A stretch of 64,000 nt of DNA, taken from an uncultured Gemmataceae bacterium. GTDB taxonomy: Bacteria > Planctomycetota > Planctomycetia > Gemmatales > Gemmataceae. The notes beneath the pieces were generated by a model. That model did no database searches. It saw only the letters and a list, made by a program, of their open reading frames with translations, and had not been told where the DNA came from. The stretch lies in assembly GCA_963750165.1 (NCBI GenBank), contig CAVVPN010000010.1, positions 64,001-128,000 of the forward strand, written 5' to 3'. Below are positions 1-64,000 of the stretch, one piece after another. The translations under genes and the position numbers were made by a program. The first letter of the stretch is position 1. Every line of letters begins with the position of its first letter.

Positions 1-43
1 GGCGTGCTGCCGGCCCGGAAATGAGCGCAAGACCGTGATCGCT

Positions 44-120
44 GTCTTCGTTCATAGTACCGCCTTCAGGCAGAATCAGCGTCTCGGATTCCGCCTGAAG
101 GCGGTACTACGAACGAAGAC
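44..120. repeat. REP/REPIN-like inverted repeat, family A (GTAGTACCGCCTTCAGGCGG)
   Basis: Arms 44-77 and 87-120 are near-perfect reverse complements; related copy at 13774-13846. Confidence 0.8.
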
Positions 121-135
121 GCCCCCTTTCCGCCA

Positions 136-519
136 CTATTTGCTTTTGGGCGGCAGTGGGGTGGGTCCCTGACGCAGTTCGCCCAGGTAGCGGTCGTTGC
201 CGGTGGTCGGGATGACGCGATACCACACGTTCTCACCGGGGCGGAAGCCGGTGGCGGCCAGACCCAGGTTCAGGCTCTGGCTCTGACGGTCGAAGTAGCG
301 CGTGAAGCGGCTCACGCGGTACATCTGGTTCACGATCTGATTGCCCTCGACCGAGCGGATGGTGATGAAACCGGTCTTGGGATTGATGTTGACAATTTGG
401 CCGCGGATTTCCGGGCCGAGTTTGACCGGCGCCGGTGGTTGAACGGCCGGGTTCTGGGCCGCGACCACCCCCGCCGTCAGCAACAGGCCGACCACCACAC
501 ACGGCAGCATTCGCTTCAT
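136..519 (-). CDS. Hypothetical secreted protein
   Basis: MKRMLPCVVVGLLLTAGVVAAQ signal peptide from the ATG at 519; beta-rich mature part. Confidence 0.7.
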   Translation of the reverse strand: MKRMLPCVVVGLLLTAGVVAAQNPAVQPPAPVKLGPEIRGQIVNINPKTGFITIRSVEGNQIVNQMYRVSRFTRYFDRQSQSLNLGLAATGFRPGENVWYRVIPTTGNDRYLGELRQGPTPLPPKSK

Positions 520-598
520 GGGAAACCCCTTTTGCTCTGCTCCACATCTGTGCATCCCTCCCGGCATGGCGCCGGGACTTCACCTGAATGAGAAGTTT

Positions 599-614
599 TG
601 CAAACGGGGTGCCG
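599..614 (-). promoter_or_regulatory. Putative sigma-54 -24/-12 promoter
   Basis: Minus strand CGGCACCCCGTTTGCA = GG-N10-GC, about 80 bp upstream of the 519 start. Confidence 0.5.
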
Positions 615-661
615 CTAGCGCTTGAGACCGCCTGTTTTACGGCGTGAACCTCGACAAACAC

Positions 662-711
662 GAACCCCGTTTTTAGTTTCGCGCGCGCGCGCGAAACTAA
701 AAACGGGGTTC
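662..711. repeat. Perfect 50-bp spacerless palindrome with central (CG)n
   Basis: GAACCCCGTTTTTAGTTTCGCGCGC|GCGCGCGAAACTAAAAACGGGGTTC. Confidence 0.9.
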
Positions 712-728
712 TAATTGGGCGCCAGTTC

Positions 729-2696
729 CTAGCGCACGCCATCACGGTAGCCGGTCTTGTACGGCGCCGGGTCGATCACATCAGGGAAGCCATCGCCATC
801 GCTGTCGCGCAGGTACGGCAGGTCCAGCCCGTACGCCTGCCGCACGTTCACCAGGGCGCGCGACACAATCGGCTCGCCACGGATGTTGCGAATCGGCCCT
901 TCGATCTTGCCCGGCACGCGGAACAGCCATTCCGGGTTGAACCGCTCCAGGCCCGTGTCCATCTTCTGCACGATGAAGTGGTCCGAAATGATGCCGTCGC
1001 CGTTCATGTCGCAGGCCAGCTGGTCCGTCTGGTACAGCACCAGGCTCTGCAGGAAGCAGACCACCTGCTTCTGCTCCGCTTCCGACAGCTTCTTGTAGGC
1101 GTTGCGCGACGCCAGGGACTCGCCGCCGTGACGGCGGATCACCGCGTCCAGGTCGAGGCTGGCGCCGTCGTGGCCGTACGGCGCCGTGGTGCCGACGCCC
1201 CACAGCGGCGTCGTCCGCCACTGCTTGACGAGGCTGCCGTCGAACTGCATCTGGTAGAACTCCGGCCCCACGTCGTGGTACTTGAAGTCGCTGTAGATGC
1301 CCTTGACGGTGTATGCCCCGCGCCGCGGGATCGTGCGCTTGCCCACCTTGTCGGCCAGGTAAACGACCTTGCCCTCCAACCGCTCCGTTTTGTCGTTGTA
1401 GCCTACCTGCAGCTCGAAGAAGCGGCGGTCGCCGTCGTAGCGCTGCGTGTAGTCCTTCGCGCCCGGGTTGTGGGCGTGCAGGTGCCAGTCCGGCACGTGG
1501 CAGCTGGCGCAGCCAATCGCGTGGAATAGCTTCTCGCCGGCAAGCGCATCCTTCGTGATGCGGCCGCGGGCCGGGGCGGGGTGGTTGAGCAGATACCACT
1601 CGGTCACGTCGAGGTCGCCCTCGGTCAGTTCCTCGCAGTAGCCGTCGCGGTCGGGGTCGTCCAGGCTGATGCCGGTTGGCCCCTTCATGCCGCCGCGGTC
1701 CTTGCCGGCGGCGGTCACGAACTGCTGCGCCCCCGCGTTGGACACCAGGGCCAGGGCGTCCTTGTTGGGGCTGGTGAATGTCGTCGGATCGCACGCCTGC
1801 AAGCCGGAATGGATGTCGAACGGCGCCGACGAGAACGCCCGCAGCGTGGTCGAGAGCGGCGGCCGGAACGGCAGATACAGGTTGCCGAAGCCGAACACCT
1901 GCACCTCAAAGGTGTAGCCGGCCACCTCGGGGTACTTCAGGTTCTTGGCGAAGGCGATGCGCTGGCCGTTTTTGTCCACGAAGATCGGGTAGAAGATCGG
2001 GTTGAGGTCGGGGAAACCGTTGCCGTCCAGATCCTCGAAGCTGCCGTAGTCGATCTCGACGCGGCCCGGCGTGCCCGGCGGCAGGTTGGCCAGGACCAGC
2101 CGCTTGCCCCTGGCTTCCTCGAAGCTGATCCAGCCATCGCGGTTGGTGTCGGCGCTGGCCAGCGCCTGCAGACGCATCTGGAGACCGATCATTTCCTGCA
2201 GACCGCCGCCGAACATGTGCGGCGTGTTGCGACCGGTGCCGCCGTTCTTGGCCATGGTCTGACCGGCGCCAGCGTCGCGGTACGGGACGTTGTGGCAGGC
2301 ACCGCAGGAGTTGGCATGGCTGCGGTCCATCATTTTGCTGGCGCCGTCGGCCAGCAGCGGCCCCTCGATCTTGCCGGCGTCGCCGTACACGCCGTCGCGC
2401 TCGCGGAAGTTGCGCTGCGTCAGGCTCTTGCCCCACAGGTAGCCGAGCCACGGATCGATCTGCTGCAGATACATCGAGCCGCCGACCAAATGAGGATCGG
2501 TGGTGTGGACGACGCGGATGCGCGGGTTTTTGATCGACAGGCCGGAGAGGTCGCGCGGCGTATCGATGGGGTTATCGAGGGAATGGCCGGAGCGCTCGGA
2601 CTGCTGGCCGCGGAGGCCGAGGACATGGCCGACGTAGAGCGCAGCCGCAAGGCCGGCGATGAAGCCGCAGGCCAGCAGACAGGATCGTTTCTTCAT
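729..2696 (-). CDS. Di-heme oxidoreductase family (DHOR/DUF1111-like) c-type cytochrome with Ca-binding-like motifs
   Basis: Two CxxCH (CGACH, CASCH), RNTPHMFG, YSDFKYHD, WRTTPLWGVG..APYGHDG, HGGE motifs; N-terminal export signal. Confidence 0.8.
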   Translation of the reverse strand: MKKRSCLLACGFIAGLAAALYVGHVLGLRGQQSERSGHSLDNPIDTPRDLSGLSIKNPRIRVVHTTDPHLVGGSMYLQQIDPWLGYLWGKSLTQRNFRERDGVYGDAGKIEGPLLADGASKMMDRSHANSCGACHNVPYRDAGAGQTMAKNGGTGRNTPHMFGGGLQEMIGLQMRLQALASADTNRDGWISFEEARGKRLVLANLPPGTPGRVEIDYGSFEDLDGNGFPDLNPIFYPIFVDKNGQRIAFAKNLKYPEVAGYTFEVQVFGFGNLYLPFRPPLSTTLRAFSSAPFDIHSGLQACDPTTFTSPNKDALALVSNAGAQQFVTAAGKDRGGMKGPTGISLDDPDRDGYCEELTEGDLDVTEWYLLNHPAPARGRITKDALAGEKLFHAIGCASCHVPDWHLHAHNPGAKDYTQRYDGDRRFFELQVGYNDKTERLEGKVVYLADKVGKRTIPRRGAYTVKGIYSDFKYHDVGPEFYQMQFDGSLVKQWRTTPLWGVGTTAPYGHDGASLDLDAVIRRHGGESLASRNAYKKLSEAEQKQVVCFLQSLVLYQTDQLACDMNGDGIISDHFIVQKMDTGLERFNPEWLFRVPGKIEGPIRNIRGEPIVSRALVNVRQAYGLDLPYLRDSDGDGFPDVIDPAPYKTGYRDGVR

Positions 2697-2797
2697 GGGG
2701 TGCTCCGTATAAAAGCCTCTCGTCGGGCGGCCGCACTGGAATGGCCGCGGTTGCCCGGGTTGTCGTCAACTGAAACCGTTGCCGGAGGGGATCCTTC

Positions 2798-2962
2798 ATG
2801 GTTGAGCGTAAAAGCGAACTGAAACGCCGTCAACAGCGCAAGCTGAAAATGCGCAAGCTCAAGGCGAAGTTGGCCGCCGCCAAGGACGGCCACAGCCGCG
2901 AGCAGATTTTGAACAAAATCCATCGCATTAGCCCGTGGTGGCTGGAGCCGCAGCAGGCGTGA
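2798..2962 (+). CDS. Small basic protein, 54 aa (resembles planctomycete DUF6800-type proteins, from memory)
   Basis: GGAGGG SD then MVERKSELKRRQQRKLKMRKLKAKLAAAKDGHSREQILNKIHRISPWWLEPQQA; too short for the ORF track. Confidence 0.7.
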   Translation: MVERKSELKRRQQRKLKMRKLKAKLAAAKDGHSREQILNKIHRISPWWLEPQQA

Positions 2963-2978
2963 GCGCGGCGGTTTGGTC

Positions 2979-3033
2979 GGAGCCCGAGCGCCAGCGCGGG
3001 GCAGCGCCTGCCCCGCGCTGGCGCTCGGGCTCC
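2979..3033. repeat. REP-like inverted repeat, family B (GGAGCCCGAGCGCCAGCGCGGG)
   Basis: Long GC hairpin between convergent genes; copies at 19529, 23448, 37481. Confidence 0.8.
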
Positions 3034-3085
3034 TTCAATCATTCGACGAGGCCGCCCAGCTTTCGGATTGCCAGGAATCGGTTAG

Positions 3086-4527
3086 CTACCCGCCAAACCA
3101 CCATGCCTCGACCGCCAGCAGGATCGCGAAGCCGGTCAGCGCCATGCACGCCCGGCAGGCGTTGAACTTCACCATCACGTCGCGCACGCTCAGGCGGCAA
3201 TACTCCTTGACGAGCCAGAAACCGCTGTCGGCCGGCTGCGTCATGAACGTGACGCCGTTGGCGACCGCCAGAATCAACAGCGTTTCGCGCCCGGCAGCCG
3301 CGCCGCCAGGCCCGCCAGCAGTGCCGACGCCGTCAGGATCGCCGCCGTCGCCGAGCCCAGCGCCACGCGCACCAGCACCGCGACCACGAACGCCACCGCC
3401 ACCGGCGTCAGCGGCAACGCGCCCGCCTGCTCCGCGATGTACCGGCCGGCCCCGGTCGCCTGGATCACCTCCTTGAAGCCGCCCGCGGCGCCGAACAGGA
3501 ACAGCATCGAACCCACGTCGTTCAGGCCGTCGCCGGCCAGCTGCGCCAGCCGCTCCGGTCCCAGGCCGCGCCGCCAGCCGAGCAGCCAGAACGCCAGGCC
3601 CGTCGGGATCAGCAGCGCCATCGTCTGGTGGCCGAGGAACTGCAACCAGTCCACCGGCCGATGCGTCAACACCGCCAACCACGGCGGCGCGTCGGCGCGG
3701 GCGATCAGTGGCTCGGTCAGCGCCGCGGGCAGATGATGCAGATCGGCCAGCAGTTTCGCCCCGAAGCCGAGCAGGCTGAGCCCCAGCGGCAGCGTCACCA
3801 CCAGCACCGCGACCGCGAACGATGGCGGCGGGGTCGCGGGCTTGCCCAGCACCTGCGTGTCGTCCTCGGCCGCCTCCGCCCTCGGAGCGGCAACGAACTG
3901 CTGCCGCGCCCACCAGCGACCGGGGCCGAACCAGCCGACCAGCACCACCGGCACGCCCATCAGGGCGCCGAACACAATCGTCTCGATCATGATCGTGCTG
4001 CCCGGTTTGTCGCCGCCCAGGTTGGCCACGGCGCCGACGATGCCGGGGTGTGGCGGCACCAGGGAGTGCATCGTCGCCAGGCTGAAGATCAGCGGCAGCG
4101 CGAACCACAGCAGCGACCGGCCTGTGTCGCGCTGCAGTCGATACATGATCGGCATCAGCAGCAAGAAACCGACGTTGAAGAGGACCGGGATGCCGATCAG
4201 GTACGAGGCAACCAGGACCGCCAGGGAGGCCCGCTGAACCCCGAAGGCGCGGACGAGGGTGCGAGCGATGACCTCGGCGGCGCCGGAGGCGTCGAGGACG
4301 CGGCCGAGCATGGCGCCCAGTGCCAGGATGATGGCGACACTGGCGAGGATGTCGCCGATGCCCTTGCCGACGGCGCCGACCACCGTCAAGGGCGGCAGTC
4401 CCGCGGCCAGGCCAAGGCCGAGGCTGACGAGCAACAGGGCCACGAACGCCTGGAACCGGTAGCGGATGATGAGCACCAACAACGCCACCAGGGCGGCGGC
4501 GGTGCAGACGGCAGGCCAGGCATTCAT
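3086..4527 (-). CDS. GntP family gluconate/acid-sugar permease (frameshift near 3290)
   Basis: Multi-TM; LGAMLG..L.ASGAA, HSLVPPHPG, RVALGSATAA; C-terminal DSGFWLVKEY motif lies in another frame. Confidence 0.85.
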
Positions 4528-4555
4528 GGGTGGGGAGGGGGGTCCTTTTCCCGAT

Positions 4556-6415
4556 TTATCGGTTCGCAATGACAATCGTGAAGGCGTGGTCGATCAACCG
4601 GCCGCCGCTCCGCAGGACGACGCGCACGTCCGCCTCCGGGCCGGGGAAGTTCGCGGGCACCTGCCACGTGATCTCGCCCTGCGGACTGATTTGCATGCCC
4701 GGCGGGTGCGTGGCCAGTTCGTAACCCACGCCGCCCGCGCGCTGGCGCACGTCCAGGGCGTAGCGGTAGGGGTCGCCGCGCCGCGCCGCCTGCACCGGCC
4801 GCGACGCCACATAGAGGTAATCGACGTTGGCCTTCTTGAACGCCGCCTCCGGGTCGAAGCGGTGCAGCACCATCTCCTCGCCGTTGCCGCGGATCGTGAT
4901 GATGACCTTCGCGTCCGGGACGAAATGCACGCGCCGGTCGAACGGCAGCGATGCCCGCAGTGGTGCCTTCGGTTCGTCGAGACCGTCGAGGTTCAGCTTG
5001 ACCAGCGGCTTCGCGAAACCGGGCAGGTGGACTGGCACGCCGCCGGGCGGGATGCGCGGCTGACCGGGGCCGGCGTTGAGGAATTGCAGGTACATCGTGC
5101 CGTGCGCCGCGGGGACACAGTTGCCGCTGTTCCCCACCAGCAGCTTCAGCCCCGGGCTCAGGGTGTCGTGGTTCGTGAACACGCGGCGGCCGTCCGCGCT
5201 CGGCAGCGGATAACTGCCGTTGCCGGCGTAGCGTTTGAGTTCGCCGCGCGCCACCGCGCACGCCTGGATGACGCCGCCGGCGTTCGGCTGACAGGTGAAC
5301 AGCCGGCCGTTGGACGATGCGCGCAGGAACAGCTGCGGAGTGATGTCGAAAATGCCCTGTGGGTTGAGCGGCAGCGGAATGCGTTTGGCGCCGTCGCGCA
5401 CGTCAAAGAACGCCGTTTCGCCGAGCCGCGACAGGTCGAGGCCGGTGACGACCAGTGGTCCCGCGGACGCCGAGCCCATCGCCACGGCGAACGGCGGCAC
5501 CTTCATATCCAGCTTGACCTTCGCCCCGCGGGTCAGGTCCGGCAGCCGAAAGATCTCGGCGCTGGACTTCTCCGGGTAGACGACGATCAGCCGGTCCGCG
5601 CCGGCCGCGATCAGCACCTGGTCCTCGGGCTCGACCTCCGCCTCCTTGACGAAGGCGCACTTGCTCACGTCGAAGACGCTGACCTTGTGCAGGCTGAGGT
5701 GGAAGAAGACGAGGTAACGGCCGCCGCCGCCGACCACCGCGGCGCTGGCCATTGCCGGCAGTTTGAGGACAACCTGTTCGTCGGCGAGCGTGGCCGGCGT
5801 GATGACCAGGGCGGCCGGTGGTGGCGGCGGCAGCACCGGGAACGGCGTCGCCACAGGCTTCTCCCTGGGGAACTGGTCGATTGGGTCGAACTTCTCGTCC
5901 TCTTTTTCCTTCTTCTCGGGCTGCTTCTGTTCCTTCTTCTCGGGTTCGTCCCGGGGGGGATTCGGGGCCGGCTTTTCTTTCCCCAGCGGCGCCGCCTTCT
6001 TCGCGGCCTCCGTGCTCGGGCTCGTCGAGACGGGCGTCATCCAGAACACCACCAGCAGAACGACACCGCCACAGGCGAGCAGGACGCACACGGCGGCCAG
6101 GCCGAGGACCACCCACACGACCGGGAAGCCGCCCGCGGACGGTCGCGGTTGCCGGGGCGGCAGTTCCGGGGCCGTTCGCGGCGCGGCGGGCAACCGGCCG
6201 GGCTGGGTCTGCACCTGCCGTGCGGCGGCCGGGACCGGAGCGGGCACCGCGGCCGGGGGACGCGCGGCGATGGCCTGGGGCGGTGCGGGCGTGCCGTTGG
6301 TGGTGTCGGGAATGCGGAAGGGCTGCTGACAGCCGGGACAGCGGACCTGTTTACCGCGAGCGGTGTCGGGAACCTGGCTGGCCGCCCGGCAGGCGGGGCA
6401 GTTGACGATGAGCAT
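4556..6415 (-). CDS. Zinc-ribbon membrane protein with Pro-rich linker and C-terminal Ig-like domain
   Basis: CPAC..GKQVRCPGC, Pro-rich stretch, one TM, C-terminal YRYAL..PPGMQISPQGEITW. Confidence 0.7.
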   Translation of the reverse strand: MLIVNCPACRAASQVPDTARGKQVRCPGCQQPFRIPDTTNGTPAPPQAIAARPPAAVPAPVPAAARQVQTQPGRLPAAPRTAPELPPRQPRPSAGGFPVVWVVLGLAAVCVLLACGGVVLLVVFWMTPVSTSPSTEAAKKAAPLGKEKPAPNPPRDEPEKKEQKQPEKKEKEDEKFDPIDQFPREKPVATPFPVLPPPPPAALVITPATLADEQVVLKLPAMASAAVVGGGGRYLVFFHLSLHKVSVFDVSKCAFVKEAEVEPEDQVLIAAGADRLIVVYPEKSSAEIFRLPDLTRGAKVKLDMKVPPFAVAMGSASAGPLVVTGLDLSRLGETAFFDVRDGAKRIPLPLNPQGIFDITPQLFLRASSNGRLFTCQPNAGGVIQACAVARGELKRYAGNGSYPLPSADGRRVFTNHDTLSPGLKLLVGNSGNCVPAAHGTMYLQFLNAGPGQPRIPPGGVPVHLPGFAKPLVKLNLDGLDEPKAPLRASLPFDRRVHFVPDAKVIITIRGNGEEMVLHRFDPEAAFKKANVDYLYVASRPVQAARRGDPYRYALDVRQRAGGVGYELATHPPGMQISPQGEITWQVPANFPGPEADVRVVLRSGGRLIDHAFTIVIANR

Positions 6416-6509
6416 GACGGCGGCACCCTGAGAGAAAGAAACGCCCGGCAGACGACCGGGGGTGCGCCCATTTTACAACATCCGCGCGTCGCGGTCAGCG
6501 GCCCTTCTT

Positions 6510-6563
6510 GTCCGCCGCTTGCGGCTGAGCGCATGAAGCGCGCCAGGCCGCAAGCGGCAGACA
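6510..6563. repeat. REP-like inverted repeat, family E (CCGCTTGCGGC)
   Basis: CCGCTTGCGGCTGAGCGC...GCGCCAGGCCGCAAGCGG; partial copy near 52430. Confidence 0.55.
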
Positions 6564-6570
6564 AGACAGT

Positions 6571-8411
6571 TCACAGCGATTTCAGATACGCAATCAGATC
6601 GCTCAGTTCCGCGTCGGTGAGTTCGCCGCGGCCGGTGACGCGCTCGGGGTTGTGGTCGCCGCGCAGCGCCTCCTCCAGCGTCTTCGCCCGGCCGTCGTGC
6701 AGCAACAGCACGCGATCATACACGCCCAGCAGCGACGGCGGATTGTAGCCCTTGTACTGGTCCGTGCGCTTGCCGGTGCCCACGTCGTGGACGCGGCCGT
6801 CGGTGAAGTACGGCCCCGAGTGGCAGCGCACACAGTCCGCCTTTTTGCCCTTGAACACCTGCGCGCGCGCCGCGCCGCCTCGGTCAGACTGCCGTCGCGG
6901 TTGCGGTGCGGGTTCGGCGGCACCGCCAGCGTCTCGAAGTAAGCGAGCAGCGCGTCCACGTCCGCCGCGCTCGGCGGCCGTTTGCCGAGCATCGTGTCCT
7001 TGAGCGATTTGCTCATGGCCGCGCGCAGGTCCTTCTGCCAGCCGTGCCACGTCCACGGCCCCGTCTTCGTCACGTTGCGCAGACTCAGCACCGTCTTGAA
7101 CGTGAATGACACATAACCGTCGTTCTTCGTGTCCATCGCCGCCGCGTTGGTGTGGCCCTCGTAGTGGCAAGTGTGGCAGCTGTACCACTGATCCAGCGAC
7201 CGCTTGCCGTCATAGAAGATCGCCTCGCCCTTGCGTGCCAGCGATGGCTCCTTCGGGCCGCCGAGCGCGATCGTCCGCGCCACCGCCTTGCCGGGCACGT
7301 CCACCACCTGCACGCAGTTGAGTAAATAGTTCGTCACATAAACATGCTTGCCGTCCTTCGCATAGCGCACCGCCATCGGCCGGCCGCCGAGGTCGATGCG
7401 GTAGTGGCGGCTTTTGTCCTTGAGCAGTTTGGCGTCGATGTGATCGCCGGGGCCGCCGTAATCCTGGAACGGCAGCCCCGCCGTCTTGTAGACCAGCAAT
7501 TCCTGCGTGCCGGACGCGGCGCTGACCAGCCACTGCTCGTCCGGGCTCAGCGCCAGGCCGTGCGGGTCGGCCACCGCCAGCCCTTGCGGGTCCAGCGAAA
7601 TCGCCTCGCGGCGGGCCGGGCCGTCCAGCCGAACGCGAGCGATACGGCTCGCCAGCACCCAGCCGATGCGAATGTTGTTCGGCGTGATCGGGTTGTAGCG
7701 GTACACCATCCACGGAAAGTAAACGTACTTGCCGTCTCTGGAAATCTGCATCTGGCCGAGGTTGATGCCGCTGAACGCTTCGTCATAGAGCAGCTTGCGT
7801 GTGGCGGTGTCCACGACGGAGACGCCGCCGTCACCGTTGGCCCCGACCGCGAGCCGGCTGCCGTCCGGCGACACCGCCAGATAGCGCGGCCACTTGCCGA
7901 CACTGATGCGGTCCACCACCTTCAGCGCCGCCAGATCGACCACCGCGATTTGATGCGCGGTCGTCAACGCCACATAGGCCAGATCGCCCTGCGGCGCCAC
8001 CGCGACGCCGCGCGGCTCGAAGCCGAGGTAGACCGAGCCCGTCCGCTTGAGCGTTTCGCCGTCGAGTTGGAGCACGGTCAGGTCGTGGCTGAAGGTGCCG
8101 GTGACGACGGCGCGGCGCCCGTCCGGCGTCAGGGCGATGCCGCTGGGCCGCTTGCCGGCGGGCACTTCCGCGAGCACCTTGCCGCCGGCCACGTCCACGA
8201 GCGAGACGGTGTTGCTGGTCTGGTTGACGGTGAGCAGCCGCTGTTCATCGCCAGTGAGCACGAGGTCCACGGGCGAGCGGTCCACGTCGGCGGCGGGCTG
8301 CTGCTGGGGCGCCGGCGTCTGGCCGTGGACGAGGCCGAGGAGCAGCAGCGGCAGCAGGACCAGCAGGGCTCGGGGGCCGGTGGCGGTGGGCGGCGATGTG
8401 TAGTGGGTCAC
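6571..8411 (-). CDS. YVTN-type beta-propeller fused to di-heme cytochrome c peroxidase-like domain (frameshift near 6870)
   Basis: Propeller repeats (VGKWPR, PRGVAV), SCHTCH, then CVRCH and LHDGRA..LEE in a second frame. Confidence 0.8.
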
Positions 8412-8566
8412 GGCAACCTCGTCGGCAGATGGTGGGACCGAAACGGCAGCGGGCCAGACAAGGTATCTTTTTACCCGCCGGACGCTGCCGGATCAAGCAA
8501 GCAGCTTCAGGTCAGGGGACTCCGAAGACGATTGTGCGAATTGCGGTGAGCCACTTATTTTCCCCG

Positions 8567-8584
8567 TTTTGCGGTGTTACGCTC
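8567..8584 (+). repeat. 18-bp direct repeat, copy 1 (TTTTGCGGTGTTACGCTC)
   Basis: Identical copy at 10205-10222. Confidence 0.8.
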
Positions 8585-8657
8585 TCCCATGATCCGCGGT
8601 TCGTTCTGATCAGAACTCGACGCGCAAGATTCCGGTCTCCACCCCTGAGGTTCCATT

Positions 8658-9494
8658 ATGACGCACACGAGTCGTCTGGTGAGTGCTGTACTGCTGTCGC
8701 TCGCGCCGACGCTGCCACTGCCCGGGGAGGCAGGCGACAAGGGCAAGGAAGACCCCGTCATTGCCGGCATGAAGTTTGTCAAGGTGCCCAAAGGGACGTT
8801 CTGGATGGGCTGGGATAGCCAGGAAAAGAAGAGCAAGCAGGTCGAGATCAAGCAGGATTTCGAGCTGGCGGCGTACCCGGTGACGCAGGAGCAATGGGAA
8901 GCGGTCATGGGCACCAACCCCAGTTACTTTTCCCGGAAGGGCAAGGGGGTGGACAACGTTAAGAATGTTTCAGACGCCGACCTGAAGCGGTTCCCGGTGG
9001 AGCAGGTCTCCTGGGAGGACGCCCAGGAATTCCTGAAGAAGCTGAACGCCCGCGCGAAGGGCAAGGGCTGGGTGTACCGCTTGCCGACCCAGGCGGAATG
9101 GGAATACGCCTGCCGCGGCACGGCCACGAGCAAGAAAGATTGCTCCTTCGACTATTACCTCGACCGGCCGACAAACAACCTGTCGTCCAAACAGGCCAAT
9201 TTCCGGGGCACCGACCCGGGCGGCAAGGCGGAGCGCGGGCCGTACCTCGGGCGGACGAGCAAGGTCGGCTCGTACCCGCCGAACAAGCTGGGCCTGTACG
9301 ACATGCACGGCAACGTGCAGCAGTGGTGCGGCGATAAGTATCTGGGTACCTCATCCCCGGCGTACCGGGGCGGCAGCTGGATCGTGCCCGGCATGGACTG
9401 CACGGCGGCGTACATGCGCGGAGCGTTGCCGACGTTGCGCGTCAATTACATCGGGCTGCGCCTGGTCCGCGTCCCGTCCGGGACCGGGAAATGA
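8658..9494 (+). CDS. Formylglycine-generating enzyme family (SUMF1/FGE-sulfatase domain) protein
   Basis: GTFWMG, VTQEQW, PVEQVSW, RLPTQAEWEYACR, NKLGLYDMHGNV, RGGSW, GLRL. Confidence 0.9.
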   Translation: MTHTSRLVSAVLLSLAPTLPLPGEAGDKGKEDPVIAGMKFVKVPKGTFWMGWDSQEKKSKQVEIKQDFELAAYPVTQEQWEAVMGTNPSYFSRKGKGVDNVKNVSDADLKRFPVEQVSWEDAQEFLKKLNARAKGKGWVYRLPTQAEWEYACRGTATSKKDCSFDYYLDRPTNNLSSKQANFRGTDPGGKAERGPYLGRTSKVGSYPPNKLGLYDMHGNVQQWCGDKYLGTSSPAYRGGSWIVPGMDCTAAYMRGALPTLRVNYIGLRLVRVPSGTGK

Positions 9495-9609
9495 GCGCCG
9501 CGGCTGGGCCGAGGCTCGATGGTTGCGTTTGCCAGGGACGCAGGGATCGTGTTCCGGCCAGCCGCAGCCGGCGGCTTCGGCGGCTGCCAACCGAAGAACG
9601 GGGCAACTC

Positions 9610-10170
9610 ATGATAGTTCGCTGCACAAGCGGGGCAGTGCTCGTTCTGGTCCTCCTCGCGCTCGGGCGTGACTCGTTACCCCTGGTCGCCTCGCAAGAAA
9701 AAGACGCGCCGCAGAAAAAACGCCATGACCCCGAGAAGGAACTGGCCGCCCTGAAAGCAACCGTCAAGGAACTCGCGGAAGCCAACCGGAAGCTGGCCGA
9801 GCAACTCGACCGCCTGGCCAGAGAGCACGAACGTCTGAAGGCGGCATTCGCGAAGGAAACCGAGCAGGCGATCAAGGGCCGGGTCGCGCGGATCGAGGTC
9901 ACCGAGCGTGCGGTGCTGTCCGCGAACCGGCGCGACCTGCGGTTCTTTGTGGCGACGGGGTCCACCGCGCAGCCGGTCGCGTGCCTCGCAGATTGCAGGG
10001 ACTTTCCGTTGCCGACCGCCATCTTTGCGAAAGCCGGCAGCCACGCGGGGAGAAATGGCGTCCATGTCCATGTCGTCTTCCCAGGGCCTGCAACAAAAGG
10101 GGTCGTCGCCGTGAACATCTTTCAGGCCGCGATGGCACCAGGAGACCTTGCCGTCATTCCGGTGAAGTGA
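9610..10170 (+). CDS. Hypothetical exported protein with coiled coil
   Basis: Hydrophobic N-terminus, heptad-rich ELAALKATVKELAEANRKL. Confidence 0.6.
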   Translation: MIVRCTSGAVLVLVLLALGRDSLPLVASQEKDAPQKKRHDPEKELAALKATVKELAEANRKLAEQLDRLAREHERLKAAFAKETEQAIKGRVARIEVTERAVLSANRRDLRFFVATGSTAQPVACLADCRDFPLPTAIFAKAGSHAGRNGVHVHVVFPGPATKGVVAVNIFQAAMAPGDLAVIPVK

Positions 10171-10204
10171 TCGAGACAGCGGGGCGTGCCTCTTGTTTTC
10201 GGAT

Positions 10205-10222
10205 TTTTGCGGTGTTACGCTC
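10205..10222 (+). repeat. 18-bp direct repeat, copy 2
   Basis: Identical to 8567-8584. Confidence 0.8.
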
Positions 10223-10298
10223 GACCGCGGAGAAGCGCGGGAACGCCGCGATGACATCCCCCTGACACCGCTGTACCGAAAACCCGGAGACTTCCGCC

Positions 10299-10850
10299 AT
10301 GTTCATCATCTGGGGCTCGACGACGATCACCAGCAAGGTAACCGAGGGCGCGTTCTACTGCCCACGTTGCCGGGTCCATACCAGCTATGTGCAGCGACGG
10401 GTCAAGGAATTTTTCACGCTCTACTTCATCCCCATATTCCCGACACGCACCCTGGGCGAATATGTCGAATGCCGCGATTGTGGCGACAGCTTCCACCCGG
10501 CCATCCTGGAACACTCCGCGGCCGAGATCGAGGAACGGCAACGGCCGTGGACCTGCGTCGATTGCCAGGGCCTGAACCCGCCTTCGGAAATGCGCTGCCT
10601 GAATTGTCACGCCCGCCGCGTCCGTGTCGAGGAAGCCACCCCGGCCGCACCGGCCAGGGACCGGCAAACTTCGGAGACGTTTCGTGGGGCGCCGCCGCGG
10701 CCGACCCCACCCGCCCCGGCCCCCCCGCCCGCCGCGGGGCCGGACCTGGCCACGCTCATTGCGTCGAACAGGTGCAAGGATTGTGGGGTTGTCAACTCGC
10801 TGGTCGCCCTGCACTGCAAAAGCTGCGGCGTCCGGTTGCGTTCTTCCTGA
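10299..10850 (+). CDS. Zinc-ribbon domain protein with additional RanBP2-like zinc fingers
   Basis: MFIIWG, CPRC, FFTLYFIPIFP, CRDC, WTCVDC..N..CLNC, CKDC..CKSC. Confidence 0.8.
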   Translation: MFIIWGSTTITSKVTEGAFYCPRCRVHTSYVQRRVKEFFTLYFIPIFPTRTLGEYVECRDCGDSFHPAILEHSAAEIEERQRPWTCVDCQGLNPPSEMRCLNCHARRVRVEEATPAAPARDRQTSETFRGAPPRPTPPAPAPPPAAGPDLATLIASNRCKDCGVVNSLVALHCKSCGVRLRSS

Positions 10851-10927
10851 ACGGCGGCTGGTGGCGCGGCGGTTCCGTACACTATCCCGGTCACCCCACC
10901 ACCCGGCGAAGAGAAAAGGAGGCCCCC

Positions 10928-11830
10928 ATGCATCTGCCGACGCGCCGCCAGTTCCTGTCCACCGCCGTCGCCGCCGGCGCCGCAACCGCGCTGGCCGCCG
11001 CCCCGGCCATCGACCCGATCAAGCGTCCGGGGCCGTCGCGGCTGCACCTGAGCCTGGCCGCATACAGCTACAATCGTTACCTGCGTCTGAAGAACCCGAT
11101 GCAGCCGGCGATGACGCTGGTCGAGTTCATCGACACCGCCGCAACCATGCCGCTGAATGCGGTCGAATTGACGGCGTATTACTTCCCACGGACGACACCG
11201 GAATACCTGGCGGACCTGAAGGGTCGCTGCACGCGGCTGGGCCTGGACATTAGCGGCACTGCGGTCGGCAACAATTTCTGCACGACGAACGCGGCCCGGC
11301 TCAAGGAGGAGATCGGCCACGTCAAGAACTGGATCGAGCACACCTCCCGGCTCGGCGGCAAGACGATGCGCGTTTTCGCCGGCAACGTTGAGAAGGGCGA
11401 CAAGGAGGAGCGGGCGCACAACCAGGCGGTGGCGGCGCTGCAGGAGGTGAGCGAGTACGCGGGGCGGTTCGGCATTTACGCGGCGCTGGAAAACCACGGC
11501 GGCATCACCGCGACGCCGGAGCGGATGCTGGCGATCATCAAGGCGGTCAAGTCGAACTGGTTCGGCGTCAACCTGGACACGGGCAACTTCCACACCGCCG
11601 ACCCCTACGCCGACCTGGCCCGCCTGGCGCCGTACGCGGTCGTGGTGCAGTTGAAGACGGAAATCCACCGTGCCGGCAAGCCGACCGAGGACGCGGACCT
11701 GAAGCGGCTCGTGGACATCTTGCGGCGGGTGAACTTCCGCGGTTACGTGGCGCTGGAGTACGAGGCCAAGGCGGACCCGCACAAGGCGGTGCCGGCGGCC
11801 GTCGCGGCGCTGCGGAAGTTGACGGACTGA
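10928..11830 (+). CDS. Tat-exported sugar phosphate isomerase/epimerase (xylose isomerase-like TIM barrel)
   Basis: TRRQFL twin-arginine signal; LENHGG, NLDTGNF, VALEYE. Confidence 0.85.
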   Translation: MHLPTRRQFLSTAVAAGAATALAAAPAIDPIKRPGPSRLHLSLAAYSYNRYLRLKNPMQPAMTLVEFIDTAATMPLNAVELTAYYFPRTTPEYLADLKGRCTRLGLDISGTAVGNNFCTTNAARLKEEIGHVKNWIEHTSRLGGKTMRVFAGNVEKGDKEERAHNQAVAALQEVSEYAGRFGIYAALENHGGITATPERMLAIIKAVKSNWFGVNLDTGNFHTADPYADLARLAPYAVVVQLKTEIHRAGKPTEDADLKRLVDILRRVNFRGYVALEYEAKADPHKAVPAAVAALRKLTD

Positions 11831-11898
11831 CGTCTGTGGTCCGTTGCAAGTTGGGTTGAAGCCCCGGTGCTTGTCCCCTGCTTGCAACGGACCCTGGA

Positions 11899-12900
11899 CT
11901 AATAATCCGTCGTCGCCAACTGGCGGCAGGCAACCACGAGCATCAGCACACCGAAGCCGACCGAGGACAGCAGCGACCACCCCGGGTAAAACTGGCCCTC
12001 CTGCTGCAACCGCCGGATCACGTCCCAGCTGGACATCGAATCAAAGAACCGTGGCGTGCCGATGGCCTGTTCCAGTAATACGCCGAAGTCCACCGGTTTG
12101 GGCAGCAGCCAGTAGCCGGCCTCCGTCAGGGCGTTCGTCAACGGCGACAACCCCGCCCCGGTCGGCGCCAGGTAGTGCAGCACCGCCACGTAGTGGTGGC
12201 CCGCGTTCATCGCCCAGCACAGCAGCCAGAACAGCAGCGAACCGAACATCGTCGCCACCGTGCTCCGCGTCCACACCGCCAGCACCGTGGAGAAGGTGAA
12301 CATCACCGCGAAATGCAGCACCAGCAGCGGCGCCGCCCACAGGTAGGCGTATTCCCATATGTCCGTACTCAGCCCCAGCGCCAGCCAGGTGCCGCCAAAG
12401 AACACCAGCACCTGGAAGGACACGAACGCCACCACCCCCAGGTACTTGCCCAGCAGGATGACCCAGCGCGGCGTCGGCTTGGTGAACAGCACCGACGCGG
12501 CACTCGGCTGCAGAAAGTCCGGCAGAAAACCCGCCGTCCAGACCAACGTCAGCAGCACGCCAAAGGTGCCAGCGACGTAGCTGGCCAGGATCACTTCCAG
12601 GAATTGCACTGCCTCCTCGCGGTGCCGGCCCTGCTCGACCGTGACGCTGCCGAACAGCAACCGCAGCTGTGTCGGGTTCGGGTTGCGACCGATGAATGGC
12701 TTGTTGTCCTTCGTGTACAGTTCGATGTCGTCCGGCAGTTTCTTCGACAGGCCGCCCTCGACACTGACGCCCAGGCAAAAGACGATGCACACGCCGCTGA
12801 CCGTCAGCATCACCCAGAAGATGCGCGACGCCAGCGCCTGGCGGAACGTGTCGCGGATCAGCCAGTACAGCGCATACAGGACGGCGGAACCATTCACCAC
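11899..12900 (-). CDS. ABC-2 type transporter permease
   Basis: Multi-TM; KPTPRWVILLGKYLG. Confidence 0.8.
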   Translation of the reverse strand: MVNGSAVLYALYWLIRDTFRQALASRIFWVMLTVSGVCIVFCLGVSVEGGLSKKLPDDIELYTKDNKPFIGRNPNPTQLRLLFGSVTVEQGRHREEAVQFLEVILASYVAGTFGVLLTLVWTAGFLPDFLQPSAASVLFTKPTPRWVILLGKYLGVVAFVSFQVLVFFGGTWLALGLSTDIWEYAYLWAAPLLVLHFAVMFTFSTVLAVWTRSTVATMFGSLLFWLLCWAMNAGHHYVAVLHYLAPTGAGLSPLTNALTEAGYWLLPKPVDFGVLLEQAIGTPRFFDSMSSWDVIRRLQQEGQFYPGWSLLSSVGFGVLMLVVACRQLATTDY

Positions 12901-12975
12901 GGGGATGCGTTCTCCAGGATGTAGACTGGTTGGCAGCCTCTTTCACGTGGGGCAGATTTTCCAGCCTGCTCCACG

Positions 12976-13746
12976 TTACTTGACGGACTGGCGCTGGTAC
13001 ACGTCGCGCAGCGCCTCCTCCAGCGGTCGGTGACCGCCGGTGGCCGGGTCGCGCGTCAACTCCGCCGTCGGGCCGAGGAACACCAGACGACCGCCGACCA
13101 GCACGGCCAGGCGGTCGCACAGCAGTTCGACCTCCGACAGCAGGTGCGACACCAACAGGACGGTACGGCCGCGGCGGCGCTGCTCAGCGGTCAGGTCGCG
13201 GATCAGCTGGCGGCCGGACAGGTCCAGGCCCTCGCTCGGCTCGTCGAGCACCAGCAGTTCAGGATCGTTGACCAGCGCCTGGGCGACGCCGAGCCGCTGC
13301 ACCATGCCCTTGCTGAAGCGCTGGATCGGCTCGTTGGCCCGATCCGCCAGACCGACCTGCTCCAGCAACCGCGGCACCCGCGCCTTGACCTCCGGCTCGG
13401 GTAGCAGGCTCAACGCGCCATAATACTCCAGCAGAGCCGCGGCGGTCAAATAGCGCGGGAAGGCGTGGTTCTCGTGGACGTAGCCGACCCGGGCCAGGGT
13501 GCCGCGGTCGGAGCCCGGTTGGCCCAGGCGGAGCACGCGCCCCGCGGTCGGCCGGCACAGCGACAGTAGCAGTTTCACCAGCGTGGTCTTGCCGGCGCGG
13601 TTGGGTCCGAGCAGACCGAACACCTCGCCCGCCTCGACGCGCAGACTGACGCCGTCCACCGCCCGCAGCTGCTGGCGGCCCAGCAGGCCCCGCGGATAGT
13701 CCTTCACCACGTCCACGAATTCCACGACGCTCACGAACACCCCCAA
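12976..13746 (-). CDS. ABC transporter ATP-binding protein
   Basis: GPNRAGKTT, FSKGM, LLVLDEP, SH motifs. Confidence 0.9.
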   Translation of the reverse strand: MGVFVSVVEFVDVVKDYPRGLLGRQQLRAVDGVSLRVEAGEVFGLLGPNRAGKTTLVKLLLSLCRPTAGRVLRLGQPGSDRGTLARVGYVHENHAFPRYLTAAALLEYYGALSLLPEPEVKARVPRLLEQVGLADRANEPIQRFSKGMVQRLGVAQALVNDPELLVLDEPSEGLDLSGRQLIRDLTAEQRRRGRTVLLVSHLLSEVELLCDRLAVLVGGRLVFLGPTAELTRDPATGGHRPLEEALRDVYQRQSVK

Positions 13747-13747
13747 C

Positions 13748-13886
13748 GGATTGCGGATTGCGGATTGAAAGACCTGAGTTCGTAGTACCGCCTTCAGGCG
13801 GAATCAGCCAGTCTGATTCCGGCGAAAGCCGGCACTACGAACTCAGAGTCTTCCAATCCGCAATCTGCAATTTGCAATCTGCAATT
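13748..13886. repeat. Composite palindrome: family-A REP pair nested in an inverted heptamer-repeat element
   Basis: (GGATTGC)n GAAAGAC | REP 13774-13846 | GTCTTC (CAATCYG)n. Confidence 0.7.
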
Positions 13887-13892
13887 CCCAAA

Positions 13893-16800
13893 TTACTGGA
13901 TCAGCGACACCTGCACGCCGGCTTGCATGATCGATTGAAACGCTGCCTGCATGCTGGTGATGCGCTGCGTGTACGTGCCATAAATTTGCTGGATCGCCGG
14001 GAAATTCGCCGGGTTCTGGTCCGGCGACGTGTTGCCGTAGTTCTGCACCGTCTGCAAGAACGTCAGGGCGGCCGTCTGCTGGGCGCCGGCGTTGGTCGGG
14101 TCGAACAGCGACCCGTAGCCGATGCAGTACACGTAGGCCGGCTTGCGGGTGGTCCCGTAACCCGGCGGGGACGCGTTGGTCGAGGCGGTGATTTGCTTGA
14201 CCACGTTGGTCACCTCGGTGCTACTGTAGGCGCCGGTGGTCGGCCACTCGATGTTCTTCGTGTCCGACAGGTTCGCCGGGTTGTAGACGCGGATCGGGTA
14301 GTAGGTGTCGGAGCCCGACCCCGCGGTGGCGGCGTAGGCACGCCAGTTCGGTGCGCCGTCCGTCTCGAAGATGACCAGCCGCGAGGCCCCCTGCCGTCCC
14401 AGGCCGCCCGCGCTGCCGCGGTAGGTGGTCGAGGGCTGGGCGTACAGGCGCAGGTTGGTCACGCTGGAGCTGAACTGGTTGTAGGCGATCATGAAGCCCA
14501 TGCCGGGGGCTGTGCCACCGTCGGCGCGCGGCACCTGGAACATGTCAGGGGCGTACGGGCCGATCTCCGCGACGCCGCCGGTCACCGTGGTGGGCGGGAA
14601 GAACAAGGAATCCGTGAGTTGCTGATACTGCCGGCCCAGCGGCACGACTGCCTTGTTGTGGTGGCCGACTGTGTTGGTCCCGGTCATCGGGCTGCTGAAG
14701 AACGTCAGGCCGACGAAGTCGTTGGGGTGGTTATTCTGGATGTCGGTGATGGCCGACTGGATGCCCACCTTGCAGGCCCACGCCTGGGCCTCGTGGCAGT
14801 TGCCCGGCCAGGAGTGGTGGGAGTTGCCGTTGTAGCCGGTGCTCAGGTTGTAGTTGCCCAGCCAGTCGATGAAGGTCATCGGGCCGAACCAGAACTGGGT
14901 CCGCGGCCGCCGCGGGCAGTCGCCGTAGTCCATGTACTGCGAGTAAATCTGCACGCTGGCACTCTTGGAGTAAGCGGCCCCCGTGCCCGACTGCAAGTTC
15001 AGGGTGGTAGTGGTGCTGCCGTTCTTGATGGTCACCAGGTTGGTGGTGTCGCCGTTGATGACGGCGTAGTCCAGCATGTAGGCGGAGCCGGCGACGTTCT
15101 TGCTGGCCGATGGCGTGTAGGCGATGGCCGAGGAGAGCGTCAGGGTGGTGGCCCCCTTGGACACCGCGGCCGACAGCGTGCCGGTCGCGTACGGGGCGCC
15201 CGGCGTGGCCGGGGACGGCTGCGGCTGCGGCCGCTGCGAAATCTGCAGCGTGCTGCCCGTCCACTGATAGTAGTCGCCGCCGCCGATCAGCGCGCTGATG
15301 GACACGCCCGACTGGGTGCGGCTGTAGCTGTTCGCGGTCGTGGTGCTGGCGGTGAAGCCGAGCACGAAGTCGATGTACTCCTTCCAGAAGCGCTCGTCGC
15401 TGGGCAGCGACGAACTGACCGTCGTCCACCAGCGGTTGTTCAGGGTGTTGTCCGTGCCGGTGGGCATCGTGGTGTAGTAGCGGATGCGGCCCGCCTGGAG
15501 AGTGGTCGGGAACGGGGCGGGGCTCTGGTTCAGCCAGTACAGGATGGCCGCGTAGTTGATGCGGTAGGTGTAGGTCACCGACGAGCCGTTCTCCGTCACG
15601 GTCGTGGAGGTGCCGGGCGTCTTCATGGTGTAGCCGGAGGCCGGCGTGTCGAACAGGATGGTGTTGTGGTTGACCCAGCTAGGAACCTGGGAGCTGGTGT
15701 TGACGGCCACGAAGAAGCGCTGCCGCCAGTCGTTGGACTGGTTGTTGTACCAGTTGAACGTGGTATTGGTCAGCGAGGTCGGCGGATTGACGACGTTGGG
15801 CCCGCGCGGCGCCGGTGGCCAGATCAAGAACGTCTTGCCCCAGTAGTTCGGGCCCTGCGTGTAGCCGTAATAGTTCGCGCGCACCGCCTTGTAACCGTTG
15901 TACTCAAAGTTGGCGTTGGTGGTCCAGCTGTTGCTATTGAACTGGTAGACCGTCTGGGCGTAGTTGGCGCCGGTGTCCAGGGTCTGCTTCAGGAAGTTGT
16001 CGCCACCGGGCGTCGAGGCGTAGGCGGCGGGGGCAGCGGTGAACGCCAGGTTGCTGCTCGTGTCGGGGGCGACACCGACCGCGTTCTGGAAGAAGTCGGT
16101 GACGATGGCCGGGCCGGCATTGGAGGCGATCACGGCGTTGCTGTAATCGACGGTGGTCCCGTCCGTCGTCGGGTAGGACGGCGTGGTCCCCTGCAGGGCG
16201 GCGGTGGCGCTGTCCGAGTAGTGGCCGAACAGCGGGATGGTGGGGTCGTTGTTCATGGACTGGGTGCGCGCCGAACTGAAGGTGGCGGGGTTGGCCTGGG
16301 TGCCGCTCATGGGCACGCCCAGCAGGCTCTCGAAACGCATCGAGCCGGACAGGTCCATGATAATCATCACATCGCGCGGCCGGTGGACGGCGATGGCCGT
16401 GGCGCTGGTGTTGAACGTGTTCATGCCGAACAGCCGGGCGAAGGCGAAGTTCCCCTGGAAGGTGATGGTCGATTGCACGGCGCTGTACGGTTCGGTGGTG
16501 TCGGTGTTCGTCCACTGAATCGAGAAGCCTTCCGTGCTGGGGTTGGAGTCGTTGTAGGTGTACATGTACTTGCCCACCTGCAACGAGACCTGGCCGGAGT
16601 TATAGGTGTACGAATTGGGGTGGTTCGTCGTCTGGGCCCAGTCGGCGGTAGGGTTGGCCGAGATGGCCTGGCCGAAGACGGAGTTCTCGGTAGCCGACGT
16701 GATGGCGTTGGTCGGCACGCTGGAGAGGTTGTAGTTGACGGTGGGGCTGTTATTGCCGTTGATGGTGCGGGCGCCGGCCATGGCGGAGGCGTCGGCGGCG

Positions 16801-16940
16801 TTCTGGCACTGGTTGCGCGCCACCGCGATCATGCCAATGTCCACCGCCAGGGCGATCATGCCGATCAGGGAAATCGTACACATGCACACGAGGGGCAGGA
16901 CTGAGCCCCGACGCTGCTGAGTTTGTGGTCGCAGGATCAT
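13893..16940 (-). CDS. TadG-like pilus-tip adhesin with Tad N-terminus and split vWA domain
   Basis: RRGSVLPLV..ALAVDIG..QNAADASAMAGA; MIDAS DLSGSM; later GGTAPG and IFETDG; Thr/Ser/Asn rich. Confidence 0.85.
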   Translation of the reverse strand: MILRPQTQQRRGSVLPLVCMCTISLIGMIALAVDIGMIAVARNQCQNAADASAMAGARTINGNNSPTVNYNLSSVPTNAITSATENSVFGQAISANPTADWAQTTNHPNSYTYNSGQVSLQVGKYMYTYNDSNPSTEGFSIQWTNTDTTEPYSAVQSTITFQGNFAFARLFGMNTFNTSATAIAVHRPRDVMIIMDLSGSMRFESLLGVPMSGTQANPATFSSARTQSMNNDPTIPLFGHYSDSATAALQGTTPSYPTTDGTTVDYSNAVIASNAGPAIVTDFFQNAVGVAPDTSSNLAFTAAPAAYASTPGGDNFLKQTLDTGANYAQTVYQFNSNSWTTNANFEYNGYKAVRANYYGYTQGPNYWGKTFLIWPPAPRGPNVVNPPTSLTNTTFNWYNNQSNDWRQRFFVAVNTSSQVPSWVNHNTILFDTPASGYTMKTPGTSTTVTENGSSVTYTYRINYAAILYWLNQSPAPFPTTLQAGRIRYYTTMPTGTDNTLNNRWWTTVSSSLPSDERFWKEYIDFVLGFTASTTTANSYSRTQSGVSISALIGGGDYYQWTGSTLQISQRPQPQPSPATPGAPYATGTLSAAVSKGATTLTLSSAIAYTPSASKNVAGSAYMLDYAVINGDTTNLVTIKNGSTTTTLNLQSGTGAAYSKSASVQIYSQYMDYGDCPRRPRTQFWFGPMTFIDWLGNYNLSTGYNGNSHHSWPGNCHEAQAWACKVGIQSAITDIQNNHPNDFVGLTFFSSPMTGTNTVGHHNKAVVPLGRQYQQLTDSLFFPPTTVTGGVAEIGPYAPDMFQVPRADGGTAPGMGFMIAYNQFSSSVTNLRLYAQPSTTYRGSAGGLGRQGASRLVIFETDGAPNWRAYAATAGSGSDTYYPIRVYNPANLSDTKNIEWPTTGAYSSTEVTNVVKQITASTNASPPGYGTTRKPAYVYCIGYGSLFDPTNAGAQQTAALTFLQTVQNYGNTSPDQNPANFPAIQQIYGTYTQRITSMQAAFQSIMQAGVQVSLIQ

Positions 16941-16981
16941 ATGAGGTTCTCCGATTCCCGGCCGCGGACGCGGCCCGGTGT

Positions 16982-17698
16982 TCAGTTCGCTTCGCTGTAC
17001 ATCGCCGACTTGGCCGTGATGTGCATGGTGCTGGGCATCAACAATAACACGGGCAAAATGGGGTCGTAGTCCAGGTCGATCTGCACCACGATGTAGGAGC
17101 CGAACGGCGCGTCGCTGGCCGGCATCACGCCCAGGATATTGTTATTGGTGGTGAAGCTGTTAAAGGCCGTCTGGTTGGCCGCGTTGGACCCGGTGACCCC
17201 GTTGGTGACCGTGTTCAGGGTCAGGTACACCTTGGCGTTGCTGTTCTTGGGATCCTTGACGTAATTACCCGTCGAGTCCGTGCCGATGGTGTATTTGTTG
17301 GGCGTGGGCGTGGTGTTGTCGAGGAAGTATTTGTTGCCGCTGGTGTCGGTCTGGTAGGCGTAGTTGGCGCTGCCGCTGGGGTTGTACTCGAAGGCCATGC
17401 CGCCAGTGCTGTTGCCGGCGTAACACTGCACGGTGAAGTTGGCGACCTTCTGGTTCATGCCGCCCATCTGCTGCGTGACCAGAGTCTGAACGTCGGTGGT
17501 GAGGGTGGACGAGGTAGTGTTGGCGACGGCGTAGCGGGCGCCCGTGCGGCAGGCGCTGGCGGCCAGCTGGCGGATGAAGATGAAGCGGCAGTATTCCAGC
17601 ACCCCGAACAGCAGCATCAGGAACACAACCACCACGGCCGCGGTTTCGACCACGGCGCTGGCGGGGCGCTTGTTCTGCGTAAACGGTGTCACGAGCAT
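16982..17698 (-). CDS. TadE/TadG family pseudopilin
   Basis: ASAVVETAAVVVVFLMLLFGVLEYCR..ACRTGARYA. Confidence 0.85.
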   Translation of the reverse strand: MLVTPFTQNKRPASAVVETAAVVVVFLMLLFGVLEYCRFIFIRQLAASACRTGARYAVANTTSSTLTTDVQTLVTQQMGGMNQKVANFTVQCYAGNSTGGMAFEYNPSGSANYAYQTDTSGNKYFLDNTTPTPNKYTIGTDSTGNYVKDPKNSNAKVYLTLNTVTNGVTGSNAANQTAFNSFTTNNNILGVMPASDAPFGSYIVVQIDLDYDPILPVLLLMPSTMHITAKSAMYSEAN

Positions 17699-17719
17699 GG
17701 CAAACTCCTGGTCGGGCAG

Positions 17720-18415
17720 TTACTGCAGCGGGAGGTTGGTGTTGACCGTCAGCGGTTGGTCCTTCATGGACCGCCACTGAACGGTGGCGTACAGGGTCTG
17801 CGTCGGGGTGATCTGGTTGAGCAGAATCCAGCGGACGCGGTTAAAGGGGATATTGACGGACACCCGGAGGCGGTCGAGCTGATGGGCGTCCTGCGGGTTC
17901 TGGTCGGAGGTGATCTTGTTGTTGCTGACCAGGTTGGAATACGCTGTCGAGTTCTGGGCCGACACGTTGCCGTTGATCGAATCGACGCTCACATACACCT
18001 TGGCGTTGCCGTTCTTGGGGTCCGTGACGTACGTGCCGTTGGCGTCCGACTGGATGTAGAGTTTGGTGCCGGAGCCGGTGCTCAGATAGTTGCCGGTACC
18101 GTTGGTCTGGTAGGGGCAGGGGGCGTCCAGGTTGGTGAAGGTGATGTCGCTGGCGTAGACGGTGACGCCGTTCATGGCGCAGTAGTTGATGATGGTGTTC
18201 TGCACGCCGGTGACGGTCTGGTCGTGGGTGGAGGCCTGGCGGCCAGCCTCGCGGGCGGCGTTGTTGAGGTACTGTTGCACCTCAACGAGGCGGCCGACCT
18301 CCCAGAGGCCGATGAGCAGCGGCACCAGGAACAGCGAGACGACCGCGAATTCGACGGCGGCCACGCCGCGGCGCCGGCCAACCGGCGGGCCACCTTTCCT
18401 TGTGCGATACAGCAT
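17720..18415 (-). CDS. TadE family pseudopilin
   Basis: RRGVAAVEFAVV..GLWEVGR..NAAREAGR; ATG at 18415. Confidence 0.85.
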   Translation of the reverse strand: MLYRTRKGGPPVGRRRGVAAVEFAVVSLFLVPLLIGLWEVGRLVEVQQYLNNAAREAGRQASTHDQTVTGVQNTIINYCAMNGVTVYASDITFTNLDAPCPYQTNGTGNYLSTGSGTKLYIQSDANGTYVTDPKNGNAKVYVSVDSINGNVSAQNSTAYSNLVSNNKITSDQNPQDAHQLDRLRVSVNIPFNRVRWILLNQITPTQTLYATVQWRSMKDQPLTVNTNLPLQ

Positions 18416-18660
18416 GGCAAATCTCTCCTGCAAGAAGTCCCGGGCCCGAGGGGACGGGCGGCGCGGGGGTGGTGCGGGATGCGGACGCGAGCCGGGCGCG
18501 CACCGAGGAAGGGCTCGGCGCCCATGAGACGGGGCACGCTCCGGGAGCGCAACGGGAACGTGGCCGCCCGCGGCCGGGGTCGTGTCGTTGGAACTATAGG
18601 TCACAAATTGCGGGGGTGGCAAATCCGGCGCGGCCGGCAGGGAGAAAATTTTCACCGCGC

Positions 18661-19469
18661 TCACCAGTGCATGACGAATCCGCCATCGACGTTGATGGTC
18701 TGACCGGTGACGTTGTCGGCGCGCGGCGAGGCGAGAAAAACGGCCATGTGCGCGATGTCCTCGGGCGTCTGCCAGCGGCCCAGCGGCACGACGCGCTGCA
18801 CCTTGGCGCCGGCCCACTCCTCGTAGGTCTGGCGCTGCTCGGCCGGTTGCTGGCGGTGCCAGGCCTCCCAGACGGCGCGATTCAGGGCGGTCTGCACCAT
18901 GCCGGGACAAAGCGTGTTGACGCGGACGTTGTACGCGGCCAGATCGCGGGCGGCACACTGAGCGAAGTTGATGAGCGCCGCCTTGCTGGCGCTGTAGGGT
19001 GGGTCGGTCTGCGAGCCGATCTGGCCGGCCACCGAGGCCAGGAACAGCAGCGTGCCGCGCCGCGCCCGCACCAGGGCCGGAGCGAAGGCGTGAGCCACGT
19101 TCACGCCGCCAACGACGTTGACATGCAAGACAGGTGCCCAGTCCGCGGGCTCCAGGTTCCAGAACGGGAAGCCGAACTTGCCGCTGCCGACGGCGACCGT
19201 GAAGACCACGTGGTCGATGCGCCCAGCGCCTGCGCGACCTGAGCGGCCGCCTGCTGCATCCTGGCATAGTCCGTCACGTCGGCCTGGACGGCGAGCGCGC
19301 GGACGCGGAAGGTGGCTTCGAGATCGCGGGCGGCGGCGTGGGCCTCGGGGTCGCGGTCGAGGACGGCGACGGGGCAGCCCTCGGCGGCGAAGGCGGTCGC
19401 GATGGCGCGGCCGATGCCGCGGGCGCCGCCGACGACCACGGCGGTTTGTCCAGTAAGTTGCAGGTCCAT
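18661..19469 (-). CDS. SDR family oxidoreductase (frameshift near 19225)
   Basis: GGARGIG in one frame; YSASK and TGQTINVDGG in another. Confidence 0.85.
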
Positions 19470-19528
19470 GAGTGGTCCCCTTTGGTTCGCGTGGGGTGGG
19501 CCGCGCGAACCGATAAAATCGTGATGGG

Positions 19529-19577
19529 TCGGAGCCCGAGCGCCAGCGCTGCCCCCGCGCTGGCGCTCGGGCTCCGA
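19529..19577. repeat. REP-like inverted repeat, family B
   Basis: TCGGAGCCCGAGCGCCAGCGC...GCGCTGGCGCTCGGGCTCCGA. Confidence 0.8.
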
Positions 19578-19609
19578 TCAGAAACAAGAATCACCTTGGC
19601 GATTCGGTA

Positions 19610-20678
19610 TTAGCGCCCCGGGCTCAGGCCGTCATCTGTCGCCTCAATGAACACGTCCACCTGCTGGCCGACCCACAAGCCGCCGCGCTCCGGCAGCACC
19701 GCGTAAATCACCTGCAGCACGCGCGTGTCCACGCGCTCGGTGGCGTCGCCGGTCAGCGACTTCTTGGGCACGACATACGGTTCGACGCGCACGAACTTCA
19801 GCGTGTAGCTGTGTTTGGCGTGGCCGCGTAGCACCGCCCGCGCCGCGGCCTGTGGGAAGAAGCGCGGCACATCCTGCTCGGCGATGTCAGCGCGGACGTG
19901 CAGCGGCCGCACGTTGCCGACCACCAGCAGCGCCTGCCCCGGCGGCGCCCCAACGAACTCGCCGACGCGCACGTTCTTCTGCAACACCGTGCCGTCGATG
20001 GGCGCCCGCACCCACAGGCGCTCCAACTCCGTTTCCGTCTGGATCAGCTGCGCGGGCCTGCTCCACGGCGGCGCGGGCCACCATCTTGTCCGGCTCCCAG
20101 GCGCCGGCCTTGAGCAGCGCGTCCTCCGCCTTCACGCGCGCCAGCTGCTCACGAGCCATGCGCGTCGCCTGCCGCCGGAGGATCAGGTCCTCGTCCGCGA
20201 TGGCCCTGGACGGCAACAGTTTCTCGGCGCGCCGGTACAACTCGTCCTTGTCGATCAGGTTGGCCTCGGCCTCGCGCACCTTGGCGACGCTGGGCGGCAG
20301 TTCCTCGGGCCGCGGCATCCGCTCCAGCTTGCTCAGCTGGGCCTCCGCGGACCACAGCAGGGCGATCCGGTACTTGCGCTCCGCCTGCAGCTGGCGGTCG
20401 TCGAGCCGAAACAGCGGGTCGCCCTGCTTGATCTCCTGGCCGACGACGACGAACACCTCTTCCACGACGCCCGGCAGGTGTGAGCCGATGGCGATGTTCT
20501 CGCTCTGCGGCTCGACGATGCCGGCGGCGGCCAGCGTCCTGCTGTAGGGGCTGCGCGTTGGCTCGACGGGGGGCGACGGCGCCGGCGGTGTTTGCTGGGC
20601 CGTGACGACATGGTGGACCGCCAGGCCGAGCATGCCCAGCGCCAGGGCGGGCAACAGCAGTTTGCGGATCGTGCGCAT
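19610..20678 (-). CDS. HlyD-family periplasmic adaptor (frameshift near 20050)
   Basis: [13 protein letters not shown], coiled coil, [22 protein letters not shown]. Confidence 0.85.
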
Positions 20679-20679
20679 A

Positions 20680-21396
20680 TCAGTGCTCCGTGAGGGGGGC
20701 GGCCAGGTCCGAGGGTTCCTTGTTCGAGACGACGCGGCCGTCGCTCATGGCGATGATGCGGCGGCCGAACTTGAAGATGCGGTTGTCGTGCGTCACCACG
20801 ATCACGCCGCGGCCCGGCTGGACCGCTATCTTCGTAAGCAACTCCATGACGGTCTGGCCGGAGTGGGCGTCAAGGGCGGCGGTCGGCTCGTCGCAGACGA
20901 GCAATTTCGGCTCGTGGATGAGGGCGCGGGCGATGGCGACGCGCTGCTGCTGGCCGCCGGACAGCTGGTTCGGCAGCGCCTGAACGCGCGGCCCCAGGCC
21001 GAGCTGCGTGAGCAATTCCGCGGCGCGGACAACGGCCTGGCGGCGCGGCCGGCCGGCGATCAGCAGCGGCACCGCGGCGTTCTCGGCGGCGGTCAGCGCC
21101 GGCAACAGGTTGTACTGCTGGAAGACGAAGCCGATGTTGTCGCCGCGGAAGCGCACCTTGCGGCCGCCGGACATGCGCGTCAGATCCTGGCCGAGCACAT
21201 TCACGGTGCCGCGCGTCGGTTCCAGCAAACCGGCGATGATCGACAGCAGGGTGGTCTTGCCGCAGCCGCTGGGGCCGACCAGCAGCGTCATCTCGCCGGC
21301 GAACACATCAAGGTCCACGCCGTCGAGGGCCTTCGTCTTCGATTCGCCCTGGCCGAACTCCTTCGTGACGCAGCGGCAGTGGACAACGGTGGACAT
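20680..21396 (-). CDS. ABC transporter ATP-binding protein (LolD/DevA-like)
   Basis: [33 protein letters not shown]. Confidence 0.92.
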
Positions 21397-21413
21397 GATT
21401 GCCTCGAAAACGA

Positions 21414-21528
21414 TTCACCACAAAGACACAAAGAGCACAAAGGAAAAGGCGAAGAGGAGGAATTCATTTGATCAATGCATTTCTGTTCTTTGCCTTTTCC
21501 TTTGCGCTCTTTGTGTCTTTGTGGTGAA
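21414..21528. repeat. REP-like inverted repeat, family C (CACCACAAAGACACAAAG)
   Basis: 9-mer iterated arms in inverted orientation; relatives at 38231-38336 and 50472-50499. Confidence 0.75.
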
Positions 21529-21535
21529 CCCTTCT

Positions 21536-22674
21536 TCATCCGCGGAACACGATGGCCGCCTCCAGCACGAGCACCTTGCGCATGCTCAGCAGGCTCGCCA
21601 GCACGGCGATGACCAGCACCGCTGCCGCCGTGCCGGCCATCACCTGCCAGCGCATGTAGAACCCGGCGAGAGCGACCACGTTCGCGGTCGATTCAAAGAA
21701 CAGCGCCGCCAGACCGACGCCCAGGCCGTAACCCAGCACCGCCACCACGGCCGCCTGCAACAGGATCATGCCCACCAGCCGCAGGTTGCTCACGCCCATC
21801 GCCTTCAGCGCCCCGAACTGCTTCAGATTTTCGATCGTAAACAGGTAGAACGTCTGTCCCGCGATGGCCACGCCGACGATGAAGCCCAGCGCCACCGTGA
21901 TGCCGAAATTCACCGGAATGCCCGTGAAACGCAGGTAAAACGCGATCGTGCGGTCGGAGAACTCGTCCGCCGTCAACGCCATCCGGCCCGTCTGCTGCTC
22001 GATGCGCGCGCTCAACTCCGGCAGCGACTGGCCCGGCTCCGCCTTGGCCAGCACGAACGTCATCATGTTGCGCTCCCTCGGCGCGAAGAAGATCGCCTGG
22101 CTGTAGCGTGCATACACGACGGGCAACGACTGAAACGGCGCTCCCGCCTTGCAGACGCCGACCAGCACCGCCCGGCGGTCGTTCATCTCCAGCACCTTGC
22201 CCAGCTCCACCGGCTGGTCCGGCCACAAATAGGTATAGCCCGCCTCATCGATGATAATTGCGTCGGGCTTGCGCAGGTCGGCGAGGTTGCCCAGCACCAT
22301 CTCCGCGGGGCGCCGACGAGCGTGTCATCGTCGATGCCCATGAGGAGGATTTGGCGGAAGTTGCCGTCGCTGAGCCGGGCCCGCGCGTTGCTCTTGTGCA
22401 GCGGCACCGCCCAGGCGACGCCCGGCACACTGCGGACGCGCTGCAGGTCCGTCGGCCGCAGGGCCGGCACCTCTTCGACGTAACGCACCTTCGCGTCCAT
22501 CACCCACAGGTCGGGCTCGCGCACGTCGCGGATCTGACTGGTGGTGCGCTGCAACAGGCTGATGAAGATCGACACCTGGTGCGCGATCAGCAACGACGCG
22601 AACATCACGCCAAAGACGATGCCGAGAAACTTGCTGCGGTCGCCCGTCAACATCTTGAAGGCCAGCCAGGTCAT
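21536..22674 (-). CDS. ABC transporter permease (FtsX/MacB/DevC-like; frameshift near 22300)
   Basis: LAFKMLTGDRSKF N-terminus; FGALKAMG and C-terminal TMs in a second frame. Confidence 0.85.
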
Positions 22675-22696
22675 GTCCGCTCCTCCGCGCAGGCTG

Positions 22697-23356
22697 TTAC
22701 ACCGATTTCGCAGACCGCTTTTTCGCCTTTTTGGCGGCCGGCGCCGCCGTCAGCGCCGCCAGGCAGAAGTCGGCGATGTGCTCCGCCAGGCGCTCGGCGG
22801 TGTAGGTGCGGGCCTCCTCCTCGCCGACGAGCTGCACGATGATGCTGCGGGCGCAGCGGTGGTGGATGCACTGGCCGATGATGCTCAGCACGATCAGGTG
22901 GCGCGCGTCCGACGGCGTGTCCGGTGCCACGAAGTCATCGACGATGCTCAGCAAGAGGTCGAAGTGCGGCCGGGCGAAATCACGGACGAAGGCAGCGCAG
23001 GCGGCCGACGGCTGGCTTAGTTCGCGGCCGACCAGTTGCATGTGCCAGGCCGGCCGGCCGTCGCCGATCAGCCCGGCGGTGAAGTGGCGCACGAACTCGC
23101 GCAGCCGTTCCTCGCGTGGCGTGCCCGGCGGCCAGCTCGGCATGTCCTCGGCGCTGTGGCGGCAGGCGAACGCTTTCTGCACTGTCTCGACGTACAGCCG
23201 CTCCTTGTCGCCGAAGTAGTAGTTGACCGCGGCAATATTGGCGGCGCCCGCGCGCTTGCAGATGTCGCGCACCGTCGCCGCCTCGAAGCCCTTGGCCGCG
23301 AAGATTTCGCCGGCGGCCTGCAGCAGGGCGGCCCTGGTGTCCTCGTTCAGTGTCAT
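22697..23356 (-). CDS. TetR-family regulator (CecR/YbiH-like)
   Basis: FAAKGFEAATVRDICKRAG..AAVNYYFGDKERLY HTH; heads the efflux operon. Confidence 0.9.
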   Translation of the reverse strand: MTLNEDTRAALLQAAGEIFAAKGFEAATVRDICKRAGAANIAAVNYYFGDKERLYVETVQKAFACRHSAEDMPSWPPGTPREERLREFVRHFTAGLIGDGRPAWHMQLVGRELSQPSAACAAFVRDFARPHFDLLLSIVDDFVAPDTPSDARHLIVLSIIGQCIHHRCARSIIVQLVGEEEARTYTAERLAEHIADFCLAALTAAPAAKKAKKRSAKSV

Positions 23357-23381
23357 GGCTGCATCCGGGAAAGGAACGAGC

Positions 23382-23432
23382 GTTTCAAACTAAGATTGAA
23401 ACCATTGTAGCAAACAGTTGTTTTAATGGCAA
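23382..23432 (-). promoter_or_regulatory. Sigma-70 promoter with probable TetR operator
   Basis: TTGCCA-N17-TACAAT (23432-23404, extended -10 TG); inverted repeat GTTTCAA-N7-TTGAAAC at 23382-23402. Confidence 0.7.
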
Positions 23433-23447
23433 GCAAAAAAAGAGGAA

Positions 23448-23500
23448 TCCGAGCCCGAGCGCCAGCGCGGGGCCAACGCTGCCCCGCGCTCGGGCTCGGA
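23448..23500. repeat. REP-like inverted repeat, family B
   Basis: CCGAGCCCGAGCGCCAGCGCGGGG...CGCTCGGGCTCGG. Confidence 0.75.
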
Positions 23501-23529
23501 CCAACCGCGAAAATCATGGCGTTTCCAGA

Positions 23530-24300
23530 TTACCCGGCCGACTTGAGCAGTTGCTTCGCCCGGCTCACCCAACGGCCATCGCGGCGGCGGGCCGGGCCGG
23601 ACGTGAAGTGATAGTCCGCCAACCCCTGCTCCACCACGCGCCGCGCCTCGTCGCGCGCGTCGGTGTCCATCAGGTGTTCGGCCAGCAGACAGCGGTGCTC
23701 CAGGCGCGGCGCCACGCGGGCGAGTTCGCGGCAGTGGACCAGGGCCGCGACCGATTCGCCGGCGTCGTCGCAGACCGTGACGAGCGTGCGGAACGCCTCG
23801 TAGTCGCGCCAGTTGGGCTGCTTGGCGACGAGCTTTTCCAGCAGCGGCATGGCCAGTTCGGGCTGCCCCAAACCGCGTCGCGCCTGCGCCAGCAGGAACA
23901 GTGCCTCGCAGTGCTCCGGCTCGCGCGCGAGCATCGCCTCCAGGTGCGGCGCCGCCTCGGCGCACTCGCCGACCTCGACCAGGCGCTCGCCCAGCTCGAA
24001 GCGGTTGGCGACGGTCGGCGTCTGCTCCGCCCGATAGCGCAGCTCCTGCAGCGACGGCCTGCGGTTGAACAGGATGGTCAGCCAGCCGGGGCGCTGGCTG
24101 TGGCCGCCCTGGAAGTCCTTGACCTTGTGCGTGAAGAAATACGCCCAGGCGCCGAAGGGCTGGAAGATGAGGATCATCCAGAACCACTGCGATTCGACGC
24201 CGCGGCGGTTGGCGTCCACGAGCATCCAAACCGTGAACGCCGCCTGCACCAGGAACAGCGGCGACAGGCCGTAATACAGGTAGGGGTCGTAATAGGGCAT
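23530..24300 (-). CDS. Membrane-anchored tetratricopeptide repeat protein
   Basis: Two N-terminal TMs, then PTVANRFELG and TPR-like helices. Confidence 0.8.
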   Translation of the reverse strand: MPYYDPYLYYGLSPLFLVQAAFTVWMLVDANRRGVESQWFWMILIFQPFGAWAYFFTHKVKDFQGGHSQRPGWLTILFNRRPSLQELRYRAEQTPTVANRFELGERLVEVGECAEAAPHLEAMLAREPEHCEALFLLAQARRGLGQPELAMPLLEKLVAKQPNWRDYEAFRTLVTVCDDAGESVAALVHCRELARVAPRLEHRCLLAEHLMDTDARDEARRVVEQGLADYHFTSGPARRRDGRWVSRAKQLLKSAG

Positions 24301-24449
24301 GACCGCACATGGGTTGAAAGGGCGACTGCTTTCCCCGCAATGGTAGCGGGGCGGGGGGAGATTGCAACCGCAGAAGGGGCGTCCGGTCGCTTTTCCGGTG
24401 CGCTGCCAGCGACGGCAGGTGCAGCGCAACCGCTCCGGAGAACGATCCC

Positions 24450-24563
24450 ATGTCGAGCGAACCCACGGTACTCGAGCGCAACCGGGAACTGGCCATGCGC
24501 ATCAACGCGGAAGCACGGCGGGATCCGCAATCGCCGTCAATCGGAGTCAAGAGAGAGGAGTAG
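24450..24563 (+). pseudogene. Possible 5-prime gene fragment (37 aa) abutting the tRNA array
   Basis: GGAG SD + MSSEPTVLERNRELAMRINAEARRDPQSP.., stop overlaps the last tRNA. Confidence 0.35.
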
Positions 24564-24633
24564 TCCCAGGTGGACTCGAACCACCGATCTTCCCCAGGTC
24601 AAGGGGCTGTCCTGGCCGCTGAACGATGGGACT
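24561..24633 (-). tRNA. tRNA-Val(GAC)
   Basis: Acceptor AGTCCCA/TGGGACT, anticodon loop TTGACCT, T arm GGTGG-TTCGAGT-CCACC; no CCA. Confidence 0.75.
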
Positions 24634-24643
24634 CTGTTTTCAG

Positions 24644-24716
24644 TACCCCGACCAGGAGTTGAACCCGGAACGCCTCGTTCGAAGCGAGGTATGATGATCC
24701 GTTTCACCATCGGGGC
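24644..24716 (-). tRNA. tRNA-Arg(TCG)
   Basis: GCCCCGA/TCGGGGT, CCTCG-CTTCGAA-CGAGG, T loop TTCAACT. Confidence 0.85.
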
Positions 24717-24721
24717 AAGAG

Positions 24722-24807
24722 CGGAAGGCAAGGGATTTGAACCCTCATACCCTGACGGGCGCACTGTTTAGCAAACAGGCCCGGCGAACCGTATCCGGCT
24801 ACCCTCC
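24722..24807 (-). tRNA. tRNA-Ser(GCT)
   Basis: GGAGGGT/GCCTTCC, loop TTGCTAA, long variable arm, G73. Confidence 0.85.
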
Positions 24808-24817
24808 GTTAGCGCAG

Positions 24818-24889
24818 TGGACCCACCGGGAATTGAACCCGGATTTTCAGTCTGCCGAACTGATGTCCTCCCGGTTGGACGATGAGCCC
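24818..24889 (-). tRNA. tRNA-Ala(GGC), C33
   Basis: G3:U70 pair, TCAGT-TCGGCAG-ACTGA. Confidence 0.8.
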
Positions 24890-24900
24890 ATTGATTGCAG

Positions 24901-24974
24901 TGGAGACGATGGGAATCGAACCCATCCCAGGTTGCTTGCAAGGCATCCTCGCCGCCCTTGGCACATGCGCCCCC
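24901..24974 (-). tRNA. tRNA-Ala(TGC)
   Basis: GGGGGCG/CGTCTCC with G3:U70, loop CTTGCAA; atypical D arm. Confidence 0.75.
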
Positions 24975-24985
24975 ACAAATGGCAG

Positions 24986-25057
24986 TGATCCCGGATGGAC
25001 TCGAACCATCGTTGCCTGGACGTGGCCCAGGAGTCGTGGCCGCTGGACCACGGGATC
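24986..25057 (-). tRNA. tRNA-Val(CAC), G32/C33
   Basis: GATCCCG/CGGGATC, CCTGG-GCCACGT-CCAGG, TTCGAGT. Confidence 0.7.
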
Positions 25058-25071
25058 ATCACAGCAGTCAG

Positions 25072-25150
25072 TGACCGAGGTGGGATTTGAACCCACAAAC
25101 AGATCACCAGGCTCTCGACCTGGTCGCTTTGCCAGTTTGCGTACTCGGCC
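25072..25150 (-). tRNA. tRNA-Leu(GAG), C33, short variable region
   Basis: GGCCGAG/CTCGGTC, CCAGG-TCGAGAG-CCTGG, 10-nt variable region. Confidence 0.75.
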
Positions 25151-25158
25151 GTCAGCAG

Positions 25159-25227
25159 TCGCGGGTCCGGGAGTCGCGCCCGGAGAGCTGGGATTATGAG
25201 CCCCGGCTGGAAACTCTTCCACCCGCC
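25159..25227 (-). tRNA. Degenerate tRNA-Met(CAT), initiator-like
   Basis: Loop CTCATAA closed by GGG/CCC, 1:72 mismatch, shrunken D arm, T loop CGCGACT. Confidence 0.55.
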
Positions 25228-25229
25228 AG

Positions 25230-25314
25230 TGACCAGGGGGAGACTTGAACTCCCACGCCTGTGATGAGGCACGGCCTTCTGAGGACCGCGTGTCTGCCAT
25301 TCCACCACCTGGCC
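25230..25314 (-). tRNA. tRNA-Leu(CAG)
   Basis: GGCCAGG/CCTGGTC, loop CTCAGAA, normal long variable arm. Confidence 0.9.
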
Positions 25315-25327
25315 ATGAACCAATCAG

Positions 25328-25400
25328 TAGCCCGTGCGGGAATCGAACCCGCGTCCTCAGCTTGAGGGGCTGAGATCCTGTGCCGTTAGAAGAACGGGCC
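25328..25400 (-). tRNA. tRNA-Glu(CTC), C33
   Basis: GGCCCGT/ACGGGCT, TCAGC-CCCTCAA-GCTGA, TTCGATT. Confidence 0.8.
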
Positions 25401-25404
25401 GCAG

Positions 25405-25484
25405 TGTGTCGGGCAGGAGTCGAACCTGCAAGGCTAACGCGGACGGGTTACAGCCGTCTGGGCCTGCCAGTGCCCAACCAACAC
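25405..25484 (-). tRNA. tRNA-Tyr(GTA)
   Basis: GTGTTGG/CCGACAC, GACGG-CTGTAAC-CCGTC, 12-nt variable region. Confidence 0.8.
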
Positions 25485-25494
25485 AGCACTTCAG

Positions 25495-25572
25495 TAGCGC
25501 GGGCGAGGGTCGAACTCGCAGTCGATCACCAAGGTTTGAGCTTGGCCGCTTTGCCAGTTTGCGTACCGCGCC
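25495..25572 (-). tRNA. tRNA-Leu(CAA), short variable region
   Basis: GGCGCGG/CCGCGCT, CCAAG-CTCAAAC-CTTGG, 9-nt variable region. Confidence 0.8.
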
Positions 25573-25577
25573 GTCAG

Positions 25578-25650
25578 CGCCCCGACGGGATTTGAACCCG
25601 CGATCTCCACCTTGACAGAGTGGCGAGGACTCCAGCTCCTCTACAGGGAC
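25578..25650 (-). tRNA. tRNA-Asp(GTC)
   Basis: CCACT-CTGTCAA-GGTGG, G73; acceptor 3-prime strand one base short (possible indel). Confidence 0.75.
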
Positions 25651-25659
25651 GTATCTCAG

Positions 25660-25733
25660 TAGCGCCGGTGGGAGTCGAACCCACAGCAGTTCTGGTTCTA
25701 AGCCAGAATGGTCGTCCGGTTGCCTACAGCGCC
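25660..25733 (-). tRNA. tRNA-Leu(TAG), no variable arm
   Basis: GGCGCTG/CGGCGCT, TCTGG-CTTAGAA-CCAGA, 74 nt. Confidence 0.75.
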
Positions 25734-25748
25734 GTTCGATCACCGAAG

Positions 25749-25822
25749 TGCGCGGGGTGGGAGTCGAACCCACAATCACCTGGGTTTAAGCCAGGCCGCT
25801 CTGCCGATTGGCGTACCCGGGC
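25749..25822 (-). tRNA. tRNA-Leu(TAA), no variable arm
   Basis: CCTGG-CTTAAAC-CCAGG, 5-nt variable loop TGATT, TTCGACT. Confidence 0.8.
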
Positions 25823-25829
25823 AAAACAG

Positions 25830-25901
25830 TTCGGGGAGAAGGGGTCGAACCTTCGTTGCCAGATTCAGAGTCTGGCGGCCTACCAGTTAGCCGATCCCCG
25901 A
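25830..25901 (-). tRNA. tRNA-Gln(CTG)
   Basis: TCGGGGA/TCCCCGA (U1:A72), CCAGA-CTCTGAA-TCTGG. Confidence 0.85.
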
Positions 25902-25920
25902 ATCTATGTCTCCGCTTCAG

Positions 25921-25993
25921 TAGGGCCGGTGGGACTCGAACCCACGTCTCATCGCTTAAAAGGCGAGCGCTCTGACCGCTGAGCTACGACCCC
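25921..25993 (-). tRNA. tRNA-Lys(TTT)
   Basis: GGGGTCG-TAGCTCAGCGGTCAGAGC, loop CTTTTAA, TTCGAGT. Confidence 0.9.
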
Positions 25994-26035
25994 ATGTGGG
26001 ATGCGTAGCCGACGTTTACCAGGTGCTTGTCGCAT
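25949..26035 (-). CDS. Putative 28-aa mini-ORF overlapping tRNA-Lys
   Basis: AGGAG SD 8 nt before ATG; MRQAPGKRRLRIPHGVVAQRSERSPFKR*. Confidence 0.35.
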   Translation of the reverse strand: MRQAPGKRRLRIPHGVVAQRSERSPFKR

Positions 26036-26054
26036 GACCGCTGCTCCTGTCGAG

Positions 26055-26125
26055 TAGTCCGGGGTGGAGTTGCACCACCACTGACGACGTATCAGATCGC
26101 CGTGCTCCTGTTACACCACCAGACT
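26055..26125 (-). tRNA. tRNA-Ile(GAT), atypical T loop
   Basis: AGTCTGG/CCGGACT, GCGAT-CTGATAC-GTCGT, T loop TGCAACT. Confidence 0.7.
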
Positions 26126-26144
26126 GTCTGCTCCGGCCCCGTCC

Positions 26145-26180
26145 AACGAAAAAGGCCGGGTGTTTCGTGACACCCGGCCT
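26145..26180 (-). terminator. Intrinsic terminator (attenuator) upstream of the tRNA array
   Basis: 11-bp stem AGGCCGGGTGT/ACACCCGGCCT, 6-nt loop, TTTTCGTT tail, 20 nt before the first tRNA. Confidence 0.8.
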
Positions 26181-26209
26181 GAAGCGTTCTCTTCAGTGCG
26201 TTCGCGGGG

Positions 26210-26311
26210 TCACAAGTTGAGACGATCAAGAGCCAGCAGTTTGCGCTGATAGGCCGCGACGGCCTGCAACGCCTGCTGTTCAAGCACCAGACTGATCACG
26301 GAATAACGCAT
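26210..26311 (-). CDS. Putative attenuator leader peptide (33 aa)
   Basis: MRYSVISLVLEQQALQAVAAYQRKLLALDRLNL*; stop codon lies in the antiterminator strand; SD weak. Confidence 0.6.
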   Translation of the reverse strand: MRYSVISLVLEQQALQAVAAYQRKLLALDRLNL

Positions 26312-26369
26312 GGTATTGTCGATCGTCTCAAGAAGGTTAATGAGGTTCAGGATCGCCTCGCACACATAA

Positions 26370-26394
26370 GACGGCTAACCCTTTCGTTTGGTTC
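26370..26394 (-). promoter_or_regulatory. Putative ECF sigma promoter for the leader/tRNA array
   Basis: GAAC-N17-CGTC preceded by an A-rich tract (TTTGAAAAAAT). Confidence 0.55.
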
Positions 26395-26493
26395 GCCGAT
26401 TTTTTCAAATTCTTTCGGTCGTTGCGTCCTACGGAAGATGAGACGCCGACCCCCACCAGTTGGTTCGCTGTGAATCCAAAAATATTTCGCGGC

Positions 26494-27747
26494 TCAGGAC
26501 AACCGATACCTGGGTTGTTGCTCCAGATACCGCCGCACCCGCTCCGTGCGCGTCACCGCCTCCTTCAGGAAGCCAACCGCCAGCCGCAGCCGCTCGTCCG
26601 GCTCGGCGCAGCTGAAGCGCAGGAAACCCTGTCCCGCCGCTCCGAAGCACTCGCCGCCCAGGCACGCCACGCCGAAGCGCTCGTCCGCCGCCTCCAGCAG
26701 GAACATCGCCAGGCCGTGCGACGTGATGCCCTGCCGCCGGCAGATCGCGGACACGTCCGGGAACACGTAAAACGTCCCCGCCGGCATCAACACCTGGACT
26801 TCCGGCACCAGGCGCAGTTCCGCGACCAGCAACTGCACCTTCTTGTGGAAGCGCCGCATCACCTCGTCGCGCTCGGCGGCGTCGTACTGGAGGGCGGCCT
26901 GGCCGGCCAGCTGCACGATCGGCGGCACGCACGACAGGCTCGTGTTAATCATCTTGCCGATGGTCTCGATCAGCCGCGGACTGCTGACCGCGTAGCCGAG
27001 TCGCCAACCGCTCATGCTGTACGACTTGCTGAAGGTATACGCCGCCACCACCTGGTCGAGCATGTCCGGATGCTCCAGCAGCGTGTGGTGCCGGCCCTGC
27101 CAGACCATGTGGCAGTACGGTTCATCGCTGAACACCGCCACGTCCTGGCCGCGCACCAGATCGGCGATGCCACGCAGGTCCTCCGCCGTGGCGACGCCGC
27201 CGGTCGGGTTGTGCGGCGAGTTCAAAAAGATCGCCTTTGGCCGGGCTGCCGTCTTCAGGAAGTCGGCCACGGCGTTCAGGTCCGGGCGGAACTGGTGCGC
27301 CTGCTTCAGTGCCGCGAACACCGGCCGGGCACCGCGGCGCTCGATGTTCGGCACGAACGTCGGGAACTGCGGGCTGAACACCAGCACGCTGTCGCCAGCG
27401 TCCAGCACCGCCTCGCAGAAGAACTGCTCGAACACCTTGGCGCCAGCGCCCACCACGACGTTGGCCGCCGTGATCGGCACGCCGAACTCCTTGCCGTAGT
27501 TCTCCGCAATGGTCTCGCGGAAGCCCGGTAGGCCCAGCGAGGCGCAGTAGTGCGTCTCGCCGGTGTCGATGGCCTGACGGCCGGCTTCGCGGGCGTGTTT
27601 GGTGCTGGGAAAGGGGCTGTCGCCGATCTGCAACTCGACCACATCCTTGCCCTGGGCCTTGAGCCGGCGGGCGACCGCCAGCACGTCGAAGGCGGTCTCG
27701 GCCGAAAGTTCCCGGGCGAAACGACTCAGGCTCACGGGGGTGGTCAT
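26494..27747 (-). CDS. PLP-dependent aminotransferase class I/II
   Basis: NSPHNPTGG, SDEPY, TFSKSYSMSGWRLGY, GTFYVF. Confidence 0.92.
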   Translation of the reverse strand: MTTPVSLSRFARELSAETAFDVLAVARRLKAQGKDVVELQIGDSPFPSTKHAREAGRQAIDTGETHYCASLGLPGFRETIAENYGKEFGVPITAANVVVGAGAKVFEQFFCEAVLDAGDSVLVFSPQFPTFVPNIERRGARPVFAALKQAHQFRPDLNAVADFLKTAARPKAIFLNSPHNPTGGVATAEDLRGIADLVRGQDVAVFSDEPYCHMVWQGRHHTLLEHPDMLDQVVAAYTFSKSYSMSGWRLGYAVSSPRLIETIGKMINTSLSCVPPIVQLAGQAALQYDAAERDEVMRRFHKKVQLLVAELRLVPEVQVLMPAGTFYVFPDVSAICRRQGITSHGLAMFLLEAADERFGVACLGGECFGAAGQGFLRFSCAEPDERLRLAVGFLKEAVTRTERVRRYLEQQPRYRLS

Positions 27748-27776
27748 GGCTCCTCGCGGTCGGTCAGCGGCCATTC

Positions 27777-27832
27777 GTGGGGCAGACCTTCCTGTCTGCC
27801 AAGGCACCGGCAGACAGGAAGGTCTGCCCCAC
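27777..27832. repeat. REP-like inverted repeat, family D (GTGGGGCAGACCTTCCTGTCTGCC)
   Basis: Perfect arms of about 24 bp; degenerate copy at 12946-12976. Confidence 0.8.
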
Positions 27833-27836
27833 GATA

Positions 27837-28583
27837 TTACTGTTTCGCGGCGATGGTCTGCGCCAGCGGCCGCACCACCGCACTGATGATGTGGTTGTCC
27901 ACCAACTCCTGGCACAGCTGCCGCTGATGACGGTACGAATCCACGAAGGTCTTGAACGGCTGCCGGCCCCAGTATTGCCGCACCGTGAAATACACGCTGA
28001 TCGGCGCCTCCGGGAACTGGCCCGTTCGTATCTGGTAAGCGTTCGTGCGCGTCTCGATGCTCAGCCGGCACTGTAGCCGACAGGTGTCGTCCAGCGCCAG
28101 CATCAGTGACGGCTCGTAATTAATGACGCGGGTGCCCTGCAACTGGACCAGGTTCTCCAGCGTGGTGTTGACGCCCAGGGCCTCGGCGACCACCTCATCG
28201 TGGTTGCCGCTGAAGGCGAAGTCGAAGGCGAACAGCACGTCCAGCGCCTCGCAGTCCAGCGGGCTCAGGTCCAGGTGGTACGGAGCCAGTTCCAGCACCC
28301 GTTCGTGCTGCGTGTCGGCGGCTTCCAGGTTGGGCGGATTGACGTAGCCCGAACAAATGCGCCGCTGCTCCAGCGTCACCCAGCGGTAACTGCCCTGCTC
28401 GCGCTCCTCCTCCAAAACGTATTCGCCGTTGTCACGGCAGTCGAAGTCGGTCATTTGCGGAAAGGTTTTTTGCAGGCTATCGAAGAAGTGGAGCACCGTC
28501 TCGCGGCGGGAGGGGAGTTCCATTTTGGTGTTGGTGTAAACGTACACCCCGAAGTCGTCACACAGGGATGTGTAGGGGTTCAT
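27837..28583 (-). CDS. Conserved hypothetical protein
   Basis: Protein-like composition and codon bias, MNPYTSLCDDF start. Confidence 0.75.
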   Translation of the reverse strand: MNPYTSLCDDFGVYVYTNTKMELPSRRETVLHFFDSLQKTFPQMTDFDCRDNGEYVLEEEREQGSYRWVTLEQRRICSGYVNPPNLEAADTQHERVLELAPYHLDLSPLDCEALDVLFAFDFAFSGNHDEVVAEALGVNTTLENLVQLQGTRVINYEPSLMLALDDTCRLQCRLSIETRTNAYQIRTGQFPEAPISVYFTVRQYWGRQPFKTFVDSYRHQRQLCQELVDNHIISAVVRPLAQTIAAKQ

Positions 28584-28928
28584 TTGCATTTCCTCAGCGT
28601 CCGGGAAGATAAGACACCGACGCCCGTATTCCTCGCCAAACTCTTCTCATTGTTGGGTAATGGCGCCCCATTTGCAAGACCCACAGGCCCTTTTCCTTGC
28701 CGCCGCCGCAGCCGCCACCGCACACAACTGACACGGTGATCGTATTCCCACCGGGTAGCGGACAATGGACGCACGTTCATCATCTAAAAACGTAACCTTT
28801 TTGTGTGAATCGAGGTGCGTGTATGGGAAAAGACATGGGAGTGGCTGCCTCGGAGCCTTGCGGCGCGTTGCGGGCGGGGCAAGGCCCCGAGGTGCGTGCG
28901 ACAGGTCTGGCGCGAGAAGAGCGGAAAC

Positions 28929-29201
28929 TCAGGCGCTCTGGGCGACCTTGGCGTGAGTGGGCACGGTGAGCGTCGTCTGTTGCAGCCAGCGGCCGGCGTC
29001 AGGGGCACCGTGCCAGCGCTCCAGGCGGATGGAGCGGACGTGCTCGCGTTCCTCCTCGTCGAACAACTCGAAGTAGGCATCCGCGAAGCCAGCACGCACC
29101 TGTGTCGAGGACCGGCCGAGGTAAATGAGACGCTCCGGGCGGTCCTCGAACACGGCGATGGCCCGCCAACCCTGGGGCTTGGCTTCCGTCTGGTAAAACA
29201 T
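28929..29201 (-). CDS. Hypothetical protein
   Basis: GGAGGG SD, 90-aa ORF with typical codon usage. Confidence 0.7.
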   Translation of the reverse strand: MFYQTEAKPQGWRAIAVFEDRPERLIYLGRSSTQVRAGFADAYFELFDEEEREHVRSIRLERWHGAPDAGRWLQQTTLTVPTHAKVAQSA

Positions 29202-29490
29202 GATTCGACCCTCCTTGGTCTAACGCGACGGTGAGAACGAAGCATAAGGTGCCTGAGATGGCTGTGCCAGTCAAGGGCAAGTCGTAACTTCCCGGATAGT
29301 GGGGGAGTTAGGCGGTTGTTGGCATCCGCTCAGTTGGCTGGTTTTGACGCCGCTACTCTTGATCGCCTATGGAGTATCGCCGAGCAAGATGCCGCCGCCG
29401 CGCTCAGCACGTGGGGCGGCAGTTGCCCCGATCGGCCGGCGGGCTAAGAATGTAGTGCCCGGCGTCGCTCCCGGTTTTCCGAGGTGTCGC

Positions 29491-30014
29491 ATGCAACCCC
29501 CGCCCCCCGCCCCCCCTGCCGTCCCTCCCGCCCGCGCAATCTCGCCGCGGCTCGACCTGCTGGGGCTGCTGGGTTTTGTGGCGTTGTGTGCCGCGGTCGC
29601 GGCGGGCGGCGGCTGGCTGACGGCGCTGAGCGTCAACGACTGGTACGCCGGCTTGAAGAAGCCGCCCTTCAACCCGACCGACGCAGCCTTCGGGCCGGTG
29701 TGGACGGTCCTGTTCGGCATGATGGCCCTGGCGGCGTGGCTGGTGTGGCGCAGCGCGGCTGGTCCGGCGCACGGGTGCCCCTGACGCTGTTCCTGGTGCA
29801 ACTGGCGCTCAACCTGGCCTGGTCGGCGTTGTTCTTCGGTCTGCGCGAGCCGGGGCTGGCGCTGCTGGAAATCCCGCTGCTCTGGCTGGCGATCTTCGCG
29901 ACGATGTGGACGTTCGAGCCGGTCAGCAAGCCGGCGGCGTATCTGCTGGGGCCGTACCTGTTGTGGGTGACGTTCGCGGGGGTGCTGACCTTCGCCATCT
30001 GGCAGATGAATTGA
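29491..30014 (+). CDS. tspO: TspO/MBR tryptophan-rich sensory protein (frameshift near 29778)
   Basis: WYAGLKKPPFNP..FGPVWTVL, then QLALNLAWSALFF, PYLLWVTFA in a second frame. Confidence 0.88.
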
Positions 30015-30363
30015 TCACGCGGCCAACTTGTCGGTTTCGATGAGTTTGAGGCAAAGCGCGCATCACTTCCAGTTCACGCTGAAACTCACGCTGGGCCTGC
30101 TCTGCCGAAAGGGCGTCAAAAACGTCCGGAAGTTGGACGCCGTGGCTCATGAGGTGGTCGGCCGCTTTTTCGCGAAACCCCTTGCGGACCCACAGGCAGT
30201 TGTCCGCGTGGTAAAAGAGTTGAACCGCCTCCGTGGCTCCCAGTCTGCCGGTCGCCAGGGATTCAATGACCCCCAGGTTAAGAAAAGCAAAAATGGCAAG
30301 TTGTTGAGCGGTTTCACCACCGTCCTGGGGAAATAGCGTCTGGAAGTGAATGGCTGTTCTCAT
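30015..30363 (-). CDS. Putative immunity protein (DUF3969-like; frameshift near 30052)
   Basis: AFLNLGVIESL..GATEAVQLFY..MSHGVQLPD; ATGA overlap with the upstream ORF; family assignment from memory. Confidence 0.55.
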
Positions 30364-30608
30364 GACTCGCCCTGGCTTGGGAAAAACTTGACATCCGCTA
30401 CCTGACCGGAAGCATGCTCGAAGTAATGCACGTCCCCGGTGTTGCCTTTTTTGATGACTTTCTGCCACTTTCCGGCCAGCAGTTAGCGCAAGACCTGGTG
30501 GACCGCGCGATTGCGGACAGGGTACTTGACGGCCCCTCCTTTGACGGGAACCCAGCCCTCCGGCACCGAGCCCGATGCGTAAACATCGGAGTACAGATTG
30601 AGGGGCAT
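30360..30608 (-). pseudogene. Small toxin-like ORF with in-frame TAA at codon 42
   Basis: GAGGAAGG SD; MPLNLYSDVY..VHQVLR*LLAGKWQKVIKKG..VHYFEHASGQVADVKFF; not in the ORF track. Confidence 0.55.
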
Positions 30609-30655
30609 CCTTCCTCAGGGCTAAGATCCTGGGCCTGTGAGTAGCAGAGGATCAT

Positions 30656-32029
30656 TTATCCCCGGAACAGCTCGTCAATCGCCTCCGCTTCCGTGATCGG
30701 CAGCGGTCGGTTCTCCGGCCCCGGCAAGCGCGTGCCCAGTTCGACGCCGACGCCCTTGTACACCGTGGCGGCGATCTCCGCCGGGCTCACCGGCCGGTCG
30801 CGCGGTTCAGCGCCGGTGCGATCCGACGCGCCGACGACCTGACCACCGCGCACCCGCGCCCCGGCGAACAGCACCGACCAGACGCCCGGCCAGTGGTCGC
30901 GGCCGCCGCGGCCGTTGAGTTGCGGCGTGCGGCCGAACTCGCCCATCGCCACCACCAGCGTGGTGTCGAGCAGGCCGCGCTGCCGCAAATCCTCCAGCAG
31001 CGCCGTGTACGCCATGTCAAACATCGGGCACAGCGTCTCGCGGTAGTCGTTCAGGTTCACACCCAGCGAGCCGCCGTCGGCGTGGCAGTCCCAGGTGATG
31101 TCGTTGAACACCGTGTCGAACATGTTGACCGTCACGAAGCGAACGCCATGCTCGACCAGTCGCCGCGCCAGCAGGCAGGACTGGCCGAAGGTGTTGCGGC
31201 CGTAGCGAGCACGGAGCGTGTCATTTTCGGCGGCGATGTCGAAGGCCCGCCGGGCGTTCTGCGCGAAGATCAGGTTGAATGCCTGATCGTAGGCGTTGTC
31301 CCGGGCGCGGCTGTCCTCGGTGGCGTCGAAGGCGCGCTGGGCGTTGTCGATGGCTTCCAGCAATTCGCGGCGGCTGCGCATTCGGGCCGGGTCGATGCCG
31401 GCGGGAGCGTTGATGTCGGTGATGCGGAAGTCGGCCGCGTTGGGGTCGGCCCGCAGGATGAACGGTTCGTGGCGGGCCCCGAGGTAGCCGGCCCCCTGGC
31501 CGTGGCTGACGCTGACGCCGGTGTTGCCGATCGGACTCGGCAGCACCACATACGGCGGCAGTCCGCCGCGACCGGCGCCGCGCAGGTGCGAGATGGCGGC
31601 GCCATAGTGCGGGTACTCCTGGCCGCCACGGAACAGGTAGCCGGTCTGCATCATTTGATGGCCGGTTTCGTGGATCGGCGCGGCACGGTGGTGGACGCTG
31701 CGCACGATGGCGTAGCGGTCGGCCACGCGGCTCATCAGCGGGAAGTGCTCGCAAATCTGCACACCGGTGACGTTGGTCTGGATGGGCCGGAAGGGACCGC
31801 GGACGTTGTCGGGGGCGTTCGGCTTGAGATCCCAGGTGTCCAGGTGGCTCGGGGCGCCGACCAGGAAGAGGAGGATGCAGTTGATGTCGCTGCGGCTGCC
31901 GCCGGTGGCCCCGGCCTGGGCCAGCGACAGGCCGACGGCGCCGGCGCTGAGCGTGCCCACCCGCAGGAAATCACGGCGGCTCATGCCGTCGCAGAACCGC
32001 ACCGGCTTCTGGCTCAGGAAATTCAACAT
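30656..32029 (-). CDS. DUF1501 domain-containing protein
   Basis: SRRDFL, GAPSHLDTWDLKP, YGRNTFGQSCLLARRLVEHGV, WDCH, GEFGRTP, GRDHW. Confidence 0.93.
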   Translation of the reverse strand: MLNFLSQKPVRFCDGMSRRDFLRVGTLSAGAVGLSLAQAGATGGSRSDINCILLFLVGAPSHLDTWDLKPNAPDNVRGPFRPIQTNVTGVQICEHFPLMSRVADRYAIVRSVHHRAAPIHETGHQMMQTGYLFRGGQEYPHYGAAISHLRGAGRGGLPPYVVLPSPIGNTGVSVSHGQGAGYLGARHEPFILRADPNAADFRITDINAPAGIDPARMRSRRELLEAIDNAQRAFDATEDSRARDNAYDQAFNLIFAQNARRAFDIAAENDTLRARYGRNTFGQSCLLARRLVEHGVRFVTVNMFDTVFNDITWDCHADGGSLGVNLNDYRETLCPMFDMAYTALLEDLRQRGLLDTTLVVAMGEFGRTPQLNGRGGRDHWPGVWSVLFAGARVRGGQVVGASDRTGAEPRDRPVSPAEIAATVYKGVGVELGTRLPGPENRPLPITEAEAIDELFRG

Positions 32030-32183
32030 GACCGAACTCCTCCTCGGCAGTTCCTGGGAACAAATCATCTACCATCGTACCCCGGGCGGCGGTGGGTGCA
32101 ATGGAAATGTTCGCGTTGGTGCATCACTTATCACTGAATCACTGAATCCCACGAACCGAGCGGAATCTGCTAGCCGCGGGTCG

Positions 32184-32798
32184 TCATGGCACAGGCGGTG
32201 GGACCGGGGGCGGATGTAGGGCCGTGATCCGCTCGATCAAGCCTTGCCGTGCGCGCAGGCGAGCGCGGAAGCGATAATCCCCCGCCAGCGCGTTGGCAAA
32301 GCCAAGTGCCAGCGCGGCCTCCCGATCAAGGAACCCGCGGATTTGCCTGGCTGCCCAGGACACCGCATCGCCGTCTTCGGGACGATAAAACGCGCCCCGC
32401 TCGCGGATCGCCTGCCACGCGGAGCGTCCCAACCGTTCATCGTTCTGGGCCAGAAAAAACAGTGGCAGCACGATGTTTTGGAGCACGCCACCAGCTTCCC
32501 GCACGTTCTCTTGCAACAACTCTGCCCAGGCGAGTTCAACGATCCCCCAACCGCGCGGTTGTGTCAACATGTCGGGGGTGATGAGAAACACGGCGTGACG
32601 ACATGCCAAAATCCCGTCTCGCAGCGCCGCCAGGGAAGTGCGGCCATACGGGTAATCGTGTCGATCCAGCCAGGGAATGATCCCCTGCTGTTGAAGCGTT
32701 TCGTACAGCGGATGCACCAACCTGTCCCGGTCTTCACGGCAGTGAGAGAGGAAGACGTGGTATTTACAGATCGGGAAGAACTGGAGCTTCCAGAGCAT
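32184..32798 (-). CDS. TIR domain-containing protein
   Basis: YHVFLSHCRED, GIIPWLDRHD, GILACRHAVFLIT, GWGIVEL (putative catalytic Glu), IVLPLFF. Confidence 0.85.
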   Translation of the reverse strand: MLWKLQFFPICKYHVFLSHCREDRDRLVHPLYETLQQQGIIPWLDRHDYPYGRTSLAALRDGILACRHAVFLITPDMLTQPRGWGIVELAWAELLQENVREAGGVLQNIVLPLFFLAQNDERLGRSAWQAIRERGAFYRPEDGDAVSWAARQIRGFLDREAALALGFANALAGDYRFRARLRARQGLIERITALHPPPVPPPVP

Positions 32799-32808
32799 GG
32801 GCAGCGTC

Positions 32809-33144
32809 CTAACCGGGAGGGGCCGGCAGCGGCGGCACCTTGACCACCGGCGCCTGCTGGCCGGTGATGATCACGATGAGGCGCTCACCCAGCAGCAGCG
32901 GCTGAACAAATATTCCGTTGACGATCTTGACCAGGTGGTGCTGCTCCAACTCCTGACAAGCCTCGATAATCTCCCCCAGGCTGATGCCTTTTTTTTGCTC
33001 CTCAAAGTCCGCGGCCAACGTTTGAAACGCCAGTGCCTGGCCCTGCCGCCGGTGTGGTTCGATCCGCGGGAAAGCGGCCAGGATTTCACGGTAGATGGGC
33101 GGAAGAGTATCCGCGTAGGACTGCAATTGTTCCTCAGTCGCCAT
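32809..33144 (-). CDS. Hypothetical protein, possible winged-helix fold
   Basis: AGGAGA SD; ..SLGEIIEACQELEQHHLVKIVNGIFVQPLLLG; 10 bp upstream of the TIR gene. Confidence 0.7.
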   Translation of the reverse strand: MATEEQLQSYADTLPPIYREILAAFPRIEPHRRQGQALAFQTLAADFEEQKKGISLGEIIEACQELEQHHLVKIVNGIFVQPLLLGERLIVIITGQQAPVVKVPPLPAPPG

Positions 33145-33343
33145 GACACCTCTCCTTGACTGATCGATCGAACCGCTTCCCCCGCGCTGGGGGCATGGGT
33201 GGCGAGCATCCCACGTTGGCATGGTAATCCTCCCCGCCCCCTTCACCAAGGGATTTTGAAAAAAACCGTTGCCCGCCCGCCCGTCTCCTGGTGTACTCAT
33301 CTCAGCGCTCCGCGCGAACCGCGTGACCTTCAGGAACCATCCC

Positions 33344-34388
33344 ATGCGCTTTGGCCTGTACGCCGAGATGCAGACGCCGCCGGGCCGGTCGCACGTCGAG
33401 ACCTACCGCGACCTGCTGCGGCAGATGGAGCACGCCGACCAGGTTGGCTTCGACGTGTATTCCGTCATCGAGCATCACTTTTTCCAGGAATTCAGCATCA
33501 GTGCCAACCCGCTGGCACTGATCGCTGCCGCCGCCCAGCGGACGCAACGGCTGCGCTTCCGTGTGGCGCTGCACACGCTACCGCTGTCCAACCCGATGCG
33601 CCTGGCGGGTGAGATCGCGGCGGCGGACATCCTGACGGGGGGCCGGCTGGAGACCGGCCTGGGTCGCGGCCACGCCTGGTTGTTCGAGCGCAGCGGCGTC
33701 GATCTGGCCGAGAGCCGCGGCCGCTTCGAGGAGGCAGTCGAAATCCTCCTGCGCGCCTGGACCGAGGACACGTTCAGTTTCGAGGGCCGTTTCTACCGCT
33801 TCAAGGATCTGAGCGTGGTGCCGAAACCGCTGCAAAAGCCGCACCCGCCGCTGTATACGGGCGGCACCAGTCTGGCCACGTATGAGATGGCCGGCACGCG
33901 CGGCTGGGGCATGTTCCTGCCCCCGTTGTTGCCGTTCAAGGCGATGGTGCCGTGCATCAACGCCTACCTCACCGCGGCGGAGCGGGCCGGCAACCGGCCG
34001 GAGATTGTCTACCTCCGCCCCGTGTACCTCGGCGACGACCCGAACACCATCGAGCACGAGGTCAAGGACGCCCTGCACGGCTTTCTGGCCTGCAACGCCA
34101 GCCCGGTCAAGGGCCTGCCGCCGCGGGAGGAGCTGAACGCCAAGGGCTACGGCTTCTACGCCAGCGGCGCTCTGGAGTCGCTGACGAAACTCAGTTACCG
34201 TGACATCGTGGAACAGGAGATCGGTTTCATCGGCACACCGGAGCAGGTGATTGGCCAGATTCGCCGGCTGCGCGCAGGCGCCGATCACGGAGCTGGCCAT
34301 CCTCACCAACTTCGGCGGCCTGGAACACTGGAAGGTCATCAAGACGCAGGAATTGTTCGCCCAGCACGTGATGCCGGCGTTTCGGTAA
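33344..34388 (+). CDS. LLM class flavin-dependent oxidoreductase (frameshift near 34278)
   Basis: MRFGL, EHHF, GRLETGLGRG, PKPLQKPHPP, GTPEQV; LFAQHVMPAFR tail in another frame. Confidence 0.9.
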
Positions 34389-34405
34389 CCCCTGGAGCAA
34401 CCCGC

Positions 34406-34843
34406 ATGGCGACCCTCGACCTGGAACAAATCTGGGCCGACCATCTGGCCGGCGAGTTCACCATCAAGGACGTGGAGCACACCCTCGGCACGATGGTGGA
34501 GGACGCCTCCGTCAACCACATGCCGGTCAACACGGGCGGCCGCGGCAAGGCCCAGCTGCGCCGCTTCTACCAGGAGGACTTCATCCCCTCCTGGCCCGAC
34601 GATCTACAAATGACGCTCACCAACCGCGTCCTCGGAGCGTCCCAACTGGTCGAGGAACTGCACCTGCGCTTCACGCACAGCAAGCCGATGCCGTGGTTTC
34701 TGCCGGGCGTGCCGCCGACGGGCCAGGTCGTGGACATCGACCTGGTTGTGGTCGTGCAGTTCCGCGGCGACAAGCTGGCCTGCGAGCGCATCTACTGGGA
34801 CCACGCGTCGGTGTTGCGGCAGGTCGGACTGCTGAAGGACTGA
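34406..34843 (+). CDS. Ester cyclase / SnoaL-like NTF2-fold protein
   Basis: WADHLAGEF, PGVPPTG, ERIYWDHASVLRQVG. Confidence 0.85.
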   Translation: MATLDLEQIWADHLAGEFTIKDVEHTLGTMVEDASVNHMPVNTGGRGKAQLRRFYQEDFIPSWPDDLQMTLTNRVLGASQLVEELHLRFTHSKPMPWFLPGVPPTGQVVDIDLVVVVQFRGDKLACERIYWDHASVLRQVGLLKD

Positions 34844-34862
34844 CCAGCTGGGATGGTGCTGG

Positions 34863-35531
34863 TTATTTTTTCTGGCCGGCGCGCTCGATGAGGCGCTGTA
34901 CATTGTCAAGCATCTTGTTCAGGTTGTCGCGAACCTCCGCCCAGTTGTCCGCCGTCGCCGCGTCCACGCGGGCCAGCTGCTCGCGCAGCGCCGCGCACTG
35001 CTGGCCCAGCTCCGCCAGATTCTGGGCGAGCTGCTGCTTCTCCGCGCCGTCGGCCTTGTCGGTCTTTGCCTTCAGCACGGCGATGCGCTCGTCCGCGTCG
35101 AGGAGCATGGCCTGAACGTTCTTCTTGTACTCGTCGCGCTGCTTGAGCGCCGCCGACCGGGCGAACGTCATGGCGAGGTTGATGCCCTGCTTGAGCTTGC
35201 CCAGCGTGAAGGCCGGCTCGGTCAGCGACAGCAGCCGGTTGCTGCCGTCCTTGACGTAAAAAGTCACGCGGACGCGCTTGCCTTCCTTGAGGTTGGCCAG
35301 CTTGCCCTCGGTTTGCGGGAACTCAATGCGCGAACGGTCGTCGAGGGTCACCCTGAGGAATTCGCCCTTGCGGACGCGCAGGACAATCTGCTTTTCCAGC
35401 GGCCGGACCTCGGTAATGAACCCCGTGGCCGTCAGGAAGGGGGCGTCCTGCTGCGGACCGGGCTGGCCTTCGGCGCGGACCCACGCCAGGGCAAGGACCA
35501 GGGCGAGGGAAAGGGGAAGCGTGTATTTCAT
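34863..35531 (-). CDS. Hypothetical exported protein with C-terminal coiled coil
   Basis: Signal peptide, OB-like beta domain, heptad-rich tail. Confidence 0.7.
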
Positions 35532-35629
35532 GCGTCAGCCTCCGTGTGAGAATACGCCGGCCCTCGGGCCGGCGGGCGCATACGTTGAACGGCGTGGATG
35601 GCGACACCTCCAGGATAAAGGCGACAACC

Positions 35630-36388
35630 ATGACGGGCAACGGCAAGACGGCACTGGTCACGGGCGCGGGCTCCGGCATCGGCCGGGCGGCGGCGCAGGC
35701 CCTGTTGCGCGAGGGCTATTCCGTGGTACTCGCCGGGCGACGGCCCGAAGCGCTGGCGCAAGCCGTGGCGGCGGCGGGGCCGGACACGGCGCGGGCGCTG
35801 GCCGTGCCCGCTGACGTGAGCGACCCAGCGGCCGTGACCATGCTCTTCGAGAAGACGCGCGCGGCGTTTGGCCGACTCGATGTGCTGTTCAACAACGCCG
35901 GCACCGGAGCACCGCCAGTGCCGCTGGAAGAGCTGACGGTCGAGCAGTGGCGGCGGGTCGTTGACGTGAACCTGACGGGCGTGTTCCTGTGTACGCAGGC
36001 GGCCTTCCGGCTGATGAAGGCGCAGACGCCGCGCGGCGGCCGCATCATCAACAACGGCTCGATCTCAGCACATGCGCCGCGGCCGCACTCCGCGCCCTAC
36101 ACCGCCACCAAGCACGCCGTCACCGGGCTGACGAAGGCGACTGCCCTGGACGGCCGGGCGTATGACATCGCCTGCGGTCAGATCGACATCGGCAACGCCG
36201 CCACCGAGATGACGGCACGCATGAAGGACGGCGTGCTGCAGGCCAGCGGCGAACGCACTCCGGAGCCGACGATGGCTGTGGAAAACGTCGCCCGGGCGGT
36301 GGTGTACATGGCGAGCCTGCCGCTCGACGCGAATGTGCTGTTCCTGACCGTGATGGCGACGAAGATGCCATTCGTGGGCCGCGGCTGA
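35630..36388 (+). CDS. SDR family oxidoreductase
   Basis: [26 protein letters not shown]. Confidence 0.92.
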
Positions 36389-36412
36389 TCCCGTTTACGT
36401 TTCGCATTGCCC

Positions 36413-36442
36413 TTGACGCTGTCGGCGCGGCCACCTTACATT
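36413..36442 (+). promoter_or_regulatory. Putative sigma-70 promoter
   Basis: TTGACG-N18-TACATT upstream of 36492. Confidence 0.4.
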
Positions 36443-36491
36443 CACAGGACGGGTCTTGCTTCTCCCCCATTCCTCAACCGGTAGACCAACC

Positions 36492-37477
36492 ATGACCGCG
36501 CGCCGCTGGTTCGGTTGCCTGGCCCTCCTGGCCGGGCTGACGGTTTGTTGCTCGACGCCCACCGCCCGGCGCAGGACGGTCAGCCGCTGCGCTGGAAAGC
36601 CTTCGACGAAGGCGCCAAACCTTTCTACCAAATCCTCCAGACCAAAACGGTCCAGCAGATGAAGGTGATGGGCCAGGATGTCAACCAGGAACAACTCCAG
36701 ACCTTCTACGTCAAGTGGACGCCCGCCGCCAAAAAGCTGCGCCTCAACGGCAGAGACCACTGGGTGGTCGCCTACCAGATCATCGGCGTGAAAATGGACA
36801 TCACCATCGGCGGCAACAAGATTACGTACGACTCCACCGACCCGAATCAGGCCCAGGCCCCGTTGAACGATTTCTTCAACGCCCTGGTCGGGAGCGAACT
36901 CACGTTCTACATCACCGAGGACTTCCGGGTCGCCCGTATTGACAAGGTGGACGAGTTCGTCAAAAAGGTGGGCAAGGCCAACCCGCAAATGGAAGCCCTG
37001 CTCAAGAGCATCCTCAGCGAGAACGCTCTCAAACAGTCGGCCGAAACCATCTTCACCGCCTACCCCCCAAAAGGGGACTTCCAGCCCCAGAAGCAGTGGC
37101 AAAAAACCCAGGAACAGGACTTCGGCCCGGTCGGCGTCTATCACCACAAAAACACCTATACCTGCGAAGCGAACCCCCTCAAAATCCGCATCCGTACCAC
37201 CCTGGAATACAAGCAGCCCACCAGGGCGGACGGGGCGCTGCCGTTCAAGATCGTCAAGGCCAAGCTGACCGGCAACACGGCCAAGGAGGGCGAAGCGGTG
37301 TTCGACCGCGTCAAGGGCCGGTTCGCGACCTCGACTTTGCAGGTTCGGGTGGAAGGGGAACTCACCATCGAGATCGGCGGCATGGAAACTACGGTGCAAC
37401 TGACGCAAACGCAGGAATCGCGGATGCACACCCAGGACGCGGACCCGGTGGCCGAACTCAAGAAGAAGCGGCAGTGA
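36492..37477 (+). CDS. Hypothetical exported protein (DUF6263-like; frameshift near 36575)
   Basis: Signal peptide in one frame; LRWKAF..QQMKVMGQ..YDST..GRF mature domain in another. Confidence 0.7.
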
Positions 37478-37480
37478 TCT

Positions 37481-37554
37481 TCGGAGCCCGAGCGCCTCCT
37501 GGTCGGAGCCCGCGCTGGCGCTCGGGCTCCGACCAGGAGGCGCTCGGGCTCTGA
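37481..37554. repeat. Nested family-B REP palindrome
   Basis: GGAGCCCGAGCGCCTCCTGGTCGGAGCCC / GGGCTCCGACCAGGAGGCGCTCGGGCTC. Confidence 0.8.
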
Positions 37555-37577
37555 CCAAACGTGTCGAAAGCCCTGCC

Positions 37578-38216
37578 ATGTCCGCACTCCAGCACCTGAA
37601 CCTCATCCACTTCCTGGATTTTTACCTGGTCTTTTTCTTCGTGCTCAGCACCGCCCGCTACTTCAAGCTGTACTGGGCCATCTGCCGCATCGCCTTCAGT
37701 GTGCCGGGCCGCTGGCCCAAACTGCTCGAACTCATCCGGGAGCACAGCACCATTCTGATGAGTTGGTCCACGCTGCTGCCGGGCGCGCTGGCGCTGCTGC
37801 TGTCGCTGATGCAGGTGGTCGCCTCGCGCGTCGTCTGGACGAACGCCGACCTGACCGCCGGCGACCTGGCGGCGCACTGGGCGTTCCTGTTCCTGATCGT
37901 GCCGGCGGCGCTGGTCATGTTCGCGGTGGACGTGTACAGCGTGGTGCTGCCGATGCCGCTGGACCGGCCGGCCATCGAGCAGTCGTTCGACCAGGCAGAG
38001 TACTGGCTGAACTCGCGGACGGCTCACGTGGTGCGCTGGTTCACGCTCGGCTACATCAACCCGCGTCGCAAGGTGGCCGCCGAGGTCCGCAAGGCCCTGA
38101 GCGCGGCCAGCGGCTACCTCAACCTGGCCCTGTGGGGCTGGTCGGTGCAGGTGGCGGCGCGCGTCGTCTGCGGCCTGAGCATCTGGCTGGCGTGGTGGTG
38201 GATCACCGGCGGCTGA
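37578..38216 (+). CDS. Hypothetical membrane protein
   Basis: About four hydrophobic segments. Confidence 0.75.
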   Translation: MSALQHLNLIHFLDFYLVFFFVLSTARYFKLYWAICRIAFSVPGRWPKLLELIREHSTILMSWSTLLPGALALLLSLMQVVASRVVWTNADLTAGDLAAHWAFLFLIVPAALVMFAVDVYSVVLPMPLDRPAIEQSFDQAEYWLNSRTAHVVRWFTLGYINPRRKVAAEVRKALSAASGYLNLALWGWSVQVAARVVCGLSIWLAWWWITGG

Positions 38217-38230
38217 GAGGAATTGCCCGA

Positions 38231-38336
38231 TTTATTCACCGCAGAGAACGCGGAGAGCGCAGAGAAAAGACCAAGAATGAACAATTCAACACTCTTTGCC
38301 TTTTCTCTGCGCTCTCCGCGGTCTCCACGGTGAATA
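38231..38336. repeat. REP-like inverted repeat, family C
   Basis: ATTCACCGCAGAGAACGCGGAGAGCGCAGAG / CTCTGCGCTCTCCGCGGTCTCCACGGTGAAT. Confidence 0.75.
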
Positions 38337-38343
38337 ATTCAGG

Positions 38344-39387
38344 CTAGCGCGCGCCCAGCAGTTCGGGCACCAGTTTCTCCAGTTTGCCGCGACCGTTGAG
38401 GGTGTGCAGGCGGCCCTGGCGGTCGAGGACGAACACCGCCGGAATGCCCTCCACGCCCCACTGCTCGGCCAGGCCGCGCGCGTCCGGCCCAACCGCTTGT
38501 GGCCAGCGCAGGGCCTGGGCCTTGACGTACTTCGTCAACTCGTCCTCGTCGCGGTCCAGACTGACACCGATGATCTCCAGCCCCTTCGCCTGGTATTTCT
38601 CGTAGAGCGCCTTCAACTTCGGCATCTCCGCCCGGCAGGGCGCGCACCATGTCGCCCAGAAGTCCAGCACCACCACCTTGCCGCGCAGGTTCTGGATGCT
38701 CAGCTTCCTGTCCGCACCGACCGGCGTGAACGCGAAGGTGAACTCCTTGCCGATGAACTGCTCGCGCTCAGCAACCCGGGCCAGCGCGTGAGTCGGCTGG
38801 TTTTTGGCCACCAGGTCAAGGATCAGGCGGCGCGTTTTGGCGTCGTCGGCGGCGTCGGCCAGCTGAACTACTTGCGCCGCCAGGTTGGCGGCCGGCCGGT
38901 ACTTTGGGTAGGTGGTCAGGAGTCCCTCAACGCGCGCGCGGATGGTGCTGGCGTTCTGATAATAGGTGTTCTTGATGTGTTCCTCGTCCCGGAGTCCCTT
39001 GAACATGTCCTGGAGTTCGCGCAGCGCCAGGAACAGGTCGCCCTGGGCGGCAAAGTCGGAGCCCTTCGGCGCCCGGTCGCGCAGATTCCGGGCCACCTCG
39101 GCGGCGCCGTCAGCCGGCTCGCGGGTCAGTGTCATGGCCTTGAGGGCCTGGGCGCGGGCCTCGTTGAGCAGCGGACTCTGCGGGTAGTTTGACTCGAACT
39201 CTTTCAACAGTTCCCGGGCCTGCTCGGCGCGCTTCTTTCTGGCGGCCTCGTCCGACTTCTCGGTTTTGCTGTTGGGCGGGTCGGTGAGCTTGTTCAGTTC
39301 GGTCAACAGCTGCTGATCGCTACGCTGGTTGCAGCCGGTGACCAGCGCGGCCGCGGCGCACAGGGCGAGGAGCACCCGGAATTTCAT
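38344..39387 (-). CDS. TlpA family disulfide reductase lipoprotein
   Basis: Lipobox LVTGC; GKVVVLDFWATWCAPC, GVSLD, GIPAVFVLD. Confidence 0.9.
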   Translation of the reverse strand: MKFRVLLALCAAAALVTGCNQRSDQQLLTELNKLTDPPNSKTEKSDEAARKKRAEQARELLKEFESNYPQSPLLNEARAQALKAMTLTREPADGAAEVARNLRDRAPKGSDFAAQGDLFLALRELQDMFKGLRDEEHIKNTYYQNASTIRARVEGLLTTYPKYRPAANLAAQVVQLADAADDAKTRRLILDLVAKNQPTHALARVAEREQFIGKEFTFAFTPVGADRKLSIQNLRGKVVVLDFWATWCAPCRAEMPKLKALYEKYQAKGLEIIGVSLDRDEDELTKYVKAQALRWPQAVGPDARGLAEQWGVEGIPAVFVLDRQGRLHTLNGRGKLEKLVPELLGAR

Positions 39388-39416
39388 GGCACGACTCCCG
39401 CAGTGCGGCACGCAGG

Positions 39417-39462
39417 AAAAGGCCCCGGCGGGCGCGGGGAACACCCTTGCGCCCGCCGGGGC
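39417..39462 (-). terminator. Intrinsic terminator
   Basis: GCCCCGGCGGGCGC/GCGCCCGCCGGGGC stem followed by CTTTT, downstream of the 39497 stop. Confidence 0.65.
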
Positions 39463-39496
39463 TGACGACTGCGCTGCCGCGACCGCGTCGTCGCCC

Positions 39497-40255
39497 TCAA
39501 TGCTGATAATACCAGGACATGCCCGACAATTCAGGCTGGGCGGCCTGCATAAACTCGCGAGCCACCGCCAGGCGGTTGCCGCCGTCGGCGTTGAAGCGGG
39601 TCAACCAGCCCTGGACCTCCTGGGGGTTGGGCGTGCGGCCGAGCACTGTTTGGTACAGGCCGGTGACGAACCCGGGCGGGGTGCCGCCGCGCTCCGTCCA
39701 GAATTCGGGGCTGGCGAGCATGGCCGCCTGCACGTCTCCCTCGGAGGCGCCGTTGCGCAGCTGGTTGACCCAGTTGGCCATGCCGGCGGCGTCCGGGTAG
39801 CGACCCAGAAAGCGATTGTACCAGCTGGCCACCAGTTCCACGTAGGGGTCGCCCGAGCCCTGCACCGGCTTTGATTGGAACTGAATGCCCCAGGGCTGAT
39901 ACGGGATCGCCGACGTGGTCAGAGCGCCGGTGCGCGTGCGGATGGCGCGAATGGCTTCCCGGGCCTCGCGGCGGACGTGCTGGTCCGGATCCTGGATGGC
40001 GGCCCGTGCCAGCGCCGGAATGGCGCTCGCATTACCGCTCTGACCGAGCTGCCGCGCGGCCTGGGCACGGTCGCCGTCGCGGCGGTCGGTCAGCAGCTCG
40101 TTAATCAGACGGTTGTTGCCGATCAGCGGCGGCGCCGACAGTGGGTAATTGTTATAGGTCAATTGGGCCCCGGCTGGGCCGGCGGTCAGCGCCAGCGCTG
40201 CGACGGCCAGCAGGCCGGCGCTGGTTGATCGCAGCCAGGTGGCGGTGTTGCGCAT
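39497..40255 (-). CDS. Exported HEAT-repeat + DUF4214-like domain protein
   Basis: Signal peptide; RAQAARQLG..DPDQHVRREA; YNRFLGRYPD, LASPEF, LYQTVLGRTP. Confidence 0.8.
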   Translation of the reverse strand: MRNTATWLRSTSAGLLAVAALALTAGPAGAQLTYNNYPLSAPPLIGNNRLINELLTDRRDGDRAQAARQLGQSGNASAIPALARAAIQDPDQHVRREAREAIRAIRTRTGALTTSAIPYQPWGIQFQSKPVQGSGDPYVELVASWYNRFLGRYPDAAGMANWVNQLRNGASEGDVQAAMLASPEFWTERGGTPPGFVTGLYQTVLGRTPNPQEVQGWLTRFNADGGNRLAVAREFMQAAQPELSGMSWYYQH

Positions 40256-40316
40256 GGGTCACACTCCCTTCTTGTGGTGAACCAGGGCGAACCGTTTGGG
40301 TTCTTGAGAAGAAGGG

Positions 40317-40332
40317 TGCAATCCGTGTGCCG
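40317..40332 (-). promoter_or_regulatory. Putative sigma-54 promoter
   Basis: CGGCACACGGATTGCA = GG-N10-GC, about 60 bp upstream of 40255. Confidence 0.55.
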
Positions 40333-40338
40333 CCTGCA

Positions 40339-42252
40339 CTACGGGCCCACGTCCACCACCGCGAAGGCATCCGCCACGTCCGGCTGGTTGCCAACCGCCG
40401 ACCGCAGGATGAAGACGTGCCTGCCAACCCCGAGGTTGGCGGGAACCTGGAACGAGAACGCCCGCCGAGCGGTGGCCTCAGCCCCCACGTCCACGTTCCA
40501 GGACTGGTCCTTCATCAGCCCCCGGCCCTCCAGGGTGACGGTGACACGCTCCTTAACCTTCATGGGGTTCTCAACCACCAGGGCCCAGTCCAGGGTGGCC
40601 CCGGCCTTCGCCTTCTGCACCAGCGGTTCGGCGTGGACGCGGTGCGGGTTCCAGTCCTTCAGATGGTTGCCGGACACGCAGACGGCGTCCGCCGCCGTGG
40701 CCGACACCTTGCCCCACTGCACGCGACGGCGAAAATCCTCGGCGTCAAACTCGAACGGGCCGCCGTGCTCGGCCAGCACCCAGTCCGGCCGGGCGTCGAG
40801 CACCTTCTGCGCCGACGCCGCGTAGCTCAGCGGCCAGCTGCGGTTCAGGCCCATCCAGCCGCCGCTGCCGCTGTACTGGTCCTGGTGGAACCAGTTGTCC
40901 GCGGTGAAGTAGCAGCGCTTGCCGTCGATCACCGTCTCGACGCCCGAGGTGAACTCGCTCTGGCCGGGTAGGTGATGGAAGCGGAAACGGTACTCGCGCC
41001 AGGTGAGCGTGTCGCCGGCCTTTGGCGTGCGGTCGAACTTGACCGGCCGCGCGTCGAGGAACGGCGCCCGCAGTCGATACGGCTCCGCGATCGGCCCGGC
41101 GACGCGGTCCAGCGCCCAGATTTCAAACCTGTCGCGGCCGGGCAGGTCGTAAACACCGTCGTAGTGGTCATAGTGGGCGTGGCTGAACATCACCACTTCC
41201 AGCGGCCCGAGCTGCTGGTCCTTTTGCAGTTTGAGCACCTGGTCGGCGCTGCGCTTCGCCCACGGATCGACGACCAGGAACGCCTTCTGCTCCTTCGACA
41301 CGAGCACATAGGTGTTGCCGGTCAGCCACAGGCTCGGCGACACGCGCGTCCACGGCTTCGCGCCGTTCGACCCCGCCTGCTCCTTCGCCAGGAATTGATA
41401 CTGCGGCGCGTTGCCGAGCCGCTGTTTGGTGTAGCGCTCGAAGCTCTTCAGGAACGCCACCTCCTCGACGGCCACGGCGGTCTTCGTCAGCGCCGCGACG
41501 GGGTTCTTGTCGATGACGGGGCCGTGGGCCGGCAGCAGCAGCGCCGGCTTCAGGTCCGCCAGCTGCCGCAGCGATTGGGCGGTCGGCACCAGGCCGGCGT
41601 CGGTCCAGTGGTCCCAGTCGGTGGTGTACGGTGACCACAGCTTGCTGGGCCCCGCCAGCGCGTCGCCGCAGCAGACCAGCCACGGGTCGCCGGCCTGCTT
41701 GCGCAGCGCGAAGGCGAGGTGGTCGCGGGAGTGGCCGGGGGTGGCCACGACCTTCACGGTCCAGCCGCGCCAGGTGATGGTTTGGCCGTCGTCCAGGCTG
41801 CAATCGATCCCCTTGAGGCCGACCGGCAGCACAAGGTAAGCGGTGCGCGAGTTACGCAACGGCAGCGATTCCTGCCAGTATTTGCGGACACCCTCCGGCG
41901 TCAGCCACTCCGCCGCGGCCTTCGCCGCCCGCACCGGCACAGCGTCCGCCAGGAATTTCGCCACCGGGGCCGCGGCGCAGGTGTCGCGGTGATGGTGCGT
42001 CAGCAGTACCAGTTCGACTTTCTTGACGCCGTGCGCCGCCAGGCCGTCGGGGCTGCGCGGCGCGTCGATGAGCAGCGCCCGGTCGCCGTCGAGCAGAGCG
42101 TAGCCGGCCGGCAGCTGGGCGGAGCGCAACAGCCCTGGCGCGACCTCGACCCAGCCGGCCGCGGGCTGCGGCTGCTCGCCGCGGCGGCCGAACCAGGCGG
42201 CGCCGCCCACGAGGGCCAGACAGAGGATGCCAGCGAACCAACGGTGGCTCAT
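40339..42252 (-). CDS. Tandem MBL-fold metallo-hydrolase
   Basis: THHHRD..TPGHS..PAHG and SHAHYDH..PGQS..AEHG. Confidence 0.85.
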   Translation of the reverse strand: MSHRWFAGILCLALVGGAAWFGRRGEQPQPAAGWVEVAPGLLRSAQLPAGYALLDGDRALLIDAPRSPDGLAAHGVKKVELVLLTHHHRDTCAAAPVAKFLADAVPVRAAKAAAEWLTPEGVRKYWQESLPLRNSRTAYLVLPVGLKGIDCSLDDGQTITWRGWTVKVVATPGHSRDHLAFALRKQAGDPWLVCCGDALAGPSKLWSPYTTDWDHWTDAGLVPTAQSLRQLADLKPALLLPAHGPVIDKNPVAALTKTAVAVEEVAFLKSFERYTKQRLGNAPQYQFLAKEQAGSNGAKPWTRVSPSLWLTGNTYVLVSKEQKAFLVVDPWAKRSADQVLKLQKDQQLGPLEVVMFSHAHYDHYDGVYDLPGRDRFEIWALDRVAGPIAEPYRLRAPFLDARPVKFDRTPKAGDTLTWREYRFRFHHLPGQSEFTSGVETVIDGKRCYFTADNWFHQDQYSGSGGWMGLNRSWPLSYAASAQKVLDARPDWVLAEHGGPFEFDAEDFRRRVQWGKVSATAADAVCVSGNHLKDWNPHRVHAEPLVQKAKAGATLDWALVVENPMKVKERVTVTLEGRGLMKDQSWNVDVGAEATARRAFSFQVPANLGVGRHVFILRSAVGNQPDVADAFAVVDVGP

Positions 42253-42501
42253 GGTCGTTGCTCCCTTCGATCAAAAGATGGGCGGTGCCCCTCCGGATTA
42301 TCTTAATCCAGATTCCTCCGTCCGCCTCTTTGAATCCCCAGGACCGTTCGCTTCCTGCCTCCGGGAGGGAACTCCCCACCAGGGGTAGCGAGCAAAAAGC
42401 GAACAACCCTGTCTGAATCTCCTGATTTGCTTGCCGGAGGGTGCTGCGCGGTAAAAGGGGCAAGGCATCCGCCCCATTGATACCGTACCAGGAGATGACT
42501 G

Positions 42502-43734
42502 ATGCGTTACCGCATTCTGATACTCGTGGCGCTGGCGTGCGTGGCTTCGACCACGGCGGCGGACTGGCCAGGCTTCCGCGGCCCGCACGGCAACGGCGTC
42601 GCGGACGAAAAGACGCTGCCGCTCAGGTGGGGCCCGGACGAGAACGTCGCCTGGAAGGTGGCATTGCCTGGGCCGGGCGCTTCCAGCCCGGTCGTCTGGG
42701 GCGACCGTGTGTTCGTGACGGCCTCCACGGGCGTCAAGGCCAGCGAACTGGTCCGGCACGTGCTCTGCTTCGACCGCAAGACCGGCAAGAAACTGTGGCA
42801 GAAGTCGTTCCCCGCGCCGCTGCCGGAGAACGACTTAAAGGGCCAGGTGACGCAGCACGGCTTCACCACGAGCACGCCGGCAACGGACGGCCAGCGGCTG
42901 TATGTCTCGTTCGGCCGCGGCGGACTGCACGTGCTGGACCTGGACGGCAAGCCGCTGTGGCACGCGGACCTGGGCGAGGGCACCATCGTGTTCGGCTCGG
43001 GCTCCAGCCCGCTGCTGGTGGGCGACACGGTGGTGGTCAACGCCTACACGGAGTCGCAGCAGTTGCTGGCGTTCGAGAAATCGACCGGCAAACGCATGTG
43101 GGCGACGCCGCTGCGTGGCATGTGCTGGTCCACGCCGGTGCTGGCGGCGGGGCCTGGGGGCAAACAGGAAATCATCCTGAACCAGAACGCGGGGCTGCGC
43201 GGCTTCGACGCGGAGACGGGCAAAGACCTGTGGAGCGTGGACAACGTGCCGACCTACAATAGCTCGACGCCAGTGGTGCGCGGCGGCGTCATTTACGCCA
43301 TGAACCAGGGCATGGGCGACCGCGAATTCGTGGCGGTGAAGGCCGGCGGCCGCGGCGACGTGACGAAGACCCACATCGTCTGGTCGCAGAGCAAGGCGGG
43401 GGCGAGTTACACGTCGCCGCTGCTGGCCGGCGACCGGCTGTTCTACTTCAGCGGCCAGGCGTTCGTCCTGCGGGCGCGCGACGGTCAACTGGTGACGAAG
43501 AAAACGCTGCAGGGGCTGAAAGGGCAGTACGGTTCGCCGATCCTGGTGGGCGACAAGATTCTGATCTTCGCGCGCCACGGCGGCGCCTATGTGCTATCGG
43601 CGGATGATAAATTGCAGGTGCTGGCCCACAACACGCTGGGCGACGACAGCGATTTTAACGCCAGCCCGGCCCTGGTCGGCGGGCAGATTTTCATCCGCTC
43701 GAACCAGTATCTTTACTGCATCGGCAAGAAGTGA
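42502..43734 (+). CDS. PQQ-binding-like beta-propeller protein
   Basis: ADWPGFRGP, SSPVVWGDRVF, ASPAL..IFIRS..LYCIG. Confidence 0.9.
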   Translation: MRYRILILVALACVASTTAADWPGFRGPHGNGVADEKTLPLRWGPDENVAWKVALPGPGASSPVVWGDRVFVTASTGVKASELVRHVLCFDRKTGKKLWQKSFPAPLPENDLKGQVTQHGFTTSTPATDGQRLYVSFGRGGLHVLDLDGKPLWHADLGEGTIVFGSGSSPLLVGDTVVVNAYTESQQLLAFEKSTGKRMWATPLRGMCWSTPVLAAGPGGKQEIILNQNAGLRGFDAETGKDLWSVDNVPTYNSSTPVVRGGVIYAMNQGMGDREFVAVKAGGRGDVTKTHIVWSQSKAGASYTSPLLAGDRLFYFSGQAFVLRARDGQLVTKKTLQGLKGQYGSPILVGDKILIFARHGGAYVLSADDKLQVLAHNTLGDDSDFNASPALVGGQIFIRSNQYLYCIGKK

Positions 43735-43794
43735 TCGGCGGTAAGACCGACCGTCACGGATGTTGGGGTGGGCGTTCCCATCAGGGTCGTTTTT

Positions 43795-43912
43795 ACGCCG
43801 AAGGCGTAGTATCCCAGAGCCCAGGGTCGCGCAGCGCACCCTGGGGAAACGGGCGACGGGCGGCCGGCTTGGCTTTGTGTCTAGTGACATTGTTCCACCC
43901 CTTCGGGGCGAA
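43795..43912. repeat. REP-like element, family F
   Basis: ACGCCGAAGGCGT, CCCAGGG..CCCTGGG and CCCTTCGGGG hairpins. Confidence 0.5.
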
Positions 43913-43988
43913 GATCGAGCAGGTTCTCACTGCCGTTCTCATCAGTGTGCGTTCAAGAGCGACATTCGAACAAGAACTTTGATCTCTC

Positions 43989-46016
43989 ATGACCTCGCGC
44001 GGCCTCGGCTTTCTGATCGTCGTCCTCGGCCTCCTGGCGTTCACGCTCTGGAGCAGCACGCCCGCCATTGCGCTGCTGTGTCTGACGCTGCTCGTCTGGT
44101 TCCTCGGCAGCTGGCTGGTGTTCGCGGTGCAGTTGCGGCTGCACCTGGGCCGGCTGCGCTGCACCCGCGAGCTGCGCGACGAGCGCGGCGGTGTCGAGAG
44201 CCTTTGGGCCGGTCGCACCTACAGCGTCCGCGTCATCGTCCACAGTGATGGCATTGCGCCGTCGCCCTACCTCCGCGCCACCGACCGCCTGCCCTTCGGC
44301 GTCGTCCAGCGCGGCGGCGATGCCACGATTGACGGCCACCTCGATGTCGAGGAATCGCTGGAGTTCGTCTACCAGATCACCAGTCCCGGCCCCGGCAAGC
44401 TGCGCTTCGAGGGCGTCCGCGTTCAGTTCGCCGATGTGCAGGGCTTTTTCAGCTACACGCTGTTCCTGCACGAGCCGCGCGAGTACCGTGTGCTGCCAGC
44501 CCTGGCCGACGTCGATGGCCACTACCCGACCGTCAAGCGCCTCAATCTACTGCCGTTGATGGGCATGCACCGCCATCGACGGCCCGGCTCCGGCAGCGAA
44601 CTGCTCGACCTGCGCGACTACCTGCCTGGCGACCCGCCCAAGATGATCGCCTGGAAAGCGTCCGCCCGCCGCGACCGCCTCATGACCAAGGAGTTCGAGA
44701 GCGAGGTGCCCATCCGCTGCACCCTGTTCGTCGATCAGTCCGCGTCGGTGCGGCTCGGGCTGCCGGGCCAGAACCTGCTCGGCCGGCTGGTGCAGGTCAG
44801 CGCCGCCGTCGCCCAGGCCAGCGCCGGCGCCCGCGACCTGCCCGGCCTGTGCCTGTTCGACGAGCACGGCGTCAAAATCCTCCGCCCCGCCCGTAGCCGT
44901 CGCCACCTCATCCAGATGTTCAGCCATCTCGCCGACGCCGCGGCCCTGCCCACTCCGCCAGTGCCGGGGCCGCCCGAACGGCTGCTGCCGCTGGCCTACG
45001 CCCTTGCCGAAGAGGTCTACCCCGAACTGGTCCGCAATGATGTGAACCAGGTGCCCGCCTGGCTGCCCTGGCTCGTGCCGACGCCGGCCTGGGACCGCCG
45101 GCCGCCAACCACCGCCGGCCGGGTGTACGACGTGGCGTTTACCGTCGTCGTCGTGGTGCTGCTCGCGGCCCTGGTCGTGTACCTGGCGCGGACGCCGCTG
45201 CTCGAATTCCTGCTGTTCGCCTACAGCTACCTGGAAGCCGTCATCGGCGAGGTCGTTTCGCCCACGCTGCGGACGCCGGTGGCCCTGCTCGGCGCCGGGT
45301 CGCTGCTGCTGGCGTTCGGCACGACCGTGTTCCGCCGCTGCCGATTCATCTACGAGGCACTGCCGCTGCTCTTCAGCCCCGGCCGGCGCCGGCTCACGGT
45401 GATGCGCAAGCGCCTGGCGGCGCTGTTCGCGGTGCGCTACGGGTTGGCCCCCGGCGGCCTGGCGGCGCTGCTGGAGGACGACGCCGCCTTCACGCCGCTG
45501 CTGCAACGCTTCCTGGCCGAGCATCGCGTGCCGTACCCCGAACCGTTGTACGCGGCCGACGGCCGCTTCGCCTTCGCGGCGCCGGCCAAGATCGACGTGC
45601 TGGCCGCGGCGCTGGTGCGGGCCGTCGGCCGCGGCCGCGACAACGAACTGTTCGTGCTGTTTGCCGACCTGCTCGAACTGGACGACCGGCTCGGGCCGCT
45701 GCTGGCCGCGGTGCGCGTCGCGGTCGCTCGCCATCATCAGGTGCTGGTGTTCTGTCCGTGGCCGGACGGTCTGCCGCTGCCGCCCGCCGACGCCGAACCG
45801 CCGCCGACCGTCGCGCCCGCCGAGTTGCTGCGGCTGCCGCTGGCGGCCGCCCTGGCGCGGATCAGCGCCGCCCGCTATCACCGGGCGTTCTTCACGCTGC
45901 GGCGGGCGTTCGCCAAACTGGGCGTGCCGGTCCTGTGTGCCGCCGAGGCTGATCCAGTGCAGATCATCCTCGACCGCATGGAACGGTTGCGCGGCCTGCG
46001 GAGGGCCCGGCGATGA
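43989..46016 (+). CDS. DUF58 domain-containing membrane protein
   Basis: GSGSELLDLRDYLPGD..IAWKASAR..KEFE, VDQSAS. Confidence 0.88.
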   Translation: MTSRGLGFLIVVLGLLAFTLWSSTPAIALLCLTLLVWFLGSWLVFAVQLRLHLGRLRCTRELRDERGGVESLWAGRTYSVRVIVHSDGIAPSPYLRATDRLPFGVVQRGGDATIDGHLDVEESLEFVYQITSPGPGKLRFEGVRVQFADVQGFFSYTLFLHEPREYRVLPALADVDGHYPTVKRLNLLPLMGMHRHRRPGSGSELLDLRDYLPGDPPKMIAWKASARRDRLMTKEFESEVPIRCTLFVDQSASVRLGLPGQNLLGRLVQVSAAVAQASAGARDLPGLCLFDEHGVKILRPARSRRHLIQMFSHLADAAALPTPPVPGPPERLLPLAYALAEEVYPELVRNDVNQVPAWLPWLVPTPAWDRRPPTTAGRVYDVAFTVVVVVLLAALVVYLARTPLLEFLLFAYSYLEAVIGEVVSPTLRTPVALLGAGSLLLAFGTTVFRRCRFIYEALPLLFSPGRRRLTVMRKRLAALFAVRYGLAPGGLAALLEDDAAFTPLLQRFLAEHRVPYPEPLYAADGRFAFAAPAKIDVLAAALVRAVGRGRDNELFVLFADLLELDDRLGPLLAAVRVAVARHHQVLVFCPWPDGLPLPPADAEPPPTVAPAELLRLPLAAALARISAARYHRAFFTLRRAFAKLGVPVLCAAEADPVQIILDRMERLRGLRRARR

Positions 46017-46830
46017 CCACCCCCACCCCAACCGCCGAACCCGCGGAAAGCGCCCCATTCCTGGCGGTGACGAACTACGTGCTGCTGTGCGTGGGCGGCC
46101 TGGTCGGTGTGCTGCTGGCCGAGCTGGATCGGCTGGGGAGCATCCGCGGCGTGGCGACGCTGCTGGCCTTGCTGATCGGACTGGGCGGTGTGCTGTCGCG
46201 CACACGGATGACGCCGATTCTGTTCCTGCTGGTGCTGGCGCTGGGCCAGGTGGCTCAGCAAATGCTGTTCGAGGGGCGGCTCGGCGAACACCGGCGCGTG
46301 TACGTTTTCCGGCCAACGGACCTGCTGCTCTGCGCCGCGGCGCTGGCGTTCGTGATCGGCCATTATCGGCTTCAGGGGCTGACGCGGCGGCTGCTGCCGG
46401 CGGACCCGCGCGAGCCGCTGTCGCAGCCAGAATGGGACTGGTGGGCGCTGGCCCGGGTGGCGAAGTTGATGACGCATCGGCGGTCGGCGCACCTGGTCGG
46501 CAGCAGCGAGTTCGGGCTGGTGGCGCTGGCGGTGCTGCTGAGCGTGGCGCTGGCGCTGGCGGCCTGGGTGGCGCTGGTGCAGGCCGGCAACGTGCTCGGC
46601 CTGGAGCCGAACCTCGGTCGCCTCGTCCTGCTGGGCTGGGTGCTGGCGGTCGGCGGCTACGTGACGGCGGCGGGGCTGGGTTACTGGCGGCGCTGCCGGA
46701 TGTCCCGCGCGCAGGCGCTGCTGGTGTTACAGGACGTGGTGTGGCGCGCGACGCGCCAGGAGCAACGGCACCTGAACCGCGACGCGGCGCGGTGCGCTGG
46801 CGGCGGGCACGGCGAAAGGATCGGTCATGA
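46013..46830 (+). CDS. Hypothetical membrane protein (probable frameshift near 46780)
   Basis: Multiple TMs; ATGA overlaps at both ends if the basic tail frame ending 46830 is used. Confidence 0.65.
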
Positions 46831-47111
46831 TGTGGCTCAAACTGGGCGGCGCGGTGGCGTTCGTGCTCGACCGTCTGGCGTTCTGGCTGCGCGAGTGCGC
46901 GGGCTGGCTGCTGATCCTGATCGGACTGTACGTCTTTTACGTGACGCTGGCGGTGCTGTTGACGGACAGGCCGTACCTCATCGAGGCCATTTTCCTGACG
47001 ATCATCGGCGTGATGGTGTTTCGCGGCGGTGTGCAGTTGCTAAAGGTGTCGGTGGCGGGACGCATGTGTCTGCGGGCGCAGGCAGCTGCCGGAGGAGGAG
47101 CGCGGCCGTGA
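46827..47111 (+). CDS. Small membrane protein
   Basis: Two TMs, FRGG motif. Confidence 0.7.
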   Translation: MMWLKLGGAVAFVLDRLAFWLRECAGWLLILIGLYVFYVTLAVLLTDRPYLIEAIFLTIIGVMVFRGGVQLLKVSVAGRMCLRAQAAAGGGARP

Positions 47112-47141
47112 GCCGAAGCCGGTGCGGCGGACGTAGAAGAT

Positions 47142-47266
47142 GAGGGGGTGAAGGGGTGAGGGGGTGAAAGCAGTTGTCTTGTCACCCCCTCACCCCTTCT
47201 CTGTTGTGGCCTGGTTTCCGGACCAGGCCACAACGGGGGGTGACAGACAAGTGCTATCACCCCTTC
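47142..47266. repeat. Iterated GGGGTGA / TCACCCC inverted elements (family G)
   Basis: Two adjacent hairpins built from GGGGTGA units between convergent genes. Confidence 0.55.
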
Positions 47267-49673
47267 ACTCCTTCCCGACTTCCACGGGCACCGTCAGCGC
47301 CGGATGCGCGAACGCCTGACCGTTGACGGTCGCGGTCGCCGTCAGCGTCAGCTTCGCCATCGCGGCGGGCGTCTTCGCATCCACCTTCAGCTCGATCTGA
47401 AATTCGGCCTGCGTGCCGGGCACCGGCGCCAGCGGCTTCGCCAGCGTGACGCCCTTCGGCAAGCCGTCGAGCTTGAGCGTCACCGCGCCCTTGAAGACGG
47501 CAGCCCGGTCAAGGCGCCCTTTCAGCACCGCCGGTTGGCCGAGCGTCAGCGTCAATTTCGGCGTCAGCAGCAGCACCTCCACCGGCCGCTTGACCGTCAC
47601 CTGCAGCGCCGGGCCGATGACGATGGTGTCGGCGTTGCCGACCCGGGTCTTGCCCCGCACGATCACGTCGGCGGCGCGGCCGGCGGGGGCGTTGACCGCG
47701 GCGGTCAGCACGAAGGCGGTCCTGTCGGCGTCGGCGGCCGCGATACTGGGCTTGAACGTGAGCGGGCTGGGCGTCGGCGGCTTGCCGGGCACCGGCGGCC
47801 CGACCACTGCGACGCCGGTCACTTCCACCGCAGCCTTCCTCTTGTCCAGGCGCCGGAACGACACCGGCACCGCGACGGTGTAGCCCGCGACGACCTCCAC
47901 GGACGGCGGCGGTTGCAGGGCCACGGGATCCGCGGTGGTGACACCGACCGCAAGGCCAGGCAGCCGCCAGGTGGCCACGGCCACGTTGGCGTCGCGGGCA
48001 ACGACGAGCGTGTGCTCTGCGGAGCGGACCAGCATCTTCTCGGGCCGGCCGTTGTGAGCGAAGATGCGCCAACTGAGGTACTGCTCTGGGGAGTGGCCAA
48101 TGATGAGACAATTCAATCGGTACGCCGTCAGGCTGTCGAGGTTCGCCGCCGCGCCGAAGAGGAGTACGCCTGCCGTCCCGTTCGCCGGGACGTAACCGCC
48201 CTGAACCGTGAAACCCTTGACGGGACTGTATGGCCGCAACTGAATCGGCCCCGTGTAGCCGCGGCGCGTCACCGTGACCGGCACCGCTGCCCAGCCGCCG
48301 CGTGGCACATTGATTTCCGTGAGGGCGACGTGCAGCGTGAAATCGTCGCTGGCCGGCTCAACGGACAGGCGGTAACCGTGGTTGATGCCGCCCCTGCCGC
48401 GGGCGTCGCTCACTGCCAGTTGCAACTGCGACACGCCGGCGGGCACGGTGAAGTCCAGCATGGGGTCGAGCGACTTGAACGGCTGCAGCCCCGCGGCCGG
48501 CGGCAGCAAATCCACGTCATCGGCCGTCGCCAGCTGCTTGCCGGTCTGGTCAGTAACGCGAAGCACCGCGTCGAGCCGTGAGCCGAGCGCTTCGGCCTCG
48601 ACGGTGAAGCGATAGCGCTGTCCCGGCTGCGCGGCCAGCTGGTAGCGGTGGACCTCCCCCTTCGCGGTCAGACGACCGTTGGCGGTCATGGGCGGCTGCA
48701 GTTCCACGACCTCCGGTCCGCTCGGCGCGCGGACCATTTCCTTATACAAGCCCACCGCGACCTCCGGTAGGTCGCTGCCGGGCCGCAGTACATCCTTGAC
48801 GGCAAGGCGGGTCTGGTCGAGGCCAAAGGGCAAAATGGACAACTCAGGCATGGGCTGGCGCAGCTCCCGCGGCTTTTTCAAGGCGCCGCCGTACAGCGTG
48901 AAGGTCACCGGCTTGCTGTGCCCATCGCCGACCCGAGCCCCGAGCGGGAAGACCTCGTCCGCGTAGTCGTACTCGCCGATCTTCAGCCGGTAGTGCGGCG
49001 GCGCCGCCCCACGGAAGCGGCTGTCCGACACCTCCACGACATACTCGCCGTCCGCCGGCGCCACGAAGTGCAGCCGCACATCGCCGTGTAGCGCCTGCGA
49101 ATCGTCCGCGGCCAGGAAGCGCTGTTTGGCGTCCGTCAGCCGCAGTTGTGGCAGCACGCCCGAGCTGAGCCGCGCCGACTGCACCTCGATCACCAGCGAC
49201 TGGCCCTTCTTCGCGGTGAAGCGGTAGAAATCGACGTCGCCGCCGGCGCACTGGCCGTTGACGACGCACGGCACCGGCACCTTCTGGGCCATGTCGAAAG
49301 TGTTGTTGTTCTCGACCTCGGCGACGTTCGGGAAGGCGTCCACCGCGAACAGCACCGGGGCGCTGACGCCATCCTCGGTCAGGACGCGGGCGACGTAGAT
49401 GCCGACGGGCACCTTCGCATCAACGGTCAGTTGCACGCGCACCTGCGTGGGCAGCGGCCTGGCCTCGGGCAGCACTTTTTGCTCGGCGGCGAACGGCAGC
49501 AGCAGGCGCGTCCGCGGCGTCAGGTTGGTGCCGGTGATGACCAGATCGACGGCCTTACCGGGCTGAGCGCCGCGCGGCGTGACGGCGGTGACGGTCGGTG
49601 GCGCCGCGGCGGCGGGGGCGGCGAGCAGGAGCAGGCAGAGCGGCGCCAGGAGCTGGCGGCGGGGTAGGGTCAT
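47265..49673 (-). CDS. PPC (pre-peptidase C-terminal) domain-containing exported protein
   Basis: PRGAQPG, EVENNN, VNGQ..DVDFYRF, GSRLDAVL repeats. Confidence 0.85.
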   Translation of the reverse strand: MTLPRRQLLAPLCLLLLAAPAAAAPPTVTAVTPRGAQPGKAVDLVITGTNLTPRTRLLLPFAAEQKVLPEARPLPTQVRVQLTVDAKVPVGIYVARVLTEDGVSAPVLFAVDAFPNVAEVENNNTFDMAQKVPVPCVVNGQCAGGDVDFYRFTAKKGQSLVIEVQSARLSSGVLPQLRLTDAKQRFLAADDSQALHGDVRLHFVAPADGEYVVEVSDSRFRGAAPPHYRLKIGEYDYADEVFPLGARVGDGHSKPVTFTLYGGALKKPRELRQPMPELSILPFGLDQTRLAVKDVLRPGSDLPEVAVGLYKEMVRAPSGPEVVELQPPMTANGRLTAKGEVHRYQLAAQPGQRYRFTVEAEALGSRLDAVLRVTDQTGKQLATADDVDLLPPAAGLQPFKSLDPMLDFTVPAGVSQLQLAVSDARGRGGINHGYRLSVEPASDDFTLHVALTEINVPRGGWAAVPVTVTRRGYTGPIQLRPYSPVKGFTVQGGYVPANGTAGVLLFGAAANLDSLTAYRLNCLIIGHSPEQYLSWRIFAHNGRPEKMLVRSAEHTLVVARDANVAVATWRLPGLAVGVTTADPVALQPPPSVEVVAGYTVAVPVSFRRLDKRKAAVEVTGVAVVGPPVPGKPPTPSPLTFKPSIAAADADRTAFVLTAAVNAPAGRAADVIVRGKTRVGNADTIVIGPALQVTVKRPVEVLLLTPKLTLTLGQPAVLKGRLDRAAVFKGAVTLKLDGLPKGVTLAKPLAPVPGTQAEFQIELKVDAKTPAAMAKLTLTATATVNGQAFAHPALTVPVEVGKE

Positions 49674-50006
49674 GGCGGGATCTCCGCGGGCGGCAGCGTG
49701 GGGTGGGACTGTGTTGTACTATCGGGCAGGCGGCCGGCGCTGTCAAGGCGCGACGGCCGTGGCCAGAGTTGTCCTGGCGGCGTGGGGTTTGAGGTTGCGA
49801 ATGGGGAATCGGCGCGTCCCCTGGGGCTGACAGGGGGGGTGTGAAATGAAAAGAGACGAAACCATCCCTGGCCACCTTCTTTATTGTACCGCCCAGCCCG
49901 CTTCCAGGGAACGACCCTGGGCCGTGGCCCGGCTGATTGACAGGGCTTACCGGCGTCGGTACGCTTGACCGGGAGTCGTCACTGCACATCGTTCGGAGGG
50001 TTCGCC

Positions 50007-50456
50007 ATGTCTCGCGTTCTTGCGTCCGTGCTGCTGCTCCTGCTCTCGGTCGCTGCGCTGGCACAGCAACCGCCCGACAAGAAGGATGCCGAACTGAAGT
50101 GGGCCAGGGAGATCGCCAGCGATTTTCTGAGCGCCGGGCTGCGGCAAGATCACGTGCAGGCATCCGTGCTCGTGGCCAGCGACCTGAAGAAAGCCGTGGA
50201 GAAGGATCGAACCACTCTGGATTCCTTCCTTTCCAGTCACTTTAGCACGCTGCGCATGCAAGGGGCGAAGACGTGGACCTTCGCTTCCGAAATCATCGCC
50301 CCGGACAAGGACGAAGCCGTCTTCCGCGGACAGTGTACCGGCGACACCGGGGAAGCGGACATCACCGTGCGCGTCGTGAAGGAGAAGGAGAGCGGCAAGT
50401 GGCGGGTCCATCTGTTCGCGATCGGGCGGTGGAAGAAAAAGAAGGACTCGAAGTGA
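50007..50456 (+). CDS. Hypothetical exported protein
   Basis: GGAGG SD, signal peptide, NTF2-like pattern ending GKWRV. Confidence 0.7.
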   Translation: MSRVLASVLLLLLSVAALAQQPPDKKDAELKWAREIASDFLSAGLRQDHVQASVLVASDLKKAVEKDRTTLDSFLSSHFSTLRMQGAKTWTFASEIIAPDKDEAVFRGQCTGDTGEADITVRVVKEKESGKWRVHLFAIGRWKKKKDSK

Positions 50457-50518
50457 CGCCGGGCATTCGGTTCTGTGTTCTCGGTGTCCTCTGTGGCTAA
50501 TCCATTTCGGAGAATCCC

Positions 50519-51376
50519 GTGGCCCTGGACCGCGAGGAATACATCGAGCAGGCGTACTTCTTCCAGACGGTGCGCGAGCGCATCGGCCACAGCATGGCGA
50601 CGCAGGAGATCCTTGAGCGCATCCACGAGGAGATCCTGGCGACGACGCGGCTGCCGCTGGCCGTGCAGTTCCTGGCGACCGAGCTGAAGCACTCCGGCCT
50701 GCTGTCCTCCGGCTTCGTCCGGCTGCCGCACTACTTCACGCCGTTCCAGGCGTTCGTCATCCGTCAGACGGAGGATGAACGGTTGAAGTTCAACATCGAC
50801 AGCGCCCTGCTGGTGCTGGAGCGCGAGGCCCGCTACCGCGCCGGCGACTGGACGCCGGCGGGGCTGTTCGTCTACCAGTTCGAGACGCTGAGCCGCAACC
50901 GTCTCGGCTACGAAGCGGGCCTGCAAGCGATGGCCGGCGACCCCGGCTTTGACGCCGACTGGCGCGTGTACCTCGAAGCGGTGCGGCGGCAACTGGGCGT
51001 CGTCGATTTCGGCGACCTGGTGTACCTGCGCTCGACGTTCTATGTGACGGAGATGCGCCGGCAGCAGCCGGACTACGAGCCGCCAGTGCCGCCGCTGTTC
51101 GGTGAGAAGGAGGGCAAGATCGCCCGCGCCAACCGCGGCCGCGATCCGCTGTACCTGTTCGCGGCGCTGCAGCGGCAGCTGGGCTATCCCGAGGTGCCAC
51201 GACCGCGACCACGCGACGACCCGGCGGCGAAACTGGAAGCGCTACAGGCCAGGTTGCACCAGCTAGAGGCGCGACTCAAACTGGTCGAGAGCGAGGTGCG
51301 CGGCCAGGTCGATCTCAACCAGTTCATGCTCAAACCAGACCAGGGGCCGCGGCAGAACCTGGACGATCTGGACTGA
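50519..51376 (+). CDS. Conserved hypothetical protein
   Basis: LDREEYIEQAYFF..LFGEKEGKIARANRGRDPLYLF; C-terminal coiled coil. Confidence 0.75.
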   Translation: MALDREEYIEQAYFFQTVRERIGHSMATQEILERIHEEILATTRLPLAVQFLATELKHSGLLSSGFVRLPHYFTPFQAFVIRQTEDERLKFNIDSALLVLEREARYRAGDWTPAGLFVYQFETLSRNRLGYEAGLQAMAGDPGFDADWRVYLEAVRRQLGVVDFGDLVYLRSTFYVTEMRRQQPDYEPPVPPLFGEKEGKIARANRGRDPLYLFAALQRQLGYPEVPRPRPRDDPAAKLEALQARLHQLEARLKLVESEVRGQVDLNQFMLKPDQGPRQNLDDLD

Positions 51377-51396
51377 CCGCGGCCCCGGGAGGCACA

Positions 51397-52404
51397 GTGA
51401 GCATCACGTTTCAGGTTCTGGGCGACGCCGGCCGCGACAACGCGCTGTTTGTGCGCCTCGACAGCGGTCAGGCCATCGACCGGCTACTGTTCGACTGCGG
51501 CGGCGGCTGCCCCGACGCGCTGCCGCACGCGGAGGTGCAGGCCATCGACCATCTGTGTTTCTCGCACCTGCACATGGATCACGTCGCCGGCTTCGACACG
51601 TTTTTCCGCAGCAACTACGACCGCGCCGCGAAGCCGAACGTGCTCTGGGGGCCGCCGGAGACGGGCCGCATCCTGCACGGCCGGCTGCGCGGCTACTGGT
51701 GGAACCTGAACGCCGGCCGGCAGGGGGTCTGGCGGGTCAACGACATCCATCCGGAGCACGTGCAAAGCTGGCGCTTCGAGCTGGCCGAGGCGTTCCAGTA
51801 CCGCCATGACGCCGGCCGGTTGCCGCGGACGGCCGTGCTGTTCGATGGCGGCGCCTACACGGTCGCGGCGCTGGCGCTGGAGCACCAGGGGCCGAGCCTG
51901 GCGTACCTGGTGCGCGAGAAGACGCGCAGCAACATCGACCCTGGCAAGCTGGTGAACCTGGGGCTGCAGCCGGGGCCGTGGCTGAAGGAGTTGAAAGAGC
52001 CGGCGCCGGGCCAGACGACGGTGGACGTGGACGGCGGAGCGCGGCCCATCGCGGACCTGCGGGCTGCCCTGCTGTCGGAGACGGCGGGCGAGTCGATTGC
52101 ATACTTGACGGACTTTTTGCTCGATGATGTCGCGCTGGAGCGGCTGGTGCCGTGGCTGCACGGCTGCACGACGGTGGTGTGCGAGTGTCAGTACCGGGCG
52201 GCGGACGCGGAGCTGGCGCGACGGAATTTCCACATGGCGGCGCCGCAGGTGGCGGAGTTGGCGCGGCGGGCGAATGTGGGGGCGCTGGTGCTGTTCCATG
52301 TGTCCGACCGCTACACGGCGTCGGAGTGGCTCGAACTGCTGGCGGAGGCGCGGGCGGTGTTCCCGGCGACGCGGTTTCCGGAACATTGGCGGCTGGACGT
52401 GTAG
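51397..52404 (+). CDS. MBL-fold hydrolase, RNase Z-like
   Basis: LLFDCG, SHLHMDH, LGLQPGPWL exosite-like arm, YLTD, CEC, FHM, LFHVSDRY. Confidence 0.8.
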   Translation: MSITFQVLGDAGRDNALFVRLDSGQAIDRLLFDCGGGCPDALPHAEVQAIDHLCFSHLHMDHVAGFDTFFRSNYDRAAKPNVLWGPPETGRILHGRLRGYWWNLNAGRQGVWRVNDIHPEHVQSWRFELAEAFQYRHDAGRLPRTAVLFDGGAYTVAALALEHQGPSLAYLVREKTRSNIDPGKLVNLGLQPGPWLKELKEPAPGQTTVDVDGGARPIADLRAALLSETAGESIAYLTDFLLDDVALERLVPWLHGCTTVVCECQYRAADAELARRNFHMAAPQVAELARRANVGALVLFHVSDRYTASEWLELLAEARAVFPATRFPEHWRLDV

Positions 52405-52602
52405 CCCGACGCTGAATCCCTGCTTTCTGCCGCTTGCGGCCAAGGCCGTGGCCCACCGTTTCCCGCACCGGCGCGAAAAACGGCGGCCAGGAACAGGATA
52501 CCATGCCCCGGCCGTCTTTCGGAGGTCTGGGGCATTGGCGGGCAGGTCCGTTCGCTTCTGGCTCCGCGGCGGAGCATGGGCACGAGAAGAGCAAGGGCTC
52601 TC

Positions 52603-52632
52603 TTGACCCGCGCAGCGCGGCCGTGCTATAAC
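52603..52632 (+). promoter_or_regulatory. Sigma-70 promoter of the glycan locus
   Basis: TTGACC-N18-TATAAC with extended -10 TG. Confidence 0.6.
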
Positions 52633-52717
52633 GCCGCCCGCACCTTGAAGGTTTCTCCCTGACAATAACGTTGGGATCGAACGGACTGGCCCGGCGACGC
52701 CCGGGCCGAGGTGCGGC

Positions 52718-53263
52718 ATGCGCTTTCACGCGACCCCGCTGGCCGGGGCCTGGCTGATCGAGCCCGAGTGTCGGGAGGACGAACGCGGCTTCTTCGCCCG
52801 TAGCTGGTGTCGGGAGGAGTTCGCGGCCCACGGCATCGACTGCTGCTGGGCGCAGTGCAACATCTCGTACAATCGCATCCGCGGCACCCTGCGCGGCCTG
52901 CACTACCAGGCGGCACCGAAGGCGGAGGCCAAGTTGGTGCGCTGCACGCGCGGCGCCCTGTTCGATGTGATCGTGGACCTGCGGCCCGAGTCTCCGACCT
53001 TCGGCCGCTGGGTCGCGTTCGAGTTGACGGCCGAGAACCACCATTCGGTGTTCGCGCCCGAGGGGTTCGCCCACGGCTTCCAGACGCTGGCCGATGACAC
53101 CGAGGTGTTCTACCAGATATCCGAGTCCTACTACCCCGAGGCGGCGTGCGGCGTCACATGGGACGACCCGGTGCTGGGCATCGACTGGCCGCCGTGTGAG
53201 CGCCGCATCATTTCACCCCGAGACCTGAGCTACCCCCGACTGCGGCCGAGTGCCGCGGGTTGA
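52718..53263 (+). CDS. rfbC: dTDP-4-dehydrorhamnose 3,5-epimerase
   Basis: DERGFF, GTLRGLHYQ, KLVRC, DLRPESPTFG, PEGFAHGFQTL. Confidence 0.93.
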   Translation: MRFHATPLAGAWLIEPECREDERGFFARSWCREEFAAHGIDCCWAQCNISYNRIRGTLRGLHYQAAPKAEAKLVRCTRGALFDVIVDLRPESPTFGRWVAFELTAENHHSVFAPEGFAHGFQTLADDTEVFYQISESYYPEAACGVTWDDPVLGIDWPPCERRIISPRDLSYPRLRPSAAG

Positions 53264-54489
53264 GGGGCCGTCGGCCGAGAGGAGCCGAACCCGTGTCCCC
53301 GCTGTCCGGCGCCAAATCTGTCTGCCCGCTGTGCGCGGCTGCGACCGAGGAATTCCTGCGGCGGCCGCGAGTGCCCGTCCACCAGAACCTACTGCTGGCG
53401 GATGCCGAGGCGGCACGGCGGGCGGCCCGCGGCACCCTGGCGCTGCACGTCTGTCGGGGCTGCGGCTTCGTTTTCAACGCTGCCTTCGATCCGACACTGC
53501 TCGCCTACGGTCCCGACTACGACAACACTCAGACGGCCTCGCCCGCGTTCGGCCGTCATGTCTCGGGACTGGCGCGCGACCTGGTGGAGGTCCACGGGGT
53601 CCGCGACTGCCAGGTGGTGGAGGTCGGTTGCGGCAAGGGCGGCTTCCTGCGGGAACTGGTCGCCCATCCCGGCGCCGGCAACGTCGGTGTGGGTTTCGAC
53701 CCCAGCTACCTCGGTCCCGAGTACGACCTGGACGGCCGGGTGCGCTTCCTCCGCCGTTTCTTCGACGCCGGGGCCGGCGTGACGGCGGACGTGGTGGTCT
53801 GCCGTCATGTGATCGAACACGTCCCAGACCCGCTGGGCCTGTTGCGCGGCGTACGCGCCGCCCTGTCCGACTCGCCCCGGGCCAGAGTGTTCTTCGAGAC
53901 GCCCTGTGTCGAGTGGATTCTGAGACATCAGGTAGCCTGGGATTGCTTTTACGAACACTGTTCGCTCTTCACCGCCGGCTCCCTGGCCGCGGCCTTCATT
54001 GCCGCGGGCTTCGCGGTCAGTGCCGTCCGCCACGTTTTCGGCGGCCAGTACCTCTGGCTGGAAGCGCAACCGGCCCTCCCGTGGGACGGCTCTCCCGAGC
54101 CGTCTCCCAGGAGTGAGTTCGTGGTGAGTCTGGCCCGACAGTTCGGGGCCGCGGAGTCGGCTCGGGTGCTGGCCTGGCAGCAGAGCCTGGAGCGACTCAG
54201 TCGGGACGGGCCGCTGGCCGTGTGGGGGGCGGGAGCCAAGGGCGTGACCTTCTGCAACCTGGCGGACCCGGACGGCCGGCGTGTTGCCTGGGTCGTGGAC
54301 ATCAACCCTGCCAAGCAGGGCAAGTTCGTGGCGGGCACCGGCCACCCAATTGTCAGCCCGGAACAGGCGCTGGCCCAGGGAATGACCGCGGCCCTGGTGC
54401 TCAACCCGAACTACGTCGCCGAGGTCGCGGAGCACCTGGCCCGACACGGCAGCCGTGCCGCTGTGTGTGACCTGATGCGCGCGGCCTGA
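53260..54489 (+). CDS. NDP-sugar C-methyltransferase family protein
   Basis: CPLC/CRGC zinc ribbon, EVGCGKG, RHVIEH, FYEH, WGAGAKG, DINPAKQG; start uncertain. Confidence 0.85.
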   Translation: MRGRRPRGAEPVSPLSGAKSVCPLCAAATEEFLRRPRVPVHQNLLLADAEAARRAARGTLALHVCRGCGFVFNAAFDPTLLAYGPDYDNTQTASPAFGRHVSGLARDLVEVHGVRDCQVVEVGCGKGGFLRELVAHPGAGNVGVGFDPSYLGPEYDLDGRVRFLRRFFDAGAGVTADVVVCRHVIEHVPDPLGLLRGVRAALSDSPRARVFFETPCVEWILRHQVAWDCFYEHCSLFTAGSLAAAFIAAGFAVSAVRHVFGGQYLWLEAQPALPWDGSPEPSPRSEFVVSLARQFGAAESARVLAWQQSLERLSRDGPLAVWGAGAKGVTFCNLADPDGRRVAWVVDINPAKQGKFVAGTGHPIVSPEQALAQGMTAALVLNPNYVAEVAEHLARHGSRAAVCDLMRAA

Positions 54490-54505
54490 GATGAGGGACG
54501 AAGGC

Positions 54506-55273
54506 ATGAAACTCACGATCGACACCACCGCCCGCCAGCTGGTCCACGAGGCCGACGGCACACGAGCGGTGCTGCCGCTGTACGGTCCCGAGGCATTCGA
54601 CCTGCTCAGCCGCTGCTGGCTGCGTGTGGGTTGGTCGCAGAAATACTCATACGGCTTCACCTGGCTGGGCCGACCGATCATCCAGTTGCCCGAGGACGTG
54701 CTCCGCGTTCAGGAAGTCATCCACCGCGTCAACCCCGATGTCATCGTCGAGACTGGTGTGGCCCACGGGGGGTCGCTGATTTTTTACGCCAGTCTCTGCA
54801 AGGCCCGCGACCGCGGCCGGGTGGTCGGCGTCGATGTGACCATCCGGCCCCAGAACCGTGCCGCCATCGAGTCTCACCCGCTGTCCCCGTACATCACATT
54901 GCTGGAAGGCAGTTCCACGGACCCGGGGCTGGTGGCCCGGGTCAGGGAACTCGTCCGGCCCGGGGAGACGGTCCTGGTGATCCTGGACTCCTGCCACACC
55001 CGCGCCCATGTGCGGGCGGAACTGGAGGCTTACGCCGGACTGGTCACACCGGGATCCTATCTGGTGGCGACCGACGGCATCATGGCGGACGTGGCGGACG
55101 CTCCCGGAGGCCGTCCCGAGTGGTCCTGGGACAACCCCCAGCAGGCTGCCCAGGAGTTCGCCCGGGAGCGGACGGACTTCGTACTGGAGGAGCCGCCGTG
55201 GCTGTTCAACGAGGGAACGGTCGTCCGACGGGTTACCTACTGGCCGGCCGCTTACCTGCGCAAGATCGCCTGA
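54506..55273 (+). CDS. CmcI (cephalosporin hydroxylase) family methyltransferase
   Basis: YSYGFTWLGRPIIQLPED, ETGVAHGGSL, VILDSCH. Confidence 0.9.
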   Translation: MKLTIDTTARQLVHEADGTRAVLPLYGPEAFDLLSRCWLRVGWSQKYSYGFTWLGRPIIQLPEDVLRVQEVIHRVNPDVIVETGVAHGGSLIFYASLCKARDRGRVVGVDVTIRPQNRAAIESHPLSPYITLLEGSSTDPGLVARVRELVRPGETVLVILDSCHTRAHVRAELEAYAGLVTPGSYLVATDGIMADVADAPGGRPEWSWDNPQQAAQEFARERTDFVLEEPPWLFNEGTVVRRVTYWPAAYLRKIA

Positions 55274-55286
55274 GGAGGTTGGGGAC

Positions 55287-56165
55287 ATGGAACTGTCTGA
55301 AGTCCAGCGGCGCTTTGCCGACTACGGGTTCTACCACACCATCGAACTGGCGCCGGGTGTCCGCACTCCGGGGTGGCCGGTGGTTGTACCACTCGTCGAA
55401 CTGACACTCCGCTCCCTGCACTCCCTGGACCTGCGCGGCAAGCGCGTCCTGGACGTGGGCTGCCGGGACGGACTGTTCGCCTTCGAGGCCGAGCGTCTTG
55501 GGGCCCGGGAGGTGGTGGCCATCGACAACGACCTGTCCCGCGGGGCCGTCGAGGTGCTGATCCCCTTCCTGCGTTCCCGGGTGCGGATGCACGAGATGAA
55601 CCTGCTCGACCTGCGGCCGGAGACTTTTGGCACCTTTGACGTGGTCATCATGCCGGGCGTGCTCTACCATCTGCGCTACCCCTTCTGGGCGCTGAAGCTC
55701 ATTCGCGACCTGCTTTCCGAAGGGGGGTGCCTGGTGCTGGAAACCGCCCTGTTCATCGACGACAACCGTCATGCCGTGTTGCGCTGCCCCGTGGAGACGG
55801 ACAGCCCGTACGAGGCGACCAGCTGCACCTTCTTCAACCGTAAGGGCCTGATCGACACCCTCGGTAGCCTGGGCCTGCTCCCCCTCACCTTTGAATACCT
55901 GAGTAACGCCCCTCTCGTCGCCGGCCGCCCGGTGAGCCTGGAGCCGGCGCGTACCGATGCGCCCCAGGGACCGGATGGGACCATGTCGTTGGACCGCGCC
56001 ACCCTGGTTTGTCGGCACACGAACCGGGCGGCCGACTCCCAGGCCGCCAATTACTGGGAGGGGACGCACACGTTCAGCAGTTCGCGGAAGGGAAGCTGGT
56101 GGCAAGCCCTTGCCACCGCCCGGCCGGCGCCGGCCAACACCGCCGTTCCGACTCCGGCTCGGTGA
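55287..56165 (+). CDS. Class I SAM-dependent methyltransferase (DUF1698-like)
   Basis: FYHTIEL, GKRVLDVGCRDG, GVLYHLRYP. Confidence 0.88.
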   Translation: MELSEVQRRFADYGFYHTIELAPGVRTPGWPVVVPLVELTLRSLHSLDLRGKRVLDVGCRDGLFAFEAERLGAREVVAIDNDLSRGAVEVLIPFLRSRVRMHEMNLLDLRPETFGTFDVVIMPGVLYHLRYPFWALKLIRDLLSEGGCLVLETALFIDDNRHAVLRCPVETDSPYEATSCTFFNRKGLIDTLGSLGLLPLTFEYLSNAPLVAGRPVSLEPARTDAPQGPDGTMSLDRATLVCRHTNRAADSQAANYWEGTHTFSSSRKGSWWQALATARPAPANTAVPTPAR

Positions 56166-56196
56166 GCGAGCCAACCTTTACTGGGGACCAAGGGCC

Positions 56197-57939
56197 ATGA
56201 CCAGGCCGCGCTTCAGCGTTGTCATCCCGACCCGGGAACGGGCACACACCCTGCGCCACAGCCTGCGGACCTGTCTCGACCAGGACTTCGAGGACTACGA
56301 GGTTGTCGTCTGTGACAACTACAGTTCCCCGGCGACTCGGGAAGTGGTGGAGGAGGCCAACTCCCCCCGGGTTCGCTACGTGCGGGCGCCCGAGCCGTTG
56401 GCCATGAGCCACAACTGGGAGCTGGCCCTGAGCCACGCCGCCGGCGAGTACGTCACGATCCTCGGCGACGACGATGCTCTGCTGTCCCACGCACTGCGAG
56501 AGCTGGACCGTCTGATTCGCCGCACCGGGACACGGGTGGTTCGCTGGAGCGCCGCGTTTTACCTCTGGCCGACAGTGGCCCTGGAGGGCGAGGCCAACTT
56601 CCTGGCGATCCCCCTCAGCCGCGAACTGCGAAGCGTGGACGCCGTGCCGACCATGGCCGCGGTCGCCAGCTTCCGGGACTGCTACACTGCCCTGCCGATG
56701 ATCTACAACTCGGTCATCCACCGCGACCTGATCGCCGAGTTGCGCGGCCGCACGGGGAAAGTGTTTGCCAACAACTGCCCCGATGTCTACTCCGGTTTCG
56801 CCTTCGCCTACCTGGCCGGCAACTACGTCTCGGTGGACGTGCCGATGACCGTGGCCGGCCTGTCGGGCAACAGCACCGGCGTCGCCGCCCTGCTGTTGCG
56901 GCGGCCGTCCCCGGTGGCTCAGGACTTCCGCCAACTCAACGCTCGCTCCGGACTGAATGTCCATCCCTGGGTGCCGGACCTGCCGATCTATCCCGCGGTG
57001 CCGGTGGCGGACTCGTTCCAGCACGCCAGGGAAATCCTGTTCCCGAAGGACTCCCGGTTACAGCTGGACCGCCAGCGCCTGGCGTCCGAGTGCGTGGCGG
57101 GGCTCTGGGCTGCGGACGAGCCGGAATGGCAAGCCCGTCTCGACGTGATCCGCGCGACATTCGACGACGACCCCGGACTGCGGCGGTGGTTCGAGGAGAC
57201 GCACGGCGGGGTGCCGTTCCGGTATACGGCCCCGCCCCCTCTGCACCCCACGTCCCTGGGTTTCGACGGCACCCAGTTGCACCTGCGTGCGGATCTGTTC
57301 GACGTGGTGGACGTGGCCGGCGCGGCCCGACTGTGTGAACGAATCCTGGGGTATCGCGGCTCCGAGGTCGTCTACGACCTGCCGTCCAACCCGCGGCTGA
57401 CCGCGGAGTTACACCGGCTCCGGGCCGAGGTCGGACACGTTGAGGCGCATCTGGCGGAGTTGCAGCGCGAACGCTCCCGGTACGCGGAGACGATCCACAC
57501 CCTGGCCAGCCAGCTGGCCGCGGCGCAGCACCACCTTCAGGAAAACCAGGCGCTCTCGGCCCGGTGGCAAGAGGAGATCTGTCAGTTGCGGGAACGGCTG
57601 GCGTGCTGTGAGACGGATCGGTCGGCCCAGACCCACGCCCTCCACGCCATGCACGACCGGATCGGCCACTGTGAAGCCGACCGGGCGGCCCTCCGGGAAA
57701 TGGTCCAGACCCTGACCGGGCAGCTGGCGGTCGGGGAAGCAGCACGGGCCACGGTCGAGGCCGCCCGCCTCGCCAGCGTGGCCGCCCACGCGGCCAGTGA
57801 AGCCGACCGGGCGGTGCGGTTGGAGATGATCCGCTCGCTGAGCGATCAGCTGGCCCGGGAGCGCAACACCTTGCTGCGGCGCCTGCACCGCGCCCCGGCT
57901 AAGCTCCTGCGCCTGCTGAAGAGTGCCAGGGCTACTTGA
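56197..57939 (+). CDS. Glycosyltransferase family 2 with C-terminal coiled coil
   Basis: FSVVIPT, VCDNYS, LGDDD; heptad-rich tail. Confidence 0.88.
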   Translation: MTRPRFSVVIPTRERAHTLRHSLRTCLDQDFEDYEVVVCDNYSSPATREVVEEANSPRVRYVRAPEPLAMSHNWELALSHAAGEYVTILGDDDALLSHALRELDRLIRRTGTRVVRWSAAFYLWPTVALEGEANFLAIPLSRELRSVDAVPTMAAVASFRDCYTALPMIYNSVIHRDLIAELRGRTGKVFANNCPDVYSGFAFAYLAGNYVSVDVPMTVAGLSGNSTGVAALLLRRPSPVAQDFRQLNARSGLNVHPWVPDLPIYPAVPVADSFQHAREILFPKDSRLQLDRQRLASECVAGLWAADEPEWQARLDVIRATFDDDPGLRRWFEETHGGVPFRYTAPPPLHPTSLGFDGTQLHLRADLFDVVDVAGAARLCERILGYRGSEVVYDLPSNPRLTAELHRLRAEVGHVEAHLAELQRERSRYAETIHTLASQLAAAQHHLQENQALSARWQEEICQLRERLACCETDRSAQTHALHAMHDRIGHCEADRAALREMVQTLTGQLAVGEAARATVEAARLASVAAHAASEADRAVRLEMIRSLSDQLARERNTLLRRLHRAPAKLLRLLKSARAT

Positions 57940-58036
57940 CCTTGGGACTGATACGGGAGCGCCCTGGCGGTTCCTGTCTGAGCCCGAAGCGCAAGCGCGG
58001 GACAACAAGAAAATGCCAGGCGACTCGGTATGAGGG

Positions 58037-60646
58037 ATGCTCATGGTTTCGTGCCGACTGTTGGACCTCGGAGCCGTGACCATCCTGCTGGCGCTGGCGT
58101 CAGTGCCGCTGCTGGTGCTGCGCGGCAGCCCGCTGCTGGGCCAACCCGAAGTCCTGGCGATCCTGTTCGCGTTGCCGGTTGGCCTGGTGGTGCTGTGGTC
58201 GGTCCTGGCCCGGCGCTTCCCGGAGTCGCCACCCTCAGACGTGTTGCCTTCCCCTGAGGAAACGAGCGGGGCCTTGCCGTGGTGGCGGACGGCGCTGGTG
58301 GCGGTGCTGCTGGGGGTGCTGACCCTGGTGTGCTTCTACTATCCCCTCCGCATCCACTTCTGGGGCGGGGCCGATGACTTTATCAATTTCCTCCCCTCCC
58401 CCCCACTCCAGTGGTTTCAGCACTCCGACCACTTCAACGGCCGCCCGCTGACGATGTTACCGTGTGTGGTGGGGCGACTGCTGACGCCGGGGCGGATCGA
58501 GGGGTTTTTGTGGCTGGGGGCGGCGTTGTGCTGGGCCAACGGCCTGCTGCTCTACGGCCTGCTGCGCGAACTGCGGCCGAAGATGCCGTTGCTGGCCGTG
58601 GTTGCCGCCGCCCTGCTGGTGACCGACCGATCCGACCAGTCGCGCTTCTACGTGCTCTGGACCAGCAACTTCTACTGGGTGGCCCTGGCCCTGCTGCAAC
58701 TCGGCCTGCTGCTGTTCCTGGTTGCCTGTCGCCGCCGCTCGCGGCCGCTGCTGGCCCTGGCCTGCCTGTCCCTGGTCGCCTCGCTACTGGTCAACGAAGC
58801 TGGCCTGCCACTAACCCTGCTCGCCCCGGCCCTGGCATGGTTCGGCCGTGGCCGACGGGAGTTGTCGCCACCCTGGGCGCTGGCCTGGCTGGGAACGGTT
58901 GGACTGCTCGGGCTGCGGGTGCTGATGTTCCTGGTCGGGCACGGGGCCGACGCCTACCAGGCCCAGCAATACGCCGTGGCCCGGGACGAGCCCAGGGCAC
59001 TGATTGCCAACCTCGGCCTGCACCTCTCAGCCAGTCTCACCTGCTTCCAGAGTTCTGGGGCGGCGACCCTGTACTGGCGCCCGGCCGCCATCACCCTGGC
59101 GATTGCCACGGTACTGGCCATCCTCGGCGGCTGGCGGTTGGCCGGCCGGTCGCAGCGCCGCCAGTACCTGGTGGTCGCGGGCGTGGCGGCCATCGCGCTG
59201 TTGCTGGGCTCGGCTCCGTTCCTGACCATGTCGCACCTGTTCCGCACACAATTCTACTCCGCCCCGGGGTGGGCAGTGCTGCTGGCCGCCGCCTTCTGCC
59301 TGGCCGGCAGCTGGCTAGGCCGTCGGGTCGGTACGGCGGCAGTGGCGGTTGCGGTCGGCCTGCTGACCGCCAACGCTACCGCCGAGTCCTTTGCCGTCCA
59401 GGAGGTTCGCCACCTGTTACTGCCGTACAACTTCGAGCGCACCGTCCGCGTCTTCCGCCAGATTCACGCGGTCTGCCCCAACCCCCCGCCCCATACCCTG
59501 GTCCTGCTCTTTCTCGACGAGCCCGAGCGGCCGCCGTTCCTGTGCAACTACTGCTGTATGAAACTCGGGCAGCACCTGCTTGGCTTGCCCCTGGTCCAGG
59601 CCAACTGCCCGGGACACGACCGGCTGGTCCCGGAGTTTGGCCCGTACTCGGTTAAACTGAATGACGGTCCCATTTACGATCTCCCCAGCGAACTTGGCTA
59701 CGATCAGGTGCTCGCCTTCCGTCTGCGTGCGGACGACACGATCCTTCTGCTGGACCGGCTCCCGGACAGGTTTCTTCCGCCGCACAACTGGGCGTACCGC
59801 TACGACCCGTTGACCCTGCTCCGCCCCGGGCCGGTCAAGGAACTGGCGTACCTCCGCCACACGAGTTGGTCCCGGGAGTCCGGCGACCTGTTCTCCATGA
59901 CGGATGGTGTCCTGCTTGGCCGGGGCTGGGGACCGCTGGAGGTGTACCAGGGAGCATTGACCCGTCAGGCCGCCGGAGAGGCTGAGTTGTTCGTCAACGG
60001 ATTCGGCCAGCGCCAGCGTACCCTGTGCCTGACCGTGGAGGCCGGCCCGTCCGGGTATCTGGAGGCTCTGGACGCCGAGGGCAAGTGTGTGGCCTCCGTG
60101 CCGGTCGCGGGGCGCCAGGAGGTCCGGCTAAACATCCCGACCGACCCCGAGAGGGTCACTCCGATCCGTTTGTGCGTCGCCCAGGAGAGTCAGACGGTCC
60201 CGACCTTCCGGGCATTCTGTCCAGCGAGCCCCGGCCGAGGAGACTGGTTGTTGCCGGCTCAGGACGTGGTCGTCGGCGACCTGAAACTCGGGGCCAACTG
60301 GGGCCAGCTGGAATGCCACCGGGGACAGCTCTTTCGCTGGGTGACGAACGACGCCGAGTTGGTCCTGGGCGCCGACCGGGAGGGCCCGGGAGACCTTCTC
60401 CTGGATCTGGCACCCGGGCCGGGACTCGGGGGGCAACCATGTTGCCTGGAACTCCGAGACCGGGACGACCGAGTGCTGGCGACGGTGTGCGTCACTAATC
60501 GGGAAGGTGTCCGCCTGGCGGTCCCCGCAGGGGCCCGCGCCGGCACCGTGCTGCACCTGCACGTCGAGGGCGGGGGCCATCCGATCGTCGGGGATTCGCG
60601 AATTTTGAACTTTTGCATTCATCGCTGCTGCTGGAGTGCCGATTGA
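58037..60646 (+). CDS. Multi-pass membrane protein (GT-C-like) with C-terminal repeated beta domains
   Basis: 10 or more TMs, DDF and GRPL motifs; LGRGWGPLE / LGANWGQLE repeats. Confidence 0.7.
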   Translation: MLMVSCRLLDLGAVTILLALASVPLLVLRGSPLLGQPEVLAILFALPVGLVVLWSVLARRFPESPPSDVLPSPEETSGALPWWRTALVAVLLGVLTLVCFYYPLRIHFWGGADDFINFLPSPPLQWFQHSDHFNGRPLTMLPCVVGRLLTPGRIEGFLWLGAALCWANGLLLYGLLRELRPKMPLLAVVAAALLVTDRSDQSRFYVLWTSNFYWVALALLQLGLLLFLVACRRRSRPLLALACLSLVASLLVNEAGLPLTLLAPALAWFGRGRRELSPPWALAWLGTVGLLGLRVLMFLVGHGADAYQAQQYAVARDEPRALIANLGLHLSASLTCFQSSGAATLYWRPAAITLAIATVLAILGGWRLAGRSQRRQYLVVAGVAAIALLLGSAPFLTMSHLFRTQFYSAPGWAVLLAAAFCLAGSWLGRRVGTAAVAVAVGLLTANATAESFAVQEVRHLLLPYNFERTVRVFRQIHAVCPNPPPHTLVLLFLDEPERPPFLCNYCCMKLGQHLLGLPLVQANCPGHDRLVPEFGPYSVKLNDGPIYDLPSELGYDQVLAFRLRADDTILLLDRLPDRFLPPHNWAYRYDPLTLLRPGPVKELAYLRHTSWSRESGDLFSMTDGVLLGRGWGPLEVYQGALTRQAAGEAELFVNGFGQRQRTLCLTVEAGPSGYLEALDAEGKCVASVPVAGRQEVRLNIPTDPERVTPIRLCVAQESQTVPTFRAFCPASPGRGDWLLPAQDVVVGDLKLGANWGQLECHRGQLFRWVTNDAELVLGADREGPGDLLLDLAPGPGLGGQPCCLELRDRDDRVLATVCVTNREGVRLAVPAGARAGTVLHLHVEGGGHPIVGDSRILNFCIHRCCWSAD

Positions 60647-60936
60647 GATACTGAGCAGATGCCCCGCTCGACCGCGACGGCCGGCGCGGGCGGAAAACTC
60701 CCCGAGTCCTGAGACCTGATGGAAAAGGCCCCACAGACACTTGGCCGACAGGGTTGGGGAGAAAGGGTAGGCTGTAAGTTCGTCTGGACATTACCCCACC
60801 TTACCTTTATAAGCACATCCGCTTCGGAGGCTGCCCAGTTCGTGGCCTTCTAGGCGCGGGGTAGGCACCCACGGCCGCCGAACCGAGTCGGGGCGAACCG
60901 GGACGGCTGGGCCGCACGGAAAGGAGTTCGTGAAGC

Positions 60937-62861
<1,925 letters not shown>

Positions 62862-62919
62862 CCGAGAGGTTCGGGGGCACGGAAACCCCCGAGGGATCGA
62901 ACACAGGGAGAGAAGAGGC

Positions 62920-64000
62920 ATGGGCATTCACGAGGGCGATGCGGTGCGGTCGTGCTGGTGCGGCAACTCCTCGCTCGCGGCCTTCTCGCCGGAGTACGCC
63001 GCCTGTGCGGAGTGTGGCACCCTGGTTTCCCGGGAGGAAAAGAAGGGGCACGGCCCCGGCACCCCGGACCTCCCGGCGCGAGCGCGGCACGATCTGCCGG
63101 AGCGCTGCGTCCACTGGCTGCGGGCCCTGTTGACCTACCGCCTGCCTCCCGCCTCAGTTCTTGAACTGGGTTGCAGCCACGGCGGACTCGTGACCCTGGC
63201 GCGGCAGGCGGGCTACCACGCCACGGGCCTGGAACTCGACGCCGCGGCCGCCGACTTCGCCCGGCAGACTTTCCAGGTGCCCGTCCTGCTGGGTCCGCTG
63301 GAGGCACAGGAGTTACCCGCTGGCTCCCTGGATGTGATCGTCCTGAATGACGTGCTGGGCCGCCTGTCCGACCCGGTAGCCACTCTGGAGTGTTGCGTCC
63401 GACTCCTCCGGGACGACGGCCTGCTGCTCGTGCAGGCGCCCGACTATCCCAAGGGCAAGACCCACGCCGAATTGGTCGCGGGCAGTGAGTCCACCCTGGT
63501 CTACGTCAACGGCAAGGCCGGCGCCTACCGCTACCTGTTCAGCCAGTGTGCGGTGCGGCGCCTGTTCGAGCGCCTGGGCTTCGGCCACCTGTCTTTTGAA
63601 CGGCCGGTCCACCCGTACGACCTGTTCGCGGTGGTCAGCCGGCGGCCCCTCGTCCGACACTCGGACGAGCAGGTCAACGCCCGCCTGATGGCTGGCCCGC
63701 AAGGACGCCTGGTGCGGGCCCTGTTCGACCTCCAGGGGCTGTGGCGCGCCGCCGAGGATGACCGAGCTGTCCGCCTGGACACGATCACCCGCCTGAGCCA
63801 ACAAGTGGCTTCCGGGGACGCGGAGCGGGCGGCACTGCAGACGGCCAACGCCGGCCTCCGCCAGAAACTCGAGGCCAGTGAGGCGGACCGGGTTGCGCGC
63901 CTGGACACCATCCACCGTCTCAACGTCCAGCTGACCGTGACTCAGGGAGAGTTGACTTCCATTCGGGAAATGATCGGCCTGGTCAACCTGGAGGCCCTCG
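62920..64000 (+). CDS. Class I SAM methyltransferase with coiled-coil tail (runs off window)
   Basis: Open frame from ATG 62920: CWC..CAECG, VLELGCSHG, DVIVLNDVL, then EADRVARLDTI repeats. Confidence 0.8.
   Translation, partial: MGIHEGDAVRSCWCGNSSLAAFSPEYAACAECGTLVSREEKKGHGPGTPDLPARARHDLPERCVHWLRALLTYRLPPASVLELGCSHGGLVTLARQAGYHATGLELDAAAADFARQTFQVPVLLGPLEAQELPAGSLDVIVLNDVLGRLSDPVATLECCVRLLRDDGLLLVQAPDYPKGKTHAELVAGSESTLVYVNGKAGAYRYLFSQCAVRRLFERLGFGHLSFERPVHPYDLFAVVSRRPLVRHSDEQVNARLMAGPQGRLVRALFDLQGLWRAAEDDRAVRLDTITRLSQQVASGDAERAALQTANAGLRQKLEASEADRVARLDTIHRLNVQLTVTQGELTSIREMIGLVNLEAL

Follow-up and report, generated by a model that had tools for sequence, protein, structure and literature searches.

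In the uncultured Gemmataceae bacterium studied here, 18 tRNA genes packed tightly on one strand are probably controlled by a codon-matched leader-peptide attenuator, that is by ribosome-mediated attenuation of transcription that starts from an ECF-type promoter. The textbook control of bacterial tRNA genes is exerted by growth rate and the stringent response, and our literature searches found no leader-peptide attenuation of tRNA genes in print. The window analysed is a stretch of 64,000 nucleotides (GCA_963750165.1, CAVVPN010000010.1:64001-128000), and all positions are counted from its first letter.

The tRNA array and its leader region

The following features of the window are given in the direction of transcription.

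26441..26466, minus strand: ECF-type promoter motif P1 (GAACC-N16-CGTCT); regex and PWM, 22.6 bits
26369..26394, minus strand: ECF-type promoter motif P2 (GAACC-N16-CGTCT), the one in the earlier note; PWM, 21.2 bits
26210..26311, minus strand: leader ORF of 33 codons plus TGA, MRYSVISLVLEQQALQAVAAYQRKLLALDRLNL; ORF reading and comparison with relatives
26205..26215, minus strand: 5' strand of the antiterminator, UUGUGACCCCG, holding the UGA stop; pairs with 26163-26175
26179..26196, minus strand: small spacer hairpin (CUGAAG...CUUCAG) within the antiterminator loop; seen in folds of the window
26148..26180, minus strand: intrinsic terminator with 11-bp stem, 6-nt loop and T5; dG -21.9 kcal/mol
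26054..26125, minus strand: tRNA-Ile(GAT); ARAGORN, Rfam 51.6 bits
25920..25993, minus strand: tRNA-Lys(TTT), canonical; ARAGORN, Rfam 68.3 bits; sole Lys-TTT gene found in the genome
25229..25901, minus strand: tRNAs Gln-CTG, Leu-TAA, Leu-TAG, Asp-GTC, Leu-CAA, Tyr-GTA, Glu-CTC and Leu-CAG; ARAGORN
25158..25227, minus strand: tRNA-Met(CAT)-like gene with a non-standard T-loop; ARAGORN at -ps80 only
24817..25150, minus strand: tRNAs Leu-GAG, Val-CAC, Ala-TGC and Ala-GGC; ARAGORN
24721..24807, minus strand: tRNA-Ser(GCT), class II; ARAGORN at -ps80, Rfam tRNA-Sec-like match of 27.7 bits
24560..24716, minus strand: tRNAs Arg-TCG and Val-GAC; ARAGORN; sole Val-GAC gene found in the genome

At its default setting ARAGORN called 16 minus-strand tRNAs between window positions 24560 and 26125, and a further two, Met-CAT (25227..25158) and Ser-GCT (24807..24721), were called at the relaxed threshold (-ps80) only. 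Together they carry 18 different anticodons, none of them repeated, in exactly the order that the earlier note had read from the sequence alone. The Rfam tRNA model recovers 14 of the 16 default tRNAs at 40-68 bits, the Tyr and Ser tRNAs of the array have only weak tRNA-Sec-like matches, and the cloverleaf-like fold of the Met-CAT-like gene is no better than that of shuffles (z = -0.18). The same note had described the tRNAs as non-canonical. This applies insofar as they score at 40-61 bits in Rfam as compared to mostly 55-75 bits for housekeeping tRNAs, share 53-72% identity with housekeeping genes of the same anticodon and include five Leu tRNAs, four of which are just 75-80 nt long; it does not apply to the exceptional Lys-TTT with its 68.3 bits. 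In a search for a housekeeping Lys-TTT in relatives, BLAST with the 74-nt gene, too insensitive a query for a firm answer, returned only the array copy in the closed genome G061 and no match in G003. Arrays of relatives reach 29-45 tRNA genes. Genes for Arg-GCG and Ile-UAU tRNAs are frequent in the arrays of Gemmataceae.

The anticodons Lys-UUU, Leu-UAA and Val-GAC were found in the genome only in the window array, the Leu-TAA copy being the only one found just as those for Lys-TTT and Val-GAC, and GUC, the major codon served by Val-GAC, accounts for 42% of Val codons. Expression of the array is therefore probably required during normal growth, and the proposal that it is kept silent is doubtful.

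Conservation of leader, terminator and antiterminator

A covariance model of the leader end and the terminator (R1) matches 81 of 151 Gemmataceae genomes, representing 62 of 90 genera, with multiple copies per genome. Outside the family, matches were obtained in three of six genomes from one other family of the class and in none of the remaining sampled families. In 71 of the 75 full-length R1 copies a tRNA on the same strand starts within 200 nt, and in about 50 the distance is at most 35 nt, too short to accommodate a separate promoter between terminator and tRNA. In 62 of 72 leaders the promoter motif GAAC-N16-18-NGTC is located no more than 160 nt upstream of the start codon (the strict regex is absent in 10 of the 72). 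In the window the ECF-type promoter previously noted as GAAC-N17-CGTC is present, starting at 26394, and is accompanied by a second copy starting at 26466. The promoter-leader-terminator layout thus recurs at homologous arrays and, as judged by comparison of genomes, has been conserved as a unit together with the tRNA genes that follow the leader ORF and the terminator. A similar hairpin at C3:3165962 was set aside because it terminates a membrane-protein ORF in the ordinary way and is not followed by a tRNA, and two f2 loci (L030 and L031) that look alike by eye gave no R1 match at E values up to 1e-4.

The leader ORF of the window, a 33-aa reading frame as originally proposed and situated at 26311..26210, has counterparts of 29-35 codons in 59 of the 72 leaders of relatives. 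The aligned stop codon is TGA in 74 of 75 copies, and the next base is C in 71 of the 75. Within the C-terminal P-L-R-L motif, variation falls on synonymous positions: the entropies of the three codon positions are 0.58, 1.26 and 1.98 bits for Pro and 0.81, 0.99 and 1.78 bits for Arg, and of 74 copies 34 have a Leu codon beginning with C and 32 one beginning with T. Furthermore, 43 of 69 leaders have an SD-like 4-mer at -16 to -4 relative to the ATG, as opposed to 6 of 69 in a control window. Based on the TGA-C stop, the synonymous variation, the conserved length and the SD-like motif, the ORF appears to be translated and to be under selection at the amino-acid level. The P-L-R-L tail is not universal; the window leader ends in RLNL and others in QNL, LVW or RYRQ. 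A helix between the 5'UTR and the ORF end of the window was dismissed as part of a switch, being present in 27 of 69 leaders only.

The strong intrinsic terminator that had been predicted is indeed found at 26180..26148; eight of its stem pairs are GC, and it ends 22 nt before tRNA-Ile. Among relatives its stem is paired in 98.8% of cells, with covariation at 6 of the 11 pairs (83 rows; alignment A3 was made against a model built on this very terminator), and none of 500 shuffles equals this, a count that, like all shuffle and permutation counts reported here, overstates significance because related genomes are treated as independent. The segment containing the stop codon can pair with the 5' arm of the terminator in 93.5% of cells, with covariation, while registers slid as controls reach 16-58%. 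The key antiterminator pair is AU in 38 cases, GC in 25, GU in 6 and something else in 8, again unequalled by 500 such shuffles, and family f4 carries the compensatory variant AUGACAC:GUGUCAU. At this key pair the window leader itself has a C-U mismatch, which counts against the switch.

Minimum free energy (MFE) folds point in the same direction. When the transcript is cut before the 3' arm, the antiterminator is found in 64 of 72 leaders; at full length the terminator is found in 63 of 72, and shifted control segments are found in none of the 72. The window leader folds likewise, the pairing of 26205..26215 with 26163-26175 being seen in the cut transcript and the terminator at full length. 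The energies of the two conformers are similar (medians -23.6 and -23.4 kcal/mol), and the distance from stop codon to hairpin is fixed among the leaders. It counts against the switch that the terminator is the favoured structure at full length, so that the antiterminator would have to prevail by kinetics. Since the antiterminator that contains the stop codon covaries with the terminator, the position of the ribosome should decide about read-through. A conserved 1:2 'pause' helix was not found in the leaders, and untranslated RNA is therefore predicted to read through. In the region 24000-27000, Rfam searches at E values up to 1 gave only tRNA-clan and chance matches, and neither a T-box nor any other described leader.

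Leader codons and the proposed mechanism

The residues encoded in the leaders have a corresponding tRNA downstream more often (0.508) than in permuted pairs (0.382; none of 5000 permutations, with related genomes counted as independent, for 70 pairs, arrays being read to 1300 nt or the contig end). At the codon level the match is 0.377 as compared to 0.254 after permutation, and when leaders are swapped within a genome, the leader fits its own array better than the genome's other arrays in 15 of 16 genomes with at least two pairs each. In the window leader, 23 of 27 scored residues (0.85) correspond to one of the 13 array tRNAs that ARAGORN calls within 1,300 nt downstream. Two other leaders of this genome illustrate the same relation: the C4 leader MFGNQNQPLMNPERW is followed by Asn-GTT and Gln-TTG, and the C11 leader has TCG twice, TGC twice, CAT twice and CCN three times before Ser-CGA, Cys-GCA, His-GTG and Pro-TGG. 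The match between a leader and its own tRNAs points to feedback on supply as much as to a rescue reserved for stress. Comparative sequence evidence supports the conserved unit, the selection on the ORF and the covarying antiterminator, whereas the silent state and the restriction to stress in the attenuation reading put forward before are not supported in that form.

RNA polymerase would start at GAACC-N16-CGTCT and transcribe the ORF of about 33 codons, the stop codon of which lies inside a segment of 8-11 nt (G-UGA-C-R-CC) complementary to the 5' arm and the loop edge of the terminator some 29 nt further downstream. A ribosome that promptly reaches the UGA-C stop would mask this segment, as we infer from footprint geometry, so that the terminator hairpin would form and transcription would end short of the first tRNA. 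How long the ribosome parks at this point may be extended by the conserved P-L-R-L tail and the weak context of the UGA-C stop. A ribosome lagging or stalled at least five codons earlier, or never loaded, would leave the segment to the antiterminator, and the polymerase would enter the array. With the switch presumably acting in this direction, and the leader body being largely written in codons that the array tRNAs read, shortage, damage or undercharging of these tRNAs would raise transcription of the very same tRNAs; general translation failure would do so likewise.

The classical model does not account for the conserved P-L-R-L tail with its UGA-C stop, which could mean that the real signal acts at termination. 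The leader might sense its own stop codon, the nascent P-L-R-L tail and the weak UGA-C making release by RF2 conditional as in TnaC, in which the ribosome stalls at the stop codon; the masking time might then be set by the activity of RF2, by a small molecule or by the state of tRNA-Leu in the P site. The near-invariant TGA-C and the retention of P-L-R at the amino-acid level agree with this, as does the geometry that we deduce for the last five codons, which should be too near the antiterminator strand to serve as sensors that free it. On the other hand, a longer stall at the stop would hold the array off, which fits no obvious need, the tail differs in the window and other leaders, the RNA helix likewise constrains the -1 G and the UGAC, and codon matching in the leader body is left unexplained. 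We regard stop-codon sensing as unlikely.

It is a little more improbable still that no regulated switch exists, the ORF being a small independent gene or noise, and the hairpin a leaky terminator or insulator or a 5' element for stability or processing, with constitutive read-through and control by the promoter alone. Three anticodons needed in normal growth and present only in the array would indeed lead one to expect substantial constitutive expression, and other tRNA loci of the set possess the promoter without a leader. However, such a scheme does not explain why the stop codon lies within a helix that covaries with the terminator arm, why ORF length and stop-to-hairpin distance are fixed, why the two conformers are balanced in energy or why leaders fit their own arrays.

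A possible second tRNA set and its relation to known systems

ECF promoters have a consensus of GAAC at -35 and CGTC at -10 with a spacing of 16-17 nt. The promoter motif occurs within 300 nt 5' of the first gene at all seven array-type tRNA loci of the genome, that is the window array and six others, which together encode 34 tRNAs with 34 distinct anticodons; outside these loci it precedes just two ARAGORN-called tRNAs. Four of the seven (C3:2578659, C11:2246403, C1:79646 and C1:81665) have no R1 leader match, those on C3 and C11 carrying the motif 34-49 nt before the first tRNA, and attenuation is consequently not obligatory for the tRNA set. The simple count of GAACC-N16-CGTC in the genome is not enriched (198 hits; control spacings of 13, 15 or 19 nt give 185-200, and one of 17 nt gives 86), and a genome-wide scan is informative only as a PWM with flanks, which was trained on relatives only. 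A consensus scan for sigma-70 promoters found no promoter-like site in 24000-27000. Transcription would presumably depend on an ECF sigma factor; none of the 71 sigma70_r2 genes in the genome has a convincing motif upstream. The C4 Asn/Gln pair is followed, 420 nt further on, by a sigma gene, which was rejected as the cognate one because an apparent antisense ORF lies between.

The same promoter type also precedes archease-rtcB elsewhere in the genome. At archease loci of relatives the strict PWM is passed in 5 of 29 cases, and a looser regex finds the motif in 19 of 68 as compared to 1 and 2 in controls; the promoter link to rtcB is therefore moderate. As far as promoter sequences can tell, sharing with archease-rtcB favours a response to impaired translation or tRNA damage, and a repair link would follow from it.

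The arrangement resembles the amino-acid operon attenuators of enterobacteria (trpL, hisL, leuL, pheL, thrL) in its short leader, intrinsic terminator and mutually exclusive antiterminator, in that the position of the leading ribosome would decide and in that the sensor codons are tied to the controlled product. It differs in that the cargo consists of tRNA genes instead of biosynthetic enzymes, that many sensor codons for a mixed tRNA set replace a run of one amino acid, that two strands compete for a shared arm with the stop codon inside the antiterminator strand, and in the conserved PLRL-UGA-C C-terminus and the ECF-type promoter. Attenuators that sense inhibitors (bmrB-bmrCD, the whiB7 uORF, ARE-ABCF leaders) likewise combine a uORF, a terminator and an antiterminator, and slowed ribosomes switch on relief genes, which encode efflux pumps, regulators or ABCF proteins and not tRNAs as in our case; we know of no such attenuator that controls tRNA genes, and our searches turned up none.

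In the accessible part of their paper, Tran et al. (2015, PMC4758250) ask for 20 or more tRNA genes, with a density of at least 2 per kb, in a tRNA array unit; the window array, with 18 genes in 1.57 kb, has the density and not the number. In the available portions of the work on the trn operon of Anabaena sp. PCC 7120 (PMC8421152, PMC10272220), an L-array, the RHH repressor TrcR binds direct repeats over the -10 box and the start site of a sigma-70 promoter, and the words terminator and leader and the stem attenuat do not occur in the text of PMC8421152 as available. Like our array, the trn operon is a supernumerary array apart from the housekeeping set, is linked to translational stress and has control in common with rtcB. 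As far as these sources go, the Anabaena operon is governed by a protein repressor, whereas we find an ECF-type promoter and a putative leader-peptide attenuator in a chromosomal, family-wide system that supplies anticodons absent from the housekeeping set. L-arrays as described in the accessible text of Santamaría-Gómez et al. (2021, PMC8421152) are long same-strand arrays of supernumerary isodecoders with patchy distribution and horizontal spread. The window array is on one strand and divergent from housekeeping genes, but it is widespread in the family, adds three anticodons and lacks mobility genes in its vicinity. Pfam searches of 34 ORFs (10 without family match) revealed no integrase, phage, RtcB or Ro gene up to about 12 kb away, in line with the earlier statement that no integrase, phage, RtcB or Ro60/TROVE gene is adjacent. 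That the array is a recently acquired cryptic L-array of mobile or phage origin with the leader as a donor relic is very improbable: such arrays are reported as horizontally spread and poorly expressed in the part of PMC8421152 available, and the 53-72% identity to housekeeping tRNAs would fit, but no integrase or phage gene is near, the hairpin pattern has no match in the viral contigs searched, 62 of the 90 genera sampled carry the unit, with multiple copies per genome, and the sole Lys-TTT, Leu-TAA and Val-GAC genes found reside in the array.

In a codon-matched attenuator, a leader peptide reading the codons of the tRNAs it controls would constitute a direct feedback loop on tRNA supply. 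Long cryptic tRNA arrays would gain a testable function and an on-switch, the shared promoter type would tie them to RNA repair by archease-RtcB, and a planctomycete family would reach the outcome of Anabaena TrcR by a different mechanism, a case of convergence. The 75 natural variants would provide ready-made compensatory mutants for testing. The cell from which the window derives probably produces the array tRNAs in response to ribosomes that are slowed by a shortage of them. More tentatively, Gemmataceae may possess a complete, non-redundant second tRNA set (here 34 tRNAs at seven loci) that forms one alternative-sigma regulon with archease-RtcB, has most of its arrays tested by leaders and responds to tRNA damage or shortage by both replacing and repairing tRNAs. 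If so, anticodon nucleases or translation-targeting toxins could be among the triggers, Arg-GCG and Ile-UAU of the arrays would be decoders independent of A-to-I or lysidine modification enzymes, and in some lineages essential decoding (Lys-UUU, Leu-UAA, Val-GAC) would have passed to the second set.

The array, its surroundings and the tRNA complement of the genome

With default settings, ARAGORN places 16 minus-strand tRNA genes between 24560 and 26125 of the window, and Met-CAT and Ser-GCT are added only at a relaxed threshold. Order and anticodons, none of them repeated, are as listed in the earlier note, and the promoter, the 33-codon leader and the strong terminator that it had placed upstream of the array on the same strand are all present:

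Starts 26466 and 26394, minus strand: two GAACC-N16-CGTCT promoter motifs upstream of the array
26311..26210, minus strand: leader ORF of 33 codons, MRYSVISLVLEQQALQAVAAYQRKLLALDRLNL, upstream of the array
26180..26148, minus strand: GC-rich hairpin of 11 bp followed by T5 (dG -21.9 kcal/mol)
25227..25158, minus strand: tRNA Met-CAT (relaxed ARAGORN; T-loop non-standard)
24807..24721, minus strand: tRNA Ser-GCT (relaxed ARAGORN)

The T-tract lies 22 nt from the start of tRNA-Ile. The fold of Met-CAT is no better than that of shuffled sequences. In the array region, an Rfam search returned matches to the tRNA clan only, with no other family fitting, and a scan with the sigma-70 consensus found no site. 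A Pfam scan of about 12 kb around the array covered 34 ORFs, 10 of which match no family, and agrees with the earlier note in finding no integrase, phage, RtcB or Ro gene. The neighbours comprise a class I/II aminotransferase, a TPR protein, a TetR regulator, a MacAB-like ABC/FtsX/HlyD set, Tad pilins, DUF1501, a luciferase-like monooxygenase and a short-chain dehydrogenase. At 19610-23356 a TetR/CecR regulator adjoins the MacAB-like efflux set (ABC ATPase, FtsX permease, HlyD), whose HlyD gene is apparently split (ORFs 19610-20026 and 19887-20678).

Four of the five tRNA-Leu genes of the array (25072-25822) measure just 75-80 nt and have short variable arms, atypical of class II tRNAs; the 75-nt Leu-TAA is kept in arrays of relatives (fetched loci L013-L015). 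CCA is encoded by no tRNA gene of the genome, the array at 24560-26125 included. Among the 16 array tRNAs that ARAGORN calls, CTG comes directly after the discriminator base in 14, CTT and CTC in one each; C then T is common after housekeeping tRNAs too and may be a 3'-processing signal.

The assembly (9.62 Mb, 12 contigs, 66% GC, 93% completeness) holds 97 tRNAs according to ARAGORN and 76 above the Rfam cut-off according to Infernal. Array tRNAs score 40-61 bits except for Lys-TTT (68.3), housekeeping tRNAs mostly 55-75 bits, and the two groups share 53-72% identity when genes of the same anticodon are compared. In the tRNA census of the 12 contigs, Lys-TTT, Leu-TAA and Val-GAC were found in the window array only. 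Among 1266 long ORFs, GTC makes up 42% of the Val codons (32.6 per 1000), AAA makes up 19% of the Lys codons and TTA occurs at 0.7 per 1000. Expression of the array should therefore be needed in ordinary growth, unless assembly gaps hide housekeeping copies, and this argues against the proposal of the earlier note that the array is kept silent.

A dispersed tRNA set and its promoter motif

The motif GAACC-N16-CGTCT, which fits the ECF type of promoter, is not confined to the window. In the form GAAC-N16-18-GTC it is found no more than 300 nt ahead of the first gene at seven tRNA loci of the genome (contigs C1, C3, C4 and C11, and the window), which together encode 34 tRNAs with 34 different anticodons for 19 amino acids. 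Three of the seven match R1, a covariance model of the leader end and terminator, and four do not.

tRNA loci of the genome with the promoter motif
Window array: 18 genes; R1 match
C11:2270561-2271064: Lys-CTT, Pro-TGG, Ser-CGA, Cys-GCA, His-GTG; R1 match at C11:2271085
C11:2246175-2246403: Trp-CCA, Thr-CGT, Arg-CCG; no R1 match
C3:2578659-2579056: Arg-TCT, Gly-GCC, Ser-GGA, Gly-TCC; no R1 match
C4:499380-499536: Asn-GTT, Gln-TTG; R1 match at C4:499571
C1:79646: Glu-TTC; no R1 match
C1:81665: Arg-GCG; no R1 match

At C3:2578659 and C11:2246403 the motif stands 34-49 nt 5' of the first tRNA. Only two other ARAGORN-called tRNAs carry it, Val-CAC at C3:533999 and Phe-GAA at C11:778912, and Phe is decoded by the single tRNA-Phe of the genome alone. 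A partial copy of the tRNA-Phe 3' half, of the kind usually left behind when an element integrates at a tRNA, is found 12 kb from that sole gene (C11:778912-791256). Downstream of the leader-controlled Asn/Gln pair, at a distance of 420 nt and on the same strand, lies a gene for a 310-aa sigma-70 family (region 2) protein (C4:498025-498957), separated from the pair by an apparent antisense ORF. Arg-GCG and Ile-TAT are frequent in arrays (C1:81665; arrays in L013-L025). Bacteria usually use ACG (inosine) and lysidine-CAT in their place, and neither tRNA would depend on the modification enzymes concerned for decoding.

Among relatives, 62 of 72 leaders have GAAC-N16-18-NGTC no more than 160 nt from their ATG, and most others have variants. 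A position weight matrix trained on relatives only ranks tRNA loci of the window's genome 3rd, 7th, 11th, 12th, 14th and 16th of 90 hits. Two further sites precede protein-coding genes:

C7:11509-12291 (L108:710-1491): gene for a 194-aa OGFOD2-like protein (PF25238, 1.4e-41), duplicated at C4:1338750
C3:1267588-1269538 (L110:1289-3239), minus strand: archease (PF01951, 8.7e-45) followed by RtcB (PF01139, 1.7e-175), with GAACC-N16-CGTCT some 35 nt ahead of the start of archease

The OGFOD2-like gene, downstream of the top site genome-wide (25.9 bits), may also belong to the regulon. Its site recurs unchanged at a contig end, which points to the C7 and C4:1338750 copies being an assembly duplicate. 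The archease site scores 21.5 bits. Of 68 archease loci in relatives, 19 have GAACC-N14-17-(C/T/G)GTC 45-110 nt 5' of the gene, as against one occurrence at 111-300 nt upstream and two on the reverse strand, and 5 of 29 archease loci pass the strict matrix. No cognate sigma factor was identified among the sigma candidates of the genome. Shared control of arrays and rtcB would resemble Anabaena, which, as described in PMC8421152 and PMC10272220, uses a repressor.

Conservation of the leader and terminator

The tRNA arrays of relatives comprise 4 to 45 genes, and the succession of promoter motif, short ORF, hairpin, T-tract and first tRNA was recognized by eye within 260 nt upstream in 13 of the 20 loci fetched first. 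R1 was built from 13 copies and contains the terminator as its sole structure. At E <= 0.01, 81 of 151 genomes of the family have a match; these include 43 of the 88 that are of high quality and represent 62 of 90 genera, and a single genome holds up to 7 copies. The closed genomes G061, G145, G236 and G261 are among the carriers. One genome of a sister family in the same order carries the element (L013, 69 bits). Sampling 150 other genomes across the phylum added just a single family, also of this class (3 of 6 genomes), where the element also stands 5' of 11-13 tRNAs; a search of viral contigs for the hairpin pattern gave no match. A tRNA starts on the same strand within 200 nt in 71 of 75 full-length copies; the other four have a tRNA at 211 nt, a tRNA at 286 nt, none found, and a contig end after 62 nt. 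Since hairpin and tRNA are at most 35 nt apart in about 50 of the 75 copies, a separate promoter has no room there.

In 59 of 72 leaders an in-frame ATG opens an ORF of 29-35 codons, the commonest lengths being 33 (21 leaders) and 32 codons (18 leaders). The aligned stop is TGA in 74 and the base after it C in 71 of 75 copies. While the body of the peptide differs among subfamilies, its C-terminal residues are mostly (Y/H/R)-P-L-R-L. Column entropy rises from 0.58 over 1.26 to 1.98 bits across the Pro codon, whose third base is T, C, G and A in 21, 21, 19 and 13 copies, and from 0.81 over 0.99 to 1.78 bits across the Arg codon; the first base of the Leu codon is C in 34 and T in 32 copies. Entropy that tracks codon position is a signature of amino-acid selection on the leader tail. 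Of 69 leaders, 43 have a Shine-Dalgarno-like 4-mer at -16 to -4 relative to the ATG chosen, compared with 6 that have one in a control stretch placed 30 nt farther 5'. Judged from these sequence patterns, the leader ORF appears to be translated and its tail to matter. Just 5' of the start codon of the window leader, 11 nt (26321-26331) are perfectly complementary to codons -6 to -2 (26216-26226), a helix that closes the ORF into a long stem; a comparable helix is found in 27 of 69 leaders only.

A candidate attenuator upstream of tRNA arrays

The ORF-end segment G-UGA-C-R-C-C is complementary to the 5' arm of the terminator and the first bases of its loop (GG-Y-GUC-AC). In A3, an 83-row leader alignment fitted to the terminator rather than the antiterminator, the 8 antiterminator pairs are formed in 93.5% of cells, with 5 pairs changed on both sides (0/500 shuffles; slid controls 16-58%), and the 11 terminator pairs in 98.8%, with 6 changed on both sides (0/500 shuffles; slid controls 25-54%). 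At the central antiterminator pair, 38 rows have AU, 25 GC and 6 GU, and 8 are unpaired; the 5'-arm column of this pair covaries with the 3' arm as well, a three-way pattern expected of mutually exclusive helices. The antiterminator is part of the minimum free energy structure of 64 of 72 leaders when the transcript is cut before the 3' arm, the terminator of 63 of 72 at full length, and control segments shifted by -36, -24, -12 or +12 nt of none of 72. The antiterminator conformer has a median energy of -23.6 kcal/mol and the terminator hairpin one of -23.4, and the median stop-to-arm distance is 29 nt. The window leader folds alike, although its central antiterminator pair is a C-U mismatch, and the more distant family has the helix AUGACAC:GUGUCAU with a compensatory change at the outermost pair.

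A leader-peptide attenuator in front of the tRNA array is probably the best reading of these features. A ribosome reaching the stop codon would mask the antiterminator strand and let the terminator form. With the ribosome absent, or delayed at sensor codons at least five codons upstream, the strand would be free to pair with the 5' arm, and polymerase would continue into the tRNAs. UGA-C is a poor termination context; together with the PLRL tail it may delay the ribosome on the antiterminator strand long enough for polymerase to clear the terminator. That the signal acts at termination itself we consider improbable.

Codons were compared in 70 leader-array pairs, leaving out Met1 and the last five codons (too near the antiterminator strand to free it) and reading arrays to 1300 nt or the contig end. 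An amino-acid-matching tRNA lies downstream for 0.508 of leader residues versus 0.382 after permutation (sd 0.011; 0/5000), and for 0.377 versus 0.254 at the codon-anticodon level. In 15 of the 16 genomes with at least two pairs, leaders match their own array better than the remaining arrays of that genome (mean difference 0.19). Permutation and swap counts both come from kin genomes, which overstates their independence. The window leader (score 0.85) lacks G, P, T, H, C, W and F, amino acids absent from its array. The C4 leader MFGNQNQPLMNPERW (AAT CAA AAT CAA) precedes Asn-GTT and Gln-TTG, and a C11 leader with two TCG, two TGC, two CAT and three CCN codons is followed by Ser-CGA, Cys-GCA, His-GTG and Pro-TGG.

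Attenuation is a textbook mechanism. Of the earlier note's proposal, attenuation triggered by ribosome stalling is favoured by the conserved ORF, the terminator and the covarying antiterminator predicted from the alignment, while silence until stress is made doubtful by the three array-only anticodons. Long tRNA arrays (L-arrays) are already known, Planctomycetes included, as PMC8421152 reports. In a full-text literature search, judged by titles and abstracts, no attenuation or leader-peptide control of tRNA arrays was found, and the combination of the two appears to be new. Such an attenuator would provide feedback on the array's own tRNA supply and a response to general translation failure, and would make regulation compatible with an array that seems to be required for its Val-GAC, Lys-UUU and Leu-UAA.

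Follow-up and report, generated by a model that had tools for sequence, protein, structure and literature searches.

A codon-matched leader open reading frame and a putative transcription attenuator ahead of tRNA arrays in planctomycetes

The stretch of DNA analyzed here (the window, 64,000 nucleotides of a contig from an uncultured Gemmataceae bacterium) carries on its minus strand an array of 18 tRNA genes for 12 amino acids (24560..26125), which was assembled from ARAGORN, a relaxed search and BLAST. The array comprises the genes for Ile-GAT, Lys-TTT, Gln-CTG, Leu-TAA, Leu-TAG, Asp-GTC, Leu-CAA, Tyr-GTA and Glu-CTC, followed by those for Leu-CAG, Met/Ile2-CAT, Leu-GAG, Val-CAC, Ala-TGC, Ala-GGC, Ser-GCT, Arg-TCG and Val-GAC, packed at 18 genes per 1.57 kb. 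Strict ARAGORN found 16 of these tRNAs. The tRNA-Ser(GCT) (24721..24807, minus strand) was obtained at relaxed stringency only, and a degenerate tRNA with a CAT anticodon (Met or Ile2; 25157..25228, minus strand, limits approximate), which was missed by ARAGORN and Rfam, was recognized by BLAST through a match of positions 25162-25225 to tRNAs of homologous arrays. Upstream of the array, also on the minus strand, lie genes for a class I/II aminotransferase (26497-27747) and for a 250-residue protein without a Pfam match (27840-28589), which are, as far as seen, not regular neighbours of such arrays.

The tRNA-Lys(UUU) gene of the array (25920..25993, minus strand) is the only one detected in this genome, which is 93% complete, and Leu-TAA and Val-GAC were likewise found only in the array by strict ARAGORN. 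A pattern for Lys-UUU had its sole match inside a leader-gated array in seven of 16 genomes (the genome of the window and G464, G019, G488, G518, G554 and G619), two of them single contigs, a count that is limited by the pattern, which can miss genes (no match in one genome), and by incomplete assemblies. As the sole Lys-UUU gene can thus lie inside a gated array, some basal readthrough, and with it some basal expression, of these arrays is likely. In the genome of the window, 27 of the 30 array anticodons also occur outside the arrays. Missing CCA ends do not discriminate array tRNAs (28 of 30) from the other tRNAs of this genome (56 of 67).

A leader ORF of 33 codons (26210..26311, minus strand) is situated downstream of a conserved promoter motif and upstream of an intrinsic terminator which heads the array. 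The motif, GAAC-N16/17-CGTC, occurs twice on the minus strand, as site P1 (26439..26468), which ranks fourth in the genome, and as site P2 (26367..26396), which is closest to the leader and has a score of 19.8; the underlying position weight matrix was built from 217 homologous sites. The motif is promoter-like and would be of the ECF-sigma type. A scan for the sigma-70 consensus yielded no promoter. The terminator (26148..26180, minus strand) consists of an 11-bp stem followed by a U tract (fold of -22.5 kcal/mol, z -5.7); one prediction places it at 26180-26153.

All 12 amino acids served by the array and a single Asn had been noted in the leader, and a recount placed 31 of the 32 residues after the initial Met within this set. 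The original ORF, its translation and the 27 of 33 codons readable by array anticodons under standard wobble were reproduced identically, including the six codons that are missed (CGT, TCC, GAA, CGC, CGT and AAC). In long ORFs of the same genome, real helices included, only 104 of 119,425 windows of 32 residues (0.09%) have at most one residue outside the set, and none of 101 other leaders reaches 31/32 when scored against the array of the window (best value 0.93). The predicted sensing zone covers leader codons 2-29 on the minus strand, and all 28 of them are served by the array; the sole Asn is codon 32 and lies beyond this zone. Leu codons occupy positions 8, 10, 15, 25, 26, 28, 31 and 33, the last two of which fall into the conserved, non-informative C-terminus. 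The idea that these eight Leu codons answer to the five Leu tRNAs had to be given up, as Leu frequency across loci did not follow the number of Leu tRNA copies (rho 0.08, p 0.62, n 46). A reading of CGY codons by Arg-UCG through superwobble, also proposed at the outset, is weakly favoured by the CGY counts (14/22 versus 42/109, p 0.027). In agreement with the weak Shine-Dalgarno (SD) sequence noted initially, the ATG of this leader is not preceded by an SD core; among homologous leaders such a core is present in 31 of 102, versus six of 102 at a control position.

A covariance model derived from an alignment of 72 homologues gave three strong sites in the genome of the window. The second leader, MLTARTNLMQPHSWHKPTSMAPCRCNLRL, heads an array for Lys, Pro, Ser, Cys, Met and His, and the third, MFGNQNQPLMNPERW (G000:C4:499380-499662), heads a pair of Asn-GTT and Gln-TTG genes and contains three Asn and two CAA-Gln among its 15 codons. 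Leaving out the first Met and the last four codons, the leader of the window scores 28 of 28 against its own array and between 3 and 5 of 28 against the other arrays. The second leader scores 12 of 24 for its own six amino acids, 18 of 24 if a split-off Trp-Thr-Arg block is included, and 12 of 24 for the twelve amino acids of the window's array, and the third scores 5 of 10 for its own array versus 4 and 2 for the others. The caveat that an amphipathic helix would also avoid Gly and Pro does not hold, because the sister leaders of this genome contain many Pro, His, Cys, Thr and Trp residues exactly where their own arrays hold the respective tRNAs. The second array and the leaderless Trp-Thr-Arg block are separated by 24 kb (G000:C11:2246175-2271064), with a resolvase gene at one end of the interval and an 11-base core common to the sites after the His gene and within the Trp gene, which suggests that an element inserted into the second array and split the block off. 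The third locus has a replication-initiator gene upstream and a sigma-factor gene downstream. An Arg-Gly-Ser-Gly block (G000:C3:2578659-2579056) possesses the promoter motif without a leader or terminator. A weak match of the model at C3:3165975 was discarded as the end of an ordinary gene with no promoter.

Beyond this genome, the model matched 92 of 150 genomes of the family at E 0.01, a threshold at which weak matches include ordinary terminators, and 44 of 151 genomes of a class sample at 1e-5. In a phylum sample of 151 genomes, seven of the nine genomes from two families of the same class were matched, with two marginal matches elsewhere. A pattern scan of a 401-genome phylum sample matched one genome of another class, with no tRNA behind the match, and among the listed matches of a scan yielding 80 named loci, those with a tRNA array past the hairpin are named after planctomycetes (Pirellulales, Planctomycetaceae, Schlesneria). 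In one Taibaiella locus an ordinary gene is followed by two Glu tRNAs, and in viral contigs two pattern matches were found, neither with tRNAs. The element thus appears to be spread across the class Planctomycetia, the class name being derived from the names of the records. Many of the homologous arrays have more than 20 tRNA genes, up to 30 or more. Leaderless arrays with the promoter motif also exist, for example in the relatives G013, G029 and G006.

For a comparison of leaders and arrays, 265 leader calls (duplicates included) were available, of which 229 combined the promoter motif with an ORF no longer than 75 codons (median 33 codons). Of these, 118 were followed by at least two tRNAs and by 600 bases past the last tRNA, and after removal of leaders more than 60% alike 102 leader/array pairs from 84 genomes or contigs were retained. 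Frame and start were called from the hairpin, the stop codon and the promoter, and the content of the array was not used; the ATG count by frame (98, 11 and 17 of 102) is partly circular and was left unused. The peptide sequence is not conserved among the leaders, although a C-terminal PLRL is common to many of them. Closely related leader pairs differ about equally at the three codon positions (64/67/76, no third-position bias) and in 38 synonymous versus 125 non-synonymous codons, so that neither purifying selection on the peptide nor the usual coding signature is seen in these pairs. Such a pattern is compatible with a leader but is no proof of coding.

The test named beforehand, that the composition of homologous leaders should track the content of their arrays, turned out positive across the 102 loci, within genomes and at the level of synonymous codons. 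The fraction of residues served by the own array is 0.661, compared to 0.510 +/- 0.009 for permuted arrays (none of 20,000 permutations reached it). The match persists with the genome of the window removed (z 16.3) and when each of the 47 clusters contributes a single locus (200 draws, z no lower than 10.1, kin still being partly dependent). The controls were null for the +1 and +2 frames, for two of the antisense frames and for the 5′ UTR; one antisense frame gave a z of 3.0, which may stem from common codon positions 1-2. Within genomes, the true pairing was better in 16 of 17 cases, the single genome against the trend being G525, while the control frames achieved this in 11, 8 and 7 of 17. 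For 18 of the 20 amino acids the frequency in the leader is individually enriched when the own tRNA is present, two- to three-fold for most; over the 102 pairs Arg and Val showed no such enrichment. Of seven amino acids for which residue frequency was compared with tRNA copy number, only Ser was correlated (rho 0.53).

The match is not uniform. A leader composed of Ser, Arg, His and Cys ahead of an S,S,R,H,R,C array reaches 0.86, and the leaders of long arrays are mixed in composition. Several leaders of the long-array type stand ahead of short arrays and match them poorly in absolute terms (L370, L031 and L347 with 0.15 each, L102 with 0.26, L430 with 0.05), and likeness to the long-array type is negatively correlated with matching (rho -0.42, n=75). 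Among the 75 small arrays, four show no excess and only 37 an excess above 0.15. We take the poor match of the long-array-type leaders to reflect a delay following array loss; it may also be that some of these arrays run past the fetched stretch.

Codon choice follows the arrays as well. Altogether 1514 of 1956 codons are readable by the own array, compared to 1377 +/- 16 in a block permutation (0/5000). Leaders of arrays with only Gln-UUG contain 37 CAA and 15 CAG codons, and those of arrays with only Gln-CUG contain 8 CAA and 23 CAG. The signal is also positional: the two final codons show no excess (0.451 versus 0.443). A ribosome stalled there would mask the antiterminator, and the lone Asn of the window leader is located there. 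Codons 3-4 from the stop show a partial excess, and the peak lies 5-12 codons before the stop (0.63-0.65 versus 0.41). This profile fits the footprint model outlined below.

The stop codon of the leader and its flanking bases pair with the 5′ arm of the terminator. This antiterminator strand (26205..26215, minus strand; fold of -25 kcal/mol, z -4.5) and the 3′ arm of the terminator are alternative partners of one switch segment (26165..26176, minus strand). In an alignment of 72 homologues, eight of the 12 terminator pairs are compensatory and 79% of the antiterminator cells are paired. One antiterminator pair at a position left free by the search pattern alternates between A-U (36) and G-C (15); the conservation of the TGAC box and of the spacing from stop to hairpin is partly built in, since both were used in the search pattern, the model and the caller. 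In the variant loci L012/L464 and L177, with a TAA stop and a terminator without a U tract, the antiterminator pairing is preserved through different letters. A long stem enclosing the ORF was discarded as a conserved feature, as the own partner was best in only one of 102 loci. Rfam covariance models, including T-box and other leaders, gave no match upstream of the first tRNA at E values up to 1.

Whether a ribosome on the leader could control this switch was modelled with an assumed footprint limit of 12 nt and a transcript ending just past the 5′ arm of the terminator. For the window, the antiterminator is predicted to form with the A site at codon 29 or earlier, or without any ribosome, and not to form at codons 30-34. 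Among the homologues it is predicted to form in 81 of 83 loci with the ribosome five codons back and in 62 of 83 without a ribosome. In folds of the full transcript at equilibrium the terminator wins in every case, so the switch has to be kinetic. No conserved protector hairpin was found in the leaders, and absence of translation is consequently predicted to induce.

The promoter motif may link the arrays to RNA repair. In the genome of the window it stands directly before archease-rtcB, where it ranks fifth, and in four of five other genomes it is the best site upstream of rtcB, being weak in the fifth. In one genome (G596) rtcB itself lies about 2.5 kb behind a leader. Sigma-factor genes beside three arrays did not point to a cognate sigma factor, as they do not form one close family (28% identity, one marginal match). 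Further occurrences of the motif in the genome of the window precede a pair of DUF6847-like and R2K ATP-grasp genes, an HNH gene, a metallophosphoesterase gene, infC and a housekeeping tRNA-Val; lower-ranked matches may be due to chance. Among the neighbours of homologous arrays (88 of 143 candidate ORFs scanned), eight of 88 are SPFH/Band 7 genes and three of 88 HNH genes. At two loci (L419 and L449) promoter and leader are followed by protein genes, with no tRNA called near the terminator, and the attenuator may thus gate protein genes too.

The most probable reading of these observations, to which we assign a probability of roughly 0.8, is a multivalent ribosome-mediated transcription attenuator that provides feedback control of the tRNA supply from the array. 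Transcription would start at the GAAC...CGTC promoter, whose motif is common to archease-rtcB, presumably through a cognate sigma factor, and a ribosome would translate a leader that is written in codons read by the array. With plentiful tRNAs the ribosome would reach the last codons in time and mask the antiterminator strand, which lies at the stop codon; the terminator, whose pairing competes with that strand, would then fold and, on the modelled timing, end transcription before the first tRNA. If a matched tRNA were scarce, cleaved or uncharged, or if translation were blocked, the ribosome would remain at least five codons back, the antiterminator would capture the 5′ arm of the terminator and the array would be transcribed. 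The new tRNAs would presumably speed up decoding of the leader and close the switch. Where arrays split or shrink, the comparison of loci suggests that the leader is gradually rewritten to match.

It appears possible, if unlikely, that the leader is instead a general translation-stress attenuator like PA5471.1, which opens upon any slowdown and in which codon identity matters mainly for shut-off or against futile induction by tRNAs that the array does not supply. The formation of the antiterminator without a ribosome in 62 of 83 modelled loci points in this direction, as an initiation block or antibiotics would then induce, and so do the mixed leaders of long arrays and the induction of the Anabaena array by general translational stress described in the accessible text of PMC8421152. 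Against it stand the surplus of matched residues, which is two- to three-fold for most amino acids, the surplus of matched synonymous codons, and extreme matches such as that of the Ser/Arg/His/Cys leader (0.86). This explanation is largely compatible with the attenuator reading, the difference being one of emphasis.

Sensing of amino-acid starvation in the style of trp, his or ilv, rather than of a loss of tRNA molecules, is quite improbable. An uncharged and a missing tRNA are indistinguishable to the ribosome, and selective charging of isoacceptors biases synonymous codons in classical leaders too, according to the available part of PMC1183508. However, the controlled genes are tRNAs, which do not relieve a shortage of amino acids, codon choice tracks the anticodons of the array, and the gene of the RNA ligase RtcB has the promoter motif in common with the arrays. 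That the ORF codes for a small, functional amphipathic peptide or represents a chance frame within a structured 5′ leader, its match being coincidence or shared ancestry, would suit the stable fold of the region around the window leader (z -3.6), the weak SD sequence and the recurrent PLRL, yet is hardly credible in view of an unconserved peptide sequence, an enclosing stem that is not general (1/102 loci) and a match that is frame-specific and holds within genomes and over 47 clusters.

Four features of a ribosome-mediated attenuator were found, namely a short leader ORF, cognate codons, a U-tract terminator and an exclusive antiterminator (from folding and covariation only, and partly ascertained by the search pattern). 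The planctomycete leader, as proposed, works like the attenuators known from amino-acid operons (trp, his, leu, thr, ilvGMEDA, ilvBN as well as pheA), yet is not one of them. As far as the available part of PMC1183508 describes them, those leaders likewise contain codons cognate to what the operon supplies, with biased synonymous codons and a terminator that competes with an antiterminator. The planctomycete operon, in contrast, supplies tRNAs, and its downstream genes neither make nor charge the sensed amino acid. Its leaders sample up to 12-20 amino acids without codon runs, and its antiterminator begins at the stop codon, with induction predicted by the model when translation is absent. The PA5471.1 leader of armZ from Pseudomonas aeruginosa is also an attenuator with a leader peptide that opens when ribosomes stall, among other causes on defective tRNAs (Gln3 and Phe4 in a cca mutant), but controls a protein gene and efflux, without a matching of leader codons and product in the part of the source available (PMC13041342).

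Among tRNA clusters, the L-arrays represented by the Anabaena trn operon come closest in context. They are long arrays apart from the housekeeping genes, as is the 18-gene array of the window, Planctomycetes are named among the phyla carrying them, and translational stress induces the Anabaena trn operon together with rtcB (PMC8421152, accessible text). For the window's array a link to rtcB may exist through the promoter motif (in this genome and four of five others), and Pfam scans found HNH genes near such arrays. The control differs: in Anabaena it acts through direct repeats located at the promoter and a repressor, TrcR, and the accessible text of PMC8421152 does not contain the words 'leader' or 'attenuat'. 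Since the only Lys-UUU gene found lies within the array in some planctomycetes, these arrays, unlike L-arrays, may not be silent spares. The tRNA array units of Tran et al. are likewise dense polycistronic tRNA clusters, defined by at least 20 genes at two or more per kb, a limit below which the 18 genes of the window fall; 'leader', 'attenuat' and 'terminator' are absent from the available text of that paper (PMC4758250). A literature search, mostly among papers outside subscription journals, found no paper describing codon-matched attenuators on tRNA arrays; supplementary tables of array surveys could hold an annotation. Attenuation itself is of a known kind. The contribution here is a class-wide bacterial leader family with within-genome, frame, codon and position controls, which sits on L-array-like loci and differs from known attenuators in its proposed control of tRNA genes and in sampling many codons.

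The attenuator may further be part of a codon-resolved homeostat of the tRNA pool, an extension which we consider evenly balanced between true and false. Each array would then possess a rewritable read-out of its own isoacceptors, which would report a loss of tRNAs, for example upon attack by anticodon nucleases, alongside repair by RtcB, and which in some lineages would control the only gene for the essential Lys-UUU and thus be active in normal growth too. The design amounts to a ready-made sensor for shortages in decoding and allows the tRNA-damage hypothesis for L-arrays to be tested directly in cultured planctomycetes. The finding bears on two open questions, how bacteria adjust the levels of individual tRNAs to demand and which purpose long tRNA arrays serve. 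The input of the regulator is legible from its sequence and shifts as arrays split, which provides natural experiments, and where a genome has two or three arrays, one can predict which of them responds to the loss of which tRNA. If the homeostat is real, a planctomycete with several arrays would tune each subset of its tRNAs separately.
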